Shown here in pieces: positions 1 through 64,000 of a stretch of 64,000 nucleotides of DNA. Positions within the stretch are counted from its first letter, which is position 1. Each line of letters opens with the position of its first letter. The notes beneath the pieces are model-generated. The model saw nothing but the letters and a program-made list of their open reading frames with translations. It ran no database searches and was not told where the DNA came from. The position numbers were made by a program, and so were the translations under genes. The DNA is from an uncultured virus (IMG/VR IMGVR_UViG_3300028196_000002) (lineage: Duplodnaviria; Heunggongvirae; Uroviricota; Caudoviricetes): IMG/VR virus record IMGVR_UViG_3300028196_000002, one strand, 5' to 3'.

Positions 1-5
1 TTGAG

Positions 6-36
6 CATAAAAAAACCCCTACTAAAAGTAGAGGTT
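6..36 (-). terminator. Intrinsic terminator of early cassette; identical 31-bp copy at 2717-2747
   Basis: Imperfect hairpin AACCCCTACT-AAA-AGTAGAGGTT with A-run (U-tail on minus strand) after ORF 56-280. Confidence 0.8.
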
Positions 37-55
37 ATTTGTGTGGTGTATTACA

Positions 56-280
56 TTACCTATATAAAGTTACATAATCTCCGAATTCACTATCGAAATA
101 ATTAATTAAGTTGTCATAGTCTCCCGATGTCATACGTTTGATATTACTTTCAACATCTTCTTTAGTGTGTCCTAATTGTTTCCACAATTTCTTAGCTGTG
201 CCGATTAAATAAAACGCATTTCCCTGTGGTCCCGTTAAATCGATTACGATTCCGTTTTGTTTTGGTTTATCTACTATCAT
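56..280 (-). CDS. Hypothetical early phage protein
   Basis: 74 aa ORF with IDLTGPQGNAF motif, in promoter-terminator cassette. Confidence 0.8.
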   Translation of the reverse strand: MIVDKPKQNGIVIDLTGPQGNAFYLIGTAKKLWKQLGHTKEDVESNIKRMTSGDYDNLINYFDSEFGDYVTLYR

Positions 281-594
281 TATCTTTTATTTAAATTATC
301 TAATTTAATCCAACCCTCCTTTATTCCTTGTCTACATTCTGCAACACCGAACCCTAAAAATTCATTTCTGTATTTACTTGTAGTCCTTGAATAATCCCAA
401 TAGTTCTCATCGAAAACATATTGAGGTCTTTTAACACCTTGAATGTTAAATCTTTTTTCTGTCTTGTAACAAATCTTTGTACCATACGAAACGAACATCG
501 ATCCGTTATCATCTGATAAAATTTGTTGATTTGCGAGAGGGTTTCCACCTCTTGATTGCATCGGTTCTAACGATACGAATTTCATTAATCTCAT
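280..594 (-). CDS. Hypothetical early phage protein
   Basis: 104 aa, coupled to 56-280, downstream of TATATTTG promoter. Confidence 0.8.
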   Translation of the reverse strand: MRLMKFVSLEPMQSRGGNPLANQQILSDDNGSMFVSYGTKICYKTEKRFNIQGVKRPQYVFDENYWDYSRTTSKYRNEFLGFGVAECRQGIKEGWIKLDNLNKR

Positions 595-622
595 GATTTC
601 TTTTTTATTGATTACTAATACT

Positions 623-655
623 CAAATATAACACTTTTTTTATTATAACCAACAT
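623..655 (-). promoter_or_regulatory. Bacteroidota sigma-A-type early promoter (representative; similar -7 boxes at 952, 1258, 2473, 3181, 3830, 4913)
   Basis: Minus-strand TATATTTG (TAnnTTTG -7 box) with upstream TTGG element, repeated before most early cassettes. Confidence 0.75.
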
Positions 656-709
656 AAAAAGATAACTTTGTTTGCCGATTAAAATACGGGATGGGCCCTG
701 AACCTTCCG

Positions 710-931
710 TTACAAAATCTGTTCTTGAAGTTCCTTTACCAAATCCTTAACTTGGGATTGTGTAAGTTGTACGTGTGCGAACATACGATTATGGTCTACA
801 TCGGGGTCGATATTCATTTGAACCATAATACCATTCTTCCCACCCGAAAAACGAGTTAATCTGATTTCACTTTCCTTATTACCAAATTCGGTTTCTTTCC
901 GACACTTGATTGATTTCAATTCTGTTGACAT
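710..931 (-). CDS. Hypothetical early protein
   Basis: 73 aa ORF with own upstream promoter-like box. Confidence 0.75.
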   Translation of the reverse strand: MSTELKSIKCRKETEFGNKESEIRLTRFSGGKNGIMVQMNIDPDVDHNRMFAHVQLTQSQVKDLVKELQEQIL

Positions 932-1416
932 AATTTCTATTGTTTAGACTATAAAGATATAACAAATAATTGGTTATACCAAATACATTAGAATAGATCT
1001 TGCCAAATAGATTTGACCTGTAGACTCGCCAGGTGATTTGCCAGGTAAACCAGTTTTCAAACAGCGCTGGACCAGCAATGATTCTAATTGGCGGATGCCA
1101 AACAAAATGTTTTCTGCAGTATCCAACCACGAAGACTGTTGCAGCTGGTCTTCAAGAAAGTTATTGGCAAAAGAAAAGAGGTTACTTACCACAGTAACCC
1201 CTTTTATAACTTTCACATTTAAGTTGTAAACCAACCATATCTTGTTTAACAACACGACAAATATATTAAACAAACACGTAATCAACAACTTATGGGTGTT
1301 ATTTTAATATTAATCCTGCCAATTACTATTACCTCCAGTGCTGTGTAACTTCATTACATACCTGGCATAAAAAAAACCCTTACGTTAATAAGAGTTTAAT
1401 TTTCTTGTGAAAGAAT

Positions 1417-1659
1417 TCAAGGGGGTGTAGTCAAACTATATCTGTTTAAGTGGTAAAGTTCAAAGTCGATAAACCCAAGTTTATCTACGATATACTGACC
1501 TACACAGTTGGTTTCTTGTAATACATTTTCATAGGGTAGTCCTAATGTACGTTTACAAAACTTTTTTAAATTCCGAATTACGAATCGGTGTGGTACAGAG
1601 TGATTGTCTTTAATGGTTAATACCCACTTATCAGACGTTTTTGTTAAATAACCTTTCAT
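1417..1659 (-). CDS. Hypothetical early protein
   Basis: ORF 1417-1698 with start trimmed to MKGYL; followed by terminator. Confidence 0.65.
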   Translation of the reverse strand: MKGYLTKTSDKWVLTIKDNHSVPHRFVIRNLKKFCKRTLGLPYENVLQETNCVGQYIVDKLGFIDFELYHLNRYSLTTPP

Positions 1660-1952
1660 GATATATTGTTTTATGATTACCCTACTAATGTAATACAATA
1701 TTTTGATATAACCAAATTAATATAATATTATTTTGTTGAGTCAAGATTCCTGACATGTTACCCATATTTTATTTGGCAAGGTTTCCTAAAATGTAATACG
1801 AACTAAAGGTTCGTCTGAGATCTTGACAATCTATTTGGCAGGTGCCAATTAAAATACTATTCACCATGTATATCCTTCTTGGAAAAATATTAAACATAAA
1901 AAAACCCCCACCATTTCTGATGAGGGTAATTTCGACTAAAACTAAAACAAAA

Positions 1953-2441
1953 TTAAACTACTACTTCATATCTTGTACCTTTGTAGGAAAACTTTTTGAT
2001 GTTGTCCGTTCTCATTGTGAAAACTTGTACCTCTCTTTCGTTATAGGTTGGTAAGAAAGGTTGGATAACTTCTTTTTCTATCGGTTGTCCGTTGTGAATG
2101 TACTCGTTACGGATTGACTGATTTTCAAAAGTTTCATACATAAAGTATGTGTTGTCGTTGTTTCGGTGTTTAACTACACAAGGACTAATGTGTTCAAACC
2201 AATTTGGTTTACTCTCAAACTCTTGGTTGTTAGTTTTTTTCTTCATACGATTTTCGTAATCGGGTAAACAACGAACATTTTTACTTGACTTTTTTACTAC
2301 TGAATTGTAGTAGGGGTTGTTTGTCTTTTTCATTTTTACATTTGTAACACTCTCGATGTTTACAAATTCCCCTTTTTCGACTTGTTGTAAGATATTGACT
2401 AAAGTGTCTTTGTCAATTCTTTGTGGTGTTTGGTTTTTCAT
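1953..2441 (-). CDS. Hypothetical early protein
   Basis: 162 aa between promoter (2473) and terminator (about 1900-1930). Confidence 0.8.
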   Translation of the reverse strand: MKNQTPQRIDKDTLVNILQQVEKGEFVNIESVTNVKMKKTNNPYYNSVVKKSSKNVRCLPDYENRMKKKTNNQEFESKPNWFEHISPCVVKHRNNDNTYFMYETFENQSIRNEYIHNGQPIEKEVIQPFLPTYNEREVQVFTMRTDNIKKFSYKGTRYEVVV

Positions 2442-2628
2442 ATCCGATGAAATTTAAATGATTTATAATACTCAAATATAAAACAATTATATCATTATAC
2501 CAAATAAACTTTTGCCGATTAAAATGTAGAATGGGTTTCACGGGACACGAACTTTTTTCTAATGTTCCAAATTTTTCATCAACTTTTTTTGGATACGGGT
2601 GATCCAGTTCCTATTCTAATTGGCGGGT

Positions 2629-2716
2629 GCCAAATAAAATGTTACATGGGCCCTGTAGGTTGAGTGTGGATGCCAAACAAAATGTTACATGGGCCCTGAC
2701 GGAGATTGAGTGTGGA
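2629..2716 (+). repeat. Imperfect tandem duplication (about 43 bp x2)
   Basis: GCCAAAYAAAATGTTACATGGGCCCTG...TTGAGTGTGGA at 2629 and 2672. Confidence 0.9.
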
Positions 2717-2747
2717 CATAAAAAAACCCCTACTAAAAGTAGAGGTT
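2717..2747 (-). terminator. Intrinsic terminator identical to 6-36
   Basis: 31-bp exact repeat. Confidence 0.8.
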
Positions 2748-2772
2748 GTTGTTTTAATTTTAAGATTTCACT

Positions 2773-3177
2773 TTAGAGATTGGATGTTTTGTATATACCA
2801 TTATTTGGATTATACCTAAAAGTTTTTTCATCTCCGACATGATTACCCTCTCCATGCCAGTAACTATGACTAACTTCTACTTGACCAAGGGGGTCGATAT
2901 CCACATCAAAAGTAGTCCAACAATTTTCATCGGTTACTTTTTGTAATTCTGGTAAGTGTTTCTCAACAAACGAGAAAATAAACCTTACAATAGGGTTGGG
3001 GTTTTCAGAACGAATTTCATCCTCTTCAAAATTCACACTACCTTTCACATAGTATGAATTCATTAAATAATTCGTTTCTCCATGGTCAAAACTAAAACCA
3101 AATTCAATCTTTTCTTTTTTTTCCGTATTGGTGGCCACACTATCTGATAGGGGATCCACCTCTATTAATTTATTCAT
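2773..3177 (-). CDS. Hypothetical early protein
   Basis: About 134 aa; start uncertain because the promoter box lies at 3181-3188. Confidence 0.7.
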   Translation of the reverse strand: MNKLIEVDPLSDSVATNTEKKEKIEFGFSFDHGETNYLMNSYYVKGSVNFEEDEIRSENPNPIVRFIFSFVEKHLPELQKVTDENCWTTFDVDIDPLGQVEVSHSYWHGEGNHVGDEKTFRYNPNNGIYKTSNL

Positions 3178-3486
3178 ACTCAAAGATAAAACTATTATAC
3201 CGTTATACCAAATAAACTTTTGCCAAACAGAATACCAAATCCTGAGATGGTAACTTCGACTCCATACCTCAAGAGGAAGGTTATGTTACGACGTGCACCT
3301 TCAAACATTTTAATTGGCGAGATCTTGCCAAATAGAATAACCGAAGACTTTCCCGCGGAGGGAAGGTTTAGTGCATAAAAAAACCCTAACTAATTAAAGT
3401 GAGGGTTATTGGTTTTCTTGATTAATGTTTCTTTTTAGAGGGTCGTCTTTTCATACCTTACTTTATGTTTCATTATCGTAATGTTA

Positions 3487-3609
3487 TTATATATCCCAAA
3501 TGATACCTACTGAAAACCTAATTACAAAATAAGAGAAAGATAAAATAATAATTCCATATTGTAGACGTTCCCCATTTTTACTATCTAACCATTTAAAAAA
3601 CTTTTCCAT
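3487..3609 (-). CDS. Small membrane protein (40 aa)
   Basis: Translated by hand: MEKFFKWLDSKNGERLQYGIIILSFSYFVIRFSVGIIWDI. Confidence 0.6.
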   Translation of the reverse strand: MEKFFKWLDSKNGERLQYGIIILSFSYFVIRFSVGIIWDI

Positions 3610-3611
3610 AA

Positions 3612-3791
3612 TTAAAGTTTTATAAAGTTAGACCTTAACTTATTGATGTTCTTCATAATGAAACTATGAACTCCCATTACAATAACATAACTGACAACTG
3701 AAACGAAACCGATTACACAAGTTGCCCAAAAACCGAACAACAATGTCATTCCTACATCCATTCCACTAATAGTGTTTACTAAATTTTCCAT
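3612..3791 (-). CDS. Small membrane protein (59 aa)
   Basis: Translated by hand, long hydrophobic core; first gene after promoter at 3830. Confidence 0.65.
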   Translation of the reverse strand: MENLVNTISGMDVGMTLLFGFWATCVIGFVSVVSYVIVMGVHSFIMKNINKLRSNFIKL

Positions 3792-4097
3792 GATACTTTT
3801 TTTTAAGTGTTTATTAATTGATTACATAACAAATATAATAATAATTCTATTATATACAATACTTTATTACAAGTTTGTTTGCCAATTAAATTAAGGGATT
3901 AAACTGTGCAGTTACAGTGCACACATTCAGCAGTTTCTTTGAGCGCTAAATGAGCGCAACAGCAGGTGGATTTTAGTTGGCACGTGCCAAATAGATTAAG
4001 GGAGGATGCATATAAACTTCGGGGGAAACCATTACAAATAAAAAACCCCACCTCAATTAAGAGATAGGGTTTATCCATTGTTATCAGTAATCAATAA

Positions 4098-4856
4098 CTA
4101 AACACGAATGAATATCTTCTTGTCGTTTCGACGTTTATAATTATAGATATCCTCAATCATTCTAACATAGTCAGATTGATTACCACAAATCTTGAAATAG
4201 TGGGGTATGATTTCAGATTTCTTTATGAACTCATTTGTATTAAACTCATTCTCATACTTGTTTAATATACTTAACATACTACGTACAAAAATAGTACGTG
4301 AATATCCTTCGGGGAAAAACTTTTGTAGTGAAGTAATAAACTCTCCCCATTGTACCGCTTTACTATAACTACTTATCCTGAATTGACCATTGTTGAATTG
4401 GTCTTTACGAGTATTAGTAAAAGTACCATTGGTTAAAAGGAACATACTATCAGTTAAACTAAAATGGGGGAATACCTCCATATATTGTTTCAACTTAATA
4501 TAGTTACGATTACCTTTAGATACATAGAACTCCAAGAAATCTCTACGTGACCAAGAGGATGAATTGGTATTAGACCTAATTACCTCTTTTTCTCCATAGT
4601 TGTTTACTTGAAGATAATAGATTCCTTTACCACTCATCTTACTCGCGTGGTATCGGTGTTGTCCGTCAATAATTTCCATTTTCTTATTGACTACGATAGG
4701 ATTTACAAGAAGTCCCTCATTGGACATACTCTCATAAATTTTCTTAACTCGACTCATATTAACTGGTCGGTTGTTTTCCATTAACTTGAACATATCCAAG
4801 TTAGTTGTGTACTTGACAGTCATGTCACTTTTCGGTTTCATTGTTTTACTCGACAT
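4098..4856 (-). CDS. ParB/Srx-like N-terminal domain protein
   Basis: NR...PIVV...IIDGQHRY motif of the ParB/sulfiredoxin fold. Confidence 0.75.
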   Translation of the reverse strand: MSSKTMKPKSDMTVKYTTNLDMFKLMENNRPVNMSRVKKIYESMSNEGLLVNPIVVNKKMEIIDGQHRYHASKMSGKGIYYLQVNNYGEKEVIRSNTNSSSWSRRDFLEFYVSKGNRNYIKLKQYMEVFPHFSLTDSMFLLTNGTFTNTRKDQFNNGQFRISSYSKAVQWGEFITSLQKFFPEGYSRTIFVRSMLSILNKYENEFNTNEFIKKSEIIPHYFKICGNQSDYVRMIEDIYNYKRRNDKKIFIRV

Positions 4857-5103
4857 AATAAAAGTTGTTCGGTATTATCTCCCCGTCCGCGGTTTTAGTT
4901 ATTGATTGAGTACAAACATACAAATACTTTTTTTAATATCCAAATATAACTGTAAATAGTTTTTACTATTCCGCCAAATAGATTTTAAAATGAAGAGATA
5001 TGTGACTCGAGTTATGATCAGGATCCTGAGGTGAATCAGACTTTGATTGGCACCACACCCTCAGATCACAGACGACAGTGGGACCTGTTGTATTTTATTT
5101 GGC

Positions 5104-5250
5104 ACCCTCCCCACTATGTAGGGGTATGGGGGGACCCCCCTGCAGGACCCCCTCCCGTATCCCCCCTTATATAAGGGTATTTTCGACTTCTCCAGAGGGG
5201 GGTCAGAACCGTGACTGAAATTTTTTTGGAATTTTTTCGGAAAATGGGTA
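5104..5250. other. GC-rich palindromic junction (candidate genome end, packaging site or origin)
   Basis: G6-A-C6, CCTGCAGG, CCCTTATATAAGGG palindrome and T-tracts, at the point where transcription diverges. Confidence 0.4.
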
Positions 5251-5336
5251 AAACCTTTACATAGTAAAAAGGGGGTAAATCGAAAATAAAAATTTTGGGA
5301 GTTTTTCGTAGAAATCGAGAATTGTCAAAAAGAAGA

Positions 5337-5344
5337 TATTTATA
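5337..5344 (+). promoter_or_regulatory. Putative late promoter TATTTATW (representative)
   Basis: Same sense-strand motif precedes terminase (54063), portal (55900), protease (59279), scaffold (60044) and many other genes. Confidence 0.75.
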
Positions 5345-5360
5345 TAGAAAGATTATAACT

Positions 5361-6119
5361 ATGATTTTAATTTCAGAGGCCATGGGAAGACCCAAAGGAT
5401 CTAAAAACAAGGGTACTATTATGAACCAAAGCAAGGATTTGGAAAAAAGAATATTTGATATATTATCTATTTTCGCACAAAAGGGGTTTTTTGATTTTAC
5501 TGTGGCGGCTGTCGATGACAAAGCGGTGATGGATACGAAAGATTCAAAACTAATATCTTTATACAACGAGTTAGTTCCAAAACTAAGACAGTATTCTTCT
5601 CAGAAGGTGACCTCAACTACGGGAGGTGAAACTGGTAACATTCATAAAGTTTTAACTAAACTATATGGAACATTCTCAACTGCAGAGGAATTGAATAAGG
5701 CAATGGGGTTCTTGTTATATGTTCAACGTAGAAAATTATCTAATGATAATGATATTCCCATGTCAGATGATCTTGATAGAGATCAAGTGAGAAAACTATA
5801 TAAGGATTATGAGAATAGATCAACTAATCCAGTATCACTTAACAACCCTAATAGTCCCATACAAAGTAGACATAAGGATGGAGATCCTCATCCTACACTT
5901 AAAACAAAATCACAACAGAAAAATAATCTAATGTCTGTAATACCGGACTATCTTAAGAATCATCTAAAGTTAGATGATAATGAAATTGCATCAAGACTTG
6001 ACGCGTTATTTAGTGAGAAACGTGAGAACACTGAATTAAGACCTTCTGATGATGAAGAATTTGAGTCTTGGGAAAAACTTCAAGAACACATAGTAAGGGA
6101 TTTTAAAAGATTTCTTTAA
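5361..6119 (+). CDS. Late protein with AT-hook-like motif
   Basis: Start trimmed to first ATG after late box; GRPKGSKNK near N-terminus. Confidence 0.7.
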   Translation: MILISEAMGRPKGSKNKGTIMNQSKDLEKRIFDILSIFAQKGFFDFTVAAVDDKAVMDTKDSKLISLYNELVPKLRQYSSQKVTSTTGGETGNIHKVLTKLYGTFSTAEELNKAMGFLLYVQRRKLSNDNDIPMSDDLDRDQVRKLYKDYENRSTNPVSLNNPNSPIQSRHKDGDPHPTLKTKSQQKNNLMSVIPDYLKNHLKLDDNEIASRLDALFSEKRENTELRPSDDEEFESWEKLQEHIVRDFKRFL

Positions 6120-6197
6120 CCTTTTACATAGTAAAAAGGGGGTATTTGACTAATAATAATATTTTACGTATGTTATGTAATGTAAAATATATATAAG

Positions 6198-6452
6198 ATG
6201 GAAAAACAAGAACAAAAAGTACCTGAAACAATTTCATTAACAACAAAAGAAGGATTTCTAATGTTTTTAGAAGATATGACTCAAGAATATGTAGATTCTA
6301 TAAAAACTAAAGACGAACTTAGTGTTGTAGCATTATTACTATGGGGTAGAATGGTTAAGTATGAGGAGGAAGAAGATTATAGGATCTGTTCAATAATAAA
6401 GGAAAAGATGGGTATGGTGAATGTTAAAGGGAAAAAACTATTAAAGGTATAA
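6198..6452 (+). CDS. Small protein with UVR-like motif
   Basis: YEEEEDYRICSIIKE. Confidence 0.6.
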   Translation: MEKQEQKVPETISLTTKEGFLMFLEDMTQEYVDSIKTKDELSVVALLLWGRMVKYEEEEDYRICSIIKEKMGMVNVKGKKLLKV

Positions 6453-6453
6453 C

Positions 6454-7365
6454 CTATACCAATCGTTGTGGTGGAGTAAGTGTAGTTCTTGTCCACTTAT
6501 GACCATACATTTCATAAACCTCTATATTATCATCACAATATTCTCTCATTAAGGGGGAAGTATATCTCCAAGGATATTCTAATGGAGTTTCATTAAATAT
6601 ATTAACCTGTGAGGTCGTACTAAAGATATAATCAGGATCGGTGGGATCCTCATGTAACCACTTACCAATTATATGACCTTTCTGTTCTATAAGGGAAAAG
6701 TAAGGGGAATATACATTTGTTAGTACACCTGACATATTAGGACTCATATACTCAATGAATAAGTCTACGGGCATTTGTAATTTATAATCGTTTATTAATT
6801 TATAAAGACACCACTTATCAACGATATAAGAGTGTGCACCTATACCTATGTGGGATTTTGGTATTTGAAATAAATCATCAAGTGGATCACCTACAATTTG
6901 GGGGGAAGTCCTACCAATCCAAAATATGTCACAATACCTTTTATGTAGTCTCTCTATGAGTAATTTATATGTACCATCATATATGTAATCAATAAGATTA
7001 TCATTTGGACGAGCATCATCCTCAAGTATGAGAAATTTTCTACCATGTCCTGAATTTGCAATCTCCCATATATTTTTATGTGCAAGTCCAATACCTATCA
7101 TATTCTCCGTAAGACCCGGCTGACTACCCTTACCTTGTTGAAGATCGTACCATTCACCCTTCATCTCACCACTTTTAAGTAGTTTACCTATATCAAAGTG
7201 ACCTTTCTTATAATTTACTGAATCAATAAATTCATAATTAAAACCATCGAAGTATTTCCAATCATCAATAAAGGATTGTCTTCTCTCAACATTATCAGGA
7301 TCACTAATAACGAATATTCTGTCACATCCAAAGTTGTGTAAATCTATCTTTTTGTGTACGTACAT
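6454..7365 (-). CDS. Glycosyltransferase family 25-like
   Basis: ERR, LAH, LILEDDA, GAHSYIV and PVD motifs; start trimmed to follow late box. Confidence 0.8.
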   Translation of the reverse strand: MYVHKKIDLHNFGCDRIFVISDPDNVERRQSFIDDWKYFDGFNYEFIDSVNYKKGHFDIGKLLKSGEMKGEWYDLQQGKGSQPGLTENMIGIGLAHKNIWEIANSGHGRKFLILEDDARPNDNLIDYIYDGTYKLLIERLHKRYCDIFWIGRTSPQIVGDPLDDLFQIPKSHIGIGAHSYIVDKWCLYKLINDYKLQMPVDLFIEYMSPNMSGVLTNVYSPYFSLIEQKGHIIGKWLHEDPTDPDYIFSTTSQVNIFNETPLEYPWRYTSPLMREYCDDNIEVYEMYGHKWTRTTLTPPQRLV

Positions 7366-7455
7366 ACCCATAAATATAGTACGTATAAAAGTTTTTAGGT
7401 GGGGTTTATGGTTAAATAATAATTTCGTAATATTTATATAGAAACATAACACAAG

Positions 7456-7827
7456 ATGAATAAAATAAAACTTACAGAAGAACAATTAAATAGACTTGTA
7501 GAAACTACCACTGTCTTTAAAGATGAACACAAAATGAAAGAAGATGTTGATTCGGAATTAGGTGAACAAACACAAGCCATAATGAAAGCATTTAAAAAGG
7601 CTGAAGAAGATAGTAAGAAATGTGAATGTAAGTGTAACAAAGACGGTGAAGACTGTAAGTGTCCTCCTGACTGTAAAGACTGTGACTGTAATAAGGAAGA
7701 AGAAACTAAAGAGGATTGGAATCCTAATGCATCTGTAGGTACACAACCTGGTGGATTAATGCAAGGAGCTCACTTTCCTAAATGGATACAGGAAAATAAA
7801 AATAACTTTAAAAGATTAATTAAATAA
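7456..7827 (+). CDS. Late protein, TExQL N-terminus, Cys-rich core
   Basis: MNKIKLTEEQL; CECKC...CKCPPDCKDCDC. Confidence 0.75.
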   Translation: MNKIKLTEEQLNRLVETTTVFKDEHKMKEDVDSELGEQTQAIMKAFKKAEEDSKKCECKCNKDGEDCKCPPDCKDCDCNKEEETKEDWNPNASVGTQPGGLMQGAHFPKWIQENKNNFKRLIK

Positions 7828-7829
7828 TT

Positions 7830-8063
7830 ATGCCATACACTAACGCATCAGACGCACGAATAGGAACAAATCAAGTTAGAAGTAATATAACTCACATAAA
7901 TTCATTAATAGATGCGGAAGTAGCTAAAGGTGGAGAATTTATTATAGTAGGTCCACAGTACATAACAGACCCTATGATCACAACACTAAGAAATAAAGAT
8001 TACACTGTAACTACAAAACAGGATTCAATGGGGTCTTATAAAGAATACAAAATATCGTGGTAA
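7830..8063 (+). CDS. Hypothetical protein
   Basis: 77 aa, co-directional in operon. Confidence 0.7.
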   Translation: MPYTNASDARIGTNQVRSNITHINSLIDAEVAKGGEFIIVGPQYITDPMITTLRNKDYTVTTKQDSMGSYKEYKISW

Positions 8064-8386
8064 TGAAAAAAATAACTTTAACAGAAGAACAATACAGTAG
8101 ATTATTTGAACCTAAAGTGGTTTCAGAACAAAATGAATCAACGTGGGTATCTATGGATGATGATGAGAAGAGAGAATATCTTCAGTCATTCACGTCTGAT
8201 GGGGATAAAATCGAACAGATGTTACGAAGTCCTGAAGATCCTACAAAGGAATTCGAAGGAATGAGTGATGACGGATCAATCGGTGATATATCCGTTGAAC
8301 GGTCAACTGCAGAAATATTAGATGATATGGATGGAGATATAGAAGAATTAAGAAGATCTATTTCAGTAATCAAATCACGTATGTAA
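8063..8386 (+). CDS. Acidic late protein, TExQ N-terminus
   Basis: MKKITLTEEQY; followed by hairpin terminator. Confidence 0.75.
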   Translation: MKKITLTEEQYSRLFEPKVVSEQNESTWVSMDDDEKREYLQSFTSDGDKIEQMLRSPEDPTKEFEGMSDDGSIGDISVERSTAEILDDMDGDIEELRRSISVIKSRM

Positions 8387-8441
8387 AAATAAGGGACTTA
8401 ATTGTCCCTTTTTTTATGCAATAAAAAAACACAATAGTAAT

Positions 8442-8567
8442 ATGGAAAGTATTATAGTATCGGGGTTAATAGTAGGTTCAGTAGTTTACTTAGTATACCA
8501 TATGTTAAATAGACATAAGAAATGCGGGTGTGGAACCTGTGTATGTTCAGGTCAGTTTAGAAGATGA
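8442..8567 (+). CDS. Small Cys-rich membrane peptide (FeoB-associated Cys-rich-like architecture)
   Basis: Translated by hand, 41 aa: TM helix then HKKCGCGTCVC. Confidence 0.55.
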   Translation: MESIIVSGLIVGSVVYLVYHMLNRHKKCGCGTCVCSGQFRR

Positions 8568-8695
8568 TTTATAAAGTAAAAATAACCTACTTCAACGATG
8601 AGTCTTTTATAGGGGAGTTTGATACATCAGATATCAAATGGACTATGGAAGAATTCCAAAGAAACAGAAAACCTTTTCAATGGACAATCATTTAA
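8564..8695 (+). CDS. Hypothetical 43 aa protein
   Basis: ATGA overlap with upstream ORF. Confidence 0.5.
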   Translation: MIYKVKITYFNDESFIGEFDTSDIKWTMEEFQRNRKPFQWTII

Positions 8696-9516
8696 GTGAC
8701 AGCTCTACCCTTCATCTGTTCCCAATCTCTTACAGTACGTACTTCATCATTAGTCGTCTCAGCTGAACTCAACACGAAGTTATTTGTTCCGAGTTCATAA
8801 GTGAGTCTAATTATTGCCGATAAGTCCTTAGGGAAACAATGACCACCAAATCCAAAGTCTCCATCATGTCCAGGTACTGACCAATGAGATTGACCTAATC
8901 TCTGATCTATAGTGGCATATTCTACTACCTTGTCATAATCAATCTCCAACTTATTACATAACTCGTACATCTCGTTTGCAAAGGAGACCTTTACAGCGAG
9001 GAACGTGTTCGTTAGGTACTTGACCATCTCGGCGTGTGTAGAACTCGTTTTAATGATCCGTGAGTTAGGGAACACTTTAGAGAAGATCTGTTTTAGGTCA
9101 GTAGTATATGGTCGGTTACCACCGAGAATTATTCTGTCTTGATTATCATAGTCTTTTACTGCATTCCTCTCGGTTAGAAACTCAGGATTAAAGACTATAT
9201 TAAGAAACTCATATTTTAGGTTTAGTTTTTCTGTGGTCCCACATATAACTGTAGATTTTAAGACGATAGTCTTAGGTGAATCAGTTATTTGATTGACCTC
9301 CTCTAAAACCTCTTCTATAATGTCAGTATTACAACTCCCATCAGTATTCATAGGAGTTGGTAGACAGACAAAGATATAATTAGAGTTTAATACTAAGTCT
9401 CTTAAAGTTGAGTTGTGATCCGATTTATATTTATCGTACGTTAGTACGTCATAATGGTTCTTAAATTTTTGGTATACTGCATTTCCGACAAAACCTTGTC
9501 CTATTACTCCTATCAT
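8692..9516 (-). CDS. UDP-glucose/GDP-mannose dehydrogenase family (short form)
   Basis: GQGFVG, CLPTP, KST, NPEFL, GFGGHCFPKD. Confidence 0.9.
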   Translation of the reverse strand: MIGVIGQGFVGNAVYQKFKNHYDVLTYDKYKSDHNSTLRDLVLNSNYIFVCLPTPMNTDGSCNTDIIEEVLEEVNQITDSPKTIVLKSTVICGTTEKLNLKYEFLNIVFNPEFLTERNAVKDYDNQDRIILGGNRPYTTDLKQIFSKVFPNSRIIKTSSTHAEMVKYLTNTFLAVKVSFANEMYELCNKLEIDYDKVVEYATIDQRLGQSHWSVPGHDGDFGFGGHCFPKDLSAIIRLTYELGTNNFVLSSAETTNDEVRTVRDWEQMKGRAVT

Positions 9517-10439
9517 ACGTAATTTCTTGTTTGTAAATATTCTTTTAAGTTTATTGTTGTGTAGTCGTCCCCTACCACTCTGTGTAGTTTTGAGGAGTCT
9601 AATCCGTAACGTCTATCGTGTCCTAATCTATCAGGTACATTATTGAACTGTACGGGTTTTTTTAATATATCTCCTATCATACGTAATATTGATTTGTTTG
9701 TATAACGATCCCCCGATCCGATATTCCATATACCGTACTCTTCCTTCATTAGTTTGAGTATCATTTTCACGTTATCTTCCACCCAAATCCATTCTCTCAC
9801 CTGACATCCGTCTCCGTAGATTGGTACGGGGATTTCTTGGTAGATACATTCCATTACCGTAGGTAAGAATTTCTCTAAGTGTTGATGGTCCCCATAATTG
9901 TTACAGGTCCTTGTGATAAGGTATGGAATACCATACGTCTTATTTGCTGAGATTACTATCTGATCCGCCGAGGATTTTGAGGCGGAATAATAAGACGATG
10001 GTTTACATACGTCCCCCTCTTTAGATAAATGGTTTAATCCATAGTGACTCTCCGTTAAGTCTCCATAAACCTCGTCCGTTGATATTTGTACGAACTTCTT
10101 CAGTTTAGTCATCCTACGTGCAACTTCTATTAAATTATACGTACCTAATATATTTGTTTGTATAAATGGTGTACCATCCTCTATAGAATTATCTACGTGT
10201 GACTCCGCCGCAAAGTTTACAATGTAATCTACATCCCCTATATCTTCGTAAGTAATGTCACATATGTCCCGCCGAACGATTCTGACCCCTTCGGGGAGTC
10301 TTTCAGGGTTGGATGCATAAGTCATTTTATCTACCACGATAATCTCATGGTTCGTCTTGTTTGTTTGGTTACGTCGGTATAATAAGTTTACAAATGAAGT
10401 ACCTATAAACCCCGCACCACCTGTGACGAGTATTTTCAT
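9513..10439 (-). CDS. rfbB: dTDP-glucose 4,6-dehydratase
   Basis: VTGGAGFIG, FAAESHVD, ISTDEVYG, YSASK, DRLGHDRRY. Confidence 0.92.
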   Translation of the reverse strand: MKILVTGGAGFIGTSFVNLLYRRNQTNKTNHEIIVVDKMTYASNPERLPEGVRIVRRDICDITYEDIGDVDYIVNFAAESHVDNSIEDGTPFIQTNILGTYNLIEVARRMTKLKKFVQISTDEVYGDLTESHYGLNHLSKEGDVCKPSSYYSASKSSADQIVISANKTYGIPYLITRTCNNYGDHQHLEKFLPTVMECIYQEIPVPIYGDGCQVREWIWVEDNVKMILKLMKEEYGIWNIGSGDRYTNKSILRMIGDILKKPVQFNNVPDRLGHDRRYGLDSSKLHRVVGDDYTTINLKEYLQTRNYV

Positions 10440-10668
10440 TAAATTTAAAAAATTACATTGTAGACTACAAAACATATATAACCACCGAATATGGTAAGTA
10501 ATATTACGTTCTCTAGTTTTATCTTATTCTTCATGGGACATTTTATTATCTACATTTATACTTAATATACGTATTATATTTATGAAAGTCCACCCCGACC
10601 TAAAAAAACCTCTCTCGACCCCTTCGGGGAGTGAATTTGTATATATTTATAATAAAACTTTATAAGTG

Positions 10669-11559
10669 ATGAAAAAAAAGACATTATTAGAAGACCTTAA
10701 AAGAATCCACACCCTAACTTATGGTGGTCAGAAGACAGATATGATTGTTGAGGGATTATTTGATGGTGATGACACGAAAGCGGATGAGGTTTCCGACGAT
10801 GTTAGTGCATTCATGGACAATCTAAAACAAAGTTCTATTAGTGGGTTATCCCAAGAAGAGAAAGGTGATATGGAATACAAGAAAACTGTTGAATCCATGC
10901 AAATATCACTAGTATTGTTAGGTTATGAGTTACCTGTACATGGTATAGACGGTTTATTTGGTCCTGAAACTGCAAGTGCGGTAAAACAATTCATGAATGA
11001 TAATCAAATAGAGGTTAGTAGTGAGGAAATGTTAATGGTTACCCCCGAAGTAATGGATTTATTAACTAAAAAAATACAAGAAAAGGGTATTAGTAGTGAA
11101 GATCTTAAAAAACACGTAAATAAACCGTTAAAACACGATGGTTCCTTAGGTGAAAAGACTGATGGTATAACAATTGCCACTTATTTAATGAAAAAGAACT
11201 ATTCTAAAGCACAATCCGCAGGTATTGCCGGTAATTTGTACGTGGAATCGGGTTATAAAACTGGTGCCATAGGGGATAACGGTACTTCTTATGGTTTAGC
11301 CCAATGGCACAAGACAAGATGGGAACGTTTGAATGAATTTTGTGAATCCGAAGGGTTAGATCCGTCAGAAGCGGAGTCTCAACTCATATATTTGGATTGG
11401 GAACTACGTACACGTGAAAAAAGAGCGTATAAAGAGTTAATGAAGACCGATACTCCTTATGATTCGGCATTTGCATTTGCAAAGTACTTTGAAAGACCAC
11501 GTAGAATAAATCCTAAGAGAATGTCTAAGGCAGAAGAGATTTATAACCGTTTACCGTAA
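10669..11559 (+). CDS. Peptidoglycan-binding domain + phage tail lysozyme
   Basis: IDGLFGPETASAV; AGIAGNLYVES...YGLAQW...FERP. Confidence 0.85.
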   Translation: MKKKTLLEDLKRIHTLTYGGQKTDMIVEGLFDGDDTKADEVSDDVSAFMDNLKQSSISGLSQEEKGDMEYKKTVESMQISLVLLGYELPVHGIDGLFGPETASAVKQFMNDNQIEVSSEEMLMVTPEVMDLLTKKIQEKGISSEDLKKHVNKPLKHDGSLGEKTDGITIATYLMKKNYSKAQSAGIAGNLYVESGYKTGAIGDNGTSYGLAQWHKTRWERLNEFCESEGLDPSEAESQLIYLDWELRTREKRAYKELMKTDTPYDSAFAFAKYFERPRRINPKRMSKAEEIYNRLP

Positions 11560-11560
11560 T

Positions 11561-11761
11561 ATGAGGGTAGTTATAACCGAAAATCAACTAAAAAACATCA
11601 TTTTAGAGAAAAAAAAGACTAAAAAAGAGGAAAAAGAGGACAAATTTGACCGTATTTCCTTCTATTTGGACTTTTATAAGAACTTAACACCTGATGAATT
11701 TGACATATGTAAGAAGGGTGATGAGATTATCATAACAATACCGCATAAAAAAGAGGACTAA
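11561..11761 (+). CDS. Small late protein, TExQL N-terminus
   Basis: MRVVITENQL. Confidence 0.7.
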   Translation: MRVVITENQLKNIILEKKKTKKEEKEDKFDRISFYLDFYKNLTPDEFDICKKGDEIIITIPHKKED

Positions 11762-11795
11762 TGTCCTCTTCATTATAAAGAATAACTTTTTTCAG

Positions 11796-12095
11796 TTATT
11801 CCTTTGATTTAGGTTTCCTACCTTTTCTTGATTTACCTTTTACGGCATCGATCACATCTCCTGTTTGGTTAGTTAAGTTTTTTGCTGCCTCAGTAACATC
11901 ACTTAATTCTTCCTTTACTCGTTTAGCTCTACGCTTAACTTCTTTAACAGTGTCTTTCACATCTTCGACTTTGTCTTCGACAACGTCAGGGATATAGTCA
12001 TTGTCTTCATCCTTGATCTTACCTTTCTTGATAAGGATAACTACTACTCCCGCTCCAATTGCTAATAGCAATAAAATAATTAAAAGTGTTTTCAT
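11796..12095 (-). CDS. Membrane-anchored coiled-coil protein
   Basis: N-terminal TM helix, basic C-terminus. Confidence 0.7.
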   Translation of the reverse strand: MKTLLIILLLLAIGAGVVVILIKKGKIKDEDNDYIPDVVEDKVEDVKDTVKEVKRRAKRVKEELSDVTEAAKNLTNQTGDVIDAVKGKSRKGRKPKSKE

Positions 12096-12215
12096 AAACT
12101 TGATTTTAGTAAAAAGTACGAACAAATTTATAAAATGTCAAGTATTAATGAAAAATACCGACTAATATTAGATAAACTATGTAATTGTATATGTTATTTC
12201 AGTATACTTATTAAT

Positions 12216-13142
12216 ATGAGACACATTCTAATATTAATATCATTCGCGCTACTAACGACAAGTTGCGGGACTTTTAAAGTATCAACATTGAACTACGACC
12301 CAATCTACGATTCAAATGGAAACGAGATAGAGGTTACAGTAATTAAATCACAAGGTCAGTTCGATAGATTACTTAGAACAGATTTTACATTCAGATATAA
12401 TTACGCACAGTATGCACTAAGTCAACCCCGATCATTTGATTGGAACAACAGGGTGTTAGGTTATAGAAATAACTTTTACAACCCATATGGTTTTAATATG
12501 TGGGGTACTTCTTATTGGAATAGAGATCAAATGTGGAATGACTGGGTATGGGGTTATACTGGTTGGAATTCTTGGGGTTCGCCACATAGATGGTCACCAT
12601 TCGGATACGATAGATGGGGATATAATATACATTATGGTTGGAATAACCATGGATGGGGATACAACGGATACTACGGTAATGGTTGGAATAACTATTATGG
12701 TAATGGATGGAATAACTATTATGGTCAAAATAATTGGTACGGAAGACGAGGTAGAAACAATGTATCATACGTCAATGGACGAAGAGGTAGTACTATGAGT
12801 ATACGAGATAGAATAGGTCAATCATCAATGATTCAGTCAACTAAACCGAGAACCATTAAGAATAATAATGATGTGGTTATTGATAAGGAAATAATTAAAC
12901 TTAGGAGAAATAACCCTAACATTAGGATCATAAACAACCCACCGAATAATAACACAAAACCAAGAGGTTATAGTAGGCCAGAACTTAACAATAATAACAG
13001 GAATAATAATAACACAAGACCTGTCATTAGAAACAATAGTAGACCTAACACAAATACAAGATCAAATAATAATGTAACACCTACCCGAGTAACTCCACAA
13101 AGAAGTAGTGGTGGGCCGGTAAGGATTAAACGAAATCAGTAA
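12216..13142 (+). CDS. Lipoprotein with G/N/Y/W-rich low-complexity region
   Basis: LLTTSC lipobox; repeated GNGWNNYY; N/R/P-rich tail. Confidence 0.75.
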   Translation: MRHILILISFALLTTSCGTFKVSTLNYDPIYDSNGNEIEVTVIKSQGQFDRLLRTDFTFRYNYAQYALSQPRSFDWNNRVLGYRNNFYNPYGFNMWGTSYWNRDQMWNDWVWGYTGWNSWGSPHRWSPFGYDRWGYNIHYGWNNHGWGYNGYYGNGWNNYYGNGWNNYYGQNNWYGRRGRNNVSYVNGRRGSTMSIRDRIGQSSMIQSTKPRTIKNNNDVVIDKEIIKLRRNNPNIRIINNPPNNNTKPRGYSRPELNNNNRNNNNTRPVIRNNSRPNTNTRSNNNVTPTRVTPQRSSGGPVRIKRNQ

Positions 13143-13144
13143 GT

Positions 13145-13492
13145 ATGTTTAGTCGACCTGTATTATTTATACTCATGAGTATGTTACCATTCATAATGTT
13201 TGGTCAAATGTGGAAAGAGAAAGATAAACATTACCATTACGGTGCCGGTGTAGTTGTATCCGCAATAACATACGAGTATGTCTATAGGAAAACCGATAAC
13301 AAAAATAAGGCACTAATATATTCATTAGGTTCCACCCTGTTAGTTGGTACTTTAAAAGAGTTGGTTGATCACAATCAAACGGGAAATAGATTTGACGGTA
13401 GAGATTTATTAGCAACCACTTATGGTGGATTAACCGTCGGGTTTACATTTACTTTATTTAGAAAAAACAAGCGTCCTAAACAGAGAAAGTAG
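13145..13492 (+). CDS. YfiM/DUF2279-like membrane protein
   Basis: DKxxH, KELxD and DxxDLLA pattern with TM helices. Confidence 0.6.
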   Translation: MFSRPVLFILMSMLPFIMFGQMWKEKDKHYHYGAGVVVSAITYEYVYRKTDNKNKALIYSLGSTLLVGTLKELVDHNQTGNRFDGRDLLATTYGGLTVGFTFTLFRKNKRPKQRK

Positions 13493-13504
13493 ATATTTAT
13501 TAAT

Positions 13505-14113
13505 ATGAATGTAACTATAACAGAAAAACAACTCAAAAACCTGACTCAGGGATTATCTGAAGATTTAGACTATCATAAAGTCAGTGATGCATCACCTGAA
13601 AAAGACAACTATATTATGTCTCAAAAAAACGAAGAAGATGATGTAGATGAGGGTAGTCGAACACTCGCAAGAACACGTAAGAAAAGATTATTTTCTAAGG
13701 CGGAGATTATGGCAAACCCTAATAGATACAAACTACACGATAAAAAATTAAAAGGACTTAATGAGTCGGAAGTTCTAAAATACACAAACCCACTATCAGC
13801 AGAAATATCAAAAAGTTTAGATAAGAGAGGTAAGAACGGTAAACCAAGACAAAATATTTTTAAAATTATTACAAATAATACAACAAGATACTACTCCATA
13901 GTAGGAGATACTCTTATTACGGGTAAAAATAACTTAAACTTCAAAAGTGTAGTCAAGAAAAGTAACGGAGACATGATTTTTTATAGATATGTCAAAGGCG
14001 GTACAGAACCTCACAAAATAGACTTCAGTAAAATGAAAGATGTCTTGATGAGAATGTCTAAAGGACAATCCAAAATAAGTCCGGGTTTCGGTATATATTT
14101 TTACAAAGTTTAA
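13505..14113 (+). CDS. Late protein, TExQL N-terminus
   Basis: MNVTITEKQL; late box at 13494. Confidence 0.75.
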   Translation: MNVTITEKQLKNLTQGLSEDLDYHKVSDASPEKDNYIMSQKNEEDDVDEGSRTLARTRKKRLFSKAEIMANPNRYKLHDKKLKGLNESEVLKYTNPLSAEISKSLDKRGKNGKPRQNIFKIITNNTTRYYSIVGDTLITGKNNLNFKSVVKKSNGDMIFYRYVKGGTEPHKIDFSKMKDVLMRMSKGQSKISPGFGIYFYKV

Positions 14114-14115
14114 TA

Positions 14116-14613
14116 CTAAATAGAATAGGTAATTACACTTATTTCTTTTACAATAATATTACCTTCAGAATCATTAACTAACTCCATTTCAACATCTTCA
14201 TCGATACCGATCATACCTTTTGGTTCCTCGTTTTGATAATCTGTTGAATCCCAATCAACCTTAATTGTAATATACTCTTCAGTAGGGTCTTCACTACCTT
14301 CAGGGTAATAAACAACCTCAACATCAAGTTCTTCAGGACCTTGTACGTCATAAACTGACATACTTTTAATACCCCAACTACGATGTTCTTGATCGATTCT
14401 AAAACTTAATGTATATTCTAAACCATACCCAATATCTTCAATCTCTTGACCGTTAAATTTTAAATCAGATGCATAGTTGAAATCTATTTTACATTTCATT
14501 TCATATCTGTCATCATTGATTGCTTCATTAATCTCGGTAGACTCTAAACCTTCAGTAGAAACATATTCTGTTACTTTGCTCATTTGTTCTGTTGTTAAGA
14601 CAATTTTCTTCAT
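14116..14613 (-). CDS. Acidic late protein, TxxQ N-terminus
   Basis: MKKIVLTTEQM; late box upstream. Confidence 0.75.
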   Translation of the reverse strand: MKKIVLTTEQMSKVTEYVSTEGLESTEINEAINDDRYEMKCKIDFNYASDLKFNGQEIEDIGYGLEYTLSFRIDQEHRSWGIKSMSVYDVQGPEELDVEVVYYPEGSEDPTEEYITIKVDWDSTDYQNEEPKGMIGIDEDVEMELVNDSEGNIIVKEISVITYSI

Positions 14614-14745
14614 TGTATGGTTGTTTTTATTATAAATATATGGGTTTTACTATTTATCTGTCCATCTTTATAATTCAAATATAAAAAGAATTATTTGGAT
14701 ATTACAAAAATATTATAGTATATTTGTTATAAGTTATTAAACGAT

Positions 14746-15060
14746 ATGAGTTATATAATTGGAAAACCTTGTGTAAGTGTGTGTGATACTGTTTGTGTCG
14801 ATGTTTGTCCCGTTGATTGTATTCACGGACCTATAGATATGGAAGGTATGGGATCGGAGGTAACTGAAATGTCAAAAGAACAATTAAAAGATAAACAACT
14901 ATTCATTAATCCTGAAGAATGTATTTTATGTGGTGCATGTCTACCCGAATGTCCTGTAGATGCAATATATGAAGACGAGGAGGAATCGATATCCGTTGAG
15001 GGTGACGATGAATCCGTTAAAAAGAACTACGAATTTTTCGGATTTAAATATAATAACTAA
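14746..15060 (+). CDS. Dicluster Fe-S ferredoxin (FdxA-like)
   Basis: CxxxCxxxCxxxCPxDC and CxxCxxCxxxCP; TATATTTG promoter upstream. Confidence 0.9.
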   Translation: MSYIIGKPCVSVCDTVCVDVCPVDCIHGPIDMEGMGSEVTEMSKEQLKDKQLFINPEECILCGACLPECPVDAIYEDEEESISVEGDDESVKKNYEFFGFKYNN

Positions 15061-15071
15061 AATAAAATATC

Positions 15072-15671
15072 ATGAAACCTATTTTAAAAATATCATTAAT
15101 CGTATGTTGCGCTTTACTTACGGCAACATCATTCACAAATAAGTTTAAGAGAAGTGTAATAGAACCGACAGTTTTAGAGATAAAACCCGTGGGGTTATTA
15201 GATATGGATGTTGAGTATTCATTACCTGTAATTACTGAAATAATAAAACCAAATCAAACAGAGATGTTCTTAGAGGCCGTCGGTTTTAAAGAATCGGGTA
15301 ATCGATATGACATAGTTAATAAGTTTGGTTATATGGGTCGATATCAGTTCGGTAGAGGGACTTTAAAGGGTTTAGGGTATAAACTGACACAAGAGGAGTT
15401 TTTAAACTCACCAGAGGTACAGGAAAGGGCAATGATGGACCTTTTAAAACATAATAAGAAGAAACTACAAAAATATATAGACAAGTACGAAGGCGATACT
15501 GTTCATGGTGTTTATATAACAGAGTCGGGTGTTTTAGCCGCGGCTCATTTAGGAGGTCAGGGCAACGTAAAAAAATTCTTTAGACGAGGTAAAAAGTTTA
15601 AAGATGGGTTTGGTACAGGTATAACGACCTATATGGAAAAATTCGCGGGATATGATCTTGAATTATATTAA
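15072..15671 (+). CDS. Secreted lysozyme-like / lytic transglycosylase-like protein
   Basis: Signal peptide; KESG...GRYQF...LAAAHLGG. Confidence 0.7.
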   Translation: MKPILKISLIVCCALLTATSFTNKFKRSVIEPTVLEIKPVGLLDMDVEYSLPVITEIIKPNQTEMFLEAVGFKESGNRYDIVNKFGYMGRYQFGRGTLKGLGYKLTQEEFLNSPEVQERAMMDLLKHNKKKLQKYIDKYEGDTVHGVYITESGVLAAAHLGGQGNVKKFFRRGKKFKDGFGTGITTYMEKFAGYDLELY

Positions 15672-17371
15672 GAAATAGGACCTGTAGATTTATCCTCTAA
15701 ACTATCGTAATCCTTGTCGAAATCCATACCATCACTATCCAAATCTATCCATGCTGGTTCTGCTTGAGTTTTCCATGTATTGTGTGAGAATATTAGAATA
15801 CCTGAACTTCCATCACCTGGATCAAGAATATAAAAATTAGTGTTATCGTCGACACTTTGACTTTTAGAATATACTCCAAGAATGTATTGAGGAGGTAGAT
15901 CACCTGAACTTATTTTAGATGAGCCATCTTCACTATCTTTATTAAAATCAAATACACCATAACCTTGTTCAGATGTTATCTCAAAATAATCAGGACCATA
16001 GGTGATGTTGTTAAGTTTTGACCAACTACCTCTCTTAGCATCGAATATACCGAACTTACCTGAATTATTATCTTGTACGACTTTAATATCTTTATCTTGT
16101 TGAGATATAAACATAATACTGAAAGTACTTAACATTAGTGATGTTAGTATATCACCCACACTAGATCCCGATCTCTCAAGTCTCTGAACTAAATAATCAC
16201 TAACCGACTTACTTCTTTTCTTTAACAAATAAATAAAAGTGTCGTACTCTTTAATGACATCAGTTGGGTTACCTTGATCTAAATGTACTTCAAAATATAA
16301 TCTTACATCTTGATCAGACAGTGAATTAAAAGAACGTATTTTGTGAAGTTCACCACCTCTATTGATAAATACCCTTTTAAGTTCAGGGTCTTGAATAACG
16401 AAATCGTATTCACTATTAGGTTCCTCAGTTATTCTACGTATTTTTCTATCTAAATCATCAACCTTAAGGTCCATTTCTTTAGACTCATCAAATCTTTCAA
16501 AACTTAGTTTATCTAATGCACCCTCCGCCCTCAATTGTGGGTATATGTGTAATAAAGATTTCGCCTCGTCATCAGGATCGTCAATTGAAATTAACTTATC
16601 GTGATTCGTATTTGATCCATTTGTAAGTCTGAAAGGGAAACCATTTTCCGAATTCTCTAATTTCTGTAATGCGCCTAAATGAAATTCATTGTCCGCTGAT
16701 TTCGTTTCGTCAATAACGAAATAGAATGTTCTTGCGGGTGTGCGACTTCTATAACTTTGCCAAAGATTGGACATACTGTCCTCACCTTTAAAATTTGTTA
16801 CACACCATTTATTAGAGGTACTAAAATTTTCGGCAGCTAACTCCTTTTGATAGAATCCAAAAGAAACTGAATCTCTTTGTGTCTTAGGTTTATATATCCT
16901 AAAACCATTTCCATCATCATGTATCTTAAATTGGTTACCGAACCACAATTTTTTGGATTCTTCAGCCCATTCTTTTTTACCATTTTTAGGATCTTCAAAA
17001 AAGTATGATTTTTTCTTAGTACCAATACCTATCCCAAACTGAGCAAATAGAGTACTAATTTGTGGAAAACTATAAGCGACAATGTCTTTAAGTTTATTTG
17101 GTAGGAATTCGTCTCTCCCATTTTGACCATTGTACTTTTGAAGAAAAGATACTATTTCAGGTCTTTTAAGACTATTTAATTGGTCCTTTAAAGGTTTAAT
17201 TCTATTTCCTTCATCATCAGTTCCACCCATAAATCTACTAAATATAAATTCAGTTATTTCGGGAGTAACTCTATCATCCTGACTATTCCACTTTTGGTGT
17301 AGGGCATTAAGAAGTTTTTTGTTTTTAACTTCTTCGACAATTAGGTCGTACATTATACTTTTAAAATCCAT
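15668..17371 (-). CDS. Large hypothetical late protein
   Basis: 567 aa; KWCVT...FYFVID segment; late box upstream. Confidence 0.75.
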   Translation of the reverse strand: MDFKSIMYDLIVEEVKNKKLLNALHQKWNSQDDRVTPEITEFIFSRFMGGTDDEGNRIKPLKDQLNSLKRPEIVSFLQKYNGQNGRDEFLPNKLKDIVAYSFPQISTLFAQFGIGIGTKKKSYFFEDPKNGKKEWAEESKKLWFGNQFKIHDDGNGFRIYKPKTQRDSVSFGFYQKELAAENFSTSNKWCVTNFKGEDSMSNLWQSYRSRTPARTFYFVIDETKSADNEFHLGALQKLENSENGFPFRLTNGSNTNHDKLISIDDPDDEAKSLLHIYPQLRAEGALDKLSFERFDESKEMDLKVDDLDRKIRRITEEPNSEYDFVIQDPELKRVFINRGGELHKIRSFNSLSDQDVRLYFEVHLDQGNPTDVIKEYDTFIYLLKKRSKSVSDYLVQRLERSGSSVGDILTSLMLSTFSIMFISQQDKDIKVVQDNNSGKFGIFDAKRGSWSKLNNITYGPDYFEITSEQGYGVFDFNKDSEDGSSKISSGDLPPQYILGVYSKSQSVDDNTNFYILDPGDGSSGILIFSHNTWKTQAEPAWIDLDSDGMDFDKDYDSLEDKSTGPIS

Positions 17372-17405
17372 ATAAGAAATGTTTTCTTATATAAATATAT
17401 GGGTT

Positions 17406-17774
17406 TTAAGTTATAGTCGACGGTAATTGAGTTGAGATTGATAATTTAATCTCATCAATTTCATCTAATGCAGTTTTAAGAGTTCTTTCGACTAACATTA
17501 GTTTCATAATGACCTCCGCGTTTGGGTTAGAGTGTTCACTTATAAGATTATTTAAAACCATATTTTTAACCACTTCCTCATTATGAGAAACCTTAAGTCT
17601 ATTCTTCTTTCTCTGATGATATTTTCTTGAATTTTCTTTAGTACAGGAGACACAATAGATACTGTGACCATCGTTCATTCTCTTGTTCTTGTAAAACTCT
17701 GTTAGTGATAAATCTTCTTGACAACCACTACATTTTTTCATATCTTTTTTCATATTCTTTATTATAATATTCAA
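17406..17774 (-). CDS. Zinc-ribbon protein
   Basis: CSGC...FYKN...CVSC then coiled coil; start uncertain. Confidence 0.65.
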   Translation of the reverse strand: MNIIIKNMKKDMKKCSGCQEDLSLTEFYKNKRMNDGHSIYCVSCTKENSRKYHQRKKNRLKVSHNEEVVKNMVLNNLISEHSNPNAEVIMKLMLVERTLKTALDEIDEIKLSISTQLPSTIT

Positions 17775-17823
17775 AATTACTTTTACAAAAGTATGTATTA
17801 ATTAGGATATAACCAAATACATT

Positions 17824-18390
17824 ATGGAAAAACTTTTATTTAAACAAGGGTATTATTCAGTATATGAAGTAACTGTCAGGAGTAAAACTAAGTATAGGGT
17901 CGATAGTGGGAAGACATTATTTGTTGCAAGATTTAATAAGTATATTCCAAATCCATATCGTGATATTAAGGATTTCACATCATTAACTAAGGCCAAGGAA
18001 TATGTTTCTAAAAAATTAAAGAAGAGTAAATCGGTAAAGAAAAAGAAATTAGATAAAGTACCTAAGTCTTTGTATTTAGTTTTGTTAAAAGAAGAGAAGT
18101 CAGGTAAGACATTTGTTAAAGTGGGTATAACCTCAAAAAGATTTATAATGAGACGATTCTCTAAAAAATACGGATATGAAGGGTATACGTTAGAGTCCAT
18201 CCTTCGTAGGTTAGATACCCCACTGGCCGAGAGATTGGAGGGAAGTATTAAACTTACCCTAAAAAAGAAAAGATCCGTAAAAAGTTACAGACCTTTGTTA
18301 GAAAATTTTGGTGGTTACACTGAATGTTACGAATATGGATCTTTAGAAACCATATTAAAAGTGTTTGATTCGGCGACTAAAAATGTTTAG
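17824..18390 (+). CDS. GIY-YIG / T5orf172-like nuclease-domain protein
   Basis: LYLV...VKVGITS...R...LE...GYTE. Confidence 0.55.
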   Translation: MEKLLFKQGYYSVYEVTVRSKTKYRVDSGKTLFVARFNKYIPNPYRDIKDFTSLTKAKEYVSKKLKKSKSVKKKKLDKVPKSLYLVLLKEEKSGKTFVKVGITSKRFIMRRFSKKYGYEGYTLESILRRLDTPLAERLEGSIKLTLKKKRSVKSYRPLLENFGGYTECYEYGSLETILKVFDSATKNV

Positions 18391-18737
18391 CCTATACCTA
18401 ACCAACCTAAGAATTTATCAATGATATCACCGTGTTGAGATTTACAAGATTTCATTATCTCAATCTCTTTCTCAGTTAATTTTGATGCTGTGTTTGGACC
18501 CCATACGCCGTCTACAGGGTATAATCCTTTTTTACTTTGGAAGTTTTCGATTGCAACCTTTGTTCCGTCACCATGTAGTCCATCTACTTTAAGTTTAGCA
18601 CCCATAGATTTATTTAAGAAACATTGTACTGCCTTCTTAAAGTTTTTTTCTTCCGTCTGTTCGGTCACTAATTTCTCTTCAACAACGTTGTCAAGAATTT
18701 TTTTCATTTGACCTTCTGTAAAAATATATTTTTTCAT
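18387..18737 (-). CDS. Peptidoglycan-binding domain protein, TExQ N-terminus
   Basis: VDGLHGDGT...FQ...VDGVWGPNT. Confidence 0.8.
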   Translation of the reverse strand: MKKYIFTEGQMKKILDNVVEEKLVTEQTEEKNFKKAVQCFLNKSMGAKLKVDGLHGDGTKVAIENFQSKKGLYPVDGVWGPNTASKLTEKEIEIMKSCKSQHGDIIDKFLGWLGIG

Positions 18738-18749
18738 ATTATATAAGTA

Positions 18750-19370
18750 TCACTTTAAAAAGTTTGATAGATATCCACCGATACGTTCTGCACGTTGGTT
18801 GAGGAGTATTAACTCTTTTTTCGTTAATTTATTTTTCTTAAGGTAATCAATACCAATAGTACCAATACATTTATTAGTTGCTATGTCGTATAGTGCAACT
18901 GCGTATGTGGAAACTGTCCCTGTACTTTCCGCAGCCCCTTTAAGACCGTATGTCGCGACTTTAGGGTCATTAAAATCGGTTATGTATAAATGACCTTCGT
19001 TCATTAATTGGTGGGTAGACCTCTGATATAAACTTATTGGTATGTTTGAGAAGATGTGACCCACGTTACTGACCCCTGGAGAACAACTCTCATACATAAC
19101 AGAGAATTTTTGAATAGATTTATTGGTAAGTAGATAGTGTCCACCGTTGTGATACATTTTTACCCAAACTCGATCCCCTTCCAACGTGATTCTAATGTCA
19201 TCTAATTCATCCAAAATCGTCGCAGATTGCACGACTTCATTTTTTATAGGATCTATTGTACCTTTTTTCCTTAACCTTGATTTAACGATCTCAACGATTG
19301 TTGGACCTAACACTGCGGTAATGACCGCGACAATTATAACTCCTATCATTTCTAATGTATGTGAATCCAT
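18750..19370 (-). CDS. Single-TM + GAF-like domain protein (holin candidate)
   Basis: N-terminal TM; DRVW..YHNGG...IGTIGIDY; late box upstream. Confidence 0.5.
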   Translation of the reverse strand: MDSHTLEMIGVIIVAVITAVLGPTIVEIVKSRLRKKGTIDPIKNEVVQSATILDELDDIRITLEGDRVWVKMYHNGGHYLLTNKSIQKFSVMYESCSPGVSNVGHIFSNIPISLYQRSTHQLMNEGHLYITDFNDPKVATYGLKGAAESTGTVSTYAVALYDIATNKCIGTIGIDYLKKNKLTKKELILLNQRAERIGGYLSNFLK

Positions 19371-19565
19371 ATAAATTTATATATTAATAAATACACGTTA
19401 AATCAACCTTTATCAACATAAAAATAAAATTTTTAATTTATTGCTCAATAAACTATTAAATAATGGGTCCACACCTCATATATCCTTGAAAAAAATCTTT
19501 TATTTTCTTATATTATATGTAAATCATATTTATCATATGATGACTTTTGTTAAAATTTCCAATTA

Positions 19566-20102
19566 ATGACTAAAATAATTAATCTTTTCGGGGGACCGGG
19601 TATAGGTAAATCTTCCATATCGGCAGGATTAACATACAAATTAAAAAAAAATCACATTAGTTGTGATAACCCCTACGAGTTCCCAAAACTATTGGCTTGG
19701 GATGAGAATCACTCGGCGATAAGGGATCAACTCTTTGTGTTGGCGAACCAACATAGAGGGATTGTAAAGTCTTACGGTAAGGTGGATTATATAATATTGG
19801 ACTCACCAATAATTTTATCTTTAACATATAAAAGTTATTATAAATCTACTCAATACCCTGCCACGTTATATGGGGATACCTTTGATAAGTTGTTATTAGA
19901 GATACACAATCAGTACGATAATATCAACATAGTACTCGAAAGGGGTGTGGGTGTTCATAATAACGATGAAAGATACCAAGACTTAGAACAATCGGTAGAT
20001 TTAGACACGGTAATTGAAGAATCGTTGAGAAGACACGAATTACCATATCATAAAATAAAAGTGGATGATAACACTCTAACAAATATTTTAAATTTATTAT
20101 AA
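19566..20102 (+). CDS. P-loop kinase/ATPase (NadR/AAA_28-like)
   Basis: INLFGGPGIGKS; ILDSP. Confidence 0.75.
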   Translation: MTKIINLFGGPGIGKSSISAGLTYKLKKNHISCDNPYEFPKLLAWDENHSAIRDQLFVLANQHRGIVKSYGKVDYIILDSPIILSLTYKSYYKSTQYPATLYGDTFDKLLLEIHNQYDNINIVLERGVGVHNNDERYQDLEQSVDLDTVIEESLRRHELPYHKIKVDDNTLTNILNLL

Positions 20103-20713
20103 TGTATCAAAGAATAATCAAACTATCTATTGTTTGTCTCTTTATTGCGACGCAATCTGTTTTCGGTCAGGTAAAAACATATAAAGGTAAATTATATACT
20201 GTAATATACTCTGAGGACTACGAACAACCATTACAAGTCACTTATAAAGTTATGTGTCCCACCGGTGAAATAAGTAGGGATGGTATGGATTTTTGGAAAC
20301 CTTCTGGTTGGAAAACCTCAGATAATGAGGATTACAAGGCAAACATATACGACAAAGGTCATATGGCTCCTGCGGCGGCATTTAATTGTTATGATAAACA
20401 AACATTAAAAGAAACGTTTAATTATCTTAATTGTGCATTACAACACCAATCGTTAAATAGGGGTCCATGGAAAGAACTTGAGAGATTTGAAAGAGATTTA
20501 TCTAAAGTTTTTGAAAAGGTTGAGGTTGACATTACTATTCATTTTGATAATGAACCTGAATTTGTTGAGGGGGGAGCTCAGATCCCAAGTGGGTTTACTA
20601 AGGTCATTGTCTCGGGAGATCACAAATGGACTTTCTATTTTGATAATGTAAATCTGAAGGGTAGAGATTGGAGTGATTTCCAAATACCTAATAAAAAACC
20701 CATACTTCGTTAA
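20102..20713 (+). CDS. Secreted DNA/RNA non-specific endonuclease
   Basis: Signal peptide; YDKGHMAPAA, Q...LNRGPW..LE. Confidence 0.88.
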   Translation: MYQRIIKLSIVCLFIATQSVFGQVKTYKGKLYTVIYSEDYEQPLQVTYKVMCPTGEISRDGMDFWKPSGWKTSDNEDYKANIYDKGHMAPAAAFNCYDKQTLKETFNYLNCALQHQSLNRGPWKELERFERDLSKVFEKVEVDITIHFDNEPEFVEGGAQIPSGFTKVIVSGDHKWTFYFDNVNLKGRDWSDFQIPNKKPILR

Positions 20714-20719
20714 GAATTA

Positions 20720-20926
20720 ATGAGATATCCCTCGAATAGACGTAAAGGTGAGTACATCAATGATGAACTTTATCTAATACACGCGAAATATCCACAAGAT
20801 AGAGTTAAAGACCCCATAGCAATAAAAGAATGGTTAGGTGTGGATTATGTTTTTAAATCACATAGAGACCACACCTTCATTTTTTGTGAGTTGATTGAAT
20901 GTGTTGAATGGGAAGACGTTACTTAA
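20720..20926 (+). CDS. Hypothetical protein
   Basis: 68 aa operon member. Confidence 0.6.
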   Translation: MRYPSNRRKGEYINDELYLIHAKYPQDRVKDPIAIKEWLGVDYVFKSHRDHTFIFCELIECVEWEDVT

Positions 20927-21266
20927 CGCTTATTTTTCTTACCCTTTTTTTAGGTTTGACCGAATTATAGATACTTTTGAAATTATCCACAATATGTTTG
21001 AATATTGCGGCCATTTCGTAGTTTTCATTTTCTTCATTCTTTTTCCAAAGAATGGTTATCAAACTAAGTAATTCGTTTTCCGTTATCTTAATCTTACCCC
21101 CTATTGCTGTATTAACAACTTTAAGGGCTACATAGGATAATCCTCTTTTTTTGTCCTCCGTTAAACTGAAGTATCTCGTTACCTCAATAGTTTGACTAAC
21201 TTTATTACTAATTTTGTCGATAAGTTGTACGAACGACGGATGATTGATATCTACATTAATTCCCAT
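20919..21266 (-). CDS. Protein with UVR-like motif
   Basis: NEENENYEMAAIFKH; late box upstream. Confidence 0.65.
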   Translation of the reverse strand: MGINVDINHPSFVQLIDKISNKVSQTIEVTRYFSLTEDKKRGLSYVALKVVNTAIGGKIKITENELLSLITILWKKNEENENYEMAAIFKHIVDNFKSIYNSVKPKKRVRKISVK

Positions 21267-21323
21267 AAGTTCCTCGTTTATTAATAAATATCTGTTAATA
21301 ATGATTACTATTCGAAGTGAGTA

Positions 21324-21713
21324 TTATTTTCCCCACTTTCCTTCAGATACTATTTGGCAGATAACCCCATACACCGATAGGTCTTGGTAGGTATCTTTTA
21401 CAGATTCCCCAACATTGTCTTTGTTACCTAATAGAACTAATTGTTTTAGTCTTTGGATCTTATCGTTCATTCTAAACCACAAACCCATTTGAGACATTTT
21501 ACGGTCTTCTTTCTTTTCTAATGTAGTACCTAATGAAATATTATCGGGACCGTAATTAGATTGTTTTAAACAAAACAATTCATACTGTTCTTGCATAATA
21601 TTTTTAAACATCTGAGTTGTTTCGGGGTAGTTAGATTCAACTTCAGACACAACATCTGATGTTACCACTTTTGTTACTAATTGTTCTTCCATATTAAATT
21701 TGTTGTTTGACAT
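21324..21713 (-). CDS. DUF1599 / nucleotide-modification-associated domain protein
   Basis: KQSNYG...RMNDKIQRL...DTYQDLSVY. Confidence 0.7.
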   Translation of the reverse strand: MSNNKFNMEEQLVTKVVTSDVVSEVESNYPETTQMFKNIMQEQYELFCLKQSNYGPDNISLGTTLEKKEDRKMSQMGLWFRMNDKIQRLKQLVLLGNKDNVGESVKDTYQDLSVYGVICQIVSEGKWGK

Positions 21714-21793
21714 ATTATCGTCTATTTATAGTTTATATAAAGTATACGTAAAAAAACTTATAATATCAAATATTTATAAATAAACAACAGATT

Positions 21794-22030
21794 ATGGCAT
21801 CCAAAAAATCAAAAGAGTCAAAGAAACCCGAAAAGTCTCAAAAACCAAAAAATCAACAATTAATTCAAATGTTATCATTTAGAATTGTACCCGCTTATTT
21901 CAAGGAGATTGAAAAGGTGGCAGATAAAAAAGACATGACGGTCTCTAAATTGATTAGATCATACATTAAAGATGGTATGCACAACGATAAAGAGTTTACC
22001 GCAGATGACAAAGGGTTTAATATTGGTTAA
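21794..22030 (+). CDS. Ribbon-helix-helix DNA-binding protein
   Basis: LSFRI...IEKVA....TVSKLIRSYI. Confidence 0.65.
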   Translation: MASKKSKESKKPEKSQKPKNQQLIQMLSFRIVPAYFKEIEKVADKKDMTVSKLIRSYIKDGMHNDKEFTADDKGFNIG

Positions 22031-23065
22031 TTATTTGTCGAACCTCTTAAATGAGTTTTGACTTATCACATTTGTAACTACTCCTCCAATAAAACGGGGG
22101 AGTATTTTTTTGTCCGTATAACTCATAGCGGATCTTAAATACGACGTAAAGTTATCTACCCAACCTTCCAACGTATATTCAACCTTATTTCGTCTAACCA
22201 CTCCTTCAGATGTTTTTAAATTCTCTTTACCTAAAGATTTTTGTACTTCTTTAGTACTCATACCCCTGAATACTTTATAGAGTGGGATATCTGAGTTTAA
22301 ACATTCTTTTGCGAATTCACTATATTGATCAATAGGTTCATCACCTTTATTTGTTGTTTCACCACAACTCTCTAACGCCTTATTAAAAACAGAACCTAAC
22401 ATAACATAGTCGGCACCTAATGCAAGTGCCTTAATAATATCTGCATATGTTTTGAATCCTCCGTCGGCAACGATTTTAGTTGAGAGGTGTCTATTCCTTT
22501 TTTTAATTTTATTACACTCGTAAATTAAAGATGCCATTGGGTACCCAACACCTGTTTGGACGGTTGTTAAACATCCACCACCATTCCCTATACCAATCCT
22601 TACATAATCCGCCCCCGCAAGACAGTAGTGGTAGAAAGTATCAGGATTGGCCACATTACCCACCATTAACACTAAACGATTTTGGTGTTTTGATTTTGCG
22701 GCACGACACGAATTTAATAGATCTACCATATGACCATTGGCCACATCGATAAGTGCATACACGACCTTACCTTTAGGAATTTTAAAATTATTATTTAAGA
22801 ATATACCATCAAATTCGGTTAGACTGTAGGATAAAAAATGTTTATCACTAATATGGGTATCATCAGGATCCTTAATGCGAGGTAAAACCACCATTATACC
22901 TAAATCACTGAAGTAATGATGGTTTTTGCCATCAACAACGGTATCCATAGGTGCCGTCATTAAAGGTAATTTGTCTTGATCGTAAAAAGGGGTTACCTGT
23001 GATCTTGACCTTACGGACGTAGTGGGCGCAGGTTGAATTAGAACATCATTGAAATCGTACATCAT
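22031..23065 (-). CDS. guaC: GMP reductase / IMPDH family
   Basis: APMDTV, DVANGH, GIGNGGGCLT, ADGG, FRGMS; no CBS domains. Confidence 0.8.
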   Translation of the reverse strand: MMYDFNDVLIQPAPTTSVRSRSQVTPFYDQDKLPLMTAPMDTVVDGKNHHYFSDLGIMVVLPRIKDPDDTHISDKHFLSYSLTEFDGIFLNNNFKIPKGKVVYALIDVANGHMVDLLNSCRAAKSKHQNRLVLMVGNVANPDTFYHYCLAGADYVRIGIGNGGGCLTTVQTGVGYPMASLIYECNKIKKRNRHLSTKIVADGGFKTYADIIKALALGADYVMLGSVFNKALESCGETTNKGDEPIDQYSEFAKECLNSDIPLYKVFRGMSTKEVQKSLGKENLKTSEGVVRRNKVEYTLEGWVDNFTSYLRSAMSYTDKKILPRFIGGVVTNVISQNSFKRFDK

Positions 23066-23078
23066 AATCTAAAAATTG

Positions 23079-23432
23079 TTATTTTAAGTTTTTGGTAAGT
23101 TCTTTACCTTTCTCAGTTAAGAAGAATTGTTCTTCGGTGTTTTCGTCTTCGTAGGAGTCCATTACTCCCTGTTCCTTTAATTCATACATGATGGAACCAG
23201 TAACTATCGTCTTAAGTATTGTACTGAATTCTTTCTCCGACCAAAAGAAATCCAACTCAAGAGTGGGGTTTTCAACATACTTTTCGGTCACCAACTTTAT
23301 AAGTTTTTTGGTTGCGTACTCTTCACCAATATGGTAATCATCGAAGAAAAAAGATTCTCTAAGTCCCTCCAATATATTCTCCACATGATGTAGGACTACT
23401 TTGGGTGCGTCGTATTTGTTAGTCTGTGACAT
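23079..23432 (-). CDS. Hypothetical protein
   Basis: 117 aa; winged-helix-like C-terminal LTEKG. Confidence 0.65.
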   Translation of the reverse strand: MSQTNKYDAPKVVLHHVENILEGLRESFFFDDYHIGEEYATKKLIKLVTEKYVENPTLELDFFWSEKEFSTILKTIVTGSIMYELKEQGVMDSYEDENTEEQFFLTEKGKELTKNLK

Positions 23433-23537
23433 ATCAATAATATAGATAATATTTTTTTCCTAATCAACCCCCCCCATAAAGACTTTATTTTTAAGTTTAA
23501 ATTATTTATATTTAATCTTAAACAAGTAATTACTATT

Positions 23538-24791
23538 ATGGCAAAAAACGGAAAAATATTTATTCAGATCGCATCCTATAGAGATCCAGAACTGATTAAC
23601 ACCTTAGATGATTGTATTGATAAGGCGGACAAACCTGAAAACTTGGTATTTGGTATTTGTTGGCAACACTCTGATGAAGATGAGTGGGACAACATAGACA
23701 AATATAAAGACGATAAAAGATTTAAAATTGTTGATGTCAATTACAAAGACTCTAAAGGTGCGTGTTGGGCAAGAAACACACTACAACAAGAATATACAAA
23801 CGAGGAGTATACATTACAGTTAGATTCCCACCACAGATTTATTGAGGGTTGGGATACTGAACTTATAAAGATGTTGAAGGGGTTACAAAAGAAAGGACAT
23901 AAAAAACCTTTATTAACTTCTTATATTTCATCATATAATCCAGAGAACGACCCTGAAGGGAGAGTTAAAGTCCCATGGTTAATGAATTTTGATAGATTCA
24001 TACCTGAGGGTGCTGTTTTCTTCCTACCCGCAACTATACCAGGTTGGAAGGATATGACGGAACCAATACCTGGTAGATTTTATTCGGCACACTTTGCGTT
24101 TAGTTTAGGTAGTTTTGTTAAAGAGGTCCCCCATGATCCTGAGTACTATTTCCACGGTGAAGAAATAAGTATCGCTGTAAGAGCGTTCACCCATGGTTAT
24201 GACTTATTTCACCCACACAAAATTATCGCTTGGCACGAATATACTCGTAAAGGTAGAACCAAACAATGGGACGACGATAAGACTTGGGGTAACAGAAATA
24301 CCAACTCTCATTTACGAAATAGGAAGTTATTTGAAATGGATGGTTTAGAGAAAGATATAGATTTTGGAATTTACGATTTCGGTACTGAGAGAACCTTGGA
24401 GGATTATGAAAGGTATGCGGGTGTTAACTTCAAAAAGAGATCTGTACAGGAATATACAAAGAAAAATAACTTTGCACCAAACCCACCCTTATATGGTGAG
24501 GAGTATGAATCATCTTGGACAAGATCATTTAAACATTGTATTAATATACATAGGTCTTCTGTTACTGAAAAAGACTACTCATTTTGGGCGGTTATTTTCG
24601 AAGACGAGGATGGTACACCCATACACAGAGAAGATTTAAATAAACAACAAATAGACACTCATCTTAACAGTTCGGAGGACACATTTAATTTGTGGAAAGA
24701 ATTTGACACTGTTAGACAACCTCAAAAGTGGATTGTTTGGCCGCACTCGGAATCTAAGGGTTGGTTAGAAAAAATAGAAGGTAAATTATGA
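23538..24791 (+). CDS. GT60-like GlcNAc transferase (Skp1 hydroxyproline GlcNAc-T family)
   Basis: IASYRDPE, GACWAR, QLDSHHRF, FHGEE. Confidence 0.85.
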   Translation: MAKNGKIFIQIASYRDPELINTLDDCIDKADKPENLVFGICWQHSDEDEWDNIDKYKDDKRFKIVDVNYKDSKGACWARNTLQQEYTNEEYTLQLDSHHRFIEGWDTELIKMLKGLQKKGHKKPLLTSYISSYNPENDPEGRVKVPWLMNFDRFIPEGAVFFLPATIPGWKDMTEPIPGRFYSAHFAFSLGSFVKEVPHDPEYYFHGEEISIAVRAFTHGYDLFHPHKIIAWHEYTRKGRTKQWDDDKTWGNRNTNSHLRNRKLFEMDGLEKDIDFGIYDFGTERTLEDYERYAGVNFKKRSVQEYTKKNNFAPNPPLYGEEYESSWTRSFKHCINIHRSSVTEKDYSFWAVIFEDEDGTPIHREDLNKQQIDTHLNSSEDTFNLWKEFDTVRQPQKWIVWPHSESKGWLEKIEGKL

Positions 24792-25615
24792 AAAAAGTAT
24801 TAACAGGATTCAGTAATAACATATCCCAACATAAGAACAAAATTAAATGGTGGGTAGAAAGTTTTAGAAAACATTCAGATGCGGAGATTGTTTTAATTGC
24901 CGCAAATACCACAGATGAAGATAGACAAGCGTTAGAAGATCTTAAGGTAAAATATGTGGAGGTTATTGAGGAGGATACATGGAGAATTAACCACCAAAGA
25001 CTAATTCACACAAGAAATTTTATAGAGTCTTACGATGCGGATTTATTTTTAGCTACAGATGTATTTGACGTTCTATTCCATTCAGATCCTTTTGAGATGT
25101 TGGATACTGACAATCATGATATATGGTTTAGTCGAGAAGGTATTTTAGTTAGGGAGGAACCATGGAACGCGGACGTATTAAAAAAGACATTTCCTAATGA
25201 AGTACAATCATGTATGAATACCGAGATAGTATGTTCGGGTATAATGGCGGGTAAGAAAGATGCGTTTGTAAAGTTGTATGATAAAATGTATGAAATGTGT
25301 GAAAATAGTGAAGACGGACATAATATTAAAGATCAGGCCGCACTAATTATTTTAGTTAAGGATCAATGGATTGAGAATCTAAGAATCTTTGATTTAGATG
25401 AGGGATGGGCAATGCATTGTGCAACGTCAGGACCAACACAGTACTTTACTCAATGGGGTATGAAAAACAACATTTTAGGTAAAGGTTATGGAATCCCCGA
25501 ATTAAAGGAAGACGGATCTGTTTATAATAGTAAAACAAATAATAAATACGCCATGGTTCACCAATTCAATAGAATTGAGGAGTGGTCAAATATTTTAACA
25601 AAAGAGTATGAGTAA
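24788..25615 (+). CDS. GT-A fold glycosyltransferase-like
   Basis: TDVFDV, CSG, DQAAL, HQF. Confidence 0.65.
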   Translation: MKKVLTGFSNNISQHKNKIKWWVESFRKHSDAEIVLIAANTTDEDRQALEDLKVKYVEVIEEDTWRINHQRLIHTRNFIESYDADLFLATDVFDVLFHSDPFEMLDTDNHDIWFSREGILVREEPWNADVLKKTFPNEVQSCMNTEIVCSGIMAGKKDAFVKLYDKMYEMCENSEDGHNIKDQAALIILVKDQWIENLRIFDLDEGWAMHCATSGPTQYFTQWGMKNNILGKGYGIPELKEDGSVYNSKTNNKYAMVHQFNRIEEWSNILTKEYE

Positions 25616-26369
25616 AAATATTGCATGTATGTGTACGATGTCACATCAACACAATAGGTTAGATACCGATTGGTTACCTCTTATAACCAAAGATAATTAT
25701 GATAAGGAATTGATTGTTGATGTTACAAGAGACCAATCATTTAAACCAGGTTTTCACTTTACTGAGGATGGGGTTAGAACAAATCTTAATTTTCCACATA
25801 ACGTAAGTAAGAGACATTATTGGAATAGTCATGGTAACAGGAACATAATTTGGTTTCACGCTCATTTACGTATGTTAAATTTTTACTTATCTAACCCTGA
25901 TTACGAATATTATTGGTTTTTTGATGATGACGTAAGAATAGATGATTGGAATTCATTTTTAACTCAGACAGACACAGATGATTCTGATTTCATATCATAT
26001 TTTGTATTTAAAAAAGATGGGGTTAGTAGTCAACCTAATGTCCCTGTAATAGATAATAGAACAACATCATCACACATGTGGTTAGAGAGATTCCCTGGTG
26101 ACGGGGATACATTACCAGATGGTATTACAGAATGGTTTGGTTCATTCTTTCCTACGGTAAGATATTCTAACAGGGCAATGAAAAAATTATTAGAATTAAA
26201 TAATCAAGGATACCATGGTTATGGTGAAGGGTTTGTACCGACAGTCTTAAATCAATGTGGTATGAAAATAACAAGTTTAATTACTTCAAATGATGATTCT
26301 AATTTATTTGATTTTGAAAACAATAAAATTTGGCACAAAAACACAATTGTAGATTGGGCATGGATATAA
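25608..26369 (+). CDS. Putative glycosyltransferase
   Basis: YEYYWFFDDDV; EGFVPT; position in cluster. Confidence 0.55.
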   Translation: MSKNIACMCTMSHQHNRLDTDWLPLITKDNYDKELIVDVTRDQSFKPGFHFTEDGVRTNLNFPHNVSKRHYWNSHGNRNIIWFHAHLRMLNFYLSNPDYEYYWFFDDDVRIDDWNSFLTQTDTDDSDFISYFVFKKDGVSSQPNVPVIDNRTTSSHMWLERFPGDGDTLPDGITEWFGSFFPTVRYSNRAMKKLLELNNQGYHGYGEGFVPTVLNQCGMKITSLITSNDDSNLFDFENNKIWHKNTIVDWAWI

Positions 26370-27712
26370 AGAATACTACTATAGTTACCGCAATATTTGA
26401 TATTGGTAGAGATGAGTGGGACAACTTCACAATGTCTTACCACACCTACTTAATGTGGATGAGAAACATTCTTTTTTTAGATACCAATATGGTAATCTAC
26501 ACTGAGGAAAAATTTAAAAAACAGATCATTGATTTTAGGAAAGAGGTTGATCCAACATTAGAAAAAACAATTATTGTTATTGAACCGTTAGAAAATATCA
26601 TTGGTTATAAGAAGTTCTTTAATCCTCTTAATACTTTAATGTCTAGCGAGTCCTTCAAATCTAAAATACAATTTCAAGTACCTGAAATGACTAAACCACT
26701 TTATAACGTGGTTATGTTTGCAAAACTTTTTTACATATTAGATGCACATAAAAGAAACTTATTTAATACTGATTTATTTGTATGGGCGGATGCGGGTGTA
26801 CTAAGAAACGACAAACCTGAATTAGGTATTAGTTGGCCCGATACACAGAAAATAAATGAATTAGATAATAATAAAGTAACCTTCTTTTGTCACCATCCTT
26901 ATGTTAGGGTTGGTGAGGATCATTATGAACAACATGCATTATCTCAAATGAGATATATACAAGGTGGTTCCATTTTCGTACCTAAGAAGTGTGTTGATGA
27001 GGTATGTGAGATATTTGAAGATGTTGTGAAAGAGTCTGTGGAAGGTGGGTACGTTGGTAGTGACGAAAAAATGTTTGACTTCTTATACTTGAGAGATCCA
27101 AATAAGTATAACTTAATACAATGTGGTTGGAGGGAGTATATAGATTTATTTACAAGTGATAAGGATTTGAAAGTAGTTGTCTCAAGATACAACGAAGATA
27201 CTTCTTGGACCAATAAACTAAATTATGAATCAATTATATTCAATAAAAATGAATCGGATAATCACCTGTATGAAAATAATTTACCTAATGTTGGTAGAGA
27301 AACTCATACATTCATGTCATATATAATTGACAATTATGATAACCTACCTAATTACGTTGCATTTGTCCAAGGTAATCCATTTGATCATTGTAATGACGTG
27401 ATAAATGAAATCAACGGATTTGATTTCAAGAGTGAATTTTTACCTTTAGGTAGAGTGCATAGATATAATATGGAATATGAGTCTATTGATGATCAGATGA
27501 GATCTTTCGGCGAAACTATGGGTATTAACATAACTTTCCCTTCATATAACGTACCGGGTGCACAACACATAATCAGTAGAAGGTTAATTAGAAAACACCC
27601 TATTGAGTTTTATAAAAAAATACATTCTTTAGTTAATACTGAACTATATCCTTTCTCATGTTTGGATTTTGAGAAGACTTTATTTCAAATATACGGAATA
27701 TATAATGTTTGA
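26360..27712 (+). CDS. HtrL/YibB-like glycosyltransferase fused to DUF3431-like domain
   Basis: TIVTAIFDIGR, WADAG; C-terminal VSRYNED..W, NVGRETHT. Confidence 0.7.
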   Translation: MDIKNTTIVTAIFDIGRDEWDNFTMSYHTYLMWMRNILFLDTNMVIYTEEKFKKQIIDFRKEVDPTLEKTIIVIEPLENIIGYKKFFNPLNTLMSSESFKSKIQFQVPEMTKPLYNVVMFAKLFYILDAHKRNLFNTDLFVWADAGVLRNDKPELGISWPDTQKINELDNNKVTFFCHHPYVRVGEDHYEQHALSQMRYIQGGSIFVPKKCVDEVCEIFEDVVKESVEGGYVGSDEKMFDFLYLRDPNKYNLIQCGWREYIDLFTSDKDLKVVVSRYNEDTSWTNKLNYESIIFNKNESDNHLYENNLPNVGRETHTFMSYIIDNYDNLPNYVAFVQGNPFDHCNDVINEINGFDFKSEFLPLGRVHRYNMEYESIDDQMRSFGETMGINITFPSYNVPGAQHIISRRLIRKHPIEFYKKIHSLVNTELYPFSCLDFEKTLFQIYGIYNV

Positions 27713-28787
27713 TTATCTAATAGTTGGTAGTGGATTTTTTGGGTCTATTTGTGCTAGAGAACTTACTGACAAGGGTAATAAAGTTTGTGTAATTGAAAAT
27801 AGGAACCATATCGGTGGTAACTGTTACACATCAAATAGAGACGGTATAAATGTTCATGACTATGGTCCTCATATTTTTCATACCTCAAACGAAGAGGTAT
27901 GGAAATGGATAAATCAATATGCGGACTTTAATAATTTTACTTTAAGACCAGTTGCAAATTACGAAGGTGAGGTTTATTCCTTACCATTTAATATGTGGAC
28001 ATTCTCCAAATTATGGGGAGTCACTCATCCTTATGAGGTGAAAGAGATAATTAAACAACAAAGTTCTCATATTAACAACCCAAAGAATTTAGAAGAACAA
28101 GCAATTAAACTCGTTGGGGTTGACGTATATGAAAAGTTAATAAAGGGGTATACGGAGAAACAATGGAGAAAAAATGCAACTGACCTACCTAAAGAAATAA
28201 TTAAAAGATTACCTGTTAGATTTACATACGATAACAATTACTTTAATGACAAGTACCAAGGAATTCCCATAGGTGGATATACTCAAATATTTGATAAACT
28301 TTTAGAGGGTATTGAAGTTAGGTTGGAGACTGATTTTTTTAAGAGTAAATTACCGAAACATAAAAAAGTAATTTATACGGGACCTATTGATAGGTATTTT
28401 AATTATAAGTTTGGTGAGTTGGAATATAAGACTACAGAGTTTCATCACAAAAAGATGGGGACCGACAATTATCAAGGTGTTGTAATGATGAACTATACTG
28501 AAAAGGATATTCCCTACACTAGAACCATTGAACATAAACACTTTGAAGATATAAAGTCTGAAAATAGTTGGGTTACATGGGAATACCCCACCGAATATAA
28601 GGCGGGTTTAACGGAACCTTACTATCCTGTTAACGATAAGGAGAATACTAAAATCTACAAGAAGTATAAAAATTTAGCTGATAAGGAGAAGGATGTTTAC
28701 TTTGGTGGTAGATTAGCAGAATACAAATATTATGACATGCATAAGGTAATTGAGTCTGCGCTTAACTTTATAAAAAAAACCCTCTGA
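27705..28787 (+). CDS. glf: UDP-galactopyranose mutase
   Basis: GSGFFG, HIGGN, YGPHIFHT, EPYYP, GRLAEYKYYDM. Confidence 0.95.
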   Translation: MFDYLIVGSGFFGSICARELTDKGNKVCVIENRNHIGGNCYTSNRDGINVHDYGPHIFHTSNEEVWKWINQYADFNNFTLRPVANYEGEVYSLPFNMWTFSKLWGVTHPYEVKEIIKQQSSHINNPKNLEEQAIKLVGVDVYEKLIKGYTEKQWRKNATDLPKEIIKRLPVRFTYDNNYFNDKYQGIPIGGYTQIFDKLLEGIEVRLETDFFKSKLPKHKKVIYTGPIDRYFNYKFGELEYKTTEFHHKKMGTDNYQGVVMMNYTEKDIPYTRTIEHKHFEDIKSENSWVTWEYPTEYKAGLTEPYYPVNDKENTKIYKKYKNLADKEKDVYFGGRLAEYKYYDMHKVIESALNFIKKTL

Positions 28788-28931
28788 TTAGGAGGATTTT
28801 TCTTCTTTCTTAGGTGCTTGTACACCTTTCTCAGCTTCGGCCTTTTTAGCCAAGTGATTTTTAATCTCGGTTTTGTGTTGTGATGAGATCTTTTTTCTTT
28901 CGTCTTCCGACATTCCAAATGGTCCTGACAT
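28788..28931 (-). CDS. Small hypothetical protein (47 aa)
   Basis: Translated by hand: MSGPFGMSEDERKKISSQH...; follows 28936 ORF. Confidence 0.55.
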   Translation of the reverse strand: MSGPFGMSEDERKKISSQHKTEIKNHLAKKAEAEKGVQAPKKEEKSS

Positions 28932-28935
28932 GATT

Positions 28936-29223
28936 TTAAATATTTAGTATTTTTATTATTTTATCTTTCTTTTTAGTGAGAATAACACATCTCTCGTATT
29001 CTTCTCTCTCTTCATAAATACCCACTAATGCGGTTACTATTTCAAGACACAACTCTAAATCAGAATCGTAAGAAAGGATGGTCTTAGAAGTAAGGTAATG
29101 AAATAATATTGTTTTGTCAACCTTTGATATGAACTTGTATATCATTTCTAACTCATCCTCATCATAATTACCAACGTGAAGAATTCTAGTGGATTGTAAT
29201 AAGAAGTTTATTGATAGATCCAT
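28936..29223 (-). CDS. Protein with C-terminal UVR-like motif
   Basis: YEEREEYERCVILTKKKD. Confidence 0.65.
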   Translation of the reverse strand: MDLSINFLLQSTRILHVGNYDEDELEMIYKFISKVDKTILFHYLTSKTILSYDSDLELCLEIVTALVGIYEEREEYERCVILTKKKDKIIKILNI

Positions 29224-29544
29224 TTATGGTAGTGCAAAATTATTTAATGTCTTAAAACAACTCATAAACCCTTCCATCTCCACCTCTTCTCTGGTGGACA
29301 TGGAGGATTGTTTAGGACAAATTATTGTTCCATCACCTAACGATATAGTATATAACCATTGATCAGGTCCTATTCTCTCTATTGTTAGGTACATCTTGTA
29401 TTTATCAAAAAAATAGTATAACCTCTTAGATTCAAATAAATCTAAAGTGGACACACTTAACACTCCCACGTATGGGAACATCGTGTTAACAAACCTATCA
29501 TACGAAAGAGGATAGTCTTTTTTTATTTTCTTCCAGTTTAACAT
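29224..29544 (-). CDS. Hypothetical protein
   Basis: 106 aa operon member. Confidence 0.65.
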   Translation of the reverse strand: MLNWKKIKKDYPLSYDRFVNTMFPYVGVLSVSTLDLFESKRLYYFFDKYKMYLTIERIGPDQWLYTISLGDGTIICPKQSSMSTREEVEMEGFMSCFKTLNNFALP

Positions 29545-29587
29545 ACTAAAAAGTACACATTTAATATAAAATTGTATATTTATTAAT

Positions 29588-30196
29588 ATGAAATTTATTC
29601 TAAAAGAGTCTCAACTTATAAATATATTCAAATCTGAGTTTGGTGCGACCGTAAACGAAGGTGTCATAGACAACTTTTTAAAAATATACGGTGCGGCAAT
29701 GAAATCATCAGGTGAATCTGAATCTGAATCGGATCTTAACCCTAATTTTGACTATCAGGGACTTCCACCCGAGAATTTTGATCAAATAGACATATGGCCA
29801 GTAAATGGTGCGACATTAACAAGTGGGTTTGGACCAAGAAATATAGGTGGTAGTGCAAGTAAAAACCATAGAGGTTGTGATTTAGGAGTACCATCAGGTA
29901 CACCTGTATATGCAGTTGCAAATGGTAAAGTAAAGTCGGCAAAAAATACCGAACCTAATGGATGTGGTGGGTTTGTTAAAATTAAACATAAAGATTATAT
30001 TACAAAATATTGTCACCTATCTCAATGGTCAGTCAGTAAGGGCGATGAAGTTACTAAGGGACAAAAAATAGGATTATCAGGTGGTACTAAAGGAGCCAAA
30101 TTCGCGGGTAATTCTATGGGACCACATTTGCATTATGAGGTATTAATTAATAACAAACAAGTAGATCCTGTTAAGGTACACGGAACACTTTCGTAA
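29588..30196 (+). CDS. M23 family peptidase with ESQL N-terminus
   Basis: HRGCD, YCHL, GPHLHYE. Confidence 0.9.
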   Translation: MKFILKESQLINIFKSEFGATVNEGVIDNFLKIYGAAMKSSGESESESDLNPNFDYQGLPPENFDQIDIWPVNGATLTSGFGPRNIGGSASKNHRGCDLGVPSGTPVYAVANGKVKSAKNTEPNGCGGFVKIKHKDYITKYCHLSQWSVSKGDEVTKGQKIGLSGGTKGAKFAGNSMGPHLHYEVLINNKQVDPVKVHGTLS

Positions 30197-30232
30197 AGTT
30201 CCAAGTAATTATAGTTTACTATACTATAATTT

Positions 30233-30466
30233 ATGGAAATAATTGAATTTTACTACAACGAATCAGAAGAAATATTAGAAATTACATTTACGACCGAATC
30301 TGACGGTGAATACTTAAATGTACAATTAAGTTTAGACGACGCTAAACTACACTCCCCAATCATTTTAGATGAAGAAGACTTAGACGATGCCGACTTTAAC
30401 TTGTTGGTTGATATATTAGAGTCATACTATTATGAGAATGAATTACCATCTGAAAGTTTTTTCTAA
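30233..30466 (+). CDS. Small highly acidic protein
   Basis: 77 aa, D/E-rich, a single Lys. Confidence 0.65.
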   Translation: MEIIEFYYNESEEILEITFTTESDGEYLNVQLSLDDAKLHSPIILDEEDLDDADFNLLVDILESYYYENELPSESFF

Positions 30467-30507
30467 ATCTTTTGAGGTGTAGTTCTTAAACTACAGTATT
30501 TATTAGT

Positions 30508-30879
30508 ATGAGTTTTTTAGAAGACATAGATAAAGAAAGGTTAGTAGAGTTCGTTAAATTCGTTAAAAATGAATTAGGGATTAAGATAACCCCCACAATC
30601 AAATTACTAAATGGTCGTGGTGAGTTGAAAACAACTGCACATTACAACTACTCAAGTCCTGAAAAGATCATAAAGGTAAACGCCAAAAATAGACATATAG
30701 TGGATGTTATGAGAAGTGTCGCTCACGAAATGGTACACCACAGACAATTTGAACAAGGTCGATTAGATGGACCAAAACCACCAGATATCGGTGGGGACAT
30801 TGAAGATGAGGCCAATTCTTTAGCTGGACAGTATATAAAACTGTTCTCTAAAAAAGATAGTACGATATATGATGAGTAA
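30508..30879 (+). CDS. HExxH zinc metallopeptidase-like protein
   Basis: AHEMVHHRQ...EDEAN. Confidence 0.7.
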   Translation: MSFLEDIDKERLVEFVKFVKNELGIKITPTIKLLNGRGELKTTAHYNYSSPEKIIKVNAKNRHIVDVMRSVAHEMVHHRQFEQGRLDGPKPPDIGGDIEDEANSLAGQYIKLFSKKDSTIYDE

Positions 30880-30920
30880 CATTACTCACTATCGCTATTA
30901 AATAAAACAAAAAAAATAAA

Positions 30921-31109
30921 ATGAAAAAGAGACTACTAACCACACTGTTATGCTTAACACTTTTATTACCTAGTTGTGCATCATCAAAATCATTGTCGAA
31001 TGAAAAATTAGAACCTAAACAAGAAGTACTTAGTGGAGAAAAAGACCCACTTATGAAGTTGTTGGTTTCAGGGTTGGTGATATATATTCTACATTCGGTA
31101 TTTAGGTAG
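30921..31109 (+). CDS. Small lipoprotein / membrane protein
   Basis: LLPSC lipobox; C-terminal hydrophobic helix. Confidence 0.6.
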   Translation: MKKRLLTTLLCLTLLLPSCASSKSLSNEKLEPKQEVLSGEKDPLMKLLVSGLVIYILHSVFR

Positions 31110-31113
31110 ACAC

Positions 31114-31488
31114 CTAATAAGTGGTACTAACTTCTAACACCCTGTAAAATACTTTATCACACATATCTCTATATTCTCTATCGAATTTATAGTTGTCTTT
31201 ATGGGATTTGTTTGAGTGTATTATTGTTGCGTGATTTCGTTCAATTAATCTACCTATCTTACTATATGGGAAACCAAATTTCTCCCTAAGGATATGACAA
31301 AACAGTTGTCTACCACCAACGACTTCTCTGTGCCTAAGTCTCGATTTAATACTATCAATAGTAATCTGTTGTTCTTCTGATATTATTTTTAATATCTCAT
31401 CAGTATTAACGTACAGTTTTTTGGACGAACGTAATTTTGATTTAATGTTGGCCTCTAAACCAACAAACACGTAGGGATGTATTCTCAT
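31114..31488 (-). CDS. Stand-alone DnaA C-terminal (domain IV) HTH protein
   Basis: R.REVV..RQ....LRE......IG....RNHATIIHS. Confidence 0.8.
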   Translation of the reverse strand: MRIHPYVFVGLEANIKSKLRSSKKLYVNTDEILKIISEEQQITIDSIKSRLRHREVVGGRQLFCHILREKFGFPYSKIGRLIERNHATIIHSNKSHKDNYKFDREYRDMCDKVFYRVLEVSTTY

Positions 31489-31489
31489 T

Positions 31490-32059
31490 TTAATATCTAT
31501 GTAAAGTTATTTCTAAGTGTGATTCAATTGCCTTGTCATATTGATTACCTCCGATTAGTATGTTAGTGAAGAAACCTTGGGAAGTTAATTTAAGTGTGTT
31601 CGATGGCATTGCACCATACGTATCAATACTAAATGTGTAACGAGTTTTCTCACCCATATAATCGGTCTCTATAATTGTTTGTTCTGTACAGTATGTACAT
31701 GGAAAGTCAATGGGGATCCATTCGTCACTAACATCATCGGTGATTCTAAGATCATAATAATCAAATTCCCACTGAGTTGTTGTTTCGTCAAATCTACGAT
31801 TAATAATTGTACTCTCAAAATCTTGGGATAGTAGTAAATTACCATCACTATCCACCCCTGTAACATAGAAGGTACCGACAGTGGCTCTGTCATCATCTAA
31901 AACAATGACCTCACTATCGTAATTTACATTGTCAATCACAACGTCCACCTCTACAACATCCCATCTACCATTTAGGTTAAGTTGGGGGTTACTAATCTCT
32001 TCGTACTTCTCACATCCGAATAGGGTAATTATCCCTACTAAATAAATTATTTTTTTCAT
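31490..32059 (-). CDS. Lipoprotein, lipocalin-like
   Basis: LFGC lipobox; LNGRWDV. Confidence 0.65.
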   Translation of the reverse strand: MKKIIYLVGIITLFGCEKYEEISNPQLNLNGRWDVVEVDVVIDNVNYDSEVIVLDDDRATVGTFYVTGVDSDGNLLLSQDFESTIINRRFDETTTQWEFDYYDLRITDDVSDEWIPIDFPCTYCTEQTIIETDYMGEKTRYTFSIDTYGAMPSNTLKLTSQGFFTNILIGGNQYDKAIESHLEITLHRY

Positions 32060-32140
32060 ATCAAATCAATTTTATACAAATATAGTATTTTTTTTGATAT
32101 ACAAACTAATTTCAAAAGATTTTTTTGATATTTATAAACT

Positions 32141-32383
32141 ATGAAGATATACGTAACAGAGAAACAGTTAGATTTAATCGTCTCTAATCAAACTGAATTT
32201 GTTGAACAGGAAGATGGAACAGAAACTGGTACCGGTGATGCTTCAGGTGGTGGAACAACCGCAGGGAGTAAACAATGGGAAAGTGGAGTGACAAGAGGTC
32301 CCGACAACCAAATAGGTGTTACTAAGTGGTCTGATGTAGTTGGATCAAAAATAACTAGAGGCAAAGCAAACCCACTATTTTAA
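32141..32383 (+). CDS. Small late protein, TExQL N-terminus
   Basis: MKIYVTEKQL; repeated W..TRG..N. Confidence 0.75.
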   Translation: MKIYVTEKQLDLIVSNQTEFVEQEDGTETGTGDASGGGTTAGSKQWESGVTRGPDNQIGVTKWSDVVGSKITRGKANPLF

Positions 32384-32385
32384 TT

Positions 32386-33615
32386 ATGGTATTACAAAAA
32401 AAAGGACTAATGTTAGAAAGACATAATAGTATTTTAAACTATAATGGTTATACAAACCAAACTAAAGATTTAATTAGAACGGACAAAGTACTATTTGAAG
32501 CGTTTATTACGGTTGACGAAAGGTACTTCGTAATGAACGATCATGTTATAGACATACAAGAACAAACTAACTTAGGTTATTTATGGGACTCATTAGATGT
32601 ATTTAAAAAGATATTTGGTACTGTTCAAATTGACAACTCAGAATATAAAGAGATACAAGAAGGAGTTGCAGAACTTCCCTTAATGGAGAATAAATCAGAT
32701 CTATACGCGATTCGGGACGTTTTAATAGAATGGACTTGGGCAGGTGTGGCTGATTCCGTAGTGGGTGGTGCAAAAGACCTTGGTAATTGGGCAAAAGATA
32801 AAGTTGTGGATGCTGGTAAATCTATAATGAGTTTTGCTGATCAAGCATGGACCAATGTAAAAAAGTTGGGTCTTGCGATCTCAGAATTTGATTTCAAAAA
32901 GGTATTATCTATGATAGGTAAAGGAGCGTTGTGGGTTCTAAGAAAATTTAAGGACGCAGCATACTCCACAGTTGGTGTTATTGTAGATGCAATATTGGTA
33001 GCCACTGGTATTGGTAAAGTTGCACAAGGAGTTTTTTGGGGATTAGTTACAGGATTAGACGTATATCAAATATCAACAGGTGATTGGGAACCTAAAGGGA
33101 CCCCAACTTGGGAGAAGTGGTTAGATCTTCTTTGTGACGTAATTGGTTTACTTGGTGCAGGTGTTGCCGCTAAAGGTGCAAGAGGTTTAGTAAAAGGAAT
33201 TAAATCCGCAACTCAAATACCGAAATTTATAAAGAAAAATAAAGCGTTGATGAATATCATTAATAAAATAAAGAGTGGGGCATCTTGGGTTATTAGTAAA
33301 ATAACGTCGGTCTTGAAAAGTTTGAAAGGGAAATGGAAACCATTGGATACATTTATTAATAAAATTATTTCTTTTTGTAAAAAAGTATTTACGGGTTTAA
33401 AGAATTTTGCTAAGAAGTTATTTCCTGAAACCACTAAACTTACATCAAAACAGAAATTATCGAGAGGTGTAAAAGCGGGGGGTGCCGCGACAGGTATTAT
33501 GTACGGTATTGATAAATACTCTGAAAAGAAGGGTAAGGAATCCGCATTGAAAGTAGATCAGGCAATAGATAATATTGATTTATCAACCGCAGAGTTTGAC
33601 TACGACGAGATTTAA
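32386..33615 (+). CDS. Late protein with hydrophobic/amphipathic helices (possible ejected membrane protein)
   Basis: 409 aa, Gly/Ala-rich hydrophobic segments. Confidence 0.7.
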   Translation: MVLQKKGLMLERHNSILNYNGYTNQTKDLIRTDKVLFEAFITVDERYFVMNDHVIDIQEQTNLGYLWDSLDVFKKIFGTVQIDNSEYKEIQEGVAELPLMENKSDLYAIRDVLIEWTWAGVADSVVGGAKDLGNWAKDKVVDAGKSIMSFADQAWTNVKKLGLAISEFDFKKVLSMIGKGALWVLRKFKDAAYSTVGVIVDAILVATGIGKVAQGVFWGLVTGLDVYQISTGDWEPKGTPTWEKWLDLLCDVIGLLGAGVAAKGARGLVKGIKSATQIPKFIKKNKALMNIINKIKSGASWVISKITSVLKSLKGKWKPLDTFINKIISFCKKVFTGLKNFAKKLFPETTKLTSKQKLSRGVKAGGAATGIMYGIDKYSEKKGKESALKVDQAIDNIDLSTAEFDYDEI

Positions 33616-33648
33616 ATAAAATTAACTATTTATATATAAATTTAAGAA

Positions 33649-35739
33649 ATGAAATTAATTGACATTATACAAGAATCACCTATAGAAGGTGGTGAACAAC
33701 AGGTAGGTGAACAAGTAGCGGCACTGAAAGGTTTTCTAAAAGGGGTTACTAACCTAACTATTAAATCTGTAAGAACAGCAAAACCCGTATTAGCAAAGGA
33801 CTTACAAGCGGTTTTTAAGGCAAAATCAATTACAGGTATCAATAAAATAGATGATTTAGTTGTTGCGTTAGGTAAAGGTACTTTGAAGGGTAAGGCTTTA
33901 GGTGATGTTACTGTTGGTTTTATGAAAACTAAAGGGGTAAGTTCTAACTATATTGCGAGATTGGCTCCTGAGTTTGTAAACACACCAACTTTCATTAAGA
34001 AATATGCAAAAGACGGTAAGAAACTTACTACTGCATCTTTAAAATCAAGTGGTTATACCGATAATGCGATAAAGGAGATACTGAAGGCGTCTAAGGGTAG
34101 TAATAAATTCCAAAACGCATTGAAATCATCTAAGACTGTTGGAACAACTACTAAGGCTGTTGGAACTACCTCTAAGACTATAGGACAGGCGGCAGTTAAT
34201 TTAGGTAAGAAGGTTGTTCAAAAAGGTAAAAAATATATAACACCAATTGCAAAGAGACCTGGAGGAATTATTAAAATGGCCGCCAAGGGAGTATTTAGAT
34301 TGGGTAAGGGTATATTAGGTTTAGGTTTACTTAAACTTTTACTTATTAGTGGAGTGGGTTACATTGGTTATAAATGGTGGACTAGATATTCGGGAGATTT
34401 ACCTGAATTCCCATCGGATGATGATATAAATGCAACAAAGAATTGGATGGAGTGTATAGTTAATGCACTTGAAGGTGATGATAAGGCACATGAAATTGTG
34501 ATAGGTGAGACTAAAAATAGTATCCAATACGATATTGCAAATTTTGGTGGTGAAGAAACAGGGGGTTATATAATTTTTTACGATGATTACACTGTTAAAT
34601 CTAAAAACGGTAAAACAGGTAAATGGTCTTGTTCAACCACAAAGAACCTAAAAGAACAATCAGAGGGTGAGGTAACAAGTCAAATGATTAGTTTAGCAAT
34701 CACACAACTAGATGACCAATTAAGTGGAGATGCCTTTGAAGGTGACGCCACTGATATGAAAGATGCATATAAGATACTTAAGTCTTTAGAAGGTACGACT
34801 TATAAAGGAAAAGATTCAATACAGGTTATAAAGAGTAATTACCCTAAAATCACAGGAAAGAAGTTATCAGACCATATTGGTAACCTTACTAACTTAGATT
34901 TTACCGCAATTGAATTCCGTGACGAAATGTTAAGAATGATAGGATCTTCACCTAAAAAAGGTGGTGGAAGTGGTAAAGGAGATTCGGACGATAAAGGTGG
35001 ATCTGAAGGTAATGACAATCTTAACCACTTAAATATAATATGGGACAAATCCGAAGGTGGTGGTGGATCTAAAGGATCTAAGTACAAACAATGTGATAAT
35101 TTCCCATTAAACTTATATTGTATATCCGATAAGATTAAGGAAGTACAGAAGTGTTTAAACCCAACATCTAATTTAAAGGTGGATGGTTATTATGGTCCTT
35201 TGACTCTAAAGGCAATGCAAGACAGTTCATTATTTGCGGATAATGAAAAAGACGACACTATAATTACTAAAGCCATATATGATAGAATCATAGAGAACTG
35301 TAATAAGTCGAAAGATGCCGTTACGAAGGCGGACGGTGAAACAAAACGTGCAAAAGTAGAACCAGTAACTAAATTAGAGATTAAACCTATCAAATTGATG
35401 AAGTTAGACCCCATTAAAATGATTGATGTACATGGTTTAGATAAGTTAATGGCCCAATCTAAGAAAAGAATTGACGGGGAAAGAATTCAGTCAATTATCG
35501 ATACTAAGTTAAAGTTTAGAGGAGGTAAGTATATTCTTAAGTTAGATAATGAACTTACAGAGGATCAGTTGAAACACATTAATACATACATGGCGGCTAA
35601 AAGATACTCTTTAGATAAGAAAAGGGAAACTTTGAAAGATCAAAAGTATGTTTGGGCGGCGATAGATAGGGACGCAAGAAGAATCGAACGTAAAGTGAGG
35701 GACATTGCAAAAATAAAATCAAAAAACGATGAAAAATAA
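33649..35739 (+). CDS. Large late protein with TM segment and PG-binding-like motif
   Basis: Basic N-half, one TM helix, VQKCLN..LKVDGYYGPLT. Confidence 0.7.
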   Translation: MKLIDIIQESPIEGGEQQVGEQVAALKGFLKGVTNLTIKSVRTAKPVLAKDLQAVFKAKSITGINKIDDLVVALGKGTLKGKALGDVTVGFMKTKGVSSNYIARLAPEFVNTPTFIKKYAKDGKKLTTASLKSSGYTDNAIKEILKASKGSNKFQNALKSSKTVGTTTKAVGTTSKTIGQAAVNLGKKVVQKGKKYITPIAKRPGGIIKMAAKGVFRLGKGILGLGLLKLLLISGVGYIGYKWWTRYSGDLPEFPSDDDINATKNWMECIVNALEGDDKAHEIVIGETKNSIQYDIANFGGEETGGYIIFYDDYTVKSKNGKTGKWSCSTTKNLKEQSEGEVTSQMISLAITQLDDQLSGDAFEGDATDMKDAYKILKSLEGTTYKGKDSIQVIKSNYPKITGKKLSDHIGNLTNLDFTAIEFRDEMLRMIGSSPKKGGGSGKGDSDDKGGSEGNDNLNHLNIIWDKSEGGGGSKGSKYKQCDNFPLNLYCISDKIKEVQKCLNPTSNLKVDGYYGPLTLKAMQDSSLFADNEKDDTIITKAIYDRIIENCNKSKDAVTKADGETKRAKVEPVTKLEIKPIKLMKLDPIKMIDVHGLDKLMAQSKKRIDGERIQSIIDTKLKFRGGKYILKLDNELTEDQLKHINTYMAAKRYSLDKKRETLKDQKYVWAAIDRDARRIERKVRDIAKIKSKNDEK

Positions 35740-36421
35740 TAAAGAACATATGAGGTCAGACTTAATTAGTTCCTTAGTGAACAAAGAATTAAATGAAAGA
35801 TTTAGTTTAAATAACGATTTAAGACTCTTTTTAGAGAGTATGGAGGATCAAGAGGATGTGGAGAACGACGAAAAGGACTTAAAGACCTTAGACACCATTA
35901 TAGGTGTGTTAGATACGGTTAAGGATACCGACATGTCTGATGAGGAAATAGAACAAAGTATGGATGAAGGAATTCTCGATTCTTTAGGTTCTTTATTGGG
36001 TTTAACGGGGGATGTTAATAATCCAGGTGAAGGTGGTGTTGGAGATATTGCCTCAGGAACTGCAATGACTCAAATGAAAGAATGGTTGATACGTAAATTC
36101 TTAATAAATTTCATGGGAATGGATAGTGGAAAATTAGTCAGTTTCCTTTCAGGTTCCTTATCTGAACTTAGTATACCCGCATTACTTTCTATTGCAAGGG
36201 GTACAACTAACTGTAAAGAACATAGTGATGAAATTGCTGATGCATTTATGGTCGGTATATCAAGAATGATAGTAGGTGATGCAGAACAAGATTCTATGGG
36301 GTATAATGTATTAAAGAATGTGGGGGATGAATTCCTTAAAAATTCTAATGCAGGGGAATATATTGCAGATAAGGTATGTACGTTTGATCTCAGAGGTACT
36401 CTAAAAAGTTCATTCTCATAA
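35729..36421 (+). CDS. Hypothetical acidic protein
   Basis: 230 aa; terminator at about 36443-36469. Confidence 0.7.
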   Translation: MKNNKEHMRSDLISSLVNKELNERFSLNNDLRLFLESMEDQEDVENDEKDLKTLDTIIGVLDTVKDTDMSDEEIEQSMDEGILDSLGSLLGLTGDVNNPGEGGVGDIASGTAMTQMKEWLIRKFLINFMGMDSGKLVSFLSGSLSELSIPALLSIARGTTNCKEHSDEIADAFMVGISRMIVGDAEQDSMGYNVLKNVGDEFLKNSNAGEYIADKVCTFDLRGTLKSSFS

Positions 36422-36489
36422 GACTAAAAAAAAATGTTAATTAACCTCACGAATGTGGGGTTTTTTTTTGCCTAAACGATATTTATAGA

Positions 36490-36595
36490 TATGAAGTCGG
36501 TACTTTGGTCGGTATACGATTGATAAACGAAAATTAACGAAAAGGAGGTGATTTAATAATCTCGACAAGGAGGTCTAACGACCTCTTTGTTTGTT
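36490..36595 (+). ncRNA. Candidate late small RNA 1 (contains AAAGGAGGTGAT)
   Basis: Late box 36480-36487, own terminator GAGGTC-TAAC-GACCTC-TTTG, only a 10-codon ORF inside. Confidence 0.55.
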
Positions 36596-36871
36596 TACAA
36601 TACTTTGTAATTCGTTAAGTGTTTGTTTCTTCTGACTATCAATCTTGATTATTTTTTGAGTCTCGTATTTTTTCATGTATCTCTCCTCAAATGAACTACC
36701 GACACCTATTTCCACAATTGTAGATTCGTCAGGTACTAAAGGTTTTCTTTTTTTAGGTGTAATAATATCATCCACAAGAACATTTTCAAATACCTTTAAA
36801 TAATATTTGTCTTTCTTTCTATAGGTAATTTTATATACTACAACTACGGGTATCTTCATATTCTTATTCAT
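36575..36871 (-). CDS. Hypothetical protein
   Basis: Start trimmed to lie beyond the tmRNA terminator. Confidence 0.65.
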   Translation of the reverse strand: MNKNMKIPVVVVYKITYRKKDKYYLKVFENVLVDDIITPKKRKPLVPDESTIVEIGVGSSFEERYMKKYETQKIIKIDSQKKQTLNELQSIVNKQRGR

Positions 36872-36910
36872 AAAAAAAAGGGACCACTTAGGATCCCTTT
36901 TCACACTTAG

Positions 36911-37293
36911 TGGAGGTGGAGGGTTTCGAACCCTCGTCTTGTTAGTCTCAACTATAGAGGACTACACGTTTAGGATAGTATTTTCTAATACTCCAAAATT
37001 TGATGATCATTTTTTAACTATTGCAATCAACACCCAATAGACCATTCGATTTTAGATTCAATGGTGATCCATCCTTTTGGGAGTTTCTGTTTCTAGGTAT
37101 TTCACTCTCCAACCCATTGTAGAAATAACCTTAGGCTACTGCTACTTTAGAATCAACAGATACAAGACCCATTAATCCCATTTGTGAATAAACGTCTCCG
37201 TCTAAAAAACATCTCCGTAGATTTAAGTGATAGGAAATATCTCACTACGTGCCCTGTTATAATTGACTACTCCAATCAATTCCAGTCACCCCC
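36911..37293 (-). ncRNA. ssrA: tmRNA
   Basis: 5' GGGGGTG pairs with 3' CACCTCC-A including G3:U; T-arm GAGGGTTCGAAACCCTC; internal tag frame ending VAVA-stop; 383 nt. Confidence 0.9.
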
Positions 37294-37530
37294 TTACTTA
37301 ATGTCCTTAGAAGGTCCGTTACCATTTGAAGGTTTTCTTCTTGGTTTTCTTCTTGGTTTCTTCTTCTTAGGTTTTGTAAAATCCTCTTCGAATTTTTCAA
37401 ACTTTTCGACCTTAGGTTTTCTCTTTGGTCTTGGTTTTCTCTTTGGTTTAGGTTTGGAAACCTCAACAGGTTTCACTTCTTCTTGTTTTGAACCAAAAAG
37501 TCTTTTAAAAAAATCTATAATTTTCTTCAT
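37294..37530 (-). CDS. Small K/R/P-rich basic protein
   Basis: 78 aa; stop codon directly abuts tmRNA 5' end. Confidence 0.7.
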   Translation of the reverse strand: MKKIIDFFKRLFGSKQEEVKPVEVSKPKPKRKPRPKRKPKVEKFEKFEEDFTKPKKKKPRRKPRRKPSNGNGPSKDIK

Positions 37531-37583
37531 AATTTAAATGTTTATTATTAAATATAACCCTAAATAGGGTAAATGTAAAGGTT

Positions 37584-38258
37584 TTAAGAATTTGTACAAT
37601 CTAATGGGAAGTGTTTTTCATATAACGCCTCAAAAAATAGTTTATTCTTTAACCACTTCTTATCGGTCTCTCCGATAGATTTATGATACAGTTTTATTTT
37701 AGTGGTAACACCCACTTTTACCCCTTCTAAATGGTTTAACAAACATATGGGTAAGTCATAAAAGTGAAATCCTTTGAATTGATCGTCGAAAGTCTCCTTT
37801 ATTCTTTTTTTATTTACCATCATAAATAACCCATCGATTACTATGACTTCTTTGATGTTATCCCCAAAAGATTTAGAATACTTAGACATATATTTTTTAG
37901 GACCGTTTATGTGACCCACTTGTCCTTGCATATTTTCTAAATGTTGCCACCACTGACCCGATACTAACTTGTCAGTCCCTGCAAGACCTAAAATACCATA
38001 ATCAGGATTTCTATCAAATAGTTTTATAATTTTGGGGGTGAGGTTCTTAGTTTCAAATTCTAAATCATCATGAATAAAAACAACAATATCATTTTTAGAT
38101 TTCTCTAATCCTTCATTGTATATTTCTGTTAATGATCTATCTCCGTTATTTTCATAAACTAAGTATTCATTCTTAGGGTGGGAGAAGAACTTCTTTACAT
38201 GATCTAAATAATCTTGATCTATTTTACGTGTTGAATAAACTACTGTGATTGTATTCAT
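37584..38258 (-). CDS. GT2-like glycosyltransferase
   Basis: YNEG...VFIHDD...IDGLFM...FHFYD. Confidence 0.8.
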   Translation of the reverse strand: MNTITVVYSTRKIDQDYLDHVKKFFSHPKNEYLVYENNGDRSLTEIYNEGLEKSKNDIVVFIHDDLEFETKNLTPKIIKLFDRNPDYGILGLAGTDKLVSGQWWQHLENMQGQVGHINGPKKYMSKYSKSFGDNIKEVIVIDGLFMMVNKKRIKETFDDQFKGFHFYDLPICLLNHLEGVKVGVTTKIKLYHKSIGETDKKWLKNKLFFEALYEKHFPLDCTNS

Positions 38259-38343
38259 AAAAGGTATTTTAAATCAAAAGTCGGTTAAAAACCGACCCTT
38301 TCTCTAACTTGTAATTTAATAAAATATAAGTAAAATTATTTAA

Positions 38344-38523
38344 TTAATCAAGTGATGTTAAAATTTCTTGTAATGCTCGTTGATATAAGGGTATCATCAT
38401 ATCACTTGTTTTTATTTTAGGTTGATCCATTTTGGAGACGTGGTTACGTAACTTTTCCGTAAGACCCAATTTGTGTGCCTTGTAAAATATTTCCTCTATT
38501 TCATCACTACTTGACCAACCCAT
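38344..38523 (-). CDS. Hypothetical 59 aa protein
   Basis: Translated by hand: MGWSSSDEIEEIFYKAH... Confidence 0.55.
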   Translation of the reverse strand: MGWSSSDEIEEIFYKAHKLGLTEKLRNHVSKMDQPKIKTSDMMIPLYQRALQEILTSLD

Positions 38524-38551
38524 TACTTATAACTATGTGGTTTTTTATTTG

Positions 38552-38625
38552 TGGACCTTGAAGGACTCGAACCTTCGACCTACGCATTATGAGTGCGGTG
38601 CTCTAACCAACTGAGCTAAAAGTCC
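38552..38625 (-). tRNA. tRNA with CAT anticodon, probably Ile2 (lysidine type) rather than Met
   Basis: Cloverleaf GGACTTTTAGCTCAG...CTCATAA...GGTTCGAGTCC; acceptor stem resembles bacterial Ile2; no encoded CCA. Confidence 0.85.
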
Positions 38626-38630
38626 ATTTG

Positions 38631-38704
38631 TGAACCCGGTAGGATTCGAACCTACGACCGTCTCCTTAGAAGGGAGATGCTCTATCCAGCTGAGCTACGA
38701 GTCC
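38631..38704 (-). tRNA. tRNA-Arg(TCT)
   Basis: Anticodon arm TCTCC-CTTCTAA-GGAGA; T-loop GTTCGAAT. Confidence 0.92.
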
Positions 38705-38705
38705 A

Positions 38706-38800
38706 TAAAAAGAGAGGTTTCGGGTCTTTCGGGGTTACTACGATATAGAGGTTAACCCTTACCTTTTTCTATATCATTGTAGCTTCACTACCTCTCTTTA
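38706..38800 (-). ncRNA. Candidate structured RNA (6S-like long hairpin with central bubble)
   Basis: AAAGAGAGGT/ACCTCTCTTT outer stem; CTAC..TGATATAGA/TCTATATCGTAG inner stem; fills a tRNA spacer. Confidence 0.45.
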
Positions 38801-38801
38801 G

Positions 38802-38887
38802 TACCGAAGAACGGAATCGAACCGTCACGAACATTACTGTTCAAGGGATTTTAAGTCCCTCGTGTCTACCAATTCCACCACTTCGGC
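38802..38887 (-). tRNA. tRNA-Leu(TAA)
   Basis: AGGGA-CTTAAAA-TCCCT arm; long variable arm. Confidence 0.92.
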
Positions 38888-38999
38888 ATGAGGTAAATGT
38901 AAGAACGAATATTAATAAAAACAACCCCCTACCCCACATAAAACAAAAAAACCCCACATTTCTGCGGGGTTTACTATCATTCTTTAACTTTATTTATGA

Positions 39000-39323
39000 C
39001 TATTCAGTCAATAGTTGTTTAGATGTTTTCACGGGTTCACACCCATCCTTATCGATCTTAGTTAACCTATTCTCGAATTTATCAAACCTACTGTCAATAT
39101 GACGATATAGATTTTCTATTTGACTATTGAGGTCTTTCACCTCACCATCCACCCTAAGGTGAATTTCTCTTTGATTATTATCTAAATCTAATTGTGTTCC
39201 ATTTATGGCTTCCTCGAAACCATCGGAACGTTGTTTAACCTTAAATATACCTACTATAGCATACCCTAAACCGAGCACACCAATTGATGTAAACATACCT
39301 AAAACGAATTCTAAATTTTCCAT
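39000..39323 (-). CDS. TM + coiled-coil protein inside tRNA cluster
   Basis: N-terminal TM, heptad-like tail. Confidence 0.7.
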   Translation of the reverse strand: MENLEFVLGMFTSIGVLGLGYAIVGIFKVKQRSDGFEEAINGTQLDLDNNQREIHLRVDGEVKDLNSQIENLYRHIDSRFDKFENRLTKIDKDGCEPVKTSKQLLTE

Positions 39324-39367
39324 AATTTATAGTTTTAATTTAATTTTATGTCAAAGAACGATAGTAG

Positions 39368-39439
39368 TACTCCGTAGGAGAATCGAACTCCTATTACCAG
39401 GATGAAAACCTGGCGTCCTAACCGTTAGACGAACGGAGC
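39368..39439 (-). tRNA. tRNA-Glu(TTC)
   Basis: CCAGG-TTTTCAT-CCTGG arm; GTTCGATT T-loop. Confidence 0.92.
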
Positions 39440-39617
39440 TATAACCTCCAAATCCTCACCTTTTTAAGTGGTAACCAGAGTCGTATTGTTTTCAAAATAA
39501 GGTATTCCTTAAATTTTCTCACCATACATTATAAATAATACGAATTTTTTTTCAGATAATCAAATATTTATGGTAAGGTCAAGTAATTGATCGATAAAAA
39601 AGTAAAAAATTAAAGTT

Positions 39618-39851
39618 ATGGCATTTAAAGATTTATTTAAAGATGAAAACGATATCAACGAAAAATCGGTTGTGGGTTTTCTGTCATTCGCAATAATGGT
39701 TTTATTTGCGGTTGCAGATCTTTTAACGGGGTATTTTGGTAAAGACCTTGTAATAAACGAGTTTATCTACAATTCATTTGTAGTTATAACACTAGGTTCT
39801 TTCGGTATTGCTGAAGTTGGTAAAATATTTGGTAAGAAGGGACAAGAATAA
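39618..39851 (+). CDS. Putative holin (2 TM)
   Basis: Two hydrophobic helices, basic tail, directly upstream of endolysin. Confidence 0.6.
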   Translation: MAFKDLFKDENDINEKSVVGFLSFAIMVLFAVADLLTGYFGKDLVINEFIYNSFVVITLGSFGIAEVGKIFGKKGQE

Positions 39852-39861
39852 AAAAAATAGC

Positions 39862-40743
39862 ATGGTATTAAAAATTGGATCAAGAGGTAATGAAGTTAAA
39901 GAATTACAAGAGTTTCTTGGGATCGGTGCGGACGGTATTTTCGGTAAAGGAACTGAGTCGTCAGTTAAAGACTACCAAAAAATCAACGGTCTTACTGTTG
40001 ATGGTATTGTCGGTCCTTCCACTTGGGACTCTATGGGTTTGGCTACTACTGACAACTCAGAACAAACGTACACGACAGAAAACGGTTTAATCGTAAATAA
40101 ACACTTTTTACCGGTAGGTGAATACAAACAGGGACCAACTAATAAGGAGTATGTTTTTATACATCACACCGCAGGTTGGCACAATCCCTATAATTGTATT
40201 GACTCGTGGGGAAGAGACAGTAGAGGTGCGGTTGCGACCGAGTTCGTATTAGGTGGTCAATCGGTTAAAGGAAATGACACTAAATATGATGGTGAGATGG
40301 TACAAGCGTTCCCTGAAGGATCGTATGGTTGGCACTTAGGTAAAAATGGATCTCAACATATGCACACTCACTCGGTTGCTATTGAGGTGTGTAATTTTGG
40401 TTACATAAAGGATGGTAAGACATACGCGGGAACAAGGGTTGCGGACAATCAAATAGTGACACTCTCACAACCATTCAGGGGGTACAAAGATTGGCATAGA
40501 TATTCTGACAAACAAATTGAATCACTACACAAATGGATTCTTTGGACATCTGAGAGAGATGGTATTGATGTGCGTAAAGGTCTACCAGATCTTATTCGTA
40601 AGATAGGTGTATCTGCCTTTGAATTTCAAGATGATGCTTATTATGGAAGAGTCAAAGGACTGTGGACACATACTAATACACGTAAAGATAAATCCGATAT
40701 GTTTCCACAACAGGAACTTATTGATATGTTATTAAGTCTGTAA
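39862..40743 (+). CDS. Endolysin: PG-binding domain + N-acetylmuramoyl-L-alanine amidase
   Basis: DGIFGKGT/VDGIVGPSTW; IHHTAG, IEVCN, H...KSD. Confidence 0.85.
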   Translation: MVLKIGSRGNEVKELQEFLGIGADGIFGKGTESSVKDYQKINGLTVDGIVGPSTWDSMGLATTDNSEQTYTTENGLIVNKHFLPVGEYKQGPTNKEYVFIHHTAGWHNPYNCIDSWGRDSRGAVATEFVLGGQSVKGNDTKYDGEMVQAFPEGSYGWHLGKNGSQHMHTHSVAIEVCNFGYIKDGKTYAGTRVADNQIVTLSQPFRGYKDWHRYSDKQIESLHKWILWTSERDGIDVRKGLPDLIRKIGVSAFEFQDDAYYGRVKGLWTHTNTRKDKSDMFPQQELIDMLLSL

Positions 40744-40764
40744 GTAAACTATATAGATTGGTGT

Positions 40765-41970
40765 ATGAAAAATTTAATAAGATTTATCGTATTCTCTATT
40801 CTGTGCACCAACGCATATGGACAATCCACAACTACAGTAAACTTACGTTCACTTAAGACTCACTATGGTGGGAGCCAATCAGGTCAGAACTATTCACAAA
40901 ATGCTAACAACCATACAGAATTTGATGCAATGGTTAATCTTGCTGATGCCGGTACTACACTTTATTTAGATACAACTGTAGATATAACAAGTTACGAAGG
41001 ACCAAGAGGTGGTAATCATACTCCTTATCAACTATGGAATCCACCAAGATGGAGCTACAATCCTAGCAACGGTGGCCAAAGATATGCAATTATCTATACA
41101 GGTTGGTTTAAACCTAACAAAACAGGTACATACGGGTTCAGAACATTCACCGATGACTCACATGAGTTTATGATTAAAGGTATTGGTAAAACTAATGATA
41201 TAGTTACTAAATATTATGGTTGGAATACATGGGCTTATGGTACGGCAACACTAGACAAAAATACATGGTATGAGTTTGAATATAGAATTCAAAATTTTGG
41301 TGGTATAGGTGCCGCCAATTTTCAATATAAAATACCAAGTAGTAATACATACAACCAACTTAGTCCTAATCATCCATTTGCGGAATGGTCTGCTACCGAC
41401 CCTAATGCTGTACCAATCACGGCAAGTGGTTATATTAAAGGGGCAGAAGAACAAGGTATTGCAGGACAAACAGTTTATCTAAAGACACAGAATAAAAATC
41501 AAGTTGGTTTTTCATATACAACTCAAGCAACAACAACAACAGATTCAAATGGGTATTATTCTTTTAATACCACATTAAATTACAACGATTACGATTTTAC
41601 AATAGATATTAATCCATCATTAGGAACACTCACAACCTCAGACATTAATTGGTTTCAAGATAGGTTATTATCTGACACATTCAGTTCAAAGGATTATTGG
41701 AGAATGGATGTGAATAATACAGGTTCGTTCTCTGTATCTGACATTTATCTAATGCACCAAAGAAGGTTGGGTAACATAACCAGTTTTATTGGTGGAGGAC
41801 AAGAAATATGGAACACAAATTCCTGGCAAAACCCGACCATTTGGCCGGCAGTTGTTGCGGATTCAGACGATAAAACGATATACGTTGGTTACGGATCATG
41901 GTCTCTATTTGATTTAGCCAATGGGAATCAGACAACATTCTATTTATTAAGAGTAGGACATAAAAATTAA
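40765..41970 (+). CDS. Secreted PA14-domain protein with dockerin-like C-terminus
   Basis: Signal peptide; YTGWFKP..TGTYGFRTFTDD; DVNNTGSFSVSDI. Confidence 0.7.
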   Translation: MKNLIRFIVFSILCTNAYGQSTTTVNLRSLKTHYGGSQSGQNYSQNANNHTEFDAMVNLADAGTTLYLDTTVDITSYEGPRGGNHTPYQLWNPPRWSYNPSNGGQRYAIIYTGWFKPNKTGTYGFRTFTDDSHEFMIKGIGKTNDIVTKYYGWNTWAYGTATLDKNTWYEFEYRIQNFGGIGAANFQYKIPSSNTYNQLSPNHPFAEWSATDPNAVPITASGYIKGAEEQGIAGQTVYLKTQNKNQVGFSYTTQATTTTDSNGYYSFNTTLNYNDYDFTIDINPSLGTLTTSDINWFQDRLLSDTFSSKDYWRMDVNNTGSFSVSDIYLMHQRRLGNITSFIGGGQEIWNTNSWQNPTIWPAVVADSDDKTIYVGYGSWSLFDLANGNQTTFYLLRVGHKN

Positions 41971-41987
41971 AAAAATAAAAAAAAACG

Positions 41988-43082
41988 ATGAAACTTAAAA
42001 ACATTTTTCTAACACTATCTTTGCTAATTGGTACGATGACTGTCTTCGGGCAGACGACTTCACCTGATGCAACTAAACCTTACATTATCTTTGATTCAAC
42101 TTATAATTTAGAATCTACATCATCAAGTTCAAACACAACATTTGACATTTATTACGATAATACGTCGGGTAATGATGTTAAAGGTATTCAATTCTCTTTC
42201 AACTATGATAAAGATGTATTTGATGAACCAACTTTAACGTATAACAACACATCAGGACCTATTGGATATTTATCCTATGATGTTGATTCAACAAACGGGG
42301 TTGTAAAAGTAGTATGGGTTTATGACGGAGCAACCACCACCTTCAATATGACTGCTGGTAATATGTTCACAGTAGATATCCCTTTTTTAAATAGTTATAC
42401 AAACGCATCAGTAAATGATGTAGATTTCACTACTGATCTTACCGCTTATTATGTAAAGACCGATGGAACTGATGGTATATTAGGTACCTCAGATAATGGT
42501 GGTAACTTTATAGAACCTGCATTTGATTATGTTGCAACTATCTTAAATAGTGGAACAAATCCAGCTGAATCTATTCCTGTAATTTTACAAAAATCATCGG
42601 ATGGTTCTTCTTGGACAGATGTCGATACAAAAACTACCGGATCAGATGGGAAGGCAACATTCTCAGAAAATTTAGACCAAGATTATTGGCAGATCAGACT
42701 TAAGATTGCAAGTGGATTAGATGCAAGTACAGCACTATCAGCTGCAGATGCTAATATGATCGCACAAATTGCTGCGGGAGTACAAACAACGTCAGGTATA
42801 CAATTTTATACGGGTAATCCAAATCAAACAAATGGTGTAACAGCATCAGATTCGTATATGGTATTCGCAAGGTTAGCTCAAGGTAACTCAACTTACCCGT
42901 CTAACCCAGATGTTTTATTCTTTACTGAAGCACAATATAATACTATTAATGGTTCAAGTTCAGACCAATCAAGTTCTATTCCAGGTCTAACGGAATTTTT
43001 ATCTCCATTAATTAATAGCACAACTACGGGTAACTTCTATATGTTAATATTAGGAGACGCCAACGGAACGGGTTTAAATTAA
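41988..43082 (+). CDS. Secreted cohesin-like + dockerin-like protein
   Basis: Signal peptide; VKGIQFSFNYDKDVF; LSAADA and NPNQTNGVTASD; C-terminal LGDANGT. Confidence 0.65.
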   Translation: MKLKNIFLTLSLLIGTMTVFGQTTSPDATKPYIIFDSTYNLESTSSSSNTTFDIYYDNTSGNDVKGIQFSFNYDKDVFDEPTLTYNNTSGPIGYLSYDVDSTNGVVKVVWVYDGATTTFNMTAGNMFTVDIPFLNSYTNASVNDVDFTTDLTAYYVKTDGTDGILGTSDNGGNFIEPAFDYVATILNSGTNPAESIPVILQKSSDGSSWTDVDTKTTGSDGKATFSENLDQDYWQIRLKIASGLDASTALSAADANMIAQIAAGVQTTSGIQFYTGNPNQTNGVTASDSYMVFARLAQGNSTYPSNPDVLFFTEAQYNTINGSSSDQSSSIPGLTEFLSPLINSTTTGNFYMLILGDANGTGLN

Positions 43083-43083
43083 T

Positions 43084-43821
43084 ATGAGAATATTACTACT
43101 AACTTTAGTATTAGTATTCACAACAAGTGTACAGTCTCAGGTCGTATTTAACGTACCTGAGATCGATGTACCCGTAAGTGATTATATTAACCTACCTGTA
43201 GAAATTGAAACTGCGGGTGAGATTGTTGGTAGTCTTGAATTTGCATTGAACTACGACCCAAACTATTTAGAGTTTGTGTCAATCACCATAACACCTAAAG
43301 CACAAGAGTGGTTAACATATACCATGGATTGGGAAGGTGAAACCGTTAGATGGGGAGGTTATGACGCTTCCTTTGGTAATTTTACTATAAGTAATACGAC
43401 AGAATTATTTACGGTGAGGTTTAGGGTTACTAATCAAGATTGGGATACAATTCCAATTACGATAGGTAGAAAAACTGCCGGTACAGAATTAGGATGGGAT
43501 GTTGAGGTTGAAAATACTGATGGGTATGTAAATAAACGATCGATGCCTTTTAATACCTCACCAACTGACGGTATTTATGGGATTGTTTATCCTGTACCAA
43601 CAAAAGGTCCAATTACATTTGACCTAACAGTACCAGATAATGGGTATTATGTGATTAGAGTATTGAATTATGGTGGATCAGAATTTCTAAAACAAAGAAA
43701 GAAGTTCTTTGCTGGATGGGTACAATTTCAAATGGATTTATCCTCATTACCACAAGGTGTTTATTTATTACATATTACCAATGGACAATTTGTCAAAACA
43801 TTTAAAACAATAAAACAATGA
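43084..43821 (+). CDS. Cohesin-like protein with T9SS type-A C-terminal sorting domain
   Basis: Signal peptide; VGSLEFALNYDPNYLEF; YPVPT...DLSSLPQGVYLLHI...KTIKQ. Confidence 0.8.
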   Translation: MRILLLTLVLVFTTSVQSQVVFNVPEIDVPVSDYINLPVEIETAGEIVGSLEFALNYDPNYLEFVSITITPKAQEWLTYTMDWEGETVRWGGYDASFGNFTISNTTELFTVRFRVTNQDWDTIPITIGRKTAGTELGWDVEVENTDGYVNKRSMPFNTSPTDGIYGIVYPVPTKGPITFDLTVPDNGYYVIRVLNYGGSEFLKQRKKFFAGWVQFQMDLSSLPQGVYLLHITNGQFVKTFKTIKQ

Positions 43822-44081
43822 GTAAGAATAAAGGATTTTTTTCGGAAATTAAAAACCAAATAAAAACAGGTATTGGTTTAGTTATAACAGCGGGTTTCGG
43901 ACTATTAATTGCTAACATGCAATCAATATTTGAACCTAAAGAAGATGTTGTAGAACAGACACCAACGATAGAACAAACAATTAGTATCCCACCATCAACT
44001 AAAGATACAATAGTGATATCTAAGTCTATAAAAATAGAACCAGTTAAACCTAAAAAAGAAGAGGGAGAAATAACATGGTAA
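43818..44081 (+). CDS. Small single-TM protein
   Basis: One TM helix then P/T/K-rich linker. Confidence 0.65.
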   Translation: MSKNKGFFSEIKNQIKTGIGLVITAGFGLLIANMQSIFEPKEDVVEQTPTIEQTISIPPSTKDTIVISKSIKIEPVKPKKEEGEITW

Positions 44082-44779
44082 GAGTTTTATTAATTATATC
44101 GATGTTATTAAGTTTTACCGCTAATGCTCAATTAGGTAAAACGGAGACAGAAAACTATAAAGGTAAGTTTGAACAAGATGCCGATATCGATGAGGTGTCA
44201 GATTATATGTTGGACTATCAATTACCTATTCAAGTATTAAACATTGGATTCACACCAGAACTATATGAATTTTATCCTGAACTAAGGGAGAATAGAGTGG
44301 GATTGGGTGTGAGTAATATTACATTATCTTATTTAGAATGGACCGATAGATTTTTATTTACAGAGGATAAAGAAGACATTAAACAGAGAATGGTTAAACA
44401 ACATAAGGCATCGGCAAAAGGTATATCATCAAATGATATTAAGGTTGTTGGTAATGTTGTATTGGCAGAATATTTTGTTTACGTCGAAATATACGATTAT
44501 TCGGTATCTGAAGAAGAGGAAGTTACAATTGACGGGGTGAAAACCGTACTAAAAACCATTATTGGAATGCAAGTAAGATTTGTTAATGCTGAGACTGGTG
44601 TTATTTTTACTGGAAGTGGAAGTGGCGATGCAATAACAATTAAAAGAACTAAAGTTGGTTCTGTGAATAATGTTAAGTTTAACAAATCAACAATCGGTAT
44701 TGCAACTAAAAAGGCGTTAGAATCTGGAACGGCCCATATTGTAAAAAGAATGATTAAACGTGGGATATTTGAAGAATAA
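44075..44779 (+). CDS. CsgG/TolB-N-like secreted protein
   Basis: Signal peptide; G.GVSNI...TDRF...AEYFVYVEIYDY...QVRFVNAETG. Confidence 0.6.
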   Translation: MVRVLLIISMLLSFTANAQLGKTETENYKGKFEQDADIDEVSDYMLDYQLPIQVLNIGFTPELYEFYPELRENRVGLGVSNITLSYLEWTDRFLFTEDKEDIKQRMVKQHKASAKGISSNDIKVVGNVVLAEYFVYVEIYDYSVSEEEEVTIDGVKTVLKTIIGMQVRFVNAETGVIFTGSGSGDAITIKRTKVGSVNNVKFNKSTIGIATKKALESGTAHIVKRMIKRGIFEE

Positions 44780-46115
44780 AATAGTAAGTGTACTTTTATT
44801 TTTATTACCATTGGTCAGTTATGGTCAGTGGTCTTATACGTTTACAGATCCTTGTACTTTAAATCAACAGACAATTCAAATGGGTTCAAGTGATGAGATC
44901 GTTTTGAATTATTTTGGTAATGTTCAGACATTTACACAACCAGACTTCACTAACGGTACTTTTGATTCATGGATGAGTTTGGTTACTCAGTCTAACTCTT
45001 CAAATCCATGTCAAAGTGTTACTCAAATCATTACAAATAATACAAATGCAATAATAGTTCAAAATACTATTACAGTAATCACAAATATAATGAGTGTTTT
45101 AGGTGGTGATATGTTACCACAGGCACTCTCCTCATCAGGAGTTCCCGTGGCGGAAGCTATCGATAATGCAAATAAAAAGAAGAAAAAGAAGAAGAAAAAG
45201 GAAACTAAATCCGATAACCCCAATAATAGTTCCGATAACGAAAATGGGGGTGAAGATAAAAGTAGTTCCGAACAGTCCAACGGGGAGAGTTCAAATGAAA
45301 CCAACGGTAGTCAAAGTGGTACTAACGAAAACAGTAGTCAAGGTAGTACTAACGAAAGTGGTACATCAACAGAAGGTACTACAACAAAAACAGAGGATGA
45401 ATCAAAAGAAGGTGGATTGGGCATGTCTTTAGCCAATTCTATTTCAAATGCGGTTGATGGTGGAGAATCAGATAATAAAAACAGAGGTTCATTAATCGCA
45501 TCAGGTGATATTGTGGTTATTGATAATCAAGATAACTCAAATGGTCGTCAAGTAAAGGTAGTAGGTTCTATTACTAGTGCGAACACAAAAAAGAGTAGGG
45601 TTCAAGGAGCACTATTTACATACACAACCGTGACGAACGATTTTAGTTTAACTTTCTACAAATCATGGATTAACCCAAATAGAACATTTAATCTAGTAGG
45701 TGCAAATACCACAATGACTAATTTTAACCAAAACCATTTAAACACAACAACTGTATTAGAATCGTTTAAATTCGGTAAAAAGAAATTTACAGGAATGATG
45801 GGTGTTAATTTCACAATAGGTAAATTGGGTAAAAGAGAACTACAAAATATATCCGCAGTTAGTGGTGTCCATAGAAATTTCAGAGTAACACCAAAGATTA
45901 CAACATCTGCATTGATATTAGGAGTCTATTCTCCATTCACACAATACTATGAAGGTCAATGGTGGGATCCTGGTGTTCTAATAGTACCATTTAGTTCTTG
46001 GGATATTCAAATTACAAAAACATTTAAATACAACATTAGTTTTACTGGTGTTTGGCAATCGGGCGGAAACGCATTAAACTACCAAATACTAACTGGTGGT
46101 AAAATTAGATTCTAA
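44760..46115 (+). CDS. Secreted protein with S/N/T linker and C-terminal beta-barrel-like domain
   Basis: Signal peptide; amphipathic strands; terminal Phe (GGKIRF). Confidence 0.6.
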   Translation: MGYLKNKIVSVLLFLLPLVSYGQWSYTFTDPCTLNQQTIQMGSSDEIVLNYFGNVQTFTQPDFTNGTFDSWMSLVTQSNSSNPCQSVTQIITNNTNAIIVQNTITVITNIMSVLGGDMLPQALSSSGVPVAEAIDNANKKKKKKKKKETKSDNPNNSSDNENGGEDKSSSEQSNGESSNETNGSQSGTNENSSQGSTNESGTSTEGTTTKTEDESKEGGLGMSLANSISNAVDGGESDNKNRGSLIASGDIVVIDNQDNSNGRQVKVVGSITSANTKKSRVQGALFTYTTVTNDFSLTFYKSWINPNRTFNLVGANTTMTNFNQNHLNTTTVLESFKFGKKKFTGMMGVNFTIGKLGKRELQNISAVSGVHRNFRVTPKITTSALILGVYSPFTQYYEGQWWDPGVLIVPFSSWDIQITKTFKYNISFTGVWQSGGNALNYQILTGGKIRF

Positions 46116-46117
46116 TT

Positions 46118-46555
46118 ATGAAAAATTTATTAATACTCTTATTATTTCCAACCCTCCTGTTTTCACAGGTTGATTGTTATTCGATTAAATCAGTAACCAC
46201 TGAAATTGAAATGGAGGAAATAAGTAAAAGAAGAATCACGTTTGGTATCAAACAAATGATGGAGGATATTATCTCAGATAAGTACGATTTATGTATGAAT
46301 GGTAAACCCGTTAATGTTGTCGTTCAATCAATAGAGTCTCCACAAACAGGAATTCAAATCGGTCCGTGGACAAAGGTGAGTAAAAAAACAATAGTTACTT
46401 TATTAATCTATATGGATGGGAAAGTAATTGAAGTGGAGGGGAAGTCTAAATCTACAGTGAAGTCCACGTTTATAGACTTACAAAACGATGATATACCTTT
46501 CAGTAAAACAACGTTTTCATCTGCAATTAAAAAGGCCATTGAAAAGGGGTTATAA
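46118..46555 (+). CDS. Secreted hypothetical protein
   Basis: Signal peptide; C-terminus (FSKTTFSSAIKKAIE) resembles that of 44075 (FNKSTIGIATKKALE). Confidence 0.65.
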   Translation: MKNLLILLLFPTLLFSQVDCYSIKSVTTEIEMEEISKRRITFGIKQMMEDIISDKYDLCMNGKPVNVVVQSIESPQTGIQIGPWTKVSKKTIVTLLIYMDGKVIEVEGKSKSTVKSTFIDLQNDDIPFSKTTFSSAIKKAIEKGL

Positions 46556-46658
46556 AAAAACCCCAACAAGGTTTGCTGGGGTTTTAGGTCTATACTGGTT
46601 TCAACACCAATAATTTAACGAGAAAAAACGAAAAGGTATTCGACAAAGAGTACCTTTG
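46554..46658 (-). ncRNA. Candidate late small RNA 2
   Basis: Minus-strand late box at 46662-46669 with no ORF downstream; ends in bidirectional terminator 46554-46585. Confidence 0.55.
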
Positions 46659-46700
46659 ATGTATAAATATATATATTTTTTAAAAAAGTCAAGTTTTTAG

Positions 46701-48716
46701 TTAAATGAGGGGTATATTTTTTGATAATTCCACATTTCCTTCACTAATTTTTAGGATAACATCAGATTCCTCCGTAATGTCTCCTTCTAAAATCTTATCA
46801 CTTATAAAATCCTCACACAAGTTTTGAATGATTCGTTTTATTGGTCTCGCACCGTACTCTTCTTCAGAATTCCTATTTAAAACTTCCTGAGCCACACTAC
46901 GATCAAATTTAATTTTGTAGTTACTCTCAGTTAATCTCTTAGATAATTTATTTAATTCAATCATAACAATTTTTCTAAGTGATTTGTCTTTTAATTTATT
47001 AAATACAATAATATCGTCAATCCTATTAAGGAATTCAGGACTAAACTTTTGTTTTAGAGATTTTTTAATAATTGAGTCCTTAACCTTAGCTCTATCATCA
47101 TCTGATGTAAATCCAACTCCACCACCGAAGTCTACGACTTTCTTAGCACCTACGTTAGATGTCATAATTATTAAAGTATTCGTAAAATTAACTTTCCTCC
47201 CAAAAGAGTCCGTCAATCTACCCTCATCTAATATCTGTAACAATATGTTAAAGACATCTTTGTGTGCCTTTTCGATTTCATCAAACAAAACAACTGAGAA
47301 TGGATTATTTTTAATCTTTTCAGTTAGTTGACCACCTTCCTCGAATCCAACATACCCTGGAGGTGACCCAATTAGTTTAGATACGTTGTGTTTTTCCATG
47401 AACTCACTCATATCAACCCTTATAATTTTATCGGGATCACCAAACAATGTGTTTGCCAAAGTCTTAGCCAAATGTGTTTTACCCACACCTGTAGATCCTA
47501 AGAACATAAAAGAACCGATAGGTTTGTTATGTCCCTTAACACCAACTCTATTTCTTCTTATAGATTTAGAAATTATCTCAACCGCCTCATCTTGACCAAT
47601 AACGTTTTTAGATATTGTTTTTTCTAACGATAATAAAGATTTGGTTTCTTTAGTGTCTAATTTATTAATTGGTACTCCCGTTATGTTAGTAACAATATTG
47701 TAAACATCATCCACTGTAATGGGTTTTCTATTTAATTGTTGTTCGTCATTCCACTTCTTTTTTTCGTTATCTAACTTCTTAAGAATTTTTCTTTCCTGAT
47801 CTCTAAGGTTTGCCGCCTTCTCATAATCTTGATTCTTAACGACATCTAATTTTTTGAGTCTAACGGATTCACAACTTTTCTTTAGTTTCTCAATAGAATC
47901 AGGTATTTTTACGTTTATCTTTTTTTCAGAACCCAACTCATCTAATACATCAATTGCCTTGTCGGGAAACTGTTTATCCGTAATAAATCTTTTACATAAC
48001 GTAACTATTGTTTCTATAACATCCTTTTGATAGGAAACTCTATGGAAATCTTCATACGAATCTTTCAAGTTTTTTAAGATGTCAACCGTCTCAACAGTAG
48101 TTGGTTCATTCAGTATTATTTTTTGAAATCTCCTTACGAGTGCACCATCTTTTTCTATATTCTTTTTATATTCATCAAAAGTGGTTGCCCCAATACATTG
48201 TATCTCACCCCTCGCAAGTGCGGGTTTTAATATGTTTGCGGCATCCATAGAACCTGAAGCGTTACCCGCACCAACCATCGTGTGTATTTCATCAATAAAG
48301 ATAACAACGTTAGGTGCGTCTTGTAATTCATTTAAAATTACCTTAATCCTTTCCTCAAACTGACCTCTGTATTTTGTACCCGCAACTAAAGATGTTAAGT
48401 CTAACGACATAATTCTTTTATCTAAAAGATTTGTGGGACAGTTACCTGTACTGATTAGTAGTGCGAGTTTTTCAACTAATGCGGACTTACCAACACCAGC
48501 ATCACCTACAACGATAACATTATTCTTTTTTTTACGAGATAAAATTTGTGCAATTCTAAGTACTTCTTTATCCCTACCTATAATAGGGTCTATATCACCT
48601 TCTAACGCTAATTGTGTTAGATCACGTGAAAAATTATCAAGTACTGGTGTCTTACTACCTTTCTTACTCCTCTTACTTTGGGATTGAGTTCCCTCTTCGA
48701 AAAAATCTACTGACAT
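46701..48716 (-). CDS. clpC: ClpC-like AAA+ ATPase lacking the N-terminal domain
   Basis: Two Walker A ([16 protein letters not shown]), UVR middle domain [15 protein letters not shown] ClpP-docking loop. Confidence 0.9.
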
Positions 48717-48897
48717 ATATAAAAAGTGTTTTAATTAAAGATACATAAAATTGTTCCAAAAGTCAAATACATTAGACTTCAATTTAATATTGTCATTGTG
48801 TCATGTATAATTGTTATACCTGTGACAGAATGTCTCATTTATGGTATTGGTATCCAATTTGATATTATGTGTATTATAAAAACTAAAAATTTAAAGT

Positions 48898-49272
48898 ATG
48901 ATTTTATTTAGAAATGATCCATGGATCAAATTTGTTGATGAGTTTTTTGACTCTAAAACTGAGACCACTCAACAAAGTGGTGTTGTTAACGTACAAAGAC
49001 AGGAAAATGAGGAAAGGTATGAATTACAGTTTCTTGTGCCGGGTCTCAATAAAAAGGACATTAACATTGTCGTAGAAGAAGACTTTCTAAAGGTTAAATA
49101 TAATAAACCTGAAGACTCTTCATCTTATATGGGTACCTTTGAAAGAACTTACAGTTTACCCGAAGATGTCGATGATAAAAAAATTGACGCTAAGGTTAAA
49201 GATGGGATATTATATATAAATTTCCCTAAGACTAAGAAAAAAAGTAAACAAAGAACCATTTCAGTTTTATAA
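48898..49272 (+). CDS. Small heat shock protein (Hsp20)
   Basis: VPGL.KKDI...FERTYSLPEDVD...A...DGIL. Confidence 0.9.
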   Translation: MILFRNDPWIKFVDEFFDSKTETTQQSGVVNVQRQENEERYELQFLVPGLNKKDINIVVEEDFLKVKYNKPEDSSSYMGTFERTYSLPEDVDDKKIDAKVKDGILYINFPKTKKKSKQRTISVL

Positions 49273-49381
49273 ATTAGACCCCCAATTAGGGGGTTTAATT
49301 TTTTATAGATATTTATATGATACATCGGACTAACTTGACTTTGTCTGTATAAATTGTTATATTAAAGTAAAATAGAATATT

Positions 49382-49624
49382 ATGGCAATTACATCAGAAA
49401 AAATCAATGGAAAAGAGATTCTTGTAGAGATAGAGTCATCCAATCTAAAGTCCGCATCTTACAATACGGAAGATGAAACGTTGAGGGTCACTTTTAAAAG
49501 TGGTATTGTTTATGAGTATTATAAAGTTCCGTGGGATAAGTTTACTAAACTTAGAATGGCGGAATCGCAAGGTAGGTTTTTTAATTTAAACATTGGAAGA
49601 TCTTATGAGTACAAGAAACTGTAA
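49382..49624 (+). CDS. KTSC domain protein
   Basis: SSNL....Y......L.V.FKSG..YEY..VP...S.GRFFN. Confidence 0.85.
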   Translation: MAITSEKINGKEILVEIESSNLKSASYNTEDETLRVTFKSGIVYEYYKVPWDKFTKLRMAESQGRFFNLNIGRSYEYKKL

Positions 49625-50391
49625 TGAAGAACAATCAAATTGTTGATGAGTTAATTGAGGAAATAGGTAACAATCAGGAGATAGTAAAATCTTTTGAAGT
49701 GAGGGATTCATTATCCACCGACATTTTTGAAGGTAAGGATGGTGAATTTTTTATGCATAAGGAAATAAGAGAAAAACTTATGGATGTTACAGAGAAATTC
49801 ATGGACTATTTGGACATTGAATTTTTTATACATGATGTGATTTTAACAGGGTCACTCGCAAATTATAATTGGTCAAAGTATTCGGATGTAGACTTACATA
49901 TATTGGTGGATTACAATGAAACAGATTATAATTTAGAATTACTAAAAGGGTTTTTTAATAGTAAGAGAAGTCTTTGGAATAAACAACACGAAATTTTAGT
50001 TAAAGGTTTTGATTGTGAAATTTACGTTCAAGACGTAAATGAACCTCATCATGCTTCAGGTATTTATTCCGTATTAAATAATGAGTGGTTAGTAACTCCT
50101 GTTAAAACAATAGAGTCCATTGATAAAAGTATGATCTTAAAAAAATCAGAAGATTTTGAAGATAAGATTGATGAAATATCAGAAAGATTCGATAAAGGAG
50201 AGGATGTATTAGAAGATATAAAACTCCTAAAAGTTAAACTGAAAAAGTTTAGACAAAGTGGTTTAGATGATGGTGGGGAGTTCTCTTATGAGAATTTGGC
50301 ATTCAAATTATTACGAAGAAATGGGTATATAGGTAAGTTGTTAGATATCCAAACTAAAACCACAGATAAGAAATTATCTATAGAACAATAG
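49624..50391 (+). CDS. Pol-beta-family nucleotidyltransferase-like protein
   Basis: GSLANYNWSKYSDVDLH. Confidence 0.75.
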   Translation: MKNNQIVDELIEEIGNNQEIVKSFEVRDSLSTDIFEGKDGEFFMHKEIREKLMDVTEKFMDYLDIEFFIHDVILTGSLANYNWSKYSDVDLHILVDYNETDYNLELLKGFFNSKRSLWNKQHEILVKGFDCEIYVQDVNEPHHASGIYSVLNNEWLVTPVKTIESIDKSMILKKSEDFEDKIDEISERFDKGEDVLEDIKLLKVKLKKFRQSGLDDGGEFSYENLAFKLLRRNGYIGKLLDIQTKTTDKKLSIEQ

Positions 50392-50461
50392 AGATCAATA
50401 TATTTTTCTCGATATTGTTGTATTTATAGTATAAGAATAAGTTATAAATAATTATTTAAAT

Positions 50462-51520
50462 ATGTCAGATCTTAGACCATTGGGTAGTGAAAAATTACCT
50501 GTAGACGAAAAATTAAAAAGGATTATGGAGATTGCCAATTATGGTATGAACACAAAATCCACTATCAATGAAGGGCAATCAACCAAATCTGTTGAGTTCA
50601 TTAAGGAATCATCTAACGGTGTTTACGGTATCGTAAAAGAGAAAGAAGGTTATTTCGTAAAGAAAGGACTTACAGAAGGTTCATTAGATTACATTGGTGG
50701 GATATTCATGAAGAATAAAAATAAATTCAGATCATATTCTGAAGCACTTAGAAGGTTAGAATTGATCAGTGGGCAAGAATCACTTAACGAGGCTAAGAAG
50801 TACGTATTAAAAACTAAAGACTCGGCACCTGTGGCTGATGCACCCGTAGAGGATGTACCCGCAGAACCTGTGGCTGATGCACCTGTAGATGATGCACCAA
50901 TAGATGACTTACCACCAGTAGATTCAGGTATGGAAGATGAAATACCATCTGACGAACCTGCAATAGAACCTGAAGGTGAGGAAGAAGGTAAAAGATCGGA
51001 TTACATGGCGGAGATTCAAAAATTTTCAGGTAAATTAGGTCAATCTCTAAGAGACGTTAAAGAAAAAATGGAGAGCGATGATATCAAGTATGTTATCAAC
51101 ATGGTTCTTTCCGCAGTTAATCTCGACGCATTAGATGAAGAAGACAAAGAAGAGATAGCTGAGAGGTTTGAAGATAAAGACGATTTTTCTGATGAGGAAG
51201 GAATGGATAACATTCCATCTGAAGATTCAATGGATGATGAAGTTACTGACGAACCATCTGATGAAGAGTTAGACGAAATAATGGACAAATTAGAAAGTTT
51301 TATTGATACCGACGCTATTGTTGATGAAGATGAAATACCTGAAGGTGATTTACCTGAATCAGAGAAAGTAGAAGAAAAAAGAATAGAAGACATTGCAGAT
51401 TTAAGTGTAAGACACGAAGAGGTATCTGAAATGGAAGAAGACGTAGAACTTGACTTAGATGAACTCAAAAAGGAAATCAACAAAAACGTTGACGATACTT
51501 TGAGTAAATATTTCAAGTAA
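50462..51520 (+). CDS. Acidic late protein (head-associated candidate)
   Basis: Late box; D/E/P-rich; next to head module. Confidence 0.7.
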   Translation: MSDLRPLGSEKLPVDEKLKRIMEIANYGMNTKSTINEGQSTKSVEFIKESSNGVYGIVKEKEGYFVKKGLTEGSLDYIGGIFMKNKNKFRSYSEALRRLELISGQESLNEAKKYVLKTKDSAPVADAPVEDVPAEPVADAPVDDAPIDDLPPVDSGMEDEIPSDEPAIEPEGEEEGKRSDYMAEIQKFSGKLGQSLRDVKEKMESDDIKYVINMVLSAVNLDALDEEDKEEIAERFEDKDDFSDEEGMDNIPSEDSMDDEVTDEPSDEELDEIMDKLESFIDTDAIVDEDEIPEGDLPESEKVEEKRIEDIADLSVRHEEVSEMEEDVELDLDELKKEINKNVDDTLSKYFK

Positions 51521-51521
51521 T

Positions 51522-51926
51522 ATGAGACTTATCTATATCAATGAAATAGGTTCTGACTATAAAGGTCAGAAACAATACGAATTTATTTTTAGTGACCAAC
51601 TTGAATTTGATATAGAGGAGTGGTACCATATACCTGCATCTACGAGTATAGAACCATTATCCCCACATTTAGAATATATTAGTTTAGTTGGTGTACTTAA
51701 GAATAGTGACATTGATTTAGAACTAATACAAAAATCTGATTACTTTGGTGTAATTGATGCCGTTGACGGTGTTGTTTCATTAGGGTGGGAAAAATTCGAT
51801 TATGAGAGTGAGTTCGAAAGACTTACATTTTCATTTGGTGATAAAATGGATAAGGTTAATAAAAAAATAGAATCAAGAGGTTTCACTCTAATAAAAGAAG
51901 AATTAAATTATAATACGGGAATATGA
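51522..51926 (+). CDS. Hypothetical protein
   Basis: 134 aa operon member. Confidence 0.7.
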   Translation: MRLIYINEIGSDYKGQKQYEFIFSDQLEFDIEEWYHIPASTSIEPLSPHLEYISLVGVLKNSDIDLELIQKSDYFGVIDAVDGVVSLGWEKFDYESEFERLTFSFGDKMDKVNKKIESRGFTLIKEELNYNTGI

Positions 51927-52705
51927 AAAGAATCGTTATAGTAACAAAACTTTTAAATGAGGGGTTCACCGAGAAGTTCCTTTCTAAACTAACAGATAAA
52001 CAAATAACTGAATTATCAAGTCGGGTATTGTCTGAGGAAACCTTAAACATACCTAAAGACGATCAACAAGGTGTGGAAGACGCAAAAAGAAAAGGTGAAA
52101 AATTTGTCACCTATGAAGAAGATAATGGAGAATCTACATCACTTAATTTAGAAATGTTGGTTAAGAAAATTGCATTATCTAGTAAATATGACGATATTGT
52201 TGATGAAATGACACCCGAAGATTATAGTGATGAGTTTGAATTTGGGGATAATTTCATAACTAATTTATTGGATGACTATGTTGACCACGAACAGTATGAT
52301 GATTTATATGATCTTTTTAAATATGAATATGGTGATATCATATTAAGTATGTACGGTAGTGATGAGAAACAAGATATCGAAGAATGGGTAGAAGGTGTGG
52401 TTAAAGAGAACTACCATACGGAGGTTACCACTAAAAAAGAAATCTACGAAATGATCGGGGCACTTTCAGACTCACCTGACGCATTAGTCTCGGCTCAAAA
52501 TTATTTTAGTGTGGACGAACAGTCACCTGAACCATCTAAACCAGATACTGATGCTCCCGTAAGAGAAAAACCAAGTACAAGACCAGGTAAACCAAAAAGA
52601 GAAAATCCTTTTGAACCAAAACATAAACCAAAACCTAAGGCTAAGTTACCAAAACAACTAAGTTTTGATTCTATTGGTCTTGATTTAAAAATGGCAGCAG
52701 AATGA
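51923..52705 (+). CDS. Hypothetical protein, P/K-rich C-terminus
   Basis: 260 aa operon member. Confidence 0.7.
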   Translation: MKRIVIVTKLLNEGFTEKFLSKLTDKQITELSSRVLSEETLNIPKDDQQGVEDAKRKGEKFVTYEEDNGESTSLNLEMLVKKIALSSKYDDIVDEMTPEDYSDEFEFGDNFITNLLDDYVDHEQYDDLYDLFKYEYGDIILSMYGSDEKQDIEEWVEGVVKENYHTEVTTKKEIYEMIGALSDSPDALVSAQNYFSVDEQSPEPSKPDTDAPVREKPSTRPGKPKRENPFEPKHKPKPKAKLPKQLSFDSIGLDLKMAAE

Positions 52706-54018
52706 TTAGTAAAAAAGAATTATTAGAAACTATAAAAGGTTTAAAAGAAATGCCGGTAGACTACGGAGATAACCCTGAAAGAATGACACCTGACGTGGAA
52801 GATAAATTAGCGTCAAGAGAAACACCTTATAAAGATAATCCTTCGTTTCCTGAAGAATCACCAGAAGGTGTTGCATCTAACTTTGAAGAACTATTAGCAT
52901 CCAAGAGATTTAAGGATGTTGTCGCAAAAGTAAAAAGATATACAGGTGAAGAAGGTAATATAACGGATCAGAATGTACTATCTCAATTAATGAGTACTAT
53001 GCAACGAACCTTGATGAGTGTTTTACGATTTGAACAAGACAATAAAGAATATTTAGAGAACTTAGCGGTAGAACTTGTTAAGAAAGAAATGTCACTACCT
53101 GAAGACACACTACAATTCGATGCGAAATTAGTTGGTATAGGTGGTATAGATTCAGAAGGTTTTTCTAAGGAATCGGAAGATCCAAGTGAAGAAGAAGTAG
53201 AACAACAATTTGGTGTAAACCCTGAAGAGGCTGAAGATGGTTTAGAAGACTTTATGGACGCAATGGAGAAATTTGATCAAGAAACTGCGAAAAGAAGATT
53301 TATAAATGCACTAATCCAAGGAGCATCCAAGAAAGGTCACTATATGTTTGAATTGGTTGCTGACGAATTAACTCAAAGAGACCCAAACATCGTAAACCAA
53401 TATGGTGTTTTAATGTCGGTCAACGATTTACTTTATTGGGTACTACCTGATGAAATGATGGAAATGGGTATGGGTGATGGACAACAAGCCGGAAAAGAAG
53501 AGATAGATACAGAAACAGATCCTCCTACAATTATCGCAAGAGCGGTATTTTTCCCTGCATTGATTCACGAAGTAATAAAAGGGGTGATGGAAATTATGGG
53601 TACACAAGGTTTACCTGACGATCCAAGATCTGCAGAGATGGTGATGAATAAAACTGACACTTTACCTTCAGAAATTTGGGATTTAAGATTAGGACCAATT
53701 ATTTGGGAGAAATTTAGATCTTCATATCCTGATAGGTTAAATCAAGAAGATATGACACACATCCAAAATTATCTTTTCTCAAGATTTTCTCAATTAGATG
53801 CTGAAGAATTTTTCAGAGTTGCTAAAGAGATAATGAGAGGTTCGGCGATGGGTAAAAGTATTTTAGGTAACATGGTAGATCAGATTATTCAAGATTTACA
53901 AAATGAAGATTACGAAGAGGACCAATATAATAGAGAAAAAGATGATGACGATGACGGTGGTCTCGGAGGATTCTTAGGGTCATTAGGGATTACATTTTCT
54001 CCTGAAGACGACAATTAA
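52702..54018 (+). CDS. Hypothetical protein upstream of terminase
   Basis: 438 aa; contains LIHEVIKG; terminator follows. Confidence 0.75.
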   Translation: MISKKELLETIKGLKEMPVDYGDNPERMTPDVEDKLASRETPYKDNPSFPEESPEGVASNFEELLASKRFKDVVAKVKRYTGEEGNITDQNVLSQLMSTMQRTLMSVLRFEQDNKEYLENLAVELVKKEMSLPEDTLQFDAKLVGIGGIDSEGFSKESEDPSEEEVEQQFGVNPEEAEDGLEDFMDAMEKFDQETAKRRFINALIQGASKKGHYMFELVADELTQRDPNIVNQYGVLMSVNDLLYWVLPDEMMEMGMGDGQQAGKEEIDTETDPPTIIARAVFFPALIHEVIKGVMEIMGTQGLPDDPRSAEMVMNKTDTLPSEIWDLRLGPIIWEKFRSSYPDRLNQEDMTHIQNYLFSRFSQLDAEEFFRVAKEIMRGSAMGKSILGNMVDQIIQDLQNEDYEEDQYNREKDDDDDGGLGGFLGSLGITFSPEDDN

Positions 54019-54074
54019 ATAACACAGATTATAAGAAAGTGGTCAATAGACCACTTTTTTTGTATTTATAGGAT

Positions 54075-55850
54075 ATGGATAAACATAAACTCATACAGTT
54101 AAAAGAATATGCGAAGATCATGAAAGATACTCCGTATGCCCTTAAAACTTATTTAACTACGTACGACAACACAAAAAAGAAATACGTACCATTGGAGTTA
54201 TTCCCTGACCAAATTGAACTAATAAACGACTACGACAATTATAATGAAAATATAACTCGTAAGTATAGACAGGCAGGTGTATCCACAGTAACTGCCGCTT
54301 GGTTATCTAAAAGGATTCAAATGTCAAAACCAGATGAACCTGAGAGAATTCTAATTATTGCCAACAAAAGAGATACTGCAATCGAAATGGCGAACAAGGT
54401 TAGAGGTTTCTTAGATCAGTGGCCAGAGTGGATTAATGTTGGTTTTTCGTCAGACAAGAATTCAGAAAGTAGATATAGAATGAATAATGGGTGTGAGGTT
54501 AAGGCGGTTGCAACTTCTGCCGATGCACTACGTGGTTACACACCAACAGTACTAGTTTTTGATGAGGCAGCATATATTGAGGCGGGAGAAGATTTTTGGG
54601 CGGCGTGTATGGCATCCTTATCCACGGGTGGTAAGGTAATTCTTATCTCTACACCTAACGGACATGACCCAATTTATTATGGAGTATATGATCAGGCGTT
54701 AAGAGGTATGAATGACTTTAAAATAACCGATTTAAGGTGGTTTAAAGATCCGAGATATGCAGGTGATTTAAAATGGATTAAAGTGGATGATATTATTCAT
54801 TATATGTTAAATAGAGAACAATATAATGATGATGAGATAATTTTAGAACAGGGTTGGGAAGGATATGAAGAATTACTCGAACAAGGATACAAACCGTACT
54901 CTCATTGGTTTGAGAATATGGCAAAAAAATTCAAGTATGACAAAAGAAAAATCGCACAAGAATTGGAGTGCGACTTCCTCGGTTCTGGTGATGGTGTTAT
55001 CCCAAGTACAATACAAGACAGAATAAGAAAGACCATGATAAAAGACCCCATGGAAAAATACATGCAGGGTACCTTTTGGTTATGGAAAGAACCTGTTGAG
55101 GGTCATAGATATATAATGGGTGTCGACGTATCTCGAGGAGATAGTGCCGATTCATCATCTATATGTGTTATTGACTTTGATGAAAACGAACAAGTTGCAG
55201 AATACGTTGGTATGATACCACCCGATGATTTAGCATCCATTGTCTATAAATGGGGTACATTATATAAGGCGTTCGTAGCAACGGATATTACGGGAGGTAT
55301 GGGTATTGCAACATCTCGTAAACTACAAGAAATGGATTATAAGGACCAATATATTGATGGGGTTAATTCTAATAATATTTGGCAATACAACAAAAAGGCA
55401 CAAGAAAAGATACCGGGTATAAACTTTAATAATAAACGAACACAGATCGTTGCAACCTTTGAGGAGAAACTTAGACATGGATTTATGGTTAGATCCTCAA
55501 GACTGTTAAATGAATTAAATACGTTTGTTTATATTAATGGTAGACCTAACCATATGAAAGGGTCTCATGATGATGCAATTATGGCAATGGCAATTGCTAT
55601 GTACGTGGGTGACATATGTTTTACACAATTAAAAAGAAGTGATAGCGCTAATAAGGCGATGTTAGATTCTTGGTTATTAACAGAGAGGACATACGAAACT
55701 AAAAAATCATTTTATTCTCACGGTACTGCATTTGATGCGGTGGGTGGGATGACCACAGATGGACAACCTTATAACCCATCTAACCAAAATGTTAGTAAAG
55801 ATCAGTACATGGAACATAGTTGGTTATTTAGTAAAAGAGGGTATAGATAA
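54075..55850 (+). CDS. terL: Terminase large subunit (T4 gp17-like)
   Basis: RQAGVST, VFDEAA, ISTPNG, QELEC, GVDVSRG, HDDAIMA. Confidence 0.93.
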   Translation: MDKHKLIQLKEYAKIMKDTPYALKTYLTTYDNTKKKYVPLELFPDQIELINDYDNYNENITRKYRQAGVSTVTAAWLSKRIQMSKPDEPERILIIANKRDTAIEMANKVRGFLDQWPEWINVGFSSDKNSESRYRMNNGCEVKAVATSADALRGYTPTVLVFDEAAYIEAGEDFWAACMASLSTGGKVILISTPNGHDPIYYGVYDQALRGMNDFKITDLRWFKDPRYAGDLKWIKVDDIIHYMLNREQYNDDEIILEQGWEGYEELLEQGYKPYSHWFENMAKKFKYDKRKIAQELECDFLGSGDGVIPSTIQDRIRKTMIKDPMEKYMQGTFWLWKEPVEGHRYIMGVDVSRGDSADSSSICVIDFDENEQVAEYVGMIPPDDLASIVYKWGTLYKAFVATDITGGMGIATSRKLQEMDYKDQYIDGVNSNNIWQYNKKAQEKIPGINFNNKRTQIVATFEEKLRHGFMVRSSRLLNELNTFVYINGRPNHMKGSHDDAIMAMAIAMYVGDICFTQLKRSDSANKAMLDSWLLTERTYETKKSFYSHGTAFDAVGGMTTDGQPYNPSNQNVSKDQYMEHSWLFSKRGYR

Positions 55851-55910
55851 TTAAACAGGTTTATAAAGTGAAAAAAAATACGTATATTATAAAGACTAAT
55901 ATTTATTAAT

Positions 55911-57731
55911 ATGGCAAAACAAAATATGACGGTGTATCAAAGGTTAACAAAGGTTTTCGGTTTTACGGCTGACCAACCTTCTACACCACCACAATACAAG
56001 TTTGATAGGGATACTCTGTTAAAAACAGATAGTAAGGAAGATTATGAAAAATCACTTCTTCAACAACAACAATCTCAATATATTGCGGATAAGTGGTCTA
56101 AATTAGATCAATCGTTATATAATCAATCAGTTTACTATGAACCTAACAGATTGGCGGCATATTACGATTATGAATCTATGGAATTTACCCCTGAGATATC
56201 CGCAGCATTGGATATATATTCAGAAGAATCAACGACACTTTCTGAAAAGGGAGACATACTCACAATTTATTCAGAATCAAAAAGAGTTAAAAACATACTT
56301 ACAGATCTTTTTGAGAACATCTTAGATGTGAACACTAACTTACAAATGTGGTGTAGAGGATTAGGTAAGTACGGAGATAACTTCGTTTATTTAAAAATAG
56401 ATCCTGAAAGAGGGGTTGTAGGTTGTCAACAATTACCTAACATTGAAATCGAGAGACACGAAGGTGCGGCATCCAACGTTCATAAGGCGGAACCGTCATC
56501 AAACGTCACAATGCCAAGTAGAGAATTAAGATTTGCGTGGAAGAACAAAGACATGGAATTCCAAGCATGGGAGGTTGCTCATTTTAGATTACTAGGTGAT
56601 GATAGAAAACTACCTTACGGTACGTCCATGTTAGATAAAGTAAGACGTATATGGAAACAATTATTACTTGCGGAAGATGCAATGTTAATTTATAGAACAT
56701 CAAGGGCACCTGAAAGAAGAGTATTTAAAGTCTTTGTTGGTAATATGGATGATAAAGATATTGAGGCGTATGTACAACGTGTGGCGAACAAATTTAAACG
56801 AGATCAAGTAGTAGATCCTCAGAATGGTCAGGTTGATATGAGATACAATCAAATGGCTGTGGATCAAGATTACTTTATTCCTGTTAGAGATCCGGGTCAA
56901 ACATCTCCTATTGAAACATTACCAGGAGCACAAAACTTAGGTGAGATTGCAGACATTGAATACATTCAAAAGAAGATGTTGGCGGCACTTAGAATACCTA
57001 AGGCGTTTTTAGGTTTTGAGGAAATCGTTGGTGATGGTAAGACTTTAGCGTTAATGGATATTCGTTTTGCAAGAACGATTAATAGAATACAAAAATCATT
57101 AATACAAGAATTAAATAAAATTGCGTTAGTTCACTTATACTTGTTAGGTTTAGAGGACGAGTTAGATAATTTTACATTGTCTTTAACTAATCCTTCGGCA
57201 CAATCTGATTTATTAAAGGTAGAACAGTGGAAAGAAAAGATAACATTATATAAAGACGCAACATCAGATCAATCTCAAATTGGTATACAACCTGTTTCAC
57301 ACACATGGGCTAAGAAAAATATCTTAGGTATGAGTGATAACGACGTAGTATTAGATTTACAACAACAAAGACTTGAACGTGCACTTGGTGGTGAGTTAGG
57401 TGCCACACCTAATATTATTAAGAGAACAGGTGTGTTTGATGAAGTAGATAAGAAGTACGGGATACCTGAAGAGGAAAGACAGTCTATGGACGCCAGTGCA
57501 CCCGCTGGTGGAGACGATATGGGCGACATGGGAGGATCACCACCTCCACCCGCAGGAGACATGGGTAGCGATGAACCTTTAAGTGAAGGAATTAAAAAAT
57601 CAAAGAAATCTAAAATATTAAGTATGTTAGGTGACGAATCACAAGATTTTGACGATCTTTTTGATGTTAATAAGGCACAACAGAATATTTATGAAGTAGA
57701 GAATAAACTCAAAGACATATTAAAAGAATAA
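55911..57731 (+). CDS. Portal protein (T4 gp20-like)
   Basis: EDAMLIYRTSRAPERRVF, DYFIP, IETLPGAQNL, ALRIPK. Confidence 0.95.
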   Translation: MAKQNMTVYQRLTKVFGFTADQPSTPPQYKFDRDTLLKTDSKEDYEKSLLQQQQSQYIADKWSKLDQSLYNQSVYYEPNRLAAYYDYESMEFTPEISAALDIYSEESTTLSEKGDILTIYSESKRVKNILTDLFENILDVNTNLQMWCRGLGKYGDNFVYLKIDPERGVVGCQQLPNIEIERHEGAASNVHKAEPSSNVTMPSRELRFAWKNKDMEFQAWEVAHFRLLGDDRKLPYGTSMLDKVRRIWKQLLLAEDAMLIYRTSRAPERRVFKVFVGNMDDKDIEAYVQRVANKFKRDQVVDPQNGQVDMRYNQMAVDQDYFIPVRDPGQTSPIETLPGAQNLGEIADIEYIQKKMLAALRIPKAFLGFEEIVGDGKTLALMDIRFARTINRIQKSLIQELNKIALVHLYLLGLEDELDNFTLSLTNPSAQSDLLKVEQWKEKITLYKDATSDQSQIGIQPVSHTWAKKNILGMSDNDVVLDLQQQRLERALGGELGATPNIIKRTGVFDEVDKKYGIPEEERQSMDASAPAGGDDMGDMGGSPPPPAGDMGSDEPLSEGIKKSKKSKILSMLGDESQDFDDLFDVNKAQQNIYEVENKLKDILKE

Positions 57732-57733
57732 TT

Positions 57734-58468
57734 ATGGCAACATTCGGGAACATTAAAAATAAGATTTTAGTTAAACTAACTGAATCATATGGTAAAAAGG
57801 ATTTTAAAAATAACCTTAATACGTATTTTAAACCTATAACTAAAAATGATACACTCAAGGAGATGTATTCATTATATGAAGAATTGGAGGGTAAAACTTT
57901 TGAAGATAAGGAGACTGCAACATTATATGTAGAAGAACTATCAAGAATATTAAAAGAAAAAAGTTCTAACATACAAACCGATTTAAATAAATTAAGTGAA
58001 GACTTATCTAATGTTGAATCTACAAGTAACGAATTATATGAAAGTATTGATTCTTTATCCACTCCCGATAATTTAAGTAATATATCTGATAAGGTTATTG
58101 CTAAAAAATATTTAGTTGAACATTTGACAAAAAATAAAACTAATGAATTACTTACTGTAGATCAAGGTGTAAATGAATCATTATTAAATTCAGTCTTAGT
58201 AAATAACTTTAATGCTAGTTTTGATAAGACGTTGAATGAAGAAGATAAAAGTAGATTAAAAAACATATTATCCCTTAACCAAGAAGATTTAGAAAGTAAG
58301 TTTACTGAATTGACTGAAAGTATCAACGAAAAGTTAGGTTCAATAGTAGAATCAGACGAAGAGTTTAAATCTAAGTCTATTGAGGTTAAGACTGAGATTA
58401 ATGAAATGAATCAAAGTAAGTATAACTTATACAGATTAGAAGAGTTATTAAGTAACTTGTCAGAATAA
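57734..58468 (+). CDS. Hypothetical helical protein in head module
   Basis: 244 aa between portal and protease. Confidence 0.75.
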   Translation: MATFGNIKNKILVKLTESYGKKDFKNNLNTYFKPITKNDTLKEMYSLYEELEGKTFEDKETATLYVEELSRILKEKSSNIQTDLNKLSEDLSNVESTSNELYESIDSLSTPDNLSNISDKVIAKKYLVEHLTKNKTNELLTVDQGVNESLLNSVLVNNFNASFDKTLNEEDKSRLKNILSLNQEDLESKFTELTESINEKLGSIVESDEEFKSKSIEVKTEINEMNQSKYNLYRLEELLSNLSE

Positions 58469-58542
58469 TATTCCTTTACGGCAGCTACCTTAGAGGTGTA
58501 AATCCCTGTTTTTGATACATCAAAGTCTCAAATGGGGATTTT

Positions 58543-58734
58543 TTATTGCTCGTTTTCGTCGTTCAGTTTCTGTATATACACCGCCTTTTGTTTTTGTAGT
58601 CTTTTTTTGACGGATGGTTTAGTGAATTGTTTATTCTCTCTGAGTTTATTGATTTGTTTTACGTTTCTTACTTTTCTACGCAATTTCTTTATCGCTTTCT
58701 CAATACCACCTTTGTCTACTTTTATTATTAGCAT
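58543..58734 (-). CDS. rpsU: Ribosomal protein bS21
   Basis: MLIIKV...IEKAIKKLRRK...FTKPSVKKR; own late box at 58752-58759. Confidence 0.9.
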   Translation of the reverse strand: MLIIKVDKGGIEKAIKKLRRKVRNVKQINKLRENKQFTKPSVKKRLQKQKAVYIQKLNDENEQ

Positions 58735-58838
58735 ATATAATTTTGTATATTAATAAATATACTAGAAAAATTTGTTTTTCCAAAGAAAATTACTTATATT
58801 TTATTAAACACCATTAAAAGATTATAATAATGAATTAA

Positions 58839-59264
58839 ATGAAACTAGGACGTTACATCCCATTAGGGGATCACAAAAACGTTAAGATTGGATATGGGAC
58901 GATAAACCATAAAAACTTAAAGACGATTTACCTCTCTTTAAACTCTTGGTTAGAACCAAATGAGATATGTGAGGATTACGATGCAATACTACGGTCATCG
59001 AAAAATAAAATAAAAAGATTATTTCACAATTTAGGTCACGGACTTTTTAGAGAAGAATCTATCGTTGATTTGGATGTGAGAACTAAAGGTATAAAAAAAG
59101 AAAAGAGATCTTTTATGAATTTAGAAGTTACTCTTTATACGTTAAAACAAGTAAACGTCAAGGATAAAGACTTGAAAACAGACATGTATGGTCTACTATG
59201 TGAAATCATAGATACTTGTTTAGATAACGAATTATTATACAATTTCCACAAAAAGAAAAAATAA
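58839..59264 (+). CDS. Hypothetical protein
   Basis: 141 aa. Confidence 0.7.
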   Translation: MKLGRYIPLGDHKNVKIGYGTINHKNLKTIYLSLNSWLEPNEICEDYDAILRSSKNKIKRLFHNLGHGLFREESIVDLDVRTKGIKKEKRSFMNLEVTLYTLKQVNVKDKDLKTDMYGLLCEIIDTCLDNELLYNFHKKKK

Positions 59265-59305
59265 GTCCGTTTTCCATGTATTTATAGTAATAAAACTACA
59301 GATAC

Positions 59306-59989
59306 ATGAAAGTATTAGGACCAAAAGAAACAGGTAAAGGAATATTAATAGAATATGACGCGGGATTTATTTCTCCCAAAGAGAATAAAAGTGTTATATC
59401 GGAAATGAAGGGAATTGATTTCTCTGAAGATATTATCCTTTACGCTGTTCTACAGAAATATGATACCCCGAATAAGAACGGGAGAATCTATCCAGAGAGA
59501 TTACTCAAGAGAGAGATGGAAAAGTATCAAGAGATAATTGATAAGGGTTCAGCATTAAATGAACTAAACCATCCATCATCTTCACTCATAGATTTAGATA
59601 GAGTTTCACATACGATCACCGAGACTTGGTGGGACGGTAAAATTCTTATGGGAAAAATTAAATTACTTCTTTCACCTGGTTGGAAAAAATCAGGTATTGT
59701 AAGTACCAAAGGTGACCAAGCAGCAATGTTATTAATGAACGGTGTTACCTTAGGTATATCATCAAGAGGGGTAGGATCACTTAAATCAGTTAAAGGACAG
59801 AATATAGTACAGGAAGACTTTGAATTGGTTTGTTTTGATTTAGTATCATCCCCATCAACACCTGGTGCATATGTATTCCAAGATCCAGGAGATAGAGAAA
59901 AATACGAAGAATCGATTGAGGAACAACCTATCGTAGATGAGAGAATGAGTAAACTTATGGGTAATCTCAATAGTTTCTTGTCTAAATAA
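59306..59989 (+). CDS. Prohead protease (T4 gp21-like)
   Basis: NKNGRIYP, ELNHP, GISSRGVGS, DLVSSPS. Confidence 0.93.
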   Translation: MKVLGPKETGKGILIEYDAGFISPKENKSVISEMKGIDFSEDIILYAVLQKYDTPNKNGRIYPERLLKREMEKYQEIIDKGSALNELNHPSSSLIDLDRVSHTITETWWDGKILMGKIKLLLSPGWKKSGIVSTKGDQAAMLLMNGVTLGISSRGVGSLKSVKGQNIVQEDFELVCFDLVSSPSTPGAYVFQDPGDREKYEESIEEQPIVDERMSKLMGNLNSFLSK

Positions 59990-60070
59990 TAAACTTTTCT
60001 TTGATTACTATATCATAAAAGTAATTTTTTCTTAATTAACAAGTATTTATTATTAAACTATATAAAACAA

Positions 60071-61333
60071 ATGAGTAAAAAATCCATTTTAGAACAAGCA
60101 TTGCTTCAAGTACAAGACCTTGAAGAGGCAGTAAAGGCAAACGCAAAAGGTATACTTGCTTCAACCATGAAGGAAGAACTAAACGATGTCCTAAACGAAT
60201 CTATGGAACAAGAGGAAGTTGAACTTTCTACTAAAGAAGACGAACAAGATATGCCAGTCTCGGAACAAGGAATTGATGACGAGGAAGGAAATGATGACGA
60301 AACTTCGATAAACGACGAGCCAACAGACGACGTTGATCCAGACATGGAAGATGAAGAGGGTGAAGACGAATCAGACGACGAATTATCTATAGATGATGAG
60401 GACGAAGATTTTTCATTACCAATGGATTCTGAAGAAGAAGGAGAAGACGAAGTACTCGACATGACCGACGCATCTGACGATGAAGTCCTAAAGGTATTCA
60501 AATCAATGAAACCTGAAGACGGAATTGTTGTGAAACGTGACGGTGATAATGTTGAACTCGAGGACGGAGACGACGAATACATCATCAAATTAGATGACGA
60601 AGAAAGTGAAGTCGAAGAAACAGAATACAACGAAGAGGTATCTGAAGAAGACGTTGAGGAATCAGAAGTATCTGAAACTGATGACACTGTCTACGAAATT
60701 GAATTAGAAGACGTATCCGAAGAAGAAGTCTCTGAAGAAGAAGTTTCCGAAGAGGAGGTATCTGAAGAAGAAATTGACGAATCAGAAGTATCTGAGGAGG
60801 AAATGGAAGAAGAAGTCTCTGAAGAGGAAGAATCTCATGAAGAGGAAGTCGACGAAGCTGCGAGAACAAAATCCAATGTACATGGTGACAAGGGAGGTGC
60901 TAACAGAGCCGGTATTAAGTCTAAGACTAAATATAAGGCAGGTGCAATCAACGAAGAAGTTGAAACTTTAAGAAAACAAAACGGTGAATATAAAAAGGCG
61001 TTAGTTTTATTTAAAGAGAAACTAAACGAGGTTGCTGTGTTTAACGCTAACTTGGCATACGCTACAAGATTGTTCACAGAACATTCGACAACTCGTCAAG
61101 AGAAATTGAATATTTTGAAAAGATTTGACTCTGTCAGTTCTTTAACAGAATCTAAATCCACTTATAAAGTAATAGAAGGTGAATTAGGTTCAAAACAAAA
61201 TGTTACTGAGTCGGTTGCCAAAGCAATCGTTTCAACTCCGACATCATCCTCATCTCAAGAAGTACTTTCAGAAACGAAAGCATATGAAAGTCCACAATTC
61301 AAGAGAATGAAAGATTTAATGTCAAAATTATAA
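60071..61333 (+). CDS. Prohead scaffold/core protein
   Basis: Very acidic, EEVSE repeats, between protease and capsid genes. Confidence 0.8.
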   Translation: MSKKSILEQALLQVQDLEEAVKANAKGILASTMKEELNDVLNESMEQEEVELSTKEDEQDMPVSEQGIDDEEGNDDETSINDEPTDDVDPDMEDEEGEDESDDELSIDDEDEDFSLPMDSEEEGEDEVLDMTDASDDEVLKVFKSMKPEDGIVVKRDGDNVELEDGDDEYIIKLDDEESEVEETEYNEEVSEEDVEESEVSETDDTVYEIELEDVSEEEVSEEEVSEEEVSEEEIDESEVSEEEMEEEVSEEEESHEEEVDEAARTKSNVHGDKGGANRAGIKSKTKYKAGAINEEVETLRKQNGEYKKALVLFKEKLNEVAVFNANLAYATRLFTEHSTTRQEKLNILKRFDSVSSLTESKSTYKVIEGELGSKQNVTESVAKAIVSTPTSSSSQEVLSETKAYESPQFKRMKDLMSKL

Positions 61334-61368
61334 TAAAATAAATAAAAAAACTAAAACTTACATTTAAA

Positions 61369-63093
61369 ATGGGAGCATTATTAGAATCAGGTATGGTTGG
61401 TAACATTGGGTTAAAACACCTAAGAGTTATCAAAGAAGATACCATCAAAAAATGGGATGACCTAGGTTTCTTAGAGGGACTTAATGGACATCAAAAAGAT
61501 AACATCGCTCAGTTATATGAAAACCAAGCGTCTTATCTAATTAACGAAGCTGCTGTGTCTGACGCATCAGGTTCATTCGAAACAGTTGTTTTTCCAATTA
61601 TTAGAAGAGTATTCTCTAAATTATTGGCAAACGATATCGTTTCTGTACAAGCTATGAACTTACCAATTGGTAAATTGTTCTACTTTGTACCTAAAATCGG
61701 TGAAAGAGATGCAAATGGTAATCACAAGAAACCTTATGGTGTACCAAACGGAGATAATGACGTAGCAAACGGAAACTTTGACGGTGGAAGAAATCTTTAT
61801 GATAGATTCTACGAAGAAGGTGACGGTGCTGATGAAGGTCTGTTTGACTACTCTAAAGGTGCGTACACTGAACAAGCTCTTACAGGAGCCAAATTCGTAA
61901 CATTTGCAAACGGAGTGGCAACTGAGTCAGATACTTTAGTGGCAGGTACTTATTCATCTGCGATTGTTAAAGTTGGTGGTTTCACTAAATTAGGATCAGG
62001 TAAACTTTCAGGACCTAATGGTAACGAAATGGATACTGAAGAATTTTTAGCATCTTTAGAAATATCTCACGCTAATATTAACGATGGAGTTAAATTACCT
62101 TTTAACGTTGTAACTCAAAAATACGGAAACGGAATCGTTGAGTACGGTAAAAAAGGAAATGGGATAACAGGAGAATATCCTGATATCGTAGATAAAGACG
62201 GTGTAATTTTCCTACAAATTGATATGGAAACATATAAATCGGGAGAAGGTTATGCGGCTGAAGTATTAGCTGCTGATATTAACGCAACTGATTTAGCAGG
62301 AACTTACAGACAGTATGGTTCACTTGAATTCGAAGATGAAATCGGAGAAGTATCTTTCGATTTAGATTCTGTAACAGTTTCTGTTACTGAAAGAAAGTTA
62401 AGAGCTAGCTGGTCTCCTGAATTGGCTCAGGATGTATCTGCTTTCCATAACATCGACGCTGAGGCTGAGTTAACTGCATTGTTATCTGAGCAAATCGCGG
62501 CTGAGGTTGATAGAGAGATCTTAAGAGACTTAAGAAAAGGTGCAGCTTGGAACCTTAAATGGGACTACAATGAGTGGAAATACGGTGGAGACGCTGGAAA
62601 AACACTACAGGGTTATACTCAAAAGGATTGGAACCAAACGTTAATTACTAAAATTAACCAATTATCGGCTCAAATCCATAAAACTACACTTAGAGGTGGT
62701 GCTAACTGGATCGTTGTTTCTTCTGAAGTTTCAGCTGTATTCGATGATTTAGAGTACTTCCACGTATCTAACGCAGGTGCAGAACAAGATCAGTACAATA
62801 TGGGTATTGAGAAAGTTGGTACTTTAGCAGGAAGATACCAAGTGTATAGAGATCCTTACTTCCCAGCGGGTAAAGTATTGGTTGGACATAAAGGAAAGTC
62901 GTTATTAGACGCAGGGTACATTTACGCACCTTACGTACCGTTACAACTTACACCTACAATGTACAATCCATTCAACTTTACACCGATCAAGGGTATCATG
63001 ACGAGATACGCTAAGAAAATGGTTAATAACCGTTACTTCGGTGTAATAAACGTTGCAGGATTACAAACATTCAACTTAGATACTTTAAGATAA
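61369..63093 (+). CDS. Major capsid protein (T4 gp23-like)
   Basis: VSVQAM..P.G..F; RKLRASWSPELAQD; YAPYVPL; GIMTRY. Confidence 0.96.
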   Translation: MGALLESGMVGNIGLKHLRVIKEDTIKKWDDLGFLEGLNGHQKDNIAQLYENQASYLINEAAVSDASGSFETVVFPIIRRVFSKLLANDIVSVQAMNLPIGKLFYFVPKIGERDANGNHKKPYGVPNGDNDVANGNFDGGRNLYDRFYEEGDGADEGLFDYSKGAYTEQALTGAKFVTFANGVATESDTLVAGTYSSAIVKVGGFTKLGSGKLSGPNGNEMDTEEFLASLEISHANINDGVKLPFNVVTQKYGNGIVEYGKKGNGITGEYPDIVDKDGVIFLQIDMETYKSGEGYAAEVLAADINATDLAGTYRQYGSLEFEDEIGEVSFDLDSVTVSVTERKLRASWSPELAQDVSAFHNIDAEAELTALLSEQIAAEVDREILRDLRKGAAWNLKWDYNEWKYGGDAGKTLQGYTQKDWNQTLITKINQLSAQIHKTTLRGGANWIVVSSEVSAVFDDLEYFHVSNAGAEQDQYNMGIEKVGTLAGRYQVYRDPYFPAGKVLVGHKGKSLLDAGYIYAPYVPLQLTPTMYNPFNFTPIKGIMTRYAKKMVNNRYFGVINVAGLQTFNLDTLR

Positions 63094-63118
63094 TATATCT
63101 TTAAGTTCTATTAATATT

Positions 63119-63147
63119 AAAGGGGATCGATTCGGTCCCCTTTTTTT
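63119..63147 (+). terminator. Terminator after major capsid gene
   Basis: AAAGGGGATCG-ATT-CGGTCCCCTTTTTTT. Confidence 0.85.
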
Positions 63148-63176
63148 ATTGCATTATTTTCCGTATATTATAACTT

Positions 63177-63617
63177 ATGATATGGAAAGATTACTTTGTT
63201 AGTATTGCAGAACAAGTTAAAGAAAAGTCTAAAGACATTAAGACTAAAATAGGTGCCGTTATTGTTGGTAAGGACAATGAAATTCTAAGTACGGGATATA
63301 ACTCATTCCCAAGAGGATTAAACGATAATGTGGTTCAGAGACAAGAACGACCTGAAAAATACTTTTGGTTTGAACACGCTGAAAGAAACGCCATATATAA
63401 TGCTGCGAGAATAGGTGTATCACTAAAACAATCCACAGTATATCTAACTTCAGGACTACCATGTATGGACTGTGCAAGAGGTTTGGTACAATCGGGGGTA
63501 ATAAAGATTGTCTGTAAAGAACATTGTACCACTAAGAATTTAGGTAAGTGGAAAGAAAGTCAAGAACGATCTCTTATTTTGTTAAATGAGTGTGGGGTAG
63601 AAGTCGAGTTTTATTAA
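63177..63617 (+). CDS. dCMP deaminase
   Basis: HAERNAI; PCMDC. Confidence 0.9.
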   Translation: MIWKDYFVSIAEQVKEKSKDIKTKIGAVIVGKDNEILSTGYNSFPRGLNDNVVQRQERPEKYFWFEHAERNAIYNAARIGVSLKQSTVYLTSGLPCMDCARGLVQSGVIKIVCKEHCTTKNLGKWKESQERSLILLNECGVEVEFY

Positions 63618-63885
63618 GTTTCCTTATTTTTACATTTAAGTCTCCACTTCCCTTAATAACCCTATGGAATTCTCCTTCAGGTATTGTAACAACTAAACCT
63701 TTTGTAATTTTAATTGGAAGTTCATTATCCATTTGAAACGACCAATCACTTTCATGTAAAAAAGTAACTTCACGATCTTCATTATCGAAGTGCCATTTTA
63801 ATTCAGACTCATTAATATCCCTTGGAAATATCCTTGTACTGTAATTGTTATACAATATTTCCCTAAATGGTAAAGTTTCTCCCAT
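63574..63885 (-). CDS. Cupin-fold protein
   Basis: WHFD.EDR...IPEGEFHRVIKG. Confidence 0.65.
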   Translation of the reverse strand: MGETLPFREILYNNYSTRIFPRDINESELKWHFDNEDREVTFLHESDWSFQMDNELPIKITKGLVVTIPEGEFHRVIKGSGDLNVKIRKLNKTRLLPHTHLTK

Positions 63886-64000
63886 TAAAGTGTAAAGTTT
63901 TTCTTATTACTTTGTTTAATGATGTCCATCAGTGAATTAAAGACAGATTTTTCATTAATATATAGTCCTCTAATTATTATTTTACCGTATTCTATTAATG

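Follow-up and report, generated by a model that had tools for sequence, protein, structure and literature searches.

Two trans-encoded small non-coding RNAs of a jumbo-phage lineage that probably anneal to each other

RNA1 and RNA2, two gene-free units in a 64,000-nucleotide stretch of DNA from an uncultured virus (hereafter the window), are probably independent, trans-encoded small non-coding RNAs of a phage lineage that anneal to each other, a reading drawn from sequence comparison. Their genes lie 10 kb apart in the window and 4 to 35 kb apart across genomes. Comparison with relatives presents each of them as a unit of promoter-like box, RNA of about 105 nt and terminator, with covarying hairpins of its own, and by the same comparison the pair is conserved and co-evolving across the whole lineage. 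The two units consist of the following features.

36480..36487, + strand: promoter-like box of RNA1, TATTTATA; TATTTAT core invariant in 20/20 aligned RNA1 loci
36491..36597, + strand: RNA1, about 107 nt, non-coding; putative start from the box +3 nt rule, end at the terminator U-tract
36495..36521, + strand: RNA1 hairpin P1; conserved loop UUGGUC at 36505-36510
36526..36545, + strand: block 2, AACGAAAAUUAACGAAAAGG; single-stranded in RNA1, complementary to RNA2 46636-46617
36538..36550, + strand: Shine-Dalgarno (SD)-like GAAAAGGAGGUG in RNA1; invariant
36545..36563, + strand: predicted RNA1 hairpin P2 (GAGGU / AUCUC); arms invariant, loop differing in length and sequence
36562..36572, + strand: block 3, UCGACAAGGAG; complementary to the RNA2 5' hairpin loop, co-varying R at 36565
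36564..36597, + strand: RNA1 intrinsic terminator; stem 36564-36575 / 36580-36591, then UUGUUU
46554..46658, - strand: RNA2, about 105 nt, non-coding; structure conserved across 66 sequences
46554..46585, - strand: RNA2 terminator; one pair is G·U in 50/66, which on the other strand is A·C
46595..46610, - strand: RNA2 hairpin B (loop GUUGAA); all 5 pairs covary
46617..46636, - strand: CCUUUUCGUUUUUUCUCGUU of RNA2, complement of block 2; CCTTTTCG invariant in 66/66
46632..46657, - strand: RNA2 5' hairpin A; stem AAAGGTA/TACCTTT, loop 46640-46650 = CUCUUUGUCGA
46662..46669, - strand: promoter-like box of RNA2, TATTTATA; TATTTAT invariant in 66/66
46687..46692, - strand: TTGACT, a -35-like hexamer upstream of RNA2; kept in many, not all, of the 66 RNA2 loci

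The coordinates and strings given in the preliminary description were all recovered from the sequence, the RNA1 terminator hairpin occupying 36564-36591 and its U-tract reaching 36597. Its view that the two units of about 105 nt contain no real open reading frame also stands: only short spurious ORFs overlap them, no ORF is conserved in RNA1, and the 10-codon AUG frame at its 5' end is missing from one relative (L303, which has ACG there).

A pattern scan of IMG/VR returned at least 120 loci; with the window and L025 added, at least 24 were RNA1-like, at least 81 RNA2-like and at least 18 chance matches in coding sequence. These include at least 21 distinct RNA1-like and at least 66 distinct RNA2-like sequences. 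The units form two conserved families, with at least 105 IMG/VR matches between them, and the phage genomes concerned measure about 300-335 kb. The orientation of box and terminator is kept in 20 RNA1 and 66 RNA2 sequences, and the blocks are invariant though the Clp protein beside RNA2 falls to about 64-70% identity. Each of four large records searched holds one RNA1 and one RNA2, the remaining motif matches in those records lying inside coding sequence. Neither RNA had a match in Rfam 15, among GenBank phages or in the literature searched, and within these collections the pair matches no described RNA family, just as had been supposed beforehand. Three other genes of the window bear on the setting of the units.

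36908..37293, - strand: phage tmRNA gene, neighbour of RNA1; Rfam RF00023 66.1 bits, ARAGORN
46701..48716, - strand: gene for a Clp-type double AAA+ ATPase, with RNA2 directly downstream; Pfam AAA_2, ClpB_D2-small, AAA_lid_9
58543..58734, - strand: phage-encoded ribosomal protein bS21; Pfam PF01165 38.8 bits, cut-off 27

The tmRNA gene adjoins RNA1 in 14 of 22 relatives' loci, usually in convergent orientation, and the bS21 gene is present in 6/6 large related records. The best 80 bacterial relatives of the phage bS21 are all Bacteroidota, mostly Flavobacteriaceae, and the phages of this lineage probably infect marine Flavobacteriales. The terminase of the window phage shares at most 28% identity with those of T4-type phages.

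The helices themselves carry information on strand sense. P1, with UUGGUC in its loop, is the minimum-energy fold of 29 of the 30 distinct RNA1 sequences; its stem sequences vary by covariation, and 27 of the 30 fold more stably in the + sense than as the reverse complement. RNA1 helices hold G·U pairs in the + sense, including the terminator stem, which covaries (one pair is GC in 12 sequences, GU in 5 and AU in 3) and contains numerous G·U pairs beside 2 A·C. P2, on the other hand, shows no covariation in 20/20 RNA1 sequences, whereas the other RNA1 helices covary, and it is therefore a predicted helix, not a proven one. For the RNA2 fold, 99.1% of cells are paired and 9 of 21 pairs show compensatory changes, values reached by 0/500 shuffles; a hand tally of the alignment gave about 80 G·U cells versus 2 A·C, and the G·U intermediates of hairpin B are found in the RNA2 sense. 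These strand-specific G·U pairs, which far exceed A·C in the covarying helices of both RNAs, show on comparative grounds that RNA1 is read from the + strand of the window and RNA2 from the - strand. As products of opposite strands, their shared blocks would therefore be complementary as RNA; the earlier proposal to this effect is supported by the conserved orientation and by the excess of G·U over A·C.

The TATTTAT core of the box, whose motif is TATTTAT[AT], is invariant in both RNA families. Of 86 crude ORF calls in the window, 19 are preceded by the box, versus 5 on the opposite strand, and box and ATG tend to be 3-4 nt or 14-19 nt apart. The T4 late promoter is TATAAATA; the box, at most a putative late promoter, reads TATTTAT[AT], not TATAAATA. 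Like the T4 promoter, it is an AT-rich, extended -10-like octamer for which a -35 element is not obligatory, here in a distantly T4-like phage; unlike it, the box stands at fixed distances ahead of genes of many kinds. The TTGACT upstream of RNA2, shortly past the Clp stop codon (46701-46703), we infer to be a -35 element. At the other end of the unit, the RNA2 terminator may also serve the convergent + strand gene 46118-46555.

All three blocks that the preliminary description reported as shared are present, but pairing through the first of them did not hold up well. Block 1 reads GGTCGGTATAC at 36507 and GGTCTATAC at 46587; its GGUC (36507-36510) sits within the P1 loop, and its pairing would be weak, with only about four certain base pairs (GGUC/GACC) and, beyond them, A-U pairs across a bulge. 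The block 2 copies at 36526 and 46617 are identical at 17/20 positions, and the core AACGAAAAGG is invariant in 29/30 distinct RNA1 sequences. Exact matches to this core occur in the window at the two loci only; with one mismatch allowed there are 14 matches versus 6.6 expected, and 0/100 shuffles reach 14. Block 3 has its second copy at 46640, and TCGACAARGAG is likewise matched exactly in the window at the two loci only. As first described, its complement forms the loop of the RNA2 5' stem (the co-varying Y is 46643), and in RNA1 and RNA2 alike the blocks lie in loop or single-stranded parts. The predicted RNA1·RNA2 duplex has an energy of -50.1 kcal/mol, versus -30.6 ± 4.5 (minimum -44.6) for 100 shuffles, and cofolding gained 6.5 to 13.2 kcal/mol over separate folding in 5/5 pairs tried. 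In the window clade both RNAs have an extra complementary copy of block 2, which keeps an A·C mismatch in 5/6 distinct RNA1 forms of that clade. The RNA2 of G069 is one U shorter, which leaves a bulge in the interface, and L301 has an A·G mismatch within the block 2 core.

Covariation between the two loci across relatives, whose absence had been named in advance as refuting the pairing, was found at one position of block 3. Among 22 genomes with both genes, 5 of which were picked for having C in RNA2 and one of which (pair L302/L288) is a sequence duplicate of another, the R of RNA1 and the Y of RNA2 make A-U in 12 genomes and G-C in 7; a further 3 have G·U, and none has A·C. RNA1 has G in 7/7 genomes where RNA2 has C, and in 3/15 where RNA2 has U (hypergeometric P ~7e-4, hand-computed over these 22 related genomes). 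A rough tree built with the site masked puts the G-C state in three places at least, once beside G·U neighbours. This is the only co-varying position, the rest of the interface being uninformative because it is invariant; the purine changes in RNA1 block 3 also make no difference to the RNA1 terminator stem. If the two RNAs do anneal, pairing would begin between the single-stranded AAACGAAAAGG of RNA1 and CCUUUUCGUUU of RNA2 and spread to UCGRCAAAG of RNA1 and the RNA2 5' hairpin loop, with one internal hairpin retained by each RNA in the duplex. The outcome would be mutual titration of an sRNA and an anti-sRNA (sponge), possibly with co-degradation. A motif search for downstream targets, which covered the window and four large genomes, saw no sites.

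It is hardly credible, in our judgement, that the shared blocks act at the DNA level, for instance as a site for a phage DNA-binding protein, with RNA pairing irrelevant. The blocks are indeed identical as double-stranded DNA, and 19/22 genomes have the same base at the variable site of both loci (12 A/A, 7 G/G). However, blocks 2 and 3 lie 1-4 bp apart at RNA2 loci and 12-20 bp apart at RNA1 loci, the 3 discordant genomes all combine G in RNA1 with A at the RNA2 locus (G·U) and never the reverse (A·C), the blocks fall in loop or single-stranded RNA parts, and four large genomes have no extra non-coding copies. We also consider it very unlikely that RNA1 and RNA2 assemble into a two-piece structural RNA or RNP, a protein scaffold of three intermolecular helices plus P1, P2 and B; structured RNA families gave no match, the genes lie 4 to 35 kb apart in differing promoter contexts, and helix 1 is very weak, although such an assembly would suit the colinearity of the three blocks, the single copy of each RNA per genome, and covarying hairpins whose invariant loops are unexplained by pairing (UUGGUC and GAUAA in RNA1; GUUGAA and GACC in RNA2). 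The neighbourhood of RNA2 raises another alternative. A Clp homologue flanks RNA2 in 61/65 RNA2 loci, with RNA2 directly 3' of it, and no hairpin or terminator was found between the Clp stop codon and RNA2 in the window or the aligned RNA2 loci. On the preferred reading, too, the Clp mRNA should therefore end in RNA2 sequence, and RNA1 could thus act on the Clp mRNA as well, which would tie the tmRNA-side locus to the Clp-side locus. That RNA2 exists only as 3' UTR in the Clp ATPase mRNA, whose stability or 3' processing RNA1 would control as a trans-acting sRNA, is unlikely but deserves serious attention, given this arrangement and one metatranscriptome contig that spans the Clp 3' end and RNA2 as far as the base of the terminator. 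In four marine runs, assembled into contigs without strand information that cover mainly tmRNA and tRNAs, this single 262-nt contig (46587-46848, depth 9) covers RNA2 and the Clp 3' end, and it fits read-through or DNA as well as an sRNA. Against the 3' UTR alone, the TATTTAT box that follows the Clp stop codon and precedes RNA2 does not vary across the 66 loci, and its distance to the 5' hairpin is that seen at gene promoters, which argues for an independent start too; both forms of RNA2 may coexist.

The remaining alternative concerns the ribosome. Flavobacteriales genes are without Shine-Dalgarno sequences, and of 69 window genes none has an SD of 5 nt and 3 have one of 4 nt. RNA1 carries an rpsU-grade SD, GAAAAGGAGGU, with GAAAAGGAGGT invariant in 30/30 RNA1 sequences, and its AAAGGAGGU would pair with the 16S tail ACCUCCUUUCU over 9 consecutive Watson-Crick positions, both the tail and the 'perfect SD' being as given in PMC7797042. 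According to PMC9976891, strong extended SDs in Flavobacteriales are essentially confined to rpsU, with autoregulation via bS21-less ribosomes. RNA1 might mimic the translation-initiation region of host rpsU (bS21) and act mainly by capturing 30S subunits lacking bS21, its extended SD taking the freed anti-SD yet providing no start codon; it would work beside the phage bS21, with RNA2 as an antidote or timer that covers the 5' half of the SD. We regard this as quite unlikely. GGAGGU of RNA1 is unpaired by RNA2, whose facing bases vary, and the P2 arms never vary while other helices covary, and there is therefore another constraint on GGAGGU. bS21 is encoded by the window phage and all six large relatives, and GGAGGT stands 6-9 nt ahead of ATG in 67/77 distinct bacterial rpsU leaders and, in RNA1, 5-11 nt (mode 7) ahead of an invariant AUC. 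On the other hand, the RNA1 SD duplex (-13.5 kcal/mol) is only third among window sites, about ten coding sites in the window reach -13 or better, the 8-mer AAGGAGGT is about as frequent in the large genomes as chance predicts, GGAGGU is predicted to be sequestered in P2 and reads GGGGGU in one relative, and the host is inferred. Moreover, RNA2 has no special complementarity to sampled rpsU leaders (-13.4, in-gene control -17.4), and block 3 occurs in 0/79 of them. Compared with the extended SD of Flavobacteriales rpsU, as given in PMC9976891 and PMC7797042, RNA1 likewise has an A-rich stretch and then AAAGGAGGU(G), with at least 9 consecutive pairs to the 16S tail, in an otherwise SD-less organism or phage system; unlike it, RNA1 has no ORF or start codon (AUC is found there), is slightly weaker (-13.5 versus a mean of -15.7 kcal/mol for bacterial rpsU leaders), and has part of the motif in a predicted hairpin.

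Two independent small RNAs that anneal to each other, the reading we prefer, can be set beside several known systems. sRNAs of the MicL and DapZ type lie at the 3' end of a protein gene and have their own internal promoter; RNA2 similarly has its terminator in common with the upstream Clp gene and a promoter-like box of its own after the stop codon, but this box follows the coding region instead of lying inside it, and the known partner of RNA2 is another sRNA. In phages P1/P7 the ant operon has a'/b' sites to which the c4 antisense RNA is complementary and on which it acts in trans; c4 too is a phage small RNA that uses two short, separated blocks and has as its partner a phage transcript made elsewhere. 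However, the c4 target is an mRNA whose translation is blocked, whereas the partner here is a terminator-bounded RNA of about 105 nt without an ORF. AgvB and AsxR of EHEC are prophage-encoded anti-sRNAs (sponges), and SroC is a chromosomal sponge for GcvB. The literature on such sponges includes PMC4474525. As in these sponges, a conserved single-stranded stretch would pair with another small RNA and titrate its partner, and like AgvB and AsxR the RNAs described here are phage-borne. Unlike them, RNA1 and RNA2 have no known Hfq-type mRNA target and a host that is probably a member of Bacteroidota. The sponges target host sRNAs, whereas both partners here are phage genes, retained together across the whole jumbo-phage lineage, and their interface would consist of two or three separate helices.

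Sequence comparison points to RNA1 and RNA2 as a real, conserved and co-evolving pair of trans-encoded complementary small RNAs of uncultured jumbo phages. RNA1 is a non-coding unit of ~107 nt on the + strand (~36491-36597, locus 1) and RNA2 a unit of ~105 nt on the - strand (~46658-46554, locus 2), and the two loci have three colinear blocks in common (blocks 1-3). The preliminary description, which had proposed two gene-free units 10 kb apart encoding mutually complementary small RNAs, therefore appears essentially right, and every string and coordinate in it matches the window sequence on direct reading. The two loci and the features discussed with them are as follows.

Features of the two RNA loci and associated genes (window coordinates)
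Locus 1 neighbours: + strand gene ending at 36421, terminator at 36443-36472; - strand gene ending at 36575
Locus 1, + strand, in order: TATTTATA at 36480, hairpin, GAUAA, AACGAAAAUUAACGAAAAGGAGGUG, small hairpin, UCGACAAGGAG running into a GC stem, UUUGUUUGUUU
37584-38258, - strand: family-2 glycosyltransferase gene, with a homologue near RNA1 in 15/32 loci
38551-39439, - strand: tRNA cluster (Met-CAT, Arg-TCT, Leu-TAA, Glu-TTC), between the two RNA loci
Locus 2 neighbours: + strand gene ending at 46555; - strand gene ending at 46701
Locus 2, - strand, 5' part in order: TTGACT, TATTTATA at 46669-46662, hairpin with loop CUCUUUGUCGA, CCUUUUCGUUUUUUCUCGUU
Locus 2, - strand, 3' part in order: second hairpin, GACC, strong terminator at 46585-46554
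58543-58734, - strand: bS21 gene, 63 aa (Pfam PF01165, 38.8 bits, cut-off 27)

Within the 64 kb, exact AACGAAAAGG and exact TCGACAARGAG each occur only at loci 1 and 2, and the ORFs that overlap the two units are short and spurious. The 8-mer AAGGAGGT has two copies in the window, both in RNA1; the second, at 36567-36574 (+), lies in the terminator stem and is specific to the window clade. The box TATTTAT[AT] stands no more than 45 nt upstream of 19/86 ORF calls on the coding strand, versus 5 on the opposite strand, and its distances to the ATG cluster at 3-4 nt or at 14-19 nt. Many gene starts follow it by 3-4 nt (e.g., 13505, 29588, 30508, 54075 and 55911), which implies leaderless mRNAs, and others have leaders of ~14-19 nt. 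TATTTAT[AT] is thus a plausible phage promoter element. The units had been called late, which is a putative label; the box does not fit a T4-type late transcription unit, for which TATAAATA would be expected at -10. A generic sigma-70 and terminator scan added nothing, with 43 promoter-like sites versus 50.6 expected.

Both RNAs belong to families found across IMG/VR. A two-block pattern scan returned at least 120 loci, to which the window and the related locus L025 were added before sorting; it was used in place of a looser pattern, AACGNNAAN{1,3}AACGAAAAGG, whose 118 loci were mostly chance. There were at least 24 RNA1-like matches (at least 21 distinct sequences) and at least 81 RNA2-like matches (at least 66 distinct sequences), with 18 unrelated coding hits among the matches listed. 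In the alignments of 20 RNA1 and 66 RNA2 sequences the TATTTAT box is invariant. Also invariant are UUGGUC in the loop of hairpin P1, GAUAA, AACGAAAAGGAGGU and AUCUCGRCAAAG in RNA1, and CUUUGYCGA, CCUUUUCG, a GUUGAA loop and GACC in RNA2. Blocks 2 and 3, placed in linker or loop, are nearly invariant among 30 RNA1 and 66 RNA2 sequences. The four large records searched carry one RNA1 and one RNA2 per genome, and other motif hits in these four genomes were all coding, with no extra family member or mRNA site. The pair, which had not been recognised as a described family, is absent from Rfam 15, and no description of it was found in the literature searched. In the window, hits at or above the gathering threshold are limited to the four tRNAs and the tmRNA; at the two loci the best hits have E-values of 0.98 and 0.042 and bit scores that fall well short of it.

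Searches with R1, a covariance model of RNA2, found no RNA2 in 7/8 RNA1-bearing records, all of them fragments beyond whose ends RNA2 may lie, nor in six records of smaller or different phages sharing a 145-aa protein (G070-G073, G075, G076). Downstream of homologues of this protein (46118-46555), RNA2 is absent and other genes are present in 12/21 loci (L012-L022, L024), and R1 gave no match on six records of these loci. One R1-negative record of this protein's set is 63% complete at 112 kb, and is therefore a smaller phage.

The strand of each RNA can be read from its own helices. The three helices of RNA2 are 99.1% paired, with 9/21 pairs changed on both sides, values reached by 0/500 shuffles; in hairpin B each of the five pairs covaries. 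By our own count these helices hold ~80 G·U cells versus 2 A·C, and the terminator has a G·U pair in 50/66 sequences that would be A·C if read from the other strand. In RNA1, P1 with UUGGUC in its loop is found in 29/30 distinct sequences with differing stem sequences and is more stable in the + sense than in the opposite sense in 27/30, and in the terminator A·C occurs twice, against many G·U pairs. These patterns assign RNA1 to the + sense and RNA2 to the - sense, so the shared DNA blocks are complementary segments at the RNA level. Simple paralogues transcribed from the same strand would be the other reading of the shared blocks; the excess of G·U over A·C, the stability of P1 and the covariation in RNA2 settle the question in favour of opposite strands. 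The box and terminator, both conserved, and the strand-specific G·U pairs also speak for RNA1 and RNA2 as putative discrete transcripts.

The duplex predicted for the window pair has an energy of -50.1 kcal/mol versus -30.6 ± 4.5 for 100 shuffles, and cofolding gains 6.5-13.2 kcal/mol over separate folds in five pairs. Comparison between the partners, which gives stronger evidence than these energies, was made in 22 genomes with both genes: the window, L025/L214, four contigs already holding both, 7/35 searched records, 5/20 records picked for RNA2 = C, 2/13 records, one with a divergent RNA1 found via block 3 and one with a divergent RNA2 found via R1. One site in block 3 (36565 in RNA1, 46643 in RNA2), where UCG[R]CAAAG of RNA1 stands opposite CUUUG[Y]CGA of RNA2, varies in both partners.

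Base combinations at the covarying block-3 site (RNA1/RNA2)
A-U: 12/22 genomes
G·U: 3/22 genomes
G-C: 7/22 genomes
A·C: 0/22 genomes

RNA1 has G in 7/7 genomes with RNA2 = C versus 3/15 with RNA2 = U (hypergeometric P ~7e-4, computed by hand on genomes that are related), and the 22 pairs include one sequence duplicate and five selected on RNA2. G-C appears in at least three places on a rough RNA1 and RNA2 tree built with the covarying site masked, one of them nested among G·U genomes. Compensatory change across relatives, set beforehand as a test of the pairing, is thus seen at one block-3 position, the only informative intermolecular site, where the mispair A·C is absent from all 22 genomes; purine changes at this site of RNA1 are also neutral for RNA1's own terminator. 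The window clade has gained a second complementary block-2 copy in both RNAs, in which an A·C is retained in 5/6 distinct window-clade RNA1 forms. Block 2 has a bulge or mismatch in two relatives, and the pairing of block 1 is weak.

The genomic neighbourhoods differ between the partners. RNA2 lies directly 3' of a Clp ATPase gene in 61/65 loci, versus 0/32 with Clp near RNA1, and since there is no terminator between Clp and RNA2, RNA2 sequence is expected at the 3' end of the Clp mRNA. RNA1 and the tmRNA gene converge in 14/22 relatives' loci, in the window and in L025; neither tRNA nor tmRNA was found at 20 RNA2 loci. The distance between the RNA1 and RNA2 genes varies from ~4 to 35 kb. In the window, the double-AAA+ Clp ATPase (-) and Hsp20 (+) are divergent neighbours (46701-49272), a chaperone and quality-control cluster adjoining RNA2. 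The tmRNA (36908-37293, -) is a complete one-piece form spanning Rfam model positions 1-374 with the tag VDSKVAVA; tags vary by clade, e.g., …ATSNVAVA and …LATSKVAA.

Mutual annealing, in the manner of sRNA and anti-sRNA, is the most probable mechanism on these sequence data, and one partner would also exist in a second form, at the 3' end of the Clp mRNA; several other readings were weighed against this. With the tmRNA as partner, the predicted duplexes are no better than those of shuffles for RNA1 (-41.2 vs -44.8 ± 4.4) or RNA2 (-41.8 vs -46.0 ± 4.1). Nor would the two units form a two-piece (permuted) tmRNA, as a one-piece tmRNA, complete in itself, is already encoded next to RNA1. A type I toxin-antitoxin pair was rejected for lack of a conserved small toxin ORF in either partner. 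Window-clade RNA1 does begin with a 10-codon AUG frame, MKSVLWSVYD* (36491-36523, +; leaderless if used), but this frame is absent from the main clade and its AUG is ACG in the relative L303; being unconserved, it is probably not coding. Mini-ORFs read from AUC in RNA1 have inconsistent ends and are not conserved.

A further reading concerns the ribosome. GAAAAGGAGGU is present in 30/30 distinct RNA1 sequences, with GAAAGGGGGU in one further relative, and AAAGGAGGU of RNA1 makes nine consecutive pairs with the 16S tail ACCUCCUUUCU, as given in PMC7797042 and perhaps not that of the host. Jha et al. present AAAGGAGGU as the "perfect SD" core with this tail (PMC7797042), and extended SDs of 9-13 bp are described in Flavobacteriales as essentially confined to rpsU, acting via bS21-less ribosomes (PMC9976891). 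GGAGGT lies 6-9 nt before ATG in 67/77 distinct bacterial rpsU leaders. The facing RNA2 bases vary, so RNA2 does not appear to pair with GGAGGU, and the arms of the putative hairpin P2 (GAGGU/AUCUC) never vary, in contrast to the other RNA1 helices, which covary freely; an outside partner therefore seems to constrain GGAGGU. SDs are scarce in the window, where crude gene calls include a 5-nt SD in 0/69 and a 4-nt SD in 3. The phage bS21 gene has a TATTTATT box upstream and an SD-less leader of ~17 nt; bS21 occurs in the window and 6/6 large relatives, ~12 kb from RNA2, and the bacterial genes closest to it are rpsU of Flavobacteriaceae. RNA1 might accordingly be imagined as a decoy that copies the rpsU-leader SD without its start codon. 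By trapping bS21-less 30S subunits it would put an end to bS21 autoregulation in the host, with phage bS21, made from an mRNA lacking an SD, available instead; RNA2, at the 3' end of the Clp transcript, would act as the off-switch by pairing over the 5' half of the SD. We consider this unlikely. The SD energy of RNA1 ranks third in the window, among ~10 sites of similar score, and is weaker than that of rpsU leaders, and the SD has no start codon downstream: at 5-11 nt from GGAGGU the triplet is AUC, with no conserved ORF behind it, so RNA1 does not fit an rpsU-type initiation region. Host rpsU mRNA as a target of RNA2 was unsupported in 79 bacterial loci.

Part of the window was matched in 20 runs, of which 16 are on record as RNA, none with more than 0.23 of the sampled words. 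Four marine metatranscriptomes, compared as assembled contigs without strand or ends, are thin except on the tmRNA and tRNAs, where the high depth may come partly from other organisms; tmRNA contigs reach very high depth, and the internal skips in some of them probably reflect related tmRNAs from elsewhere. A single divergent contig of 172 nt, at depth 3.4, covers RNA1, and a single exact one, 46587-46848 at depth 9, covers RNA2. Such coverage is compatible both with the sRNAs being transcribed and with their not being so.

The window is that of a phage, with a portal protein and a distant T4-type terminase at no more than 28% identity to any GenBank phage, a GC content of ~33%, and genes for tmRNA, four tRNAs, a double-AAA+ Clp ATPase, Hsp20 and bS21. 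By blastn, neither the loci nor main-clade RNA1 and RNA2 have a DNA-level GenBank phage match. The largest related IMG/VR record is 335,630 bp and 100% complete by CheckV; G001, an 11.9-kb fragment 100% identical to the window, was rejected as a relative. Among bacteria, the 80 best relatives of phage bS21 all belong to Bacteroidota by record title, mostly to Flavobacteriaceae, which makes a marine flavobacterium the likely host. The "moraphages" have a core including T4-like structural genes, ClpA and a sigma factor, Hsp20 in some members, and Bacteroidota as predicted hosts, and the words tmRNA and small RNA are absent from the main text describing them (PMC12619734). Judged by its genes, its aquatic source and its probable hosts, the window lineage may be theirs. 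RNA1 and RNA2 would then add two new RNA families to a lineage so far described, in that source, by proteins only (PMC12619734).

With likely hosts from a group whose ribosomes disregard SDs, an invariant rpsU-grade SD and a phage bS21 make the viral handling of specialised ribosomes a testable question, for which assays already exist in Flavobacterium johnsoniae; were the decoy reading true, this would be a phage RNA circuit that reprograms specialised ribosomes. The position of the RNA genes beside the phage tmRNA and Clp ATPase is a hint that they may control a protein quality-control module carried by the phage. Little is known of phage small RNAs, most of the studied ones having host RNAs as their targets; in the proposed pair each partner is a conserved phage gene, and comparison backs their pairing. 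The giant phages that carry the pair are uncultured and abundant, with marine Bacteroidota as likely hosts.

What the first reader, a model, noticed from the sequence alone, without database searches (positions are those of the whole stretch)
36541..36552. Perfect 12-nt Shine-Dalgarno with no start codon, in a phage that otherwise lacks SD sites
Seen: AAAGGAGGTGAT, the exact complement of the conserved 16S tail AUCACCUCCUUU, inside sRNA 1 with no ATG/GTG/TTG at initiation distance. The gene starts I inspected have A/T-rich leaders without SD. Known: Bacteroidia sequester the anti-SD using bS21/bS18/bS6, and flavobacterial rpsU uses an extended SD for autoregulation. Inference: sRNA 1 binds 30S subunits with an exposed anti-SD (for example bS21-free ones); RNA 2 would partly mask it, and phage bS21 could belong to the same circuit.
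Basis: partly seen in the sequence, partly recalled or inferred. Interest (0 to 1): 0.78.

Follow-up and report, generated by a model that had tools for sequence, protein, structure and literature searches.

The report
Phage small RNA mimicking rpsU ribosome-docking site
A marine T4-like phage that carries its own ribosomal protein bS21 also keeps a small, folded, non-coding RNA whose middle copies the unusually long ribosome-docking site of the host's own bS21 gene but has no gene behind it, so it probably works as a decoy for the normally hidden tail of host ribosomal RNA.

Summary
The 12-mer is real (36541-36552, +), has no ATG/GTG/TTG at initiation distance, and 2 of 88 gene starts in the window have an SD-like leader. 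It lies in a conserved, roughly 100-nt non-coding RNA gene (about 36494-36596, +): phage promoter-like motif, a hairpin with compensatory changes, the SD block, an invariant AUCUCG and a terminator hairpin.

A search pattern without the SD recovered the element in 38 phage or metagenome loci and in none of 40 bacterial hits. The block AAAAGGAGGUG is kept in 20 of 22 distinct copies, including a divergent one; the final AU is not conserved.

Against the usual Flavobacteriales 16S tail (AACACCUCCUUUCU, 46 of 48 genomes) the copies pair over 10-13 bp, -16.5 to -22.5 kcal/mol. That is the range reported as distinctive for host rpsU, the one strongly SD-led gene. All five element-bearing phages examined encode bS21, and the element always sits convergent to a phage tmRNA.

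Best reading: a decoy of the rpsU initiation region that captures bS21-free 30S subunits. Binding is not shown. The family matches nothing in Rfam, and three literature searches found no description.

The parts
36443..36470 (+). Intrinsic terminator of the upstream 230-aa gene (35729-36421); marks the 5' border of the unit
   Evidence: Terminator scan. A hairpin plus T-run stands at the same place in relatives.
36478..36488 (+). Promoter-like motif GATATTTATAG (core TATTTATA 36480-36487), with no protein gene downstream on this strand
   Evidence: TATTTATA: 19 of 21 copies in the window are intergenic and 12 of 21 lie within 60 nt upstream of a same-strand start. TATTTAT is invariant in 22 of 22 family members. 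The same motif stands before the window's bS21 gene. Promoter activity is inferred.
36495..36521 (+). Hairpin P1; invariant loop UUUGGUCG (36504-36511) on a variable stem
   Evidence: 5 of 10 pairs have compensatory changes on the MAFFT alignment A1. 8 of 10 do on the model-fitted alignment A3 that includes the divergent L228. The covariation score exceeds 500 of 500 shuffles in both.
36520..36530 (+). Conserved unpaired block UUGAUAAACGA
   Evidence: Invariant in 21 of 21 close members, but it was part of the search pattern, so this is biased. It is not kept in divergent L228.
36540..36550 (+). Conserved extended-SD block AAAAGGAGGUG; the finding's 12-mer is 36541-36552
   Evidence: Identical in 20 of 22 distinct members; 2 have AAAGGAGAGUG, which still pairs as 8 bp + bulge + 4 bp, -17.9 kcal/mol. 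The flanks vary in sequence and length. It was not part of the search pattern.
36559..36564 (+). Invariant AUCUCG. Its AUC lies 8 nt after GGAGGUG (6-9 nt in the family). It can also pair with GAGGU of the SD as a weak helix P2
   Evidence: Invariant in 22 of 22 members. P2 shows no compensatory change, 0 of 5 pairs. In host rpsU the distance from GGAGGUG to AUG is 8 nt in 2 of 2 leaders that have this string.
36564..36596 (+). Terminator hairpin (stem 36566-36575 / 36580-36589, loop UAAC) and U-rich tail. In the window's clade the 5' arm is a second AAGGAGGU
   Evidence: Folds. The 5' arm varies G/A opposite invariant U (G.U or A-U), which fits only the + strand. The second SD is not conserved: AAAGGGGU in most members.
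36575..36859 (-). ORF of 94 aa with no family match, convergent to the RNA; its stop codon lies in the terminator loop. Context, not part of the unit
   Evidence: Absent in some relatives, where the tmRNA 3' end lies 145-155 nt from the element instead of about 396-414 nt.
36908..37293 (-). Phage tmRNA gene, always convergent to the RNA
   Evidence: ARAGORN and Rfam RF00023, 66.1 bits. A tmRNA follows the element in every relative examined, including divergent L228, whose tmRNA sequence differs.
58543..58734 (-). Phage ribosomal protein bS21 gene, SD-less, with the TATTTAT motif upstream; proposed partner in the circuit
   Evidence: tblastn E 2e-27; PF01165 at 38.8 bits against a cut-off of 27; leader read. 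It lies on the reverse strand among portal, prohead protease and capsid genes, as described for bS21 phages (PMC9723584, abstract).

Best explanation
The 12-mer is the core of a phage-encoded non-coding RNA of about 100 nt (about 36494-36596, + strand). The RNA is made from a phage promoter of the same type as the structural and bS21 genes and ends at its own hairpin terminator. It presents AAAAGGAGGUG, a copy of the extended Shine-Dalgarno that in Flavobacteriales is otherwise found only on rpsU, the host bS21 gene. A near-cognate AUC replaces AUG at the same spacing, and no reading frame follows. Proposed mechanism (inferred): Bacteroidia 30S subunits hide the 16S tail under bS21/bS18/bS6, and only subunits lacking bS21 expose it. 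Those subunits normally translate rpsU to restore host bS21. The phage RNA pairs with the exposed tail over 10-13 bp and so ties up those subunits, or competes with rpsU mRNA for them. This blunts host bS21 replenishment while the SD-less phage bS21 mRNA is translated and phage bS21 takes the vacant site. Shown here: the gene, its structure, the conservation, the pairing potential and the co-occurrence with bS21. Inferred: transcription start, timing, ribosome binding and the effect on rpsU.
For: (1) Real RNA gene. P1 has compensatory changes in 5 of 10 pairs (A1) and 8 of 10 pairs (A3). The + strand folds to -29.2 kcal/mol (z -3.2, 0 of 200 shuffles as good); the - strand folds to -17.4 (z -1.2, 27 of 200). 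G.U pairs are frequent in P1 and the terminator. The promoter-like motif is invariant.
(2) No coding. The 5' mini-ORF ATG is lost in L021, L032 and L026. 3- versus 4-nt terminator loops shift any frame that starts at AUC.
(3) The SD block was recovered by a pattern that did not contain it: true hits were 9 of 13 viral and 29 of 60 metagenome. It is identical in 20 of 22 distinct copies between variable spacers, and in divergent L228 it extends to 13 bp.
(4) Pairing to the Flavobacteriales tail is -16.5 to -22.5 kcal/mol over 10-13 contiguous bp. Three Flavobacteriaceae rpsU leaders give -19.0 to -20.7, and phage bS21 leaders give -0.8 to -2.5. The published range that sets rpsU apart is -14 to -21 kcal/mol and 9-13 bp (PMC9976891, section 32).
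(5) Opening the block costs only 2.1-5.4 kcal/mol.
(6) bS21 is present in 4 of 4 element-bearing contigs found independently of bS21, and in the window.
(7) In 23 bS21-phage records the 10-mer AAAGGAGGTG occurs 7 times, 6 of them in this RNA.
(8) The element was not found in bacteria: 0 of 40 pattern hits and 0 of 151 Flavobacteriales genomes with the covariance model.
(9) PMC9976891 (discussion) proposes rpsU autoregulation as a host counter-defence to phage bS21 replacement, which is the step this RNA would defeat.
Against: No binding, expression level, strand or ends were measured. RNA evidence is one 154-nt metatranscriptome contig (36512-36665) in 1 of 4 RNA runs, without strand information; it crosses the terminator and could be DNA carry-over.
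The family is shallow (85% mean column identity, one divergent member), so part of the invariance is shared ancestry.
The SD core can pair with the invariant AUCUC (P2), so it may not be fully exposed.
The raw frequency of the 10-mer in bS21 phages is no higher than that of its reversed control, 7 versus 6.
Many bS21 phages lack the RNA, including G016 (77% complete, with both bS21 and tmRNA), so it is not a general requirement of bS21 phages.
Its strictest neighbour is the tmRNA, not bS21, which lies 16-22 kb away.
The host and its 16S tail are unknown.
Confidence: 0.45

Rival explanations
1. An ordinary base-pairing sRNA. The GA-rich block is a seed that pairs with a CU-rich site in a host or phage mRNA or other RNA, not with 16S rRNA.
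For: Conserved unpaired blocks in a hairpin-flanked RNA with a terminator are the usual anatomy of trans-acting sRNAs. Two further invariant motifs, the loop UUUGGUCG and AUCUCG, have no explanation in the decoy model.
Against: No site in the 64-kb window matches the complement of the 11-mer apart from its own antisense. With 2 mismatches there are 13 hits against 8.5 expected, none in a leader. The best duplexes are scattered coding hits. The match to the 16S tail lengthens to 13 bp in the divergent member. Host mRNAs could not be searched because the host is unknown.
Confidence: 0.15
2. A decoy or ligand for a protein rather than for rRNA. Candidates: free bS21 or bS1, a GGA/GGAG-binding regulator, or a RegB-like phage nuclease that recognises GGAG (RegB recalled from T4 biology, not tested).
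For: The invariant loop UUUGGUCG and AUCUCG could be protein contacts. The RNA co-occurs with bS21.
Against: No such protein was identified next to the RNA: the 230-aa and 94-aa neighbours match no Pfam or PHROG family. The block tracks the 16S tail letter by letter for up to 13 nt, more than a short protein motif would need.
Confidence: 0.1
3. An orphan SD that recruits a 30S subunit only to protect the RNA from decay (STAB-SD-like; recalled from the B. thuringiensis cryIIIA literature). The working part of the RNA would lie elsewhere, for example the P1 loop.
For: An SD without a start codon is the defining feature of STAB-SD. The invariant P1 loop suggests a second functional site.
Against: Ordinary Bacteroidia ribosomes do not recognise SDs (PMC9976891 and PMC7797042, abstracts). 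Stabilisation would therefore work only through the rare bS21-free subunits, which brings it back to the same interaction. The SD sits mid-RNA and not at the 5' end.
Confidence: 0.1
4. A start-codon-poor, stop-less mini-message. Ribosomes docked on the SD initiate at AUC, run to the 3' end of the terminated RNA and are resolved by the adjacent phage tmRNA, so the two genes form one module.
For: AUC lies 6-9 nt after GGAGGUG in 22 of 22 members. No in-frame stop precedes the terminator in the window. The convergent tmRNA neighbour is kept even where the tmRNA sequence has diverged.
Against: AUC is a very poor initiator (general knowledge). The frame is not conserved because loop length changes. 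The stable terminator stem starts 5 nt after AUC. tRNA, tmRNA and small-RNA genes commonly cluster in T4-like phages, so adjacency alone is weak evidence.
Confidence: 0.07
5. A functionless relic of the host rpsU leader captured together with bS21, or the functional strand is the - strand (an anti-SD look-alike in the 3' region of the ORF94/tmRNA transcripts).
For: The window's 12-mer is identical to the one in the Salegentibacter rpsU leader. The - strand does carry AUCACCUCCUUU.
Against: Apart from the SD there is no similarity to rpsU leaders, and the RNA lies 16-22 kb from bS21. Compensatory changes, an invariant promoter motif and the terminator show selection on the + strand RNA. G.U pairs would become A.C mismatches on the - strand, and the - strand fold is no better than shuffles. 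The element persists where ORF94 is absent.
Confidence: 0.05

Closest known systems
Extended SD of rpsU mRNA and the bS21 autoregulatory loop in Flavobacteriales (PMC9976891: abstract, passages and section 32 read; PMC13000453: abstract only; PMC7797042: abstract in the search listing only)
   Same: A complement of 10-13 nt to the 16S 3' tail. Pairing energy is -16.5 to -22.5 kcal/mol, against -19.0 to -20.7 for three rpsU leaders. The spacing to the initiator position is the same, 8 nt. It is the only site of that strength in an otherwise SD-free genome.
   Different: AUC instead of AUG and no reading frame. It is a free-standing RNA with its own promoter motif, 5' hairpin and terminator. It is encoded by a phage, not found in 151 Flavobacteriales genomes, and is not linked to the phage's own bS21 gene, whose leader has no SD.
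STAB-SD, the orphan Shine-Dalgarno in the cryIIIA 5' UTR of Bacillus thuringiensis (recalled; also named in an earlier scan note)
   Same: A strong SD with no start codon behind it, thought to act by holding a 30S subunit.
   Different: STAB-SD is a cis element at the 5' end of a long mRNA, in an SD-using host, and stabilises that mRNA. Here a terminator follows within 50 nt and the host's ribosomes normally ignore SDs.
RNA sponges and decoys (CsrB/RsmZ-type protein sponges, sRNA sponges; general knowledge, with reviews seen only in the listing)
   Same: A small non-coding RNA that would act by titrating a cellular factor through mimicry of its natural mRNA target.
   Different: The titrated factor would be the ribosome's own 16S tail in a sub-population of subunits. 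There is one site per RNA instead of many, and it is phage-encoded.
Phage-encoded bS21 in Bacteroidota-infecting myoviruses (PMC9723584: abstract and passages read)
   Same: Same kind of phage: bS21 on the reverse strand among terminase, portal, prohead protease and capsid genes.
   Different: That paper holds no occurrence of 'tmRNA', 'sRNA' or 'non-coding'. The RNA described here is an additional, undescribed component, restricted to a marine sub-clade.

Membership tests
Independent small non-coding RNA gene | Own promoter and terminator | tested here: inconclusive
   The phage promoter-like motif is invariant in 22 of 22 members and behaves as a gene-proximal motif in the window. A hairpin plus U-tract is present in 21 close members; in L228 the U-tract does not directly follow. 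Promoter activity and RNA ends were not measured.
Independent small non-coding RNA gene | Conserved secondary structure with compensatory changes | tested here: met
   P1 has 5 of 10 pairs with compensatory changes (A1) and 8 of 10 (A3). In both, 0 of 500 shuffles reach the covariation score, and slid controls give 41-54% of cells paired against 98%.
Independent small non-coding RNA gene | No conserved reading frame | tested here: met
   The mini-ORF ATG is lost in 3 lineages. Any frame after AUC is shifted by loop-length changes. No canonical start follows the SD.
rpsU-type extended-SD translation initiation region | 9-13 contiguous bp with the 16S 3' tail, -14 to -21 kcal/mol (PMC9976891, section 32) | tested here: met
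   10-13 bp in 20 of 22 members; 8 bp + bulge + 4 bp in 2. Energies are -16.5 to -22.5 kcal/mol against the tail read from a Salegentibacter 16S gene.
rpsU-type extended-SD translation initiation region | AUG at initiation distance followed by the bS21 reading frame | tested here: not met
   AUC stands at that distance and no ORF follows. The element works like an rpsU initiation region but is not one.
STAB-SD | Orphan SD in the 5' UTR of a downstream mRNA that it stabilises | tested here: not met
   The terminator follows 14 nt after the 12-mer, and the next genes are on the other strand.
Any Rfam family | Match to a curated covariance model | tested here: not met
   No gathering-level hit here in the whole-window scan. 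In the permissive scan of 36380-36700 the best hit has E = 1 and all scores lie far below the gathering scores.
Ribosome (anti-SD) decoy | Physical binding to 30S subunits with a free 16S tail, and competition with rpsU mRNA | not testable with these tools
   Only pairing energies and accessibility were computed.

The most novel reading that the evidence does not exclude
A phage counter-counter-defence made of RNA. bS21-encoding Flavobacteriia phages deploy a mimic of the rpsU initiation region (extended SD plus a dead AUC 'start'). The mimic locks the bS21-free 30S sub-population and shuts off the host's only SD-dependent feedback loop, so that phage bS21 rather than host bS21 refills ribosomes. 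The letters 3' of GGAGGUG (GAU/GAA versus GUG/GUU/GUUC) would then track the host's 16S nucleotides at the AUCACC/AACACC position and act as a host-range marker. The constant pairing with a phage tmRNA gene hints that the same module also deals with the stalled complexes it creates.
Probability: 0.35. Interest if true: 0.9.

Novelty: new variant of a known kind. Interest (0 to 1): 0.8.

Why it matters
Bacteroidia ribosomes keep a canonical anti-SD but hide it. The only established use of the hidden tail is bS21 autoregulation through rpsU.

Why so many aquatic phages carry bS21, and how phage bS21 displaces the host protein, are open questions. The authors of the rpsU work explicitly raise the second one (PMC9976891, discussion).

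A conserved phage RNA that copies the rpsU docking site gives those questions a concrete, cheap handle. The RNA is about 100 nt and can be tested with existing F. johnsoniae strains, reporters and purified bS21-free ribosomes.

If confirmed, it would be the first natural RNA decoy aimed at the ribosome's anti-SD. It would also show specialised (bS21-free) ribosomes being targeted in a phage-host conflict.

Tried and rejected
- No whole genome is held for the window. The phage collection gave no DNA match for 35700-37400.
- First idea, a 10-codon leaderless mini-ORF at the RNA's 5' end (ATG 36491): rejected, because the ATG is not conserved.
- Peptide from ATA/ATC after the SD: rejected. It runs through the terminator and its frame is not kept.
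- Long-range helix UAAACG:CGUUUA proposed by RNAalifold, and helix P2 (GAGGU:AUCUC): no compensatory change, so both are left open.
- Second SD in the terminator arm (36567-36574): specific to the window's clade, AAAGGGGU elsewhere. The count of AAGGAGGT in the window (2) equals expectation (2.24).
- Search for 'RNA 2' or any partner in the window: nothing beyond the antisense strand. The candidate TTACCCCCTTTT at 5267-5278 (-) is not conserved in G003.
- Weak model hits in G022, G011 and next to bS21 in G005 (22.8-27.5 bits) lack P1 and the SD, so they are not members.
- Scan of viral contigs for the perfect 14-nt tail complement AGAAAGGAGGTGTT: 111 or more hits. 71 of the 111 examined are ordinary SDs with an ORF and the rest are mixed, so the scan says nothing about this family.
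- Metatranscriptome contigs do not cover 36300-36511 or 36666-36909 in the four runs laid. This is no evidence of silence.
- PHROGs and Pfam gave nothing for the 230-aa and 94-aa neighbours.
- Host homologue: none in 151 Flavobacteriales genomes with stricter filters. No positive control genome exists for this search.

Full report
**Observation.** AAAGGAGGTGAT is at 36541-36552 on the + strand.
- An exact copy is expected 0.03 times in a window of this composition; 3 of 100 shuffles have one. With one mismatch allowed the expectation is 0.55. The occurrence alone is therefore only mildly unusual.
- No ATG, GTG or TTG stands 4-14 nt after GGAGG. The only GTG overlaps the SD and reads GTG-ATT-TAA. 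No + strand ORF follows.
- For 88 predicted gene starts I computed pairing of the 20 nt upstream with the tail quoted in the finding. Only 2 of 88 reach -6 kcal/mol, against 11% of 2000 random positions. The mean is -0.75 against -2.39 kcal/mol. The site in question (-18.1) is the strongest in a sliding scan of both strands.
- The observation, including 'a phage that otherwise lacks SD sites', is confirmed.

**What the window is.** It is a T4-like myovirus.
- It carries a T4-type portal, Gp23 capsid, prohead protease and large terminase.
- It encodes a protein with a type IX secretion sorting domain.
- Its nearest cultured capsid relatives are Flavobacterium and Rhodothermus phages, at 28-40% identity.
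- It carries a tmRNA and four tRNAs.
- It has a bS21 gene at 58543-58734 on the - strand (tblastn; PF01165 at 38.8 bits against a cut-off of 27). The gene lies among the portal, protease and capsid genes, the arrangement described for bS21 phages of Bacteroidota (PMC9723584, abstract).

**Anatomy of the locus.** The motif lies in a convergent gap. In order along the + strand:
- the 230-aa gene, ending at 36421, and its terminator (36443-36470);
- the motif GATATTTATAG (36478-36488);
- a hairpin, P1 (36495-36521);
- UUGAUAAACGA;
- a variable spacer;
- AAAAGGAGGUG (36540-36550);
- a second variable spacer;
- AUCUCG (36559-36564);
- a 10-bp hairpin with a U-rich tail (36566-36596).

On the - strand follow a 94-aa ORF (36575-36859) and the tmRNA (36908-37293).

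TATTTATA behaves as this phage's gene-proximal promoter-like motif. Of 21 copies, 19 are intergenic and 12 lie within 60 nt upstream of a same-strand start, including terminase and prohead protease. The bS21 gene has it too. The copy at 36480 has no + strand gene for 3.1 kb.

**Relatives.**
- A neighbour-protein search gave one contig with the same gap at about 90% identity.
- A 21-nt string from the tmRNA 3' end found 18 viral loci. Six of them (five with GGAGG; one variant) carry the element beside the tmRNA.
- I then searched with TTTGGTCG-N(5-12)-TTGATAAACGA, which contains no part of the SD. True elements were 9 of 13 viral hits, 29 of 60 metagenome hits and 0 of 40 bacterial-genome hits. 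They were classified by the terminator arm. Several metagenome contigs are the same records as the viral ones.
- This gave 21 distinct sequences including the window's (L059 is identical to the window and was left out), aligned as A1.
- A covariance model built from A1 found one copy in the window (148 bits; the next hit scores 23.8 bits).
- Among 28 phage records searched (3 further records were not held), the model hit the six known records. It also found one divergent member, L228 (65.6 bits), in a phage whose bS21 is 54% identical.

**Is it an RNA, and on which strand?**
- The + strand folds to -29.2 kcal/mol (z -3.2; 0 of 200 shuffles fold as well). The - strand folds to -17.4 (z -1.2; 27 of 200).
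- On the MAFFT alignment, P1 has compensatory changes in 5 of 10 pairs. No shuffle out of 500 reaches the covariation score, and slid controls pair 41-50% of cells against 98%.
- On the model-fitted alignment with L228 (which leans towards the structure), 8 of 10 P1 pairs and 1 of 10 terminator pairs have compensatory changes.
- The terminator's 5' arm varies between G and A opposite an invariant U. P1 holds many G.U pairs. These would be A.C mismatches on the other strand.
- The P1 loop UUUGGUCG, the SD block and AUCUCG are invariant or nearly so, while the spacers between them vary in sequence and length.
- The 10-codon ORF at the 5' end of the window's copy loses its ATG in three lineages. 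Terminator loops of 3 or 4 nt shift any frame that begins at AUC.
- It is therefore a structured non-coding RNA on the + strand. It matches no Rfam family.

**The SD block.** AAAAGGAGGUG is identical in 20 of 22 distinct members. The two exceptions read AAAGGAGAGUG.

**The 16S tail.**
- The tail read from a Salegentibacter 16S gene is GGAACACCUCCUUUCU.
- In a sample of 301 Flavobacteriales genomes, 48 have a match. Of these, 46 read AACACC and 2 read AUCACC.
- Against the common tail the members pair over 10 bp (the window), 11, 12 or 13 contiguous bp (L228), at -16.5 to -22.5 kcal/mol. The variant pairs as 8 bp + bulge + 4 bp, at -17.9.
- The window's full 12 bp would hold only in a host of the minority type.
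- Opening the block in the folded RNA costs 2.1-5.4 kcal/mol. Part of that cost is a possible weak helix between GAGGU and the invariant AUCUC, which shows no covariation.

**Link to rpsU and bS21.**
- Three Flavobacteriaceae rpsU leaders carry AGAAAGGAGGUG-type SDs, at -19.0 to -20.7 kcal/mol. Two other Flavobacteriales genomes do not.
- Phage bS21 leaders have none (-0.8 to -2.5).
- The published work states that in Flavobacteriales rpsU is typically the only gene with such an SD: 9-13 bp, -14 to -21 kcal/mol. It also states that ribosomes lacking bS21 translate rpsU faster, which closes an autoregulatory loop (PMC9976891, abstract and section 32; PMC13000453, abstract).
- GGAGGUG is followed after 8 nt by AUG in rpsU (2 of 2 leaders with that string). 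In the window it is followed after 8 nt by AUC, and after 6-9 nt across the family.
- bS21 is encoded on 4 of 4 element-bearing contigs that were found without reference to bS21, at 16-18 kb from the element. The window has it at 22 kb.
- In 23 bS21-phage records the 10-mer AAAGGAGGTG occurs 7 times, 6 of them in this RNA. Its reversed control occurs 6 times, so the placement is special, not the frequency.
- The RNA is confined to a sub-clade. 15 of 22 bS21-bearing records searched have no true hit. One of these is G016, which is 77% complete and has both bS21 and a tmRNA but a different sequence beside the tmRNA.
- None of 5 other tmRNA phages has the RNA, although 2 of them encode bS21.
- The tightest neighbour is the tmRNA. 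Its 3' end string follows within 727 nt in 28 of 38 loci. ARAGORN finds a tmRNA in two of the contigs that lack that string and in L228, whose tmRNA differs in sequence.

**Expression.** In four metatranscriptome contig sets the tmRNA is covered in 4 of 4. The RNA locus is covered by one 154-nt contig (36512-36665) in 1 of 4. That contig carries no strand information and runs past the terminator. This is a weak hint only.

**Mechanism.** The best-supported reading is a mimic of the rpsU initiation region. It has an extended SD, a near-cognate AUC at the start position and no message. It would bind the 16S tail where the tail is free, that is, on 30S subunits lacking bS21.
- This would compete with rpsU mRNA and hold those subunits, while the SD-less phage bS21 mRNA is translated from the same promoter type.
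- The authors of PMC9976891 (discussion) propose that rpsU autoregulation could be a host counter-defence against phage bS21 replacement. This RNA would be the phage's answer.
- Every step after 'can pair' is inference.
- Rivals are set out in their own section, with the tests that would separate them: a conventional mRNA-targeting sRNA, a protein decoy, a self-stabilising orphan SD, a stop-less mini-message feeding the tmRNA, and a relic or - strand element.

**Novelty.**
- Three full-text searches found no description of such an RNA: bS21/phage/anti-SD; phage-encoded small RNA/anti-SD/sponge; rpsU/Flavobacteri/phage/sRNA.
- The bS21-phage paper holds no occurrence of 'tmRNA', 'sRNA' or 'non-coding'.
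- After I had reached this reading, the scan's own notes turned up three unchecked AI reports of similar SD-bearing, ORF-less RNAs in other bS21 phages. They are leads, not independent evidence.
- One of those notes claims a second, partly antisense RNA. I found none in this window.

Noticed in passing
window 4856-5340 (read on the - strand): Large intergenic region in a 33% G+C phage holding runs of G and C (GACCCCCC..., AAGGGGGGATACGGGAGGGGGTCCTGCAGGGGGGTCCCCCC..., GTGGGGAGGGTGCC). It is conserved at 76% identity over about 220 nt in the related record G003, with the G/C-run core nearly invariant. It could be another structured RNA or an origin-like element. No Rfam hit.
   Followed up: partly
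window 36908-37293 (-): Phage tmRNA (RF00023, 66.1 bits; ARAGORN tag VDSKVAVA*). It is covered by contigs in 4 of 4 metatranscriptome runs, and contig ends fall at 36910-36912 in two studies, at the tmRNA 3' end. One RNA contig replaces 215 nt of the middle with 232 other letters, probably a related phage's tmRNA.
   Followed up: partly
window 58532-58753: The longest ORF here (73 aa, + strand) is a shadow. The real gene is bS21 on the - strand (58543-58734). A longest-ORF gene call misses it.
   Followed up: yes
window, e.g. 32129, 54063, 5337, 7431, 10644: TATTTATA motif 5-30 nt before many start codons. In two cases (genes at 32141 and 54075) only 5 nt separate motif and ATG, which suggests leaderless or nearly leaderless mRNAs.
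   Followed up: partly
window 36575-36859 (-): 94-aa ORF between the small RNA and the tmRNA, with no Pfam or PHROG match. It is present in most relatives but absent in the L021/L032 lineage and in L228.
   Followed up: partly
window 36491-36523 (+): Ten-codon ORF (MKSVLWSVYD*) starting 4 nt after the promoter-like motif. It is kept in close relatives but its ATG is lost in three lineages. It overlaps hairpin P1.
   Followed up: yes
window 43084-43821, 46701-48716, 48898-49272: Host-like accessory genes: a cohesin-domain protein with a type IX secretion sorting tail, a ClpB-like double AAA+ ATPase, and an Hsp20.
   Followed up: no
loci L243, L272, L292, L296, L298, L304, L314, L332, L337, L342, L344, L345: A recurrent viral-contig locus with the perfect 14-nt complement of the Bacteroidota 16S tail directly after a TAA stop, with no canonical start at the usual distance (the sequence continues ...TTTATCGTAACTG...). 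The hosts are unknown.
   Followed up: no
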